NCBI RefSeq assembly: GCF_000341895.1
Contig: NC_020409.1
Coordinates: forward strand, 1,380,001 to 1,412,000
Source of the DNA: Pseudodesulfovibrio piezophilus C1TLV30
GTDB taxonomy: Bacteria; Desulfobacterota; Desulfovibrionia; Desulfovibrionales; Desulfovibrionaceae
Length of the DNA: 32,000 nt
Direction: 5' to 3'
Every line of letters starts with the position of its first letter. Position 1 is the first letter of the stretch. The notes under the pieces were generated by a model, which did no database searches, had not been told where the DNA came from, and worked only from the letters and a program-made list of their open reading frames with translations. Made by a program: the position numbers and the translations under genes. This document shows, in pieces, positions 1 to 32,000 of this stretch.

Positions 1-184
1 ATACCCATACGACGATCCCATGCTCAACGCCATGAGCAAGGATGGTTGAATATACCGTTGCGGCTTTCCGCTTCCTACATTTTTCGACATAATTGCAAAG
101 ACCTTCTTGACTCTATATACTTAAAGGATATATGTTCAACATAGACAATAAATCCTTCAAACACAACACTACCGGGAGGACACC

Positions 185-397
185 ATGAAGATTTTCGTCA
201 GAGAACGTCGCAGATCGGATAAAGGCCAACAACGACCACGCTATCGAGTAGTTGGCGTGCAAGGTGGAGATTTGAAAATCTACGCCAAACGAATACGTAA
301 ATGCGAACTGGCTGAACTGGCCGAACATACCGGCGCTGAAATTATCTACCTTGCACGAGGTGAGGACGAAGCAGAAGGTGTCAAGCCCAAAGGGTAA
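185..397 (+). CDS. small basic hypothetical protein (70 aa)
   Basis: ATG at 185 is preceded by GGGAGG about 6 nt upstream. A strong hairpin terminator follows at 445-492. No domain recognised. Confidence 0.55.
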   Translation: MKIFVRERRRSDKGQQRPRYRVVGVQGGDLKIYAKRIRKCELAELAEHTGAEIIYLARGEDEAEGVKPKG

Positions 398-444
398 ATA
401 AATGGCCCCTGTACCAAAGACACACAAAAGACTCATATTCAAAA

Positions 445-492
445 AAAGAAAGCTCCCTCACAAACACCCGTTTGTGAAGGAGCTTTCTTTTT
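445..492. terminator. bidirectional rho-independent terminator between convergent genes
   Basis: Long near-perfect hairpin: AAAGAAAGCTCC-C-TCACAAAC / ACCC loop / GTTTGTGA-A-GGAGCTTTCTTT. An A-run lies before it and a T-run after it. Confidence 0.75.
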
Positions 493-531
493 AAAGTACA
501 TGATATGGTTTTGGCAGCTTCTGCCGAGTAA

Positions 532-1383
532 TTAATCCTTGTAAACGATGGTCCCCACATGTTCGCCATTGAGCGCGGCATGTAGATGCTCCGGGTGACG
601 CAGGACATCAATTATTTGAAACTGCTTTAATGTTTTGGCATTCTTGAGAAAAGTTAAAACAGGACGTTCGACAATCAGGTCTTCCAAATCCATCTCTATC
701 AATTCATCGACATGAATTCTGTCAAAAAACCTGAGAGCCTCCCTGTCCTTGGCTTTCTTGGGGTCACTCTCGTACATCCCCTTTTCGTCTTTCAAATAAA
801 TCAAGGACTTGGCGCCGATATTTTCAGCCAACAGACACGCTCCCGAGTCCGTACGATGCGGGGGAATGGAACCGACTTCCGCCGGGTGTTCAAAGAAACC
901 ATAGGGAGGAATACCAGTGGTGATAGGCAGATATCCCTGTTGGCAATACATGTGGAGTTGCTCAAGATGGTCGCCATGCCCGATCATGGCTCCACCATGC
1001 TTGGCCAGAAGAACGGATAACATTTCGGCATTTTGTGCCGACACCTTGTCTCCGAGCTTGGAAAGCACCCCAGTGGGCATACCGAGGTCTATGCCGATAC
1101 TGTAGACATGCCGAGCACGAGTCCCTCCCCCACACATCAACAAAATCTTATGTTCTTCTTTGGCTTTGACCAGTTCTTCAAGAATCGGGAACAAAGCCGA
1201 CGCACCGCGGTCCATGATCGACTGCCCACCAATCTTGAGAACATTGACCTCCGGCTGCATACGGAAATATTCATCGGCCTCTGTTTCTCGTAGCAACCGC
1301 TTGTCAACCAGAGATTCGCCCAACAAAGGGGTCTCAATATGCAACCGTCCCTTTTCACCCTTTTCCTTGATCAGTTTACCCAT
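532..1383 (-). CDS. amino-acid-kinase-fold protein, molybdenum storage protein (MosA/MosB)-like
   Basis: 283 aa. The motifs VLKIGGQSIMDRG, GGGTRARHVYSIGIDLGMPTGVL, SAQNAEMLSVLLAKHG, PPHRTDSGACLLAE and GEHVGTIVY match my recollection of Azotobacter MoSto subunits (UMP-kinase fold). RBS AAGGAGA lies upstream. The gene sits directly downstream of a MOT1-type transporter. Confidence 0.75.
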   Translation of the reverse strand: MGKLIKEKGEKGRLHIETPLLGESLVDKRLLRETEADEYFRMQPEVNVLKIGGQSIMDRGASALFPILEELVKAKEEHKILLMCGGGTRARHVYSIGIDLGMPTGVLSKLGDKVSAQNAEMLSVLLAKHGGAMIGHGDHLEQLHMYCQQGYLPITTGIPPYGFFEHPAEVGSIPPHRTDSGACLLAENIGAKSLIYLKDEKGMYESDPKKAKDREALRFFDRIHVDELIEMDLEDLIVERPVLTFLKNAKTLKQFQIIDVLRHPEHLHAALNGEHVGTIVYKD

Positions 1384-1490
1384 GGGGTCTGTCTCCTTGC
1401 ACCCAAAAATGTTTCATTTAATGAGAGTATTGTATCGTCTGATGACAAAAAGACAAGACAAACCCGCTTACACCCGATTCGGAATCAGAC

Positions 1491-2684
1491 TCAGACCTTG
1501 ATTTTCCCGACGCGGATGATGTGATACAGGCAGATCCCGACGCCGAAAGCCCATGCGAGATTACTGATCAACGTAATAGCGAGCATGAGTACGACCACGA
1601 AAAGATCGGACCGAGAACTCATATCCATGATCGCCAAAGTCAATTGTGCGCCGGAGAAAAAGAGCAAAGCCCCAAGAACCCCCATAGGCAGGAGATGCAA
1701 GACATTGGCCGCTCCCGGTCCATAAAGAAGAGCCAGGAGAATGAAACCACCGCCAATAATCATGTTCGACCCACTTGTTCTGGCCCCGAAGCGATAGTGG
1801 GCAGCCAACCCGCCAGCACCATGGCAAACCGGCATTCCGCCCACCATGACGGAGAACAAATTGGCCAACCCCATGCTCATGCACAAGGCTCGATCCGTGA
1901 CACGCCGACTCTCCCGCCCGAAGTATTCAAAGCTCAAATCACGATTACCAATAACGGCATTGCCCATGGTCATGGGGATTTGGGGGAGCACCAGCACCAG
2001 CAGGGCAAAGGAAAAATCCCCCCCGGACGGAAATCCGAACGGCAAAAACCGTGGGAGGTGAAATCCGATCTGGACACCAGCCAACTCCTGCCACGCGCCG
2101 AGTAAGGAGCCGACAAGCACTCCACTGACAACAACAACCAACCCCGCCGGAAAACGACGGCTATTGAGCAAAAAGAGTGTTACCAGAAAAAAGAGTATGC
2201 CCAAAATCAGGCTCATGGGCATCCCCATAAAGGACTGACTATTCAGAAAAGGTTCTGTCCCACCATGCATGACTTGAAAATCACTGGTCCCCACAACCAT
2301 CTTCGCCCCCTTGGAAAGCAACAGGATACCTGTAGCCATCTGCACACCGCGTATGACCGTTTTCGGAACAATGCGCGCTACAAAATCCACCAAGTGCGTC
2401 GCTCCGAGAAAAAGCAGAAAAACAGCGACGATCAGTCCCGAAGCTGTAATAACATCCGGGCTGAGAGACTGACCGATGGCATACGCTGCCACGACCTTCA
2501 TCGGCTGGACCGCCACGGGCACACGATAATACATGCCACCCAGGACATACATCAGCCCTATAGTCAAAAACAATCCGGTGGCAGAGAGTCCGTTGATCAT
2601 GATCATGGCAAAAGCCAACGGCAAAAGAGTTCCGAGATCACCCACGGAACCGGCCCACTCCATTCTGTCAAAACTCATTCGCAT
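1491..2684 (-). CDS. MOT1-family (sulfate-permease-related) putative molybdate transporter
   Basis: The polytopic membrane ORF carries GDLGTLLPL and PVAVQPMK motifs typical of MFS_MOT1 molybdate transporters. The 536-aa track ORF would overlap argB, so the start is placed at ATG 2684 (MRMSFDR...) with GGGG 8-10 nt upstream. ATG 2678 is an alternative start. Confidence 0.75.
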   Translation of the reverse strand: MRMSFDRMEWAGSVGDLGTLLPLAFAMIMINGLSATGLFLTIGLMYVLGGMYYRVPVAVQPMKVVAAYAIGQSLSPDVITASGLIVAVFLLFLGATHLVDFVARIVPKTVIRGVQMATGILLLSKGAKMVVGTSDFQVMHGGTEPFLNSQSFMGMPMSLILGILFFLVTLFLLNSRRFPAGLVVVVSGVLVGSLLGAWQELAGVQIGFHLPRFLPFGFPSGGDFSFALLVLVLPQIPMTMGNAVIGNRDLSFEYFGRESRRVTDRALCMSMGLANLFSVMVGGMPVCHGAGGLAAHYRFGARTSGSNMIIGGGFILLALLYGPGAANVLHLLPMGVLGALLFFSGAQLTLAIMDMSSRSDLFVVVLMLAITLISNLAWAFGVGICLYHIIRVGKIKV

Positions 2685-2831
2685 TTTTTTGGCCCCTTTT
2701 GGATCTGTCAACACCAAAGAATCGTATCGATTCAAAGCACTCCAGACAACTCCGAATATTGACACAATGTCATCTTTCAAGGAGAATCCCGTCATCCGAA
2801 TATATCGCCCACCACGCGAGGAGCGCGCCGA

Positions 2832-3764
2832 ATGAAGAAAGAGTCCATCAGCCAGCGGGACATGAAACGTTACCAGCTGCAAGCCAAGTCCATCATAGAA
2901 ACACTGCCGTTCATCACGGATTTCTACGGCAAGACCATTGTCATAAAATATGGCGGAAACGCCATGATAGATGAGAAATTGAAGCGAGCCTTCGCTCTCA
3001 ATGTCATCCTCCTCAAATATATCGGCCTCAATCCTGTCATCGTCCACGGCGGCGGCCCGCAGATAGGGTCCATGCTCAAAGCGCTCAATATCGAATCCCA
3101 ATTCCGCGAAGGCTATCGCGTGACCGACGATGCGACCATGGATGTGGTCGAAATGGTCCTGGTTGGCAAGGTCAACAAGGAAATCGTCAATCTGATCAAC
3201 TTAAACGGCGGCAGCGCTGTGGGCTTGTCCGGCAAAGACGGGATGCTCATCAAGGCCGAACCCAAGGAACTTTCTGTCGAAAAAAAGAACGCTCCTCCTG
3301 AAATCATCGATCTCGGCAAGGTCGGCGAGGTCTCTTCCATCAATACGGCGCTGATACGGTCACTGGAAACCGATGGGTTCATCCCCGTCATCGCTCCTGT
3401 GGGGGTGGATGACGAAGGTAATACGTATAATATTAATGCCGATTCCGTCGCAGGGGCCATCGCCTCCGCTTTGGGAGCCAAGCGATTGTATCTACTCACT
3501 GATGTTCCGGGGCTTCTTGATGCGGATGGAGAACTCATCACCCACCTTTCCCACAAGGAAGCCTTTGACTGCATTGATTCCGGGGTCATCACCGGTGGTA
3601 TGATCCCCAAGATCAAATGCTGTATTGAAGCCGTTCCGGATGTGGAAAAGGCCGCGATAATCGATGGCAGGGTAGAAAACTGCATCCTGCTTGAGCTCTT
3701 CACCAAATCCGGTATAGGAACCGAAGTCATCGAAGAAAAACAACCGAGTCCAGATCGGCTGTGA
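2832..3764 (+). CDS. argB: acetylglutamate kinase
   Basis: [50 protein letters not shown] and [12 protein letters not shown] are classical ArgB signatures. The start could be the internal ATG at 2862. Confidence 0.95.
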
Positions 3765-3831
3765 GATCTCTGCCATGGACCCTGATAATCGTCGCCACAA
3801 TAATGCAAGCCACTGACTTAAGGAAGACACA

Positions 3832-4233
3832 ATGAAGAATCTCGACTGGACTGCAGCCTTGAATATCGGACTTGATGTTCTGGATGAACAGCATAAACAG
3901 CTTCTAACCATCGGCAATGACCTCCTGGATGCCATCCGCCGTGGCGAAGGGGAAACCATCCTCAAAGAGACATTCAACCGCCTCAAGGCATATACCGTGT
4001 ACCACTTCAAGGAGGAAGAGGCGTACATGAAGGAAATAGGCTTTCCCGATCTTGATTCACACGCTGCCGACCATGCCCTTCTCCTGGTACGAGTCAACAC
4101 CTTATGGCGCATGCTTGAAAGCGGAGAGAATATTTCCCCCAAGGGGGTCTCCCTGTTTCTCAGCGACTGGATCAACGAACACATTCTCCATAGAGATGCC
4201 GAGATCGGCCGATTTGCCAATTCCCGTTCCTGA
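3832..4233 (+). CDS. bacteriohemerythrin-like protein
   Basis: 133 aa. The pattern is W...L.IG...D.QH..L, then YTVYHFKEEE, then H...H, then WINEHILHRD, which are the hemerythrin His/Glu/Asp iron ligands. RBS AAGGAAG. Confidence 0.85.
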   Translation: MKNLDWTAALNIGLDVLDEQHKQLLTIGNDLLDAIRRGEGETILKETFNRLKAYTVYHFKEEEAYMKEIGFPDLDSHAADHALLLVRVNTLWRMLESGENISPKGVSLFLSDWINEHILHRDAEIGRFANSRS

Positions 4234-4318
4234 CCAGTGCCGGACCATCGCCAAGACACACTTTCTTGCTCCGGCGATGCCTCTGCCGTAGCGTCAGTCC
4301 GAACACAAAGGGAGTTTC

Positions 4319-5578
4319 ATGAGTCACGGATTTTTCACTATCATCAGTCGAGCTGAATTCCAGAATTTTCTCAAAGATTTCCACCCACTGCCTTCAGAAA
4401 CAGTTCGTCTGTCGCGCGCATCGGGACGGACCCTGGCCTTCGATCTGATTGCCGATCACGATTGGCCCCTGATGGACCGGTCCTGCATGGATGGCTTCGC
4501 CATCAACGCCCGCGACGTATTCGGCGCAAGTGAAACAAATCCTGCTTATCTAGACTGTACCGACACCCTCTCCATCGATACAATTCCGAAGATGAACATT
4601 GCACCGGGCGAATGCATCCGAATCTCAACAGGTGGCCTCCTCCCCGAGGGGGCTGACGCTGTCGTGATGGTCGAACATACTCAGGAAGTCGGGGAAAGCA
4701 TGAATGGCCTCGGCATCACAATTGAAATTCGCAAGAGCATTGCTCCGGGTGAAAATGTCATGCAGCGAGGGGAGGACGCCAGAACCGGACAAATCGCTCT
4801 GCCTGCCGGAACCGTGATCCGACCACAGGAAGTCGGGCTTTCCGCAGCTCTCGGTTTTGAAAGATTGTCTCTGATTCAACGCCCTCGGGTAGGAATCCTT
4901 TCCACAGGAGACGAGCTTATCGAAGTCAGTCAAATGCCCCGACCGGGAAAAGTACGTGACGTCAATTCCCACACGATCGCGACCTTGGTCAAACAGGTCA
5001 ATGGAATCCCAACAAGATACGGAATTGTCAAAGACGACCTTGAAAGCCTGAATAGCGCGCTGGCCACTGCTGTGGCTGAAAATGACCTTATCCTCCTGTC
5101 CGGCGGTAGCTCAATCGGAGTTCGCGACCTGACAGTGCAGACCATAGAAGCGATGGAGGATTCTGCACTTCTGGCCCATGGGGTGGCGTTAAGCCCCGGT
5201 AAACCGACTATCCTCGGACGTGTGGGAAGCAAGCCTGTCCTTGGCCTGCCGGGTCAGGTCACCTCGGCCCTGGTGGTCATGCATGTGCTCATTTTACCGC
5301 TGATCCGCCACCTACAGGGTGATCCGGCCGCCTTTGATGAAACCCGCCGACCAACGCACCCTGCCGTACTGGCCAGAAATGTTCCTTCCAAGCCGGGACG
5401 GGAAGATTACATTCGCATCAAAATCGAACCGCGAGACGGGAAACTTCCTCTCGCTCATCCGGTGCTTGGCAAGTCCGGCCTCCTCAGAACCATGATCCAG
5501 GCTGACGGATTAACGGCTATCCCTGCGGATTCCGAAGGATTATATGAAGGACAGACCATTGATGTCTGGAGAGTGTGA
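4319..5578 (+). CDS. moeA: molybdopterin molybdenumtransferase
   Basis: 419 aa with the MoeA motifs SCMDGFAI, ISTGGLLPEGADAVVMVE, GILSTGDEL and LLSGGSSIGVRD. Confidence 0.9.
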   Translation: MSHGFFTIISRAEFQNFLKDFHPLPSETVRLSRASGRTLAFDLIADHDWPLMDRSCMDGFAINARDVFGASETNPAYLDCTDTLSIDTIPKMNIAPGECIRISTGGLLPEGADAVVMVEHTQEVGESMNGLGITIEIRKSIAPGENVMQRGEDARTGQIALPAGTVIRPQEVGLSAALGFERLSLIQRPRVGILSTGDELIEVSQMPRPGKVRDVNSHTIATLVKQVNGIPTRYGIVKDDLESLNSALATAVAENDLILLSGGSSIGVRDLTVQTIEAMEDSALLAHGVALSPGKPTILGRVGSKPVLGLPGQVTSALVVMHVLILPLIRHLQGDPAAFDETRRPTHPAVLARNVPSKPGREDYIRIKIEPRDGKLPLAHPVLGKSGLLRTMIQADGLTAIPADSEGLYEGQTIDVWRV

Positions 5579-5587
5579 GCCCTGGTC

Positions 5588-6538
5588 CTAGAAAAGATCT
5601 TCTTCGCCTTCCAGCTCCACGATTTTCCATTCGCCCCGGACTTTGGTGACGACAAAGACGGAATCTTCTTCCAGATTCCTGTCGAGATTCGCCACTTTGA
5701 CTCTATAGGCTCCGAAAACACGAACCCGTGCGAATGAACCTTCAAGTTCGACAAGTTCAAACCCGAGTCCTCCGGTGTCCACCTTGGCTGTTCGCAAAAC
5801 GGAATACGTCCCACGCTGCCGCTGAATTTCCTTGAAAACTTCAAACCGAAAATCATTTCTATCGCGGACATCCTCCGCAAACAGCTTGGCATAGTCATCG
5901 GCCAGAGATGTCTGGCGGACATAAAATTCGCGTAACAGTTCCACCAACGGTTCCGGCACGATGGAATTGGGGTCTTGAGGAGGTGGAGCCTGTGTGTGTT
6001 CCTTCTGCTTTGCCCCATGCGCTTCATCGCCCATAGGAAGTTCCATCAGCGTCAGGTAGAGCTTGATTTCCGAAACTGCCAACTTGACCTTGGAAGTTAC
6101 CTCTCCTTTGGGGAAAACACTTTCCACGACAAGACGAAGTGATTTTGATGGTTTCCCGGCACATTCGATGATTTGCTCACCGGGTTCGTCTCTGAGCCAG
6201 AAACGAACCTCTGTACCATCGGGATAGACGATCTTTCCCGAACGGATTCGACGAAATGCGTGAAATTGGCCTTTGCCTTGATGCCCGTTGAAAATCCCCA
6301 GCCTGCTGACTCGAACCGGAATCCCGAAATCCAATTCTATCCACTGCCCGACACCAGGTCCGATCCCTCCGCCGACCCAGGCGGTCGAGGGATCTCCATC
6401 CATGAGATTGTCAGGCGTATGAGGAAGACCGAATTCAACTTTGACGCTGGACACCGAGACAGTCACGTCCATGGCCCATCCCGGAACCCCAATCAGAAGA
6501 AGCACGAAAAGACTGAGAAATGACTGTATGATTCGCAT
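5588..6538 (-). CDS. secreted protein with N-terminal discoidin/galactose-binding-like domain and NTF2-like C-terminal half
   Basis: The start is moved to ATG 6538 (MRIIQSFLSLFVLLLIGVPGWA signal peptide, RBS GGGA). The longer track ORF would run through the ahcY terminator at 6580-6609. The motif DGDPSTAW...GQWIELDF is discoidin-like. Confidence 0.6.
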   Translation of the reverse strand: MRIIQSFLSLFVLLLIGVPGWAMDVTVSVSSVKVEFGLPHTPDNLMDGDPSTAWVGGGIGPGVGQWIELDFGIPVRVSRLGIFNGHQGKGQFHAFRRIRSGKIVYPDGTEVRFWLRDEPGEQIIECAGKPSKSLRLVVESVFPKGEVTSKVKLAVSEIKLYLTLMELPMGDEAHGAKQKEHTQAPPPQDPNSIVPEPLVELLREFYVRQTSLADDYAKLFAEDVRDRNDFRFEVFKEIQRQRGTYSVLRTAKVDTGGLGFELVELEGSFARVRVFGAYRVKVANLDRNLEEDSVFVVTKVRGEWKIVELEGEEDLF

Positions 6539-6579
6539 GACTATCCCTTTAGCACACCTCATCCCGGTTCGCCTCCCAT

Positions 6580-6609
6580 AAAAAAGGGAGAAGTCCGAAG
6601 ACTCCCCCC
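6580..6609 (-). terminator. rho-independent terminator of ahcY
   Basis: On the minus strand: GGGGGGAGTC-TTCG-GACTTCTCCC followed by TTTTTT. Confidence 0.65.
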
Positions 6610-6634
6610 TCCAACAGATCATGATAAAACGGAA

Positions 6635-8065
6635 TTAATAACGGTAATGGTCTGGCTTGAAAGGACCGTCCACATCGACACCAATGTAGTCAGCCTGTTT
6701 CTTGGTGAGCTTTTCAAGCTTAACCCCTAGACGTTCCAGGTGAAGGCGAGCGACTTCCTCATCCAGTTTCTTGGGCAGGATCATCACCTTGGGTTCATAA
6801 TCGTTCTGAGCCAGATCAAGCTGAGCCAGAACCTGGTTGGTGAAGGAATTCGACATCACGAAACTCGGATGTCCTGTGGCGCAACCGAGGTTGACCAGGC
6901 GACCTTCAGCCAGAACGATAAGAGAGTTACCTGAGGGCAATGTCCACTTATCAACCTGCGGCTTGACTTCCTTCTTGATGCACTTGGGATTGTTTTCCAG
7001 ATGTCCCATTTCAATCTCGGAATCGAAGTGGCCGATATTGCAAAGAATAGCTTCGTCCTTCATGGCATCCATATGCGCCCCGGTCACGACATGATAGTTG
7101 CCGGTGCACGTGACGAAGATATCACCGCGCGGTGCGGCGTCATCCATGGTCGTGACTTCATATCCTTCCATGGCGGCCTGAAGGGCGCAGATGGGATCAA
7201 CTTCAGTAATCAGCACACGAGCGCCAAAGCCACGCATGGACTGGGCGCAGCCTTTACCGACATCACCATACCCGACCACGACAACAACCTTGCCTGCCAC
7301 CATCACATCAGTGGCGCGTTTGATACCGTCAGCCAGAGACTCGCGGCAACCATACAAATTATCGAATTTGGATTTTGTCACGGAATCATTAACATTGAAG
7401 GCCGGGAACAACAACTCTCCCGCACGCTGCATTTCATAGAGTCGGTGCACACCAGTGGTCGTTTCTTCGGAAACACCACGGATCGTTTTGGCAATCGTGG
7501 TCCACTTCTCAGGGTTGGCCGCCACAGAGGCCTCCAAACGGTCCATGATCATCTGGAATTCCAAGACATCATGCTTTTTGCCCAGCAGACTCGGATCAGC
7601 TTCGCACTTCACCCCCTGGTGAATAAGCAGCGTGGCATCACCACCATCATCAACGATGAGGTCAGGGCCGGAGCCATCGGGCCATGTCAGAGCCTGCTCA
7701 GTGCACCACCAATACTCTTCCAGCGTCTCACCTTTCCATGCGAAAACCTTGGCCATCCCGGAGTCCGCGATTGCTGCAGCAGCATGATCCTGAGTAGAAA
7801 AGATGTTGCAGGATGCCCACCGGATATCAGCGCCCAATTCGTAAAGGCACTTGATGAGCATGGCGGTTTGGATAGTCATGTGCAACGACCCCATGACCTT
7901 GAAGCCCTTCAGGGGCTTATCCTTACCTGACTTCTCTATAAGAGACATGAGGCCCGGCATTTCGCGCTCGGACAACTGCATTTCCATATGACCCCATTCG
8001 GCCAAAGACATATCAGCGACTTTGTTCTCGCATTTGGGATCAACGGGCATTACTTTCGTAGACAT
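6635..8065 (-). CDS. ahcY: adenosylhomocysteinase
   Basis: 476 aa. [24 protein letters not shown], the [13 protein letters not shown]-binding loop, HFDSEIE and KPDHYRY at the C-terminus are all typical of SAH hydrolase. Confidence 0.97.
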
Positions 8066-8093
8066 GGTTCCTCCACGTATCGGGGTTTGGATT

Positions 8094-9005
8094 CTATTGC
8101 TTCTCAGCCTCGTATATCACAACTACGAGGTCCATGTTGACTTGAAATTCAGTGACGTCCCTGACGGTAAAATCCGTCTGGGCCAGCCAGTCGCACATCT
8201 TGCTTTTCGGGATGCCGAGCCTGCGGTCACCGTACTCGCTTCGCATTATTTCGTTGTCGTGCTGATCAAACTCAGCGATAAGCAGTTTCCCGCCTTTGCG
8301 AAGGACACGACCGGCCTCGCGAAGGGCATCCACCGGCCGAGCCAAATGGTGGAGAACCAACGACATGATCGTACAGTCCGCTTCCTGATCCCGCAGGGGT
8401 AAATGGGTCATCTCCCCAATACGCAACGACATGTTGGCATCACCGGAAAACCGCTCTTCAGCAAGCTCCAGCATTTTAGGCGAATTATCGACACCGATGA
8501 CCATATCAGATGTTCCGGCCAGTATCTCCAGCATATCGCCGGGACCACAGCCGATATCGGCAGCACACCCGCACTGAGGCAGTCGAGTCTGGATTTCACG
8601 ACCCAGATCAATCTCGCCAAGCACTTCTGCGGTCATTCTATCCCACTCGGGAGCAATTGCATCAAAGAATTGACGAGTTGCAGCCATACGCTCACGAATG
8701 ACCCGGTCCGCTCTATTGCTGTCCCGTTTCAGTTCGTTTTCGCCTTCGAACAGCAGTGCGATACCATCAAGAAAGTCCCGACCTGGTCCATCTTCACTCG
8801 CACGGTAAAAAGCCCAAAGCCCTTCCCGACGAACATCAACCAGCCCGGAATCGGACAGAATTTTCAGATGTCGCGAAATTCGCGACTGTCCCATCTCCAT
8901 CACCTGAACAATCTCACCTACATTCAACTCGTACTCCAGAAGGACATTGACCAATCTGGCCCGAGTTTCATCTGCAAGAGCTTTGCAATATTTAATTATT
9001 TTCAT
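8094..9005 (-). CDS. sahR: ArsR-type HTH fused to SAM-methyltransferase-like domain; SahR-type regulator of the SAM cycle
   Basis: The N-terminus is an ArsR wHTH ([13 protein letters not shown]...[21 protein letters not shown]). The C-terminus is a class I methyltransferase fold (DIGCGPGD motif I). The gene lies 28 nt upstream of ahcY on the same strand, which is the architecture described for SahR in Desulfovibrio. Confidence 0.75.
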
Positions 9006-9017
9006 TGACCTCGTCCT

Positions 9018-9037
9018 ATATCAGGATATCTTGATAT
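9018..9037. promoter_or_regulatory. 20-bp palindromic operator, candidate SahR box
   Basis: ATATCAGGAT|ATCTTGATAT; the half-sites match at 9 of 10 positions. It sits 13 nt upstream of the sahR start, in the divergent intergenic region. Confidence 0.5.
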
Positions 9038-9151
9038 ATGGAATATTTGATTTCTAGCTTAAGCAGTGTAGCCCGTCAAGCCTTAAGGCATAGTCCAGTG
9101 AATTGTTTATGGCTGATTCCTGTGATAGAGACAGGACAAGTGAGGCGAATC

Positions 9152-9571
9152 ATGAAACCCATCTTTTGTATCATGGCAATGACCGCTTTCTTCTTGACGG
9201 GATGCCAGGCCGCCCGGCAAACCATCCCTGTCAGCACGAACCCAAGTGGAGCTATGGTTTATGCCGATGGCGCGCAAATCTGCATCAGCCCGTGCTCAGT
9301 CAAACTTGAACGCCGATCTGATCATCTCATTACCCTTCTCAAAGATGGGTATGAACAGGAAGACGTCACTATCGTCCGTAGATTCAAGCCTGACAAAGCT
9401 CTCCGAGACGGCATTTTCACGGGCGTCTTCAAAGGAGGCAACTCCGAGGAAATCGGCCCGCAGATAGCGCAGGAAATAGCAAAAGAAATGGACAAGCAGG
9501 AGCGGAGCGGCGAGGCGTATGAACTGCGCCCCACAATTCTCACGATAACCTTGCAGCCAAAAATCTACTAG
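9152..9571 (+). CDS. PEGA-domain lipoprotein
   Basis: The start is moved to ATG 9152 (RBS GAGG). The N-terminus MKPIFCIMAMTAFFLTGC carries a lipobox (LTGC). NPSGAMVYADG is a PEGA-like motif. Confidence 0.7.
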   Translation: MKPIFCIMAMTAFFLTGCQAARQTIPVSTNPSGAMVYADGAQICISPCSVKLERRSDHLITLLKDGYEQEDVTIVRRFKPDKALRDGIFTGVFKGGNSEEIGPQIAQEIAKEMDKQERSGEAYELRPTILTITLQPKIY

Positions 9572-9577
9572 GATATC

Positions 9578-10066
9578 ATGGCACGATATTTCAGACATTA
9601 TAGCAAGAAAGGGCGCTCCAACCGCATGGTCAGCCTGACCAATGCTCTGCCCCGATTCCTTGGCAAGCTGGACACAACCGGCAGCTTGGACCTGATCCAC
9701 CTCTGGCGCTCGTGGGATGATCTTATGGGAGAGATGGCTTCGGTCGCACGTCCATTGGGACACAGGAAAAAAAAGCTGATCCTCGCAGCAGAAGACCCCA
9801 TGGTCATGCAGGAGGCCCAATTTCTCGCTCCCATGATTCTTGAAATCGTGAATGGCTTTTTAGGTCAAGAAGTCTTTGACAAAGTGGTATTCGAACTGCT
9901 AAACGGCAGAGTTCCTTTGGACGGGGAGTTTTCCGTGGAAGCACCACCTCTGCCCAAGGAACCAACAAAGCCTAAGAAATTAGGCGGTTTGAATAAAGAT
10001 CTGGACCCTGAATCTCCTCTGGGACGATGCTATAGGGCATACCAGCGAATGTTCGAAGAGATTTGA
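9578..10066 (+). CDS. DUF721 (DciA-like) protein
   Basis: LIHLWRSWDDLMGEMASVARPLGHRKKKLILAAEDPMVMQEAQFLAPMILEIVN fits the DUF721 pattern. The start is uncertain; ATG 9626 is an alternative. Confidence 0.65.
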   Translation: MARYFRHYSKKGRSNRMVSLTNALPRFLGKLDTTGSLDLIHLWRSWDDLMGEMASVARPLGHRKKKLILAAEDPMVMQEAQFLAPMILEIVNGFLGQEVFDKVVFELLNGRVPLDGEFSVEAPPLPKEPTKPKKLGGLNKDLDPESPLGRCYRAYQRMFEEI

Positions 10067-10105
10067 TAAATTTTCGCCTCCGGGCATTTTTTAAGGAGAG
10101 ACACC

Positions 10106-10456
10106 ATGAGTGAAGAAGTAAAAGAAATTTCGTTTGACGAGCTTGGCCTGACCAAAACGCTTGAGAAAATGACAGCGAAAGAGCTGCGCACCCTGTGCGT
10201 GAAAAAGCTCCCCATGATCACCGGAGCATCCGGTAAGGACAAGGACCAACTGGTTCAGGAAATCAAGGCCATCTTCGGTATTGTCGAAGAGGAGCAGGTC
10301 TCCCCTTACAAGAAGCAGATTGCCGAGATCAAACAGCAGATTCGCACCATGCGTACCGAGAAATTGGCCATGGAAGACAACGCCAAACGCGACCGTATCC
10401 GCCGTCAGATCAACAAGCTGAAGAAGCGTACTCGTCAGCTCGCCAAAGCAGTGTAA
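10106..10456 (+). CDS. hypothetical Lys/Arg-rich protein with Rho_N/SAP-like N-terminus
   Basis: Strong RBS AAGGAGA. LEKMTAKELRTLCVKKLPMITGASGKDKDQLVQEI resembles a Rho-N-type helical motif. The C-terminus is a basic coiled coil. Confidence 0.65.
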   Translation: MSEEVKEISFDELGLTKTLEKMTAKELRTLCVKKLPMITGASGKDKDQLVQEIKAIFGIVEEEQVSPYKKQIAEIKQQIRTMRTEKLAMEDNAKRDRIRRQINKLKKRTRQLAKAV

Positions 10457-10484
10457 ATTCTGCAAAAAAAGATGCAAAAAGAAG

Positions 10485-10513
10485 TTGACATAGAGGCTTC
10501 AAACCCTTAAATC
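10485..10513 (+). promoter_or_regulatory. sigma70-type promoter of the tRNA-Gln/tRNA-Glu operon
   Basis: TTGACA (10485-10490), a 17-nt spacer, then TAAATC (10508-10513). An A-rich UP-like tract lies upstream. The tRNA starts 14 nt downstream. Confidence 0.5.
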
Positions 10514-10526
10514 ATCTTCTCGTTGC

Positions 10527-10601
10527 TGGGCTGTCGTTCAATTGGCAGGACGACGGGTTCTGGTTCCGTTAATCAAGGTTCGAGTCCTTGCAGCCCAGCC
10601 A
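10527..10601 (+). tRNA. tRNA-Gln (anticodon CTG)
   Basis: 75 nt. U1:A72 acceptor TGGGCTG/CAGCCCA, anticodon arm ACGGG-TTCTGGT-TCCGT, T arm GGTTCGAGTCC, encoded GCCA end. It is collinear with E. coli tRNA-Gln. Confidence 0.9.
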
Positions 10602-10610
10602 ACTTTCTGC

Positions 10611-10688
10611 GTCCCCATCGTCTAGTCTGGTCCAGGACGACGGCCTTTCACGCCGTTAACAGGGGTTCAAATCCCCTTGGGGACGCCA
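10611..10688 (+). tRNA. tRNA-Glu (anticodon TTC), copy 1
   Basis: 78 nt. GTCCCC...GGGGAC acceptor, anticodon loop CTTTCAC, T arm GGGGTTCAAATCCCC, encoded CCA. It is very close to E. coli tRNA-Glu. Confidence 0.95.
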
Positions 10689-10697
10689 CGGAAATAC

Positions 10698-10736
10698 AGC
10701 GGGTTTCATCAAACGATGAGACCCGCTTTCCTTTTG
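10698..10736 (+). terminator. rho-independent terminator after tRNA operon
   Basis: AGCGGGTTTCATC / GATGAGACCCGCT stem followed by TTCCTTTT. Confidence 0.7.
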
Positions 10737-10898
10737 TGCACCATGACATGAAAAGCCCCCCCCCTGAGAGACGCAGTTTCTTCAAGACTTATTTCCATCC
10801 CCCTTTGCCCGAATCCCCTTGCATACTGCATCCGGGACGGATTTCCAGACAAAGGCTCCCTACTCCCTCACCGGATCCGCCTCAGCTCTTACAGACGC

Positions 10899-10938
10899 AA
10901 AAAAACGCCTTCCAAAACCCAAGGGGTTCAAAAGGCGT
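10899..10938 (-). terminator. rho-independent terminator (minus strand) downstream of 11057-11446
   Basis: On the minus strand: ACGCCTT...AACCC-CTT-GGGTT...AAGGCGT followed by TTTTTTT. Confidence 0.5.
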
Positions 10939-11056
10939 CAACACGCTCCTTTTCCACTGAGCCTACTGACCAAAGAAGAACATCACTAACACGGCAGCCA
11001 GTCCACTTCAGCAAAGCAAGAACACAGGGTCAGACATTGTAAACTGATTATTCCCC

Positions 11057-11446
11057 TTATTGATTCCCGTGAGCTTCAAGAATCCGTGCTTTGATATACT
11101 CCAGAATTCCTGCATCCTCCGCATCAAAACAATGCCCATCCTCTCCCAGCAATCCACCAGGAACAAAATCACCGAGTTCCTCTGGGTCGGTAATGGTATC
11201 ACCAAAGAAACAGACAGAAAGCCACCGCTCGGCAGGATCATCATCAATAACATCCACCATGACAAACAAAGGACGCTTCTCTTGAGAGGTCTTCTTCCCG
11301 CGCATGGAGTATGTGATCCCAGGACGGGCAATAAAATGAATCTGAGTCTCTTCCAACGATTCGAGCAGTTTTTTCAGTTCAATGAAAAGTGGCTTTGCAC
11401 CCGCGATATCCTGATCCCATGCAGTAACAAACTCTTCGAGTTCCAT
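11057..11446 (-). CDS. hypothetical protein (129 aa)
   Basis: RBS GAGGAAAA upstream of ATG 11446. Acidic soluble protein with no domain recognised. Confidence 0.55.
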   Translation of the reverse strand: MELEEFVTAWDQDIAGAKPLFIELKKLLESLEETQIHFIARPGITYSMRGKKTSQEKRPLFVMVDVIDDDPAERWLSVCFFGDTITDPEELGDFVPGGLLGEDGHCFDAEDAGILEYIKARILEAHGNQ

Positions 11447-11770
11447 ATGTCGTTTTCCTCGCAGTTCGAGAAGTTCCGGTCCTCGGCAACACGACGATTG
11501 ACTTCCGCTAAAGATCAGAAATAATGCCAGCAGAATTCAACAGGACCGTCTTCCCCGGATTGGGGTTGATAAAAGTTGATCCACAAGGCCAACTCCGTGG
11601 ACTTGCGGCACATACCAATTATTCGAGAGTTCTTCAAGGAAGCATGGAGACTCGACCACCCACTGTTGCTACTCAAAATGTATCAAAAAAGGTTGCGGGA
11701 GGACTGACGCAGCCCGCAACCTGGAGGATTGATACATGCAGTGGCACCGTGCCCTTCGCAATGCTCAGGA

Positions 11771-13135
11771 TCAGCCGATGCAGACAGGCTTGATGTTGAC
11801 GAACTCGCGAATTCCCCAGACACCAAGCTCTCGACCGTACCCCGAAGACCCGGTCCCACCGAAAGGCAGATGCACATCACTTCTGACCAGACCATTGACA
11901 AACACACACCCTGTCCTGATCCGACCAGCTATTTCCACACCCTTCTCTTCATCTCCGGTCCAAACAGACCCACCAAGACCGAAGGGAGTATCATTTGCAA
12001 GCGCAAGAGCCTCATCAACAGACGAAACCTTGAAAACCAGAGCAACCGGCCCGAACAACTCTTCCCGTGCGACCGAGGCATCTGGAGGAAGGTCCGTGAT
12101 GATGGTCGGCGGATAATAAAACCCCGGCCCTTTTGGCAGCGCGCCCCCGAGACGAAGAACTCCTCCTGACTCGACACAACGGTCAACCTGCTCCTGCAAT
12201 TCCTCACGCAGTGTCCCTGAGGACATCGGTCCCATATCCGTCGCGCTTTCGAGAGGATCGCCTATCACCAGTTTGGACATACTTTCAGACAACCGGGAAA
12301 CAAATGTCTCGTACACTTCCTCGAAAACAATGAAACGTTTGGCTGCAATACAGGTTTGCCCGGTATTCCCACAACGGGAAAGCGTTGCCACGCGAACCGC
12401 TTCGTCCATATCCGCATCAGGCAAGAGGATGAATGGATCACTCCCCCCCAATTCCATCACTGACTTCTTCAGACGCGCTCCTGCCGCAGAAGCGACTTTG
12501 CGTCCGGCAGGTTCACTCCCGGTGAGGCTCACGGCAAAGACTGAAGGGTGATCAAGAACAGATTCGACCTGACGTGCTCCGATAAGTAATGTACGGAAGA
12601 TATTCTCAGGCAATTCCGCTTCCTTGAATATCCTTTCAATGGCAAGTGCGCACTGGGGCACATTGGAAGCATGCTTCAAAACCATTGTATTCCCAGCCAT
12701 CAAGGAGGGAGCAGCGATGCGAAAGACCTGCCAAAGCGGGAAATTCCATGGCATGACCGTCAGGACCGTGCCCATCGGCTCAAAAGTGACACAGGCCTTG
12801 CGCCCTACCCCTTCCACTCTTTCCGGAGCGAGCATACCCTCAGCTTCCTCAGCGTAGAAATCAAGGACAGCAGCGCACTTCCCGACCTCTCCTTCCCCCT
12901 GCCGAATGGGTTTCCCCATTTCACGCGCCATTATTACAGCCAATTCCGAAGCCTGGCTCCGAAGTTTTTGCGCAGCACGCTTCAAGCACGCTGCCCGGTA
13001 GGAAAAACTGGTTGTTCTCCAACTCTCCCAAGCTGTTGCCACATCATCCAAAATGGCATTGGTCTGTTCAAGAGAATAGGCATCATATGTTTCAAGCACT
13101 TCTTCAGTGGCTGGATTCAGACTTCGAATGGTCAT
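11771..13135 (-). CDS. NAD(P)-dependent aldehyde dehydrogenase, succinate-semialdehyde dehydrogenase-like
   Basis: ALDH family motifs FPLWQV, VLKHASNVP, ELGGSDPF, catalytic Cys in GQTCIAAKR, and EELFGPV. The start is moved to ATG 13135 (MTIRSLNPATEE), giving the usual ~454 aa. Confidence 0.9.
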   Translation of the reverse strand: MTIRSLNPATEEVLETYDAYSLEQTNAILDDVATAWESWRTTSFSYRAACLKRAAQKLRSQASELAVIMAREMGKPIRQGEGEVGKCAAVLDFYAEEAEGMLAPERVEGVGRKACVTFEPMGTVLTVMPWNFPLWQVFRIAAPSLMAGNTMVLKHASNVPQCALAIERIFKEAELPENIFRTLLIGARQVESVLDHPSVFAVSLTGSEPAGRKVASAAGARLKKSVMELGGSDPFILLPDADMDEAVRVATLSRCGNTGQTCIAAKRFIVFEEVYETFVSRLSESMSKLVIGDPLESATDMGPMSSGTLREELQEQVDRCVESGGVLRLGGALPKGPGFYYPPTIITDLPPDASVAREELFGPVALVFKVSSVDEALALANDTPFGLGGSVWTGDEEKGVEIAGRIRTGCVFVNGLVRSDVHLPFGGTGSSGYGRELGVWGIREFVNIKPVCIG

Positions 13136-13280
13136 ATAAACACAAACTCCTTGCGGTTCGTTCACAGAACCACCTCCGACCGCATTCTTCGAAGGCGATT
13201 GCTTTAATTCCCATCAAAAATAAACACAAATTATCATGAGATCTTCCGAAAGAAGCCTTCATCATATCCTTTGCGGCTAA

Positions 13281-13296
13281 AGCACATACTATACCA
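13281..13296 (-). promoter_or_regulatory. candidate sigma54 (-24/-12) promoter upstream of the aldehyde dehydrogenase
   Basis: The minus strand reads TGGTATAGTATGTGCT, which fits the GG-N10-GC spacing. It lies about 150 nt upstream of ATG 13135. The match to TGGCAC-N5-TTGCW is only partial. Confidence 0.25.
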
Positions 13297-14007
13297 CAAG
13301 GAAAATCGTCAAATAAATTAATTAGTTACTAATTTTTACGTCTCGATATAGACACGCATCGATTCATTATTAAATCAGGCACAATCCCAACAGGCTGTAT
13401 TTTCATACTTTATAGGCGATTCAAAAATGTATCGATCTTGGGTCATCTCTCTCGCACATGTCCCCGAACACGTGCAAAGTGGAAAATCCGGTGCCTCCAG
13501 GCCATAGAAAAGCCAGCAAAGAGGACACTCACAAGACACAAGGCTCCCATACAAAACACAATGGGCATGATCTGGTTAAAAGAAAAATTACTTTTGTATG
13601 ACTTGCGCGTTGCAAAATATCCTCTTCGAAAATCATATGCCAGACAAAAAAACAATTCGTGTCGATTCAAAAATGAATCACCCTCATTCCTTTTCTATGC
13701 CGCCAGACATGACGACACTTGTAGAAAAGCCCAGAATAAAACCCTCCTCATGGACACAGACAACGAGCGCGCAAGTGTAAAGAAATAAAGAGATTTTACA
13801 GTGTTCAAGACAATAAATTTATCCCAACAATGCTTTCTATTCGCCACAGAGATAAGCGAAAAAAAAGCGCTCTTGCCAAAAAAAAATGAATTGATTCATT
13901 AAAAGGCTTGCCAGGTCTGAAATTATATGTAAAACAGCCCTTCCACAGACGAGAGAAGGTTGCTCCGAAAGGGCTTACAGCCCCTTTGACATGCCACCTC
14001 ACAATGC

Positions 14008-14085
14008 GTCCCCATCGTCTAGTCTGGCCCAGGACGTCGGCCTTTCACGCCGTTAACAGGGGTTCAAATCCCCTTGGGGACGCCA
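14008..14085 (+). tRNA. tRNA-Glu (anticodon TTC), copy 2
   Basis: 78 nt and identical to copy 1 except at 2 positions (D-loop T to C; position 27 A to T). Confidence 0.95.
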
Positions 14086-14095
14086 CGATAGCAAA

Positions 14096-14129
14096 AGAAG
14101 CAGTCGATTTCTCGACTGCTTCTTTTTTT
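14096..14129 (+). terminator. rho-independent terminator
   Basis: AGAAGCAGTCGA-TTTC-TCGACTGCTTCT followed by TTTTTT. Confidence 0.8.
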
Positions 14130-14168
14130 GTACTCTCACGAGGACACTCTCTTACCCTCATGACGCTC

Positions 14169-14468
14169 CTATTTCACAACATCGACTTCTTCCCATGTAT
14201 TCACGTCGGCGACACCGACGACCAGATCCGCCGTGGCGTCACGCATGGCTTGCATATGTGGAGTTCCCCCATGTGCCGCCAGATGGGTAGGGCTTTCCCA
14301 TATTTCATAGAACAGAAAAACACTGCCGTATTCTGACCTATGCAAATCGTACCGCAGACAGCCTTCTTCTTCGCGAACCGCCGGAATGACTGCTTTGAGA
14401 GCCTTCTCCAATTCCTGTTCCATACCATCCTTGGCAACGACCGTTGCACTCACGAATATCAATCCCAT
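14169..14468 (-). CDS. antibiotic-biosynthesis-monooxygenase (ABM/YgiN-like) domain protein
   Basis: The start is moved to ATG 14468 (RBS GGAAGGAAA). 99 aa. The pattern EEGCLRYDLHRS....FLFYEIWES..HLAAH..TPHMQA is typical of ABM ferredoxin-like folds. Confidence 0.75.
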   Translation of the reverse strand: MGLIFVSATVVAKDGMEQELEKALKAVIPAVREEEGCLRYDLHRSEYGSVFLFYEIWESPTHLAAHGGTPHMQAMRDATADLVVGVADVNTWEEVDVVK

Positions 14469-14910
14469 AATTTCCTTCCTTTCTTTTCTCTCAAAATTCT
14501 CTCTCAACCCCACGCCCTCAACTTCTGAAACCTGTACCCAAATCACGTCATCACCTTATACAGTATGTCATGCGGAACACCAAATCATAATAAATTCTGC
14601 ACATATCTCCACCCGAAGGGGACATCCCCTTCTCCCTCCGCCGCCCGAGCACCTCTCAAACAGATTGAGCCAATTCTGAAAAGTCCCCATCCCTCCGCCA
14701 TTCCCGGTCGTAAACCTTCTGAGCTTGACCAACACCCTCCTCACAATGAACTCTTTCGGTTTTTTGTAACCCACACGGACGATACTTCGATTACTCTCAT
14801 GTAACAGGTTTACTCCAGCCTGCATTCGCTCCTTGGGAGAGGGGAGACAGCACAATGGCTCTGTCTCGGATGCATGCATTCGGATGAACCAAGGTACAAG
14901 GAGATTGACT

Positions 14911-15387
14911 ATGGAAATCGGTTCCATTGACGGAATGCAGCAAGGGATGTCCATGAGCGGTTTCCGCCGCCCCCCTGGCGAACCATCTGAAGACGCCGAA
15001 GACATGTCAACCAAGATCGTGGACGAGCAGGACACCAACGAAGATGGACTGCTCAGTGCCGAGGAGCTCGGGGAAGACAGCGATGTCATCGCAAACCTCG
15101 ATGAAGACGGCGACGGACTCCTCTCTCAGTCCGAGCTCCAAAGCGGCTTGCAGGCCAAGATGGAGGAAGCACAATCTTCCTTTGAATCCGGCACGCAGCC
15201 CTCTGCAGAAAACAGGGAGTTCATGGAGCAGATGCAATCCCTGACCGGTATGACCACTGGCGAACCTGCACAGGCCAGCCAGACGTATGCCGCCGAACAG
15301 AGCGCCACGACAACAAGTGAAGAACTTGATCTGTCAAGCAGCAGTTATGATCAACTGCTCCTCGACGGACTCAACCTCACGATCTGA
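14911..15387 (+). CDS. EF-hand calcium-binding motif protein, acidic
   Basis: The start is moved to ATG 14911 (RBS AAGGAGA). There are two EF-hand loops, DTNEDGLLSAEEL and DEDGDGLLSQSEL. A CTGACCGCGCC/GGCGCGGTCAG hairpin lies downstream at 15445-15469. Confidence 0.7.
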   Translation: MEIGSIDGMQQGMSMSGFRRPPGEPSEDAEDMSTKIVDEQDTNEDGLLSAEELGEDSDVIANLDEDGDGLLSQSELQSGLQAKMEEAQSSFESGTQPSAENREFMEQMQSLTGMTTGEPAQASQTYAAEQSATTTSEELDLSSSSYDQLLLDGLNLTI

Positions 15388-15558
15388 CAAAGGGCCTCTC
15401 CCGGGGATGTTCGCTGACCATCCCCTCCTACTCTGTGAGAAGGAGTCAATCTCCCTGACCGCGCCCGAGGCGCGGTCAGTCAGGATTACCGGAGCGCTTG
15501 CATCCGACTGTCACAATAGGCACACTGGATGAAATGCTCTGATTCGAATAAGGATGTA

Positions 15559-16158
15559 ATGCCCGGAAAACCGGACGACATGGCTCTCATTACTGAGATA
15601 ATCAGTGGTGATACGAATGCCTTCAAGTTTCTGCTTGAAAGGTATGAAATACGTGTCGCCCGAATTGTAGCCGCCCATGTTCCACCGGAGCACGTAGCAG
15701 AAGTTTCACACGAGACGTTCATCAGAGCGTTCAAATCACTGCACGGCTACAGTCCGGTCAAACCGTTTCTCAACTGGTTGACAACTATTGCGACACGGAG
15801 TTGCCATGATTTTTGGCGGGATCATTACCGCAGAAAGGAATCATTGACGTGCGATCTGAGTCTTGACGGTCAGCGTTTCATGGAAACTGCTCTGGCAGAA
15901 GAATCGAAAGACAAATTCGACTCTCTCGTCAGGCAACGAGAAGCGCAAGAACTCCTTGCTCTGCTCCTCGATCAACTGGCACCCATGGACAGAATGGTGC
16001 TCACCCTGACCTATCTGGAAGAAAGGTCAACAAAGGAAACGGCTGCAATGCTTGATATCAGTGTACCTAATGTTAAGGTACGCTCATTTCGGGCCAAACG
16101 AAAACTCAAGAGCTTCTTGAAACGGAACGGCATCCAAGGAGGGGCGCATGACTCGTAA
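15559..16158 (+). CDS. ECF-type RNA polymerase sigma factor
   Basis: Sigma70 region 2 (FKFLLERYE...HETFIRAFKSL...WLTTIA) and region 4 (LTYLEERSTKETAAMLDISVPNVKVRSFRAKRKL). ATG 15559 has RBS AAGGA. The track start at 15529 lacks an RBS. Confidence 0.85.
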   Translation: MPGKPDDMALITEIISGDTNAFKFLLERYEIRVARIVAAHVPPEHVAEVSHETFIRAFKSLHGYSPVKPFLNWLTTIATRSCHDFWRDHYRRKESLTCDLSLDGQRFMETALAEESKDKFDSLVRQREAQELLALLLDQLAPMDRMVLTLTYLEERSTKETAAMLDISVPNVKVRSFRAKRKLKSFLKRNGIQGGAHDS

Positions 16159-16456
16159 CGGGAAGAGGACTATCCAGAATTTTCTCAGGGCTATTCACCG
16201 ACAGACACCCAAGGGGACGCTGCCAGACACTTGGAGCAGCTGTGTTATGCGGGAAATAGCTCTCTCAGGTCGGTTCGACATCCATTCCACAGATCTGGAG
16301 CGTATGGCTCCCCGGTTTGCCATGGTTGCAGTCAGTCTTTCGGCCCTGCTCGTCATGACAGCCACATGGGCTCTACACTCTCTGCCGAGCACGCTTTACT
16401 CGGCATACAGTGCGCAGATGTTCAATTTTATCCCAGCCTCACTGGCAAGTATGTAA
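16148..16456 (+). CDS. putative single-pass anti-sigma factor
   Basis: The ORF overlaps the sigma gene stop by 11 nt. It has one TM helix (FAMVAVSLSALLVMTATWAL). No zf-HC2 motif is present, so the call is positional only. Confidence 0.45.
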   Translation: MTRNGKRTIQNFLRAIHRQTPKGTLPDTWSSCVMREIALSGRFDIHSTDLERMAPRFAMVAVSLSALLVMTATWALHSLPSTLYSAYSAQMFNFIPASLASM

Positions 16457-16469
16457 GGTGAGCATTCGC

Positions 16470-16892
16470 ATGCAAAATTGGAAAGTATGGACCTCATTTC
16501 TGACAGTATTTGTCGCTGGAGCCATAGTCGGTATTATTGGCACCGGTATTTTTCTGAAATTCCACTTCACTCCGCCCAAAGACGCTTCCAGTTTCCGAGC
16601 CATGATGCGACATCATTTTCTGGAAGAGATAACGGATGAAGTGAATCCTGACCCGACTGCGATTCCCGCCATTACTACCATCATTGATGAATCGTTGGCA
16701 GAACTCGATCATGCCCGTCAAGACATGCATATCCGTCTCAAAGGAATTCTTAAAAAAGGCCGGGATAAGATAATGACTCATCTGACTCCTGAACAACAAG
16801 AAAGGTTTGACCGTCTGATCAGGGAACGGAAAGCTGGAAGAAAAGGTATGCTGAATTTTCTCCCACCGCCACCTCCGCCACCATTTGATTGA
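16470..16892 (+). CDS. membrane-anchored periplasmic LTXXQ (Spy/CpxP/ZraP-like) protein with poly-Pro tail
   Basis: The start is moved to ATG 16470 (RBS AAGGTGA). It has an N-terminal TM helix, an LTPEQQERF motif, and ends FLPPPPPPPFD. Confidence 0.6.
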   Translation: MQNWKVWTSFLTVFVAGAIVGIIGTGIFLKFHFTPPKDASSFRAMMRHHFLEEITDEVNPDPTAIPAITTIIDESLAELDHARQDMHIRLKGILKKGRDKIMTHLTPEQQERFDRLIRERKAGRKGMLNFLPPPPPPPFD

Positions 16893-16895
16893 TTT

Positions 16896-17189
16896 TTATC
16901 GACACAACACCGAGGAATCAGGGTTTGCCCCGGCAAGATAGAGCGCCACACCTTCAATCTTTTCTGGTGCCACTTGTGCTCCTTTGGCGACCATCTTCTC
17001 AACAGTAGATTTCCAGGCAGGGCCACTTTTAACGCCAAGATTGAGGCAAATACGCTTGGCTGAATGACATTTTGTGCATGTCTTTTCCACAAAAGTCCCC
17101 ATGTCCGAGGCAAGCCCAAACCCGGCCAGAAAAAAGATGGAACAGAACAATGAAACAGCAATTTGGTAGCGAAATTTGACAAGATTCAT
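16896..17189 (-). CDS. small monoheme c-type cytochrome, signal-anchored
   Basis: The start is moved to ATG 17189 (RBS AAGGAGA). It has a hydrophobic N-terminus and a single CTKCH (CxxCH) heme-binding motif. EKMVAKG supplies a possible Met ligand. Confidence 0.65.
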   Translation of the reverse strand: MNLVKFRYQIAVSLFCSIFFLAGFGLASDMGTFVEKTCTKCHSAKRICLNLGVKSGPAWKSTVEKMVAKGAQVAPEKIEGVALYLAGANPDSSVLCR

Positions 17190-17485
17190 TTGGATCTCCT
17201 TCTTTTCATACCCTCGAGCGCCACGCTTTCGGCACTTCGATCTATCTCTGCGAACACTTTCCATTGACTGGAGAAATTACTCCACCTCACTTTAAAAGTA
17301 CAGTACTCACGGCTAACTGATAGGGTGAAACCCAACCCAAAAGATTCTTCCTTGTCCAGAAAGCGAAAAGTTGCTATCTCAAACACCCTTGATGAGTGGC
17401 AGGCTTCGGCAACTGATCCAGTTTCCCTAACCCGAGAAACTGCCTCGCAGTCTCCCCCCTCCTCAAAGGCAAGTCACTTCCACCC

Positions 17486-17579
17486 GGAAGCGTTTCGGCA
17501 CCGGTGTGTCGCTTGGTCTTCAAAACCAATGTACGGCAGTGATGTCGTAGGCAGGTTCGACTCCTGTACGCTTCCGCCA
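17486..17579 (+). tRNA. selC: tRNA-Sec (anticodon TCA)
   Basis: 94 nt. 8-bp acceptor GGAAGCGT/ACGCTTCC, 6-bp D stem CGGCAC/GTGTCG with a 4-nt loop, anticodon loop CTTCAAA. The long variable arm is TACGGCA-GTGA-TGTCGTA, the 5-bp T stem carries TTCGACT, and the discriminator is G plus CCA. This is the canonical bacterial 8/5 Sec structure. Confidence 0.92.
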
Positions 17580-17581
17580 TT
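17513..17581 (+). repeat. attL: direct repeat copy 1 (anticodon stem to 3' end of tRNA-Sec)
   Basis: 69 bp repeated at 23292-23360 with 3 mismatches (17521, 17555, 17570; each is G/C here and A in the distal copy). Confidence 0.85.
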
Positions 17582-17589
17582 GTTAACAA

Positions 17590-17623
17590 AAATGCCGATC
17601 AGAAATGTTCGGCATTTTTTCTT
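17590..17623 (+). terminator. rho-independent terminator after selC
   Basis: AATGCCGA-loop-TCGGCATT followed by TTTTCTTT. Confidence 0.65.
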
Positions 17624-17881
17624 TCCAGAGTTGCCCAACACTCTTCCCAACATCCGTCGAAGGTTTTCGATTCGAAACTTGTTGACAAAATGCACTTTGA
17701 GGGCCGATTGAAGACCTAGGTCGCAGGCAGTTTATGGAGGCTGCGACAAACTCGCCGAGAATGGACAGTCAGAAAATCAAAGAATCTGGCGTATCCATTT
17801 TCACCCCACTATACGATGGCTTTCTGACCATCGCCGTCTATCTGCTTGATGCACCACCGCATCACTTATTCTGCCTATATT

Positions 17882-17922
17882 GTTCAAATATTGAACACTC
17901 CGTCTGAATTACGCTTATAATT
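17882..17922 (+). promoter_or_regulatory. palindromic operator overlapping a sigma70-like promoter inside the island
   Basis: Perfect 7-3-7 palindrome TGTTCAA-ATA-TTGAACA (17882-17898). TTGAAC (17892-17897) could act as a -35 and TATAAT (17917-17922) as a -10, with a 19-nt spacer. An RBS-preceded ATG follows at 18036. Confidence 0.35.
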
Positions 17923-18104
17923 TCTGTACGCAATGATCTGGCAATACTCTACTGATTGATTCTTTTCGCAATGAGCGATGGAATCAAATTGTTGGGAATG
18001 AGCCCACCACGCTCAACGGCTTTTAAGGAGTAGCAATGTCTACACTTATAAACGAGAGCATGCAGCCAAGATTATTGGAAAAAGTGTTTCCTGGCTGTAA
18101 AAAG

Positions 18105-18730
18105 ATAGAGGTTCTAGTCATAGTACCCCCGGCAAAGCCGGGGCTTGTAGCTTGTGAGCCACTCAAAGTGGCTTTAAGAACCGCCTAAAGGCGGAATTTC
18201 AGTTGCTCCATCCGCTTGTCGTCATCTTCTTGCTTGCGAATGTATTCCCTTATCATTTTTTCGTCTCGCCCTACTGTCGTGACGTAATATCCACGCGCCC
18301 AGAAGCTCTGCCCTGCAAATCCTTTTGCCCGACCTTGGACTTCTCGCGCTATGTGGATTGCACTTTTACCCTTTATGTAACCAACCACTTGGGACACCGA
18401 GTATTTGGGTGGAATCGCAATAGACATATGCACATGATCAACACACAAGTGCCCTTCCAGTATCTTGCTTTCTCGTTGTGCTACCAGTTTATGGAACACA
18501 TCGCCCAAGTAATTTCTAAGCTTTCCAAACAGCACCTTACGTCGGTACTTAGGTATCCAAACGATATGGTACTTGCAGTCCCATTTTGTATGACATAGGC
18601 TTGAATTGCACTTCTTTGAAGCCTCTCCCTTGCTCACTTTGAGCAGCTCACAAGGGGGGAGGCTTCATGCTACTCCCGCATAAGTCAAACTTCTATGGCC
18701 GCCCCAGCAGAGCTGGGGGGGGCTCTCATT
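18105..18730 (-). mobile_element. IS200/IS605-family insertion sequence (tnpA only); ends approximate
   Basis: A Y1 transposase gene is flanked by similar subterminal hairpins, CCCCGGCAAAGCCGGGG (18127-18143) and CCCCAGCAGAGCTGGGG (18702-18718). Confidence 0.75.
18185..18637 (-). CDS. tnpA: IS200/IS605 family Y1 (HUH) transposase
   Basis: 150 aa. KYHIVWIPKYRRKVL, the HUH motif in DHVHMSIAIPPKYSVSQVVGYIKGKS, and the catalytic Tyr region FWARGYYVTTVG. Confidence 0.92.
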   Translation of the reverse strand: MSKGEASKKCNSSLCHTKWDCKYHIVWIPKYRRKVLFGKLRNYLGDVFHKLVAQRESKILEGHLCVDHVHMSIAIPPKYSVSQVVGYIKGKSAIHIAREVQGRAKGFAGQSFWARGYYVTTVGRDEKMIREYIRKQEDDDKRMEQLKFRL

Positions 18731-19488
18731 GGGACTAGACAACAAAGCCACGAAGACGATAGCGCCGGAAGACGCTGCCACCACAAAGCGGGCATCGATT
18801 GCCCTGCGGACCCAGCTTCAGGGGCTACTACAATCGTCCGTGCTGACACGAAGCAAGGTCGGTCGCCATGGTCGACTGGATTCCCGGCAACTACACCGAT
18901 TGTCAGTAGCTGATGCTCGTGTCTTCAAGCGGAGTGGTCGCAAGGTGGGCATAAATGCCGCCGTGCACATCCTGCTTGATTACTCAGGCTCAATGCGACG
19001 GCGTATCAAGCTGACCACGCAGGTGTGTCATGCTGTGGCCTACTGCCCTGGACGCCATCGACGGCATCAGCGTGGGCGTGACGGCCTTTCCGGCAGACAC
19101 CCCGACCGACGGCGGCAATGGGAATGACCGTGGCCCCACGGTTTGCCCAGTTCTGAAACACGGGAAGCGGATGCATGGCAACTTCGCCATCAGCTCGGCA
19201 GGATACACTCCTTTGGGCGAGGCCCTCTGGTGGACATTGCAGCAAGTAGTGCCTCTCCCTGAGTCCAGAAAGGTCGTCCTTATTCTGACGGACGGAGATC
19301 CAGACTCCTTCAACATCGCTCTCGATGCTCTTGAAGAGGGCAACCGTTTCGGCATCGAAATCTACGGGCTGGGCATCTTGTCCGAGGCTATCACCAAACT
19401 GCTTCCCAACCACAGCCGCACCATCAACGACCTGCTTGAACTGGCCCCGGCCATGTTCGGCATACTTCGTGGTGCACTTCTCAAGTAA
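18729..19488 (+). pseudogene. CobT-like von Willebrand factor A (vWA) domain gene, frameshifted and probably 5'-disrupted by IS200
   Basis: Frame 1 carries GRLDSRQLHRL...DARVFKR...AVHILLDYSGSM (DxSxS MIDAS). The reading frame changes within 19015-19050. Frame 2 continues ALDAIDGISVGVTAF...TPLGEAL...VVLILTDGDPD...GIEIYGLGI. The open frame starts inside the IS end and has no ATG. Confidence 0.7.
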
Positions 19489-19511
19489 CCACCAGCAATC
19501 AAGAAGGAAAT

Positions 19512-19724
19512 ATGGACAAAGATATCCCCAAATGCCCGCGTTGTGAAAGCGCGGCTTTCGTTGTTTTGGTCAACACTACCCAAAAAGTCGGAACCGCTGT
19601 CTACGCCATGGACGAGGAAGAGCCTAGTTCCCTCGGACACGACGAAGACGTCCCGGAAGAACTGGATGAGGATATCGAAGAGGAAACGGATGACGATGGG
19701 AAACTGATCGGCCGAGCTTCGTAA
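19512..19724 (+). CDS. small hypothetical protein with CPRC motif and highly acidic tail
   Basis: RBS GAAGGAAAT precedes the ATG. 70 aa. The C-terminal 35 residues are dominated by D/E. Confidence 0.5.
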   Translation: MDKDIPKCPRCESAAFVVLVNTTQKVGTAVYAMDEEEPSSLGHDEDVPEELDEDIEEETDDDGKLIGRAS

Positions 19725-19824
19725 AAGAAAGAGCCGCTGGCATATGCGAGCGACTCTAAGCTAACCAAATGCAAACTCATCTATCGATTTTGACAGTCTA
19801 TTTCATTTATCCTATCATCAGTAT

Positions 19825-20286
19825 ATGTCTGAAGCACTTAAGAAATCGTTCCAAATGGGACTCGCCTGCTCAATTGTCGCTTTGGCGCATGCTTTAACAA
19901 TGCACCTAAGTATTAAAAATGCACCCCTGTCAGCTTCTTTCATTTCTGTCAGTGGCACATTGGTCGCTGGAACTGCTGCTTGGTATTGGCTTATTGCAAA
20001 GTGTCAACGGTATTCAACCACTAGAGGCTTCCTTGTCGGGCTGGCGACGGGCTGGATATCGCAATACCTTGGTATTGCTGGAGATTTAGTAGTGTCCGCC
20101 CTAGCCGAACATTCAACAACTTTGTCAAACCTTGTCAAAGCAGTGTTTTGGTCTCCTGTTCTTACAGTTTTTACTTTCTTTTTATATGGGTGGATGGTCA
20201 TTCTTGCATGTTCGGTGACAGGAGTTGTTCTCGTAAAAATACAGGCAAAGGCTGTTGGTAATGGCACATGTTGTCATCACCAATAG
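19825..20286 (+). CDS. hypothetical integral membrane protein (about 4 TM)
   Basis: Four hydrophobic segments and visibly lower GC than the flanks. No clear RBS, so the start is uncertain. Confidence 0.45.
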   Translation: MSEALKKSFQMGLACSIVALAHALTMHLSIKNAPLSASFISVSGTLVAGTAAWYWLIAKCQRYSTTRGFLVGLATGWISQYLGIAGDLVVSALAEHSTTLSNLVKAVFWSPVLTVFTFFLYGWMVILACSVTGVVLVKIQAKAVGNGTCCHHQ

Positions 20287-20308
20287 CGTACAATGCCTGC
20301 CGTTAAGT

Positions 20309-20656
20309 TTAATCAGTAATAGAAGGGCCGTCTTTGAGCCAGTTCACCAAAGCTGGAATAGATCCAACCTTTTTTTCAAGCGGCATATCCCAAGCAGTCT
20401 CACCAGCTTCCTGAATTGCATCCCAAGAGAATACTAAATCGCCTCTGTCGACGGCAGTAAGAACTTTGTCAATATCTTCCTGCGGCAAATCAGCCAGTCC
20501 TGCTTCAAGGTATGCTTCCGAGTGCGAATCATACGCCTTCTCTTTCAATTCCTCAGGCTTTGATTCGTCCCATTCGCCGCTGCGCAGGCCAGCCTCCATC
20601 TTAAACTGCAACCGGTCCTTGGTCCACTCCATCCATCCCTGCCCTTCTTCAGACAA
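20309..20656 (-). CDS. hypothetical acidic protein (115 aa)
   Basis: A TTG start lies directly after the TAA of the upstream ORF, with GAAGG 6 nt upstream (translational coupling). No domain recognised. Confidence 0.5.
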   Translation of the reverse strand: MSEEGQGWMEWTKDRLQFKMEAGLRSGEWDESKPEELKEKAYDSHSEAYLEAGLADLPQEDIDKVLTAVDRGDLVFSWDAIQEAGETAWDMPLEKKVGSIPALVNWLKDGPSITD

Positions 20657-21736
20657 TTAAGCCTTCAACTTGTCGAACCGCTTGACGTATTTGTCCCCAT
20701 ACTCCCGGTAATAGTCGGGAGCCTTCTTGCCGAGATTGCGTTCTTCAAAATCTTTGGCTCGCTTTTCATAATACTCGGTTTTGCCAAGTTCATCCTTGAC
20801 CCATGTGGGCTTGGAGCCGGGCTTCTGCTTGTAATGCTCGTCGACATCCATGGTGCTGTTGCCGGTCTGCTTTTCCCATTCGCCGATGAGTCGGGCAGCT
20901 TCTGTCGCGTTGTCAGGTTTGGCGGCTTCGGCTTTCCCTTCCATCTCCCGCGCCTGTTCCACAGATGACTTGGCTGGAGCAGCCTCGGGCACATCTGCCT
21001 TTTCTTTTCCCTCAACCGTTTTCTGCCGTTGCAGTTGTTCGCTCTCTTTACCGTTCTCACCTGTCGTCGGAATTTCCGCAGTTTGTGCTTTTTCAACCCC
21101 CGCATACCCCAAGTACTTGTCATACATGGTGTCGGCGTCCTTTTCATCGAACTTGACCTCAGACATCACGTACTTATTGATGAGGTCAAAAGCCGCATCG
21201 TCGTGCGCCTGGACATCTTTGTCATCCTTTGCGCCGAGTGCGCCTTGAGCGAAACGCTGCAACCCCTTGTCGAGAACGCTTCTGGAGCGCTCATTGAGCT
21301 TGTCCACGGCGAACTGGTGGCCCTGTTTCAGGAAACCATCCTTGATCTTGGGTAACGAGTCTGCCAGGGCAGTATGCCGCTTGCCGCCTTTGGGTACGGA
21401 CGAAAGCAGGGAGTGCTCATAATCATCGAACTGCTTCTTGAGACCGTTCGCGTCCTTGGACGGCTTATTGCCGGTGACGTTCTTCTGCCAGTCGGTCAGC
21501 CCTTTACCGAAGAAGTCGTGCGCCTCGTTTTCTTTTTCAACGGTGAAATTGAGGCGATCCAGGTCATGGTAGGCATCGCGCTTTTGCTGCCGTTGTTGCT
21601 GCTGCCGCTGGTTCTGATTGTTGGAGCCAATCTCCATTTCCAGGGCCGTCTTGCGCTGCCCAGGAGTGGCGTTGTCGAGCATCTTTTTCTGCTCGTCTGG
21701 GTTCATAGTGATAAGTGATTTTCCGAAATCAAACAT
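20657..21736 (-). CDS. hypothetical protein (359 aa), Gln-rich N-terminus, Lys/Glu-rich
   Basis: Strong RBS AGGAGGAAT. No TM segment or signal peptide. No domain recognised. Confidence 0.6.
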   Translation of the reverse strand: MFDFGKSLITMNPDEQKKMLDNATPGQRKTALEMEIGSNNQNQRQQQQRQQKRDAYHDLDRLNFTVEKENEAHDFFGKGLTDWQKNVTGNKPSKDANGLKKQFDDYEHSLLSSVPKGGKRHTALADSLPKIKDGFLKQGHQFAVDKLNERSRSVLDKGLQRFAQGALGAKDDKDVQAHDDAAFDLINKYVMSEVKFDEKDADTMYDKYLGYAGVEKAQTAEIPTTGENGKESEQLQRQKTVEGKEKADVPEAAPAKSSVEQAREMEGKAEAAKPDNATEAARLIGEWEKQTGNSTMDVDEHYKQKPGSKPTWVKDELGKTEYYEKRAKDFEERNLGKKAPDYYREYGDKYVKRFDKLKA

Positions 21737-21961
21737 AGCCGAATTCCTCCTGTCAGGATTTTGATTGTTTAAAGATCAAACAGCCTAACCCCGGTTTTCG
21801 GCCCAGGATGAAAACGGGCAAAAAAGGACGAAAAAGGACACTAAAAGGGCAAGAAATCCACTTGACAGCGCTTTTCCATCAAGATGTTTTGGCGGAAATG
21901 CGAAATCCGCGCTATTCTAGTGGGTTAGCGAGGCGGGGCAATGCTGCCGAATTTCATTCAG

Positions 21962-23142
21962 TTAGCGGTGTTTGGAAAGCTGGATAATTTCTTTCTCTGC
22001 ATCATCCTTCATGGCATCCGTAATAATATCCTCAGCCACATTCGCGGCTTTCTTCAAGGCATCATCATGCAGGTGCGCATATCGTTGCGTCATCTGCGGG
22101 CTCTTATGCGTCAAGAGCTTCTGAAGCGTGGACATGTCCACCTTGCCGGAACTGGCGAGCATGGATGCGTAAACATGACGCAAGCCGTGCAGAGGGCGGA
22201 AATCCTTCGGAAGATTTGCCCGTTCTTTGATGCGCTTGATAGGACCACGGACATCCTTGCGCTGCCCACCGTTTTGGCTAGGGAATACATAGGGGCTCTT
22301 CGTTCGACTGTGGGACTCAAGCAGTTCCCTTGCAGCTTTCATCATCGGGATCTTTTGCGACACACCACCCTTAGGATCGTCCAGCAGAATAAAACCGCGC
22401 TCAAAGTCCAGGTCTTTCCATTTGAGACGAAACAACTCGCCACGCCACATGCCTGTGTACACAGCCAGCTTCATCATTCTTGCGACGTCGATATTGGAGT
22501 CTACATCGATAGCCTTGAGGAGTGCCTTGAGCTGGTCAGCAGATAAATCCTCTGTCTTGACGTTGTCTACCTGGGGAATCTCAATGCTAAGTTTGGATGG
22601 ATCAGGCAGCGGGCACAGTCCTTTTTTACCCCGAAGTTTATGAGTCGCTTCAGGAGTGAAAGGATGAGCTTCACAGTCTGAGGTGACTTCTTATCCTTCT
22701 TGAGCAAACGCAGGCGCAACCGGTCTACGTCGAGAGTAATGATGTCGGCAGGAACCTTGTCGCCGACCTCCGGCTTAAGGTATTTCTTGTATCGACTCTT
22801 GTCGGGAAGATGCCCCTTGTAGTTGGTCTTCTGGGCTTCGTATTCGTCCCACAGACGTGTAATCGTAGGACGCTCTTCGCGCTCCTTGCGTTCTGCCTCT
22901 TCCTGCTCTCGACGTTCCCTGTTGGACTGCTCGTCGCCATCGATTCGCATGCTCCGAATTCGGGAGGCCCGTGCCGGGGTCATGTCGTCTCTTTTTTGCC
23001 TTCCGGCCTTCTCTTCGACGAGTTTTCCCGCTTTTCGGTACAAAATATAGTAGATTTTCTCCGGCTTCCCGTTGACCTTGTTTGTACCATCTACGGAGTA
23101 AACACCCGGATAGCCTGTCTTAAATCTTTCCTTTCTCGGCAT
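21962..23142 (-). pseudogene. int: tyrosine recombinase/integrase, split by a -1 frameshift in an A6 tract
   Basis: The N-terminal ORF (start ATG 23142, RBS GGAG) ends ...LINFGVKKDCARC...*. A second frame continues GKKGLCPLPDPSKLSIEIPQVDNVKTEDLSADQLKALLKAID...MMKLAVYTGMWRGELF...HGLRHVYAS...THKSPQMTQRYAH (R..HxxR..Y catalytic set). The frames join at T6/A6 22622-22627, and one extra A would restore GVKKGLCP. Confidence 0.85.
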
Positions 23143-23255
23143 CGCTTTGCTCCGTTGTGCCCAACAAAGTACCCAACATTTAGGGTGAAAACAGGGGTAA
23201 AACGGTGCAACGTCAAGCAAGTCATTTTTTAGATTTATTCAAAATAATAAGCTAC

Positions 23256-23285
23256 ATGCAAGACAATGCAAAAAGATGCAAAAAC
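23256..23285. repeat. three phased 10-bp direct repeats (ATGCAAGACA ATGCAAAAAG ATGCAAAAAC)
   Basis: Tandem repeats with helical periodicity lie between the int start and the attR core. They are candidate arm-type Int binding sites. Confidence 0.45.
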
Positions 23286-23291
23286 CTTGCT

Positions 23292-23360
23292 TTGGTCTTA
23301 AAAACCAATGTACGGCAGTGATGTCGTAGGCAGATTCGACTCCTGTACACTTCCGCCATT
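23292..23360 (+). repeat. attR: direct repeat copy 2 (partial, mutated tRNA-Sec 3' portion)
   Basis: TTGGTCTTAAAAACCAATGTACGGCAGTGATGTCGTAGGCAGATTCGACTCCTGTACACTTCCGCCATT matches 17513-17581 at 66 of 69 positions. Its three differences fall on the anticodon and on paired T-stem and acceptor-stem positions. Confidence 0.85.
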
Positions 23361-23420
23361 TTTGTTTTTAGAGGCGTACCTAACACTATCTCCAGCAGAT
23401 GGCGTGAATTTGGAAACTAG

Positions 23421-23627
23421 TCATTTTCTTTGAGGACAGCCTCTTTCTTCAACTTTTTTTGCCAATCGCTCACCAAGTAAGCGACCATGTCGAATCTCCT
23501 GATCTACCAAGATGTAGTCGTTGCGATGGTGTTCGACGACTATCTTTACGTCGAGTAGCTTGCTCTTAACCCTCGCTAACTGCCTAGCGTATTGTCTCCC
23601 AGATATGTTTCTTTGTACCAGTCCACA
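23421..23627 (-). pseudogene. possible Phd/YefM-type antitoxin remnant (no canonical start)
   Basis: The open frame reads NISGRQYARQLARVKSKLLDVKIVVEHHRNDYILVDQEIRHGRLL. This is collinear with the YefM pattern IS..EAR.NL......V....P..ITR.G....VL. No ATG/GTG/TTG start or RBS is present. Confidence 0.25.
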
Positions 23628-23927
23628 TCAAAACTCCGTCAAGACCGCCATAAAGGCAAAGGAATAGCGTTTGTACGCATGGGGCGATCAATTCGTTATC
23701 TAAATGAAAATATTAAAAATTTATCAAAAAAAATTGTACCCAAGCCTCTAACTAGGAGTCAAACGATGAATTCAAATCTTACCTCGAATATGGCGACTAT
23801 CACAGGCAGCAAGCAGTGCTTGCAAGACAAGGTACGCACTACGGACCACATTGTGGCCAAGGCGATTGGAAATCGTAAGACCTTGCTCACAAAACTCGTA
23901 TCTGACGGACAGGCCATCAATGTATAG
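23592..23927 (+). CDS. hypothetical ORF with an excisionase/HTH_17-like motif (possibly a remnant)
   Basis: KGKGIAFVRMGRSIRYLNENI resembles the recognition-helix/wing of AlpA/excisionase-type HTH. The ORF has a TTG start and lacks helix 1. An internal ATG at 23767 has a good RBS (TAGGAG), so the ORF may really be two pieces. Confidence 0.25.
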   Translation: MSPRYVSLYQSTSKLRQDRHKGKGIAFVRMGRSIRYLNENIKNLSKKIVPKPLTRSQTMNSNLTSNMATITGSKQCLQDKVRTTDHIVAKAIGNRKTLLTKLVSDGQAINV

Positions 23928-24176
23928 GCAATCTCTTACCTACGAAGAGTTTTACCTAGAGGCAAAAGAGAGGTTCCAGATACCCCTTAACAACAAGGGG
24001 GGAGCCTGCCCCATTTCGGCAACTGATATTCTCAAAATGGATTTTCCACATAATCCATTTCTTTTGGAGAATGTTTGCAGCACATGACCACCCCCAACAC
24101 TCTCGGCTGAAATATCCGCTTTTTTTCAAACAGTTACGACCAATCCGTGCGGCTTTAACCATTTATTGCCATTCTA

Positions 24177-24717
24177 TCACATACCGCACACTCCCTCCCC
24201 GCCGGTCTGGACGAGCATCCCGGCATCAACCAACCTTTTCAGATCGCGTGTCGCTATCGCAGAGGATACTTTTGTCATGCCGTTGTACTTCTTGTTCGAA
24301 AAGCCGCCCTCGAAACCGTCTGGGCCAGCGTCGAGCACCTTGTTAAGCACCTTCCGCTAGCGGTCATTGATGGTGACCCCGGAAAACCGTTTCCGGAAGT
24401 CTGCCTTCATAATGGTCAGTCGGGTCAACTCGCGGGAGTTCCGCATCCCCTGCTCAACGGTTTCGAGGAACCAATATAGCCACCCAGCGAGGTCGTCTTC
24501 GCCCTTTTTCGCCTCCTCCAGGATCGGGTCATACGCCCTCCGGGATGCCGGAATCTGTAAGGGTATACTGTAGGGACGTTTTCTTGTCCTGGGCCATGGC
24601 CATGTCGGTGATCGCCCGAGCGAGGCGCCCGTTGCCATCGTCGAACGGATGCAAAGTGACGAACCAGAAATGGCCGTTCCCTGGCAATACGCATTTCGCC
24701 ATCTTCAATCTCACCAA
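24177..24717 (-). pseudogene. Fic-family (Fido) protein pseudogene
   Basis: The Fic motif HPFDDGNGRLARAI is present. A frameshift follows AMAQD, and the next frame reads RPYSIPLQIPASRRAYDPILEEAKKGEDDLAGWLYWFLE. An in-frame TAG at 24357-24359 interrupts TINDR*RKVLNKVLDAGPDGFEGGFSNKKY...TATRDLKRLVDAGML (C-terminal wHTH). The N-terminal part is missing. Confidence 0.8.
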
Positions 24718-24999
24718 AAGTTATTTCAAACAGCTCGTATTTGCCTCGGGTAATGGAGGGTTGATTATGAGTTTACTTTGAGCACTGGCCAGCGCGGCTA
24801 AATACGCGCCTGAAAAACCTGTCAAGCACAATCGATCGAACCCAGCCTGTTTTTGGGCGACGGATGCGTGCATTTTGCCGACATGAAATCGTTGTTGAAC
24901 GACAACGCCGTGTTTCGCTCATTTGGGCCGAAAAACCCATGGTACGCTCTCCGCAAACAAAAACAGGGCCGTCTAGCTCAGTGGTCCGGAGGAGATCCT

Positions 25000-25356
25000 A
25001 TGAGCGTATTTGAAATGAGGCTGAAGCATGACCGGAACGGTCGAATCGTGGAGAGAACAGAAACCGTGGCCGGTCGGACCAACGTTTGGAGGTATGCCTA
25101 CGACAAGGCCGGGAGGCTCTTCGAGGCGCACCGGGAAAACCGGCTCATCTGCCAGTGCTGGTACGACCGGGAAGGCCGTCGCCAGCGGGACTATTTCCCC
25201 GCCACCGTGGGGTCCAGTCATCGCGATTATCGCTACACCCTGGACAACCGACTTATGAGCGCGGGCAACAACGGGTACACACATGACAAGAACGGGTCCC
25301 GTTCCATCTGGTCGAACGGCTCCGCGTACCATCTGTACGAGTACGCGCCGGACTAA
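25000..25356 (+). CDS. RHS/YD-repeat protein fragment (ends at in-frame TAA 25354-25356)
   Basis: YD repeats are visible (WRYAYDKAGRL, CWYDREGRR, YRYTLDNRL, YTHDKNGSR). ATG 25000 has a strong RBS (GGAGGAG). The track ORF starts earlier, at TTG 24853. The same frame continues after the stop into 25369-26247. Confidence 0.6.
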   Translation: MSVFEMRLKHDRNGRIVERTETVAGRTNVWRYAYDKAGRLFEAHRENRLICQCWYDREGRRQRDYFPATVGSSHRDYRYTLDNRLMSAGNNGYTHDKNGSRSIWSNGSAYHLYEYAPD

Positions 25357-25368
25357 CGGCTGCTCAAG

Positions 25369-26247
25369 ATGGAAGTGGAGAACCAGAACCGCGTCTACAC
25401 CTTTCGCCACGACGAAGAGGGCCGACGGGCCGCCAAGTACCTCAACGGCCAAATTGTCGAGGCCTACCAATGGTTCGACTTCATCCGCCTCGGCGCGTTC
25501 CACGACGGGCACATGGGGTACGAGTTCGGTTACGCAGATAACGCGCGGCTGCCCTTATCCATGCGGCGCGAGGACGGGGCGGTGTTCGCCCTGCATTACG
25601 ACCAGGTCGGTTCCCTGCGCGTGGTTGCTGACACGGATGGCGACATGATAAAGGAAATCCTCTACGATCCCTTTGGCGGAATTATAGCGGACACCAATCC
25701 CGGTTTCCGCATCCCCATCGGCTTTGCGGGCGGCCTGCATGACCGCGATCTTGGTTTCGTGAGATTCGACTGGCGGGACTACGACACCTTCACCGGCAGA
25801 TGGACCGCACCCGATCCCATCGGGGACAGGGGCGGTGATCCGGACTGGTATGGGTATTGTCTGGATGATCCGGTCAACGGGGTGAACCCGGTGGGACTGT
25901 TCCGGTTCGGTAAAAAAGGACTGTGGATACTGCCCGGTATAGGCACCGACGGCTCTACCGCCGATAAGAGAAACTATGAACTCAAGCATGAACACGGTTT
26001 CTACGAAGATGGTACGGGAGATAATGTAGGTCTGTTTAAAAATGGTATCAAAAGAGATCAAGATATCATCAAATACAAACTTGACGAAACACACTTCGAC
26101 GATAAACGCATGAGACAGGCTGAAGAGAGTCTTTATCCGGGAAATTACAAGCTGTGCAAGTGGGGAGGCAAGTCCAATAATTGCCAGGACTATGCCGATG
26201 CTTTGCGCGAACGTTATCGGTTTTTACGCACTGCGGAAAAGCACTGA
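25369..26247 (+). CDS. RHS repeat-associated core C-terminus fused to a polymorphic toxin tip (CT1, papain-like His...Cys signature)
   Basis: FRHDEEGRR, YDQVGSLR, YDPFGG and GFAGGLHDRDLGFVRFDWRDYDTFTGRWTAPDPIGDRGGDPDWYGYCLDDPVNGVNPVGL form the RHS core end with the DPxGL demarcation. A 115-aa variable tip follows, containing KHEHGFYEDG ... YKLCKWGGKSNNCQDYADAL. Confidence 0.8.
   Translation: MEVENQNRVYTFRHDEEGRRAAKYLNGQIVEAYQWFDFIRLGAFHDGHMGYEFGYADNARLPLSMRREDGAVFALHYDQVGSLRVVADTDGDMIKEILYDPFGGIIADTNPGFRIPIGFAGGLHDRDLGFVRFDWRDYDTFTGRWTAPDPIGDRGGDPDWYGYCLDDPVNGVNPVGLFRFGKKGLWILPGIGTDGSTADKRNYELKHEHGFYEDGTGDNVGLFKNGIKRDQDIIKYKLDETHFDDKRMRQAEESLYPGNYKLCKWGGKSNNCQDYADALRERYRFLRTAEKH
25670..25890 (+). 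repeat. RHS core-end repeat, copy 1
   Basis: 221 bp repeated at 26848-27068 (offset 1178). The copies are near-identical except for a 14-nt divergent patch (25699-25712) and 3 SNPs. Confidence 0.9.
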
Positions 26248-26298
26248 TGCAACAATACGGCCGGGAGACAATTGTCTCCCGGCTGAAAAGGGATTTTT

Positions 26299-32000: not shown

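Follow-up and report, generated by a model that had tools for sequence, protein, structure and literature searches.

In enterobacteria, selC is a hotspot for genomic islands, which sometimes lie there in tandem. The enterobacterial selC islands and retronphage phiR73 have a P4-like type of integrase, and the selC sequence that they use is a short stretch at its very 3' end. An anticodon-loop class of tRNA attachment sites has reportedly been distinguished as well. In islands of the Islander type, a tyrosine integrase splits a tRNA gene that the incoming island then restores, so that an island has the rebuilt gene at one end and the displaced fragment at the other (PMC4383910). The IntDes subgroup of integrases comes from Desulfovibrio-like bacteria and has tyrosine in place of the first catalytic histidine (PMC8138268).

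Here we describe a decayed island in Pseudodesulfovibrio piezophilus C1TLV30, contained in a window of 32,000 nt (the whole stretch of DNA that was analysed). Its anatomy is that of Islander-type islands (PMC4383910), with no difference in principle; what sets it apart is its decay and its position in the tRNA-Sec gene of a deep-sea Desulfovibrionaceae species. The target gene is that of the enterobacterial selC islands and phiR73, in a different phylum, and the identity block is a 69-nt one starting at the anticodon stem; the integrase type would probably differ as well. Hence, the enterobacterial hotspot invoked in an earlier note on this DNA stands as an analogy only, the host here being P. 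piezophilus. As in the anticodon-loop class, the block runs from the 5' side of the anticodon stem to the 3' end of the tRNA, and the symmetric anticodon stem around a 7-nt loop is what core sites on either side of an overlap should look like.

Results

A displaced tRNA-Sec 3' end bounds the island

The features of the locus are collected in Table 1. The intact tRNA-Sec gene scores 80.8 bits in Rfam (gathering score 47), and synteny with other Pseudodesulfovibrio genomes holds on its left side. Its 3' 69 nt recur downstream with three mismatches, and the repeat is extensible to 72 nt with four. A 26-nt piece of it (up to three mismatches allowed) was found twice, against 0.00 expected from 100 shuffles. 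The distal copy scores 33.8 bits only and carries A at each mismatch: C17521 corresponds to A23300, which turns the anticodon from TCA into TAA, G17555 to A23334 in the T-stem and G17570 to A23349 in the acceptor stem, with broken pairs at the latter two positions in the Rfam alignment. TCA, GGTTCGA and TACGC are kept in all five related integrase-proximal fragments, so it is the distal copy that has changed, to A each time. The earlier note had described this repeat with the same three changes, had read the copies as attL and attR from the tRNA-Sec 3' half and had placed an inward-reading tyrosine integrase gene 150 nt inside the distal one; each point agrees with the repeat alignment and shuffles, ARAGORN, Rfam, the Pfam match of the integrase or the relatives.

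Table 1. Features of the selC locus (window coordinates).
Feature	Position	Strand	Evidence
Intact tRNA-Sec (selC), anticodon TCA	17486-17579	+	ARAGORN; Rfam full length
attL identity block, anticodon stem-loop to CCA plus 2 nt	17513-17581	+	direct repeat
P' arm: terminator-like hairpin 17592-17615, T-run 17616-21, CCCAACA at 17634 and 17646	17582-17655	+	
IS200/IS605 copy, ends approximate	~18100-18730	-	Y1_Tnp, transpos_IS200
IS200 transposase gene tnpA	18185-18637	-	Pfam Y1_Tnp 1.3e-36; NCBIfam transpos_IS200 2.1e-41
CobT/VWA-like pseudogene, residues 283-531 left, frameshift near 19040	18735-19485	+	tblastn, blastn, tblastx
70-aa ORF	19512-19724	+	tblastn to L007, L008
153-aa hydrophobic ORF, cargo, lower-GC sequence (0.45-0.46)	19825-20286	+	composition
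475-aa gene split by in-frame TAA at 20657-20659	20309-21736	-	translation
Tyrosine integrase pseudogene	21962-23142	-	Phage_integrase 1.7e-28
P arm between int and core: CCCAACA at 23160 and 23172, ATGCAA(A) repeats	23143-23291	+	
attR: displaced tRNA-Sec 3' fragment, three derived changes to A	23292-23360	+	repeat, Rfam
Degenerate P'-like arm (CCTAACA...TCCAGCA), without terminator hairpin	23361-23420	+	aligns with L020 post-selC sequence

The three G/C-to-A changes in attR fit ordinary decay. A strand-specific mutation signature behind them was considered and dropped, since the 59 differences (1.1% of bases) between the window and contig L044, from a metagenome strain, run in all directions. 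Both copies in the window have the same AC..GT variable arm, and hence the sequence is silent on which copy the element brought. By the integration model, 17486-17579 would be a chimera, with a host 5' part up to 17512 and an element-supplied 3' part from 17513.

CCCAACA repeats are spaced 12 nt apart on both arms of the element, and the pair CCCAACA-N5-CCCAACA is confined to the P' arm and the integrase side (0 expected by chance). The P-arm motifs are conserved in three relatives (L007, L008 and L010), an intact tRNA followed by the same P' layout occurs in L015, L020 and L036, and the arm motif stands on both arms also in L015/L024; L036 has a variant of its own, CCCACCA. This conservation suggests that the CCCAACA pairs are likely arm-type binding sites of the integrase.

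The integrase is dead and the interior degraded

Starting from a minus-strand ATG at 23142, which is 150 nt away from 23292, the integrase frame reads inward. The integrase gene of the earlier note proves to be itself a pseudogene. It is one base short in the A-run 22622-27, which shifts the frame, and the codon for catalytic Arg I is TGG (Trp) at 22445-47 (R233W); the catalytic set R-K-H-R-H/W-Y is thus not present in one reading frame. By comparison, TGMRRGE, with arginine where the window has tryptophan, is present in 10 of 10 aligned relatives. Both lesions recur in contigs L044 and L029. Restoring the frame gives a protein of 393 residues, 89-91% identical to intact homologues, for which NCBIfam returned generic Xer-like matches only, all far under their cut-offs. 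The dN/dS ratio against L007 and L008 is low (0.06-0.08) and does not by itself demonstrate decay. Non-synonymous change is slightly higher for the window integrase than for the intact L007-L008 pair (0.077 against 0.052), and this small excess argues that inactivation was recent relative to this divergence. The family also occurs in Desulfovibrio-like bacteria, as does IntDes; membership of IntDes is ruled out by the histidine in its invariant LHGLRH.

The tnpA product reaches 125.8 bits for Y1_Tnp and 141 bits for transpos_IS200 (cut-off 55), which identifies a Y1 (HUH) transposase, and is identical to CCH48571. Hairpins are visible at 18125-18195 and 18700-18726, the ends of this single copy being approximate, and 18625-18721 weakly matches the IS200 5'-end RNA STnc490. 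Adjoining the IS200 copy is the gap left by the first 282 codons of the CobT/VWA-like gene. The remainder aligns by tblastn with the 531-aa L007 protein at 78-79% identity, residues 283-384 in frame 3 and residues 385-531 in frame 1. The first ~30 residues of the 70-aa ORF match the start of a small gene adjoining cobT in relatives; tblastn covered residues 1-30 (L007) and 1-26 (L008) only, and DNA similarity to L008 is found at 19600-19755. Two ORFs of 359 and 115 aa are a single 475-aa gene interrupted by a stop codon: the intact forms P0152 and P0153 have glutamate at this position, and base 20659 is A in the window and C in L044. The 475-aa, 153-aa and 70-aa proteins had no Pfam or PHROG match, the intact 475-aa form no NCBIfam match and the window ORFs no PADLOC match. 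The IS200 copy, the pseudogenes and the general decay that had been noticed in the interior are confirmed.

The attachment site layout recurs with other tRNAs

Homologues of the integrase number 5652 at E<=1e-10. In all of the closest (89-91% identity), a 3' fragment of tRNA-Sec precedes int by ~200 nt and is oriented in the same way, an arrangement present in 5/5 close relatives examined. The same layout was read by eye in 9 of 12 IMG/VR relatives (38-58% identity), where the 3' fragments derive from Arg, Glu, Met, Asp, Asn and Thr tRNAs and one unassigned tRNA, each beginning near the anticodon stem. A scan of genome contigs with the tRNA 3' 30-mer returned 14 loci and missed the window's own genome. 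An attP layout consisting of int, two to three 'CCCAACA'-type repeats 12 nt apart and a tRNA 3' fragment from the anticodon stem thus appears common to the relatives, which make up a widespread integrase family with a constant att layout and a varying tRNA target.

A complete relative occupies selC in another Pseudodesulfovibrio genome (NZ_CP182342.1). The intact selC occupies 2737055-2737148 there; 21.1 kb away, the fragment beside int occupies 2758194-2758262. In this element int, a D5_N/DUF5906 helicase and a Toprim primase adjoin each other; the parts read contain no capsid or conjugation genes. The primase-helicase module is shared with P4-like satellites and mobilisable islands, whereas the window copy has lost it.

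The selC site is polymorphic among strains

Contig L044 carries the same dead island as the window. L044 and a further contig, L045, break or switch exactly at 17513. L045 matches window positions 18844-17513 at 99.3% and then runs not into the tRNA 5' half but into a different integrase, with 62% identity and arm repeats of its own, CCCCACA. In this strain a further, apparently intact element is inserted between selC and the dead island. Contig L027, from the same sample, is identical to the window over the left flank and the tRNA 5' half and differs in the variable arm, where positions 17532-33 read TG rather than AC. The site is hence polymorphic among strains for a second element, and still in use. 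Co-occurrence of the two contigs, which do not join, in one sample suggests that the new 3' half in L027 was supplied by the element in L045. At its far end, that element would then have its own P' arm followed by a tRNA-Sec 3' half with GTTGGGCAG that is joined to the L027 5' half.

An empty-site allele of the window island was not found; L044, the only near-identical strain seen, carries the island. The earlier note had held that presence of the interval in all close relatives, with no empty-site allele, would refute integration. This reasoning is not valid because close relatives should carry a dead island that has become fixed, as L044 does. No circular junction of the island was found either. 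Two metagenome pattern scans (one for the right junction, one for the left flank with the tRNA 5' half) gave 0 matches and are uninformative, because JGI contigs with the second pattern exist and the collection lacks them.

Origin and present state of the island

The interval 17582-23291, bounded by the 69-nt repeat, is very probably the remnant of a site-specific integrative element in the single tRNA-Sec gene of P. piezophilus. An intact tRNA stands at one end, a displaced 3' fragment at the other, and a tyrosine integrase adjoins the att site. The attP of the element would have carried the tRNA sequence between the anticodon stem and CCA, and the integrase would have recombined attP with selC through a crossover which, judging by conservation, may lie at the anticodon loop or close to it. 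The copy brought by the element would thereby have become the 3' 69 nt of the working tRNA, with a terminator hairpin after it, and the previous 3' part would have been displaced 5.8 kb downstream, beside the integrase gene. Judged against the 21-kb relative and its primase-helicase genes, about three-quarters of the element's length has since been lost, and the IS200 copy has been gained.

It is hardly credible that the distal copy arose instead in assembly, or by a local duplication of this part of the tRNA gene unconnected to the integrase. Metagenome assemblies do break at the repeat, as they would at any repeat. However, the copies differ at three positions, and the separately assembled contigs L029, L044 and L045 show the interior and both types of junction again, which excludes the assembly duplication that the earlier note had named as a refutation. 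The int-plus-fragment arrangement of the close relatives and its counterpart with other tRNAs in the distant ones also argue against this reading. The remnant of an integrated element is therefore the reading that we retain, and the frameshift and Arg-to-Trp change in its integrase, together with the mutated anticodon-loop position of attR, suggest that it is now locked in place and vertically inherited. Mobilization in trans, with a sibling element in the same cell providing the integrase, is most improbable, even though both CCCAACA pairs are intact and siblings with active-looking integrases circulate in the same population. The sibling seen uses another arm repeat, CCCCACA, and the anticodon loop of attR differs from that of attL at its central base; overlap mismatches block lambda-type recombination. 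Moreover, no excisionase-like gene is left, and the island is kept in L044, a strain 1.1% different.

The extent of the region is more finely balanced. Beyond attR, 23361-23420 is ~80% identical (hand count) to the sequence that follows selC in L020, and was probably left behind by an older element that had used this site. In a tandem series at selC, the island seems to be the middle unit, with the degenerate older arm on its right and, in the sister strain, a younger element on its left. We consider it an even chance that successive integrations have produced a single composite region, anchored at selC and running from 17582 to ~29500. The island would then be only its most recent unit in this strain, and the sequence from 23361 on would be the left end, now decayed, of an earlier one. 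The alignment with the L020 P' arm and its degenerate repeats, the downstream Fic pseudogene, RHS tip cassettes and IS4/5 fragment, and the tandem insertion directly seen in L045 all favour such a region, but a sensitive search of the window detected no third tRNA-Sec fragment, and there is no integrase on the right side. The similar stretch is also short (~55 nt), and a weaker version of it follows selC in the unoccupied-looking L022, so that 23361-23420 could be native sequence.

Discussion

The island is an ordinary kind of element, a textbook insertion into a tRNA gene that does not change how such elements are understood. Judged from gene numbering, it does not seem to be among the seven genomic islands of the genome paper. 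Its interest lies in a clearly resolved tRNA-Sec integration hotspot outside enterobacteria, in a sulfate reducer that depends on selenoproteins, and in a view, at the population level, of how elements accumulate in tandem and decay at a single site: the dead island is fixed in two strains or more, and a further strain shows a recent insertion.

A more far-reaching proposal, which we regard as doubtful, is that the integrase family has a fixed attP scaffold in which one tRNA cassette has repeatedly replaced another (Sec, Arg, Glu, Met, Asp, Asn, Thr), and that each insertion in P. piezophilus rewrites the 3' 69 nt of its sole tRNA-Sec, including the whole variable arm. Were this so, the type strain would work with a chimeric tRNA-Sec that owes its survival to a dead element, and the version in sister strains would be a different one. 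If variable-arm variants affected charging or SelB use, mobile elements would in turn tune selenoprotein synthesis.

A displaced tRNA-Sec 3' half bounds the island

ARAGORN places a tRNA-Sec gene (selC, anticodon TCA) at 17486–17579, whose Rfam score of 80.8 bits exceeds the gathering score of 47. The stretch 17513–17581 (attL, the proximal copy) recurs at 23292–23360 (attR, the distal copy), 69 nt with three mismatches; a 26-nt piece of this repeat, with up to three mismatches allowed, was found twice against 0.00 expected in shuffled sequence. In the Rfam alignment the T-stem and acceptor-stem mismatches are broken pairs in the distal copy, which scores 33.8 bits, below threshold. ARAGORN, Rfam and the repeat comparison thus bear out the repeat at tRNA-Sec as the earlier note described it; the enterobacterial selC context it invoked serves as analogy only, the window being from Pseudodesulfovibrio (formerly Desulfovibrio) piezophilus C1TLV30. 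The pattern CCCAACA-N5-CCCAACA occurs at only two sites in the 32 kb window, one on each island arm, where none is expected by chance.

Features of the selC island, left to right, with the mismatches between the two tRNA copies
Feature	Position	Strand	Remarks
Hairpin then T-run	17592–17615 (hairpin)		follows selC
Two CCCAACA repeats	17634, 17646		12 nt apart
Stretch without recognisable genes	between left CCCAACA repeats and IS200		about 450 nt
IS200 copy	tnpA 18185–18637	-	transposase identical to CCH48571
CobT/VWA-like gene	18735–19485		final 249 codons, two frames
70-aa ORF	after CobT/VWA-like remnant		first ~30 residues match small gene adjoining cobT in relatives
153-aa hydrophobic ORF	after 70-aa ORF		in DNA of lower GC
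475-aa gene		-	in-frame TAA at 20657–20659 breaks reading frame
Integrase (int)	21962–23142	-	
149-nt arm with two CCCAACA repeats	repeats 23160, 23172		between int and displaced tRNA fragment
Displaced tRNA fragment	right-hand end of island		
Mismatch 1	17521 C, 23300 A		anticodon, TCA to TAA
Mismatch 2	17555 G, 23334 A		T-stem
Mismatch 3	17570 G, 23349 A		acceptor stem

The tRNA-gene islands described for Islander (PMC4383910) share this anatomy; the selC island, though real and well supported, is of an ordinary kind. Of the seven islands listed in the genome paper, none is at the gene index of the selC island. Table S4 of that paper has 'no hits' for DESPIv2_10889 and 10890 and an integrase for 10891; from the accession numbering, these three would be ORFs of the selC island. 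A 359-aa ORF of the window is identical to CCH48576.

The integrase family shares one attP layout

A search with the restored integrase (393 aa) gave 5652 homologues at E<=1e-10, the closest 89–91% identical. In all contigs fetched for these closest homologues int has a tRNA-Sec 3' fragment about 200 nt upstream, oriented as in the window, and in none is there a complete tRNA at this int-proximal site. The fragments keep TCA, GGTTCGA and TACGC, which makes the three A's of the window's distal copy derived changes. In the variable-arm stems of the fragments the differences are paired (AC..GT, TG..CA, GT..AC), as would be expected if the fragment must function as tRNA once integrated. The complete genome NZ_CP182342.1 has 21.1 kb between its intact selC and the fragment near int, with a hairpin and two CCCAACA repeats 3' of selC, three CCCAACA repeats ahead of the fragment, and primase and D5-type helicase genes adjoining int.

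More distant relatives from IMG/VR (38–58% identity; loci L032–L043) have the same layout in 9 of 12 loci, with fragments from other tRNAs, each beginning near the anticodon stem. Judged by eye from the anticodon loops, these are Arg(CCG), Glu(CTC), Met(CAT), Asp(GTC), Asn(GTT), Thr(CGT) and one unassigned, so that a single attP layout serves six or more other tRNA species. Arm repeats differ by integrase (CCCAACA, CCCACCA, CCCCACA, TCCAACC). L036, an entire element of 9 kb in tRNA-Asn with a hairpin 3' of the intact tRNA, has its own variant CCCACCA on both arms; the repeats therefore go with the integrase rather than the tRNA locus. From sequence, they would best be explained as arm-type binding sites. 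The integrase family reached no NCBIfam cut-off, and membership of IntDes was rejected.

The island has decayed, and its integrase was dead before sister strains diverged

One A is missing from the A-run at 22622–27, splitting the integrase into ORFs of 191 and 171 aa. Box I reads TGMWRGE in the window versus TGMRRGE in 10 of 10 aligned relatives, and when box I is aligned to the TG-x-R motif known from XerC/D and lambda Int, the altered residue is the catalytic Arg I. The CobT-like gene has a frameshift and has lost 282 codons from its start, the 475-aa gene carries a nonsense codon, and the primase-helicase module of NZ_CP182342.1 is absent. Between attR and attL the anticodon loop, likely the overlap region, differs at its central base; an overlap mismatch blocks lambda-type recombination.

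Parts of the window have counterparts, 98.9–100% identical, in metagenome contigs from JGI samples 3300009847-9 and Logan runs SRR1344818-22. L044, which covers 17513–22866 at 98.9% identity, shares the IS200, the CobT truncation, the integrase frameshift and the box I Trp, so the integrase was dead before the strains diverged; its 475-aa gene is intact, and the window's stop codon is therefore younger. Of the 59 bases at which L044 and the window differ, 30 fall in 18845–18989 (145 nt of the CobT remnant), which suggests a recombination or gene-conversion patch.

A further element at selC in a sister strain

L045, from sample 3300009849, matches the window from 18844 down to 17513 (99.3%), beyond which the contig runs into another element and not the tRNA 5' half. 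In this element, which sits between selC and the dead island, a pair of CCCCACA repeats 12 nt apart is accompanied by an intact 383-aa integrase (P0016, 62% identical), an HTH_17 excisionase-like gene and more genes. In L027, also from sample 3300009849, the window's left flank and tRNA 5' half (99.9%) give way to a different variable arm at 17532–33, shortly before the contig ends. On the simplest reading, a third element would have inserted into selC in this strain, shifting the window-type 3' half downstream together with the dead island; as the two contigs do not join, we can only infer that it provided a new tRNA 3' half. This apparently intact element takes up at least 11 kb of the L045 contig (Ga0118705_100287), and as much as about 18 kb should the contig end at selC; it also has an HTH_36 gene, a fragment of a second integrase and a 767-aa pentapeptide-repeat protein.

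Flanks of the island

The left flank (ABM protein, ECF sigma factor, two small ORFs, small c-type cytochrome-like protein, selC) is core chromosome, since it is syntenic in three other Pseudodesulfovibrio genomes. The window's adenosylhomocysteinase and aldo/keto reductase are identical to CCH48557 and CCH48590; together with CCH48571 and CCH48576, this makes four window proteins that match P. piezophilus C1TLV30 entries exactly. On the right, the 55 nt beyond the distal fragment align with the arm 3' of selC in the related locus L020, with degenerate arm-repeat copies and no hairpin, and the window has no third tRNA-Sec fragment. The right flank fits an older, largely erased insertion, but may be native sequence.

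Further right lie a Fic-family pseudogene (24160–24900, minus strand; HPFxxGNGR motif and C-terminal parts across three reading frames) and RHS/YD-repeat tip cassettes with small downstream ORFs (24853–27395), where metagenome contigs differ or break. This RHS region contains a 236-nt direct repeat (25666–25901 and 26844–27079, 93% identical). An IS4/5-family transposase fragment (28802–29101, minus strand; DUF4096, 1.3e-15) sits just ahead of a sugar-modification gene cluster beginning at 29631.

Two full tRNA-Glu(TTC) genes (10611–10688 and 14008–14085) lie 3.4 kb apart and form an 83-nt repeat, 98% identical. Metagenome contig L026, 99.9% identical to window 17606–14068, departs from it within the second tRNA-Glu and continues into genes for a radical SAM protein, an rve transposase, MazE and a relaxase, suggesting that tRNA-Glu holds a mobilisable island specific to that strain.
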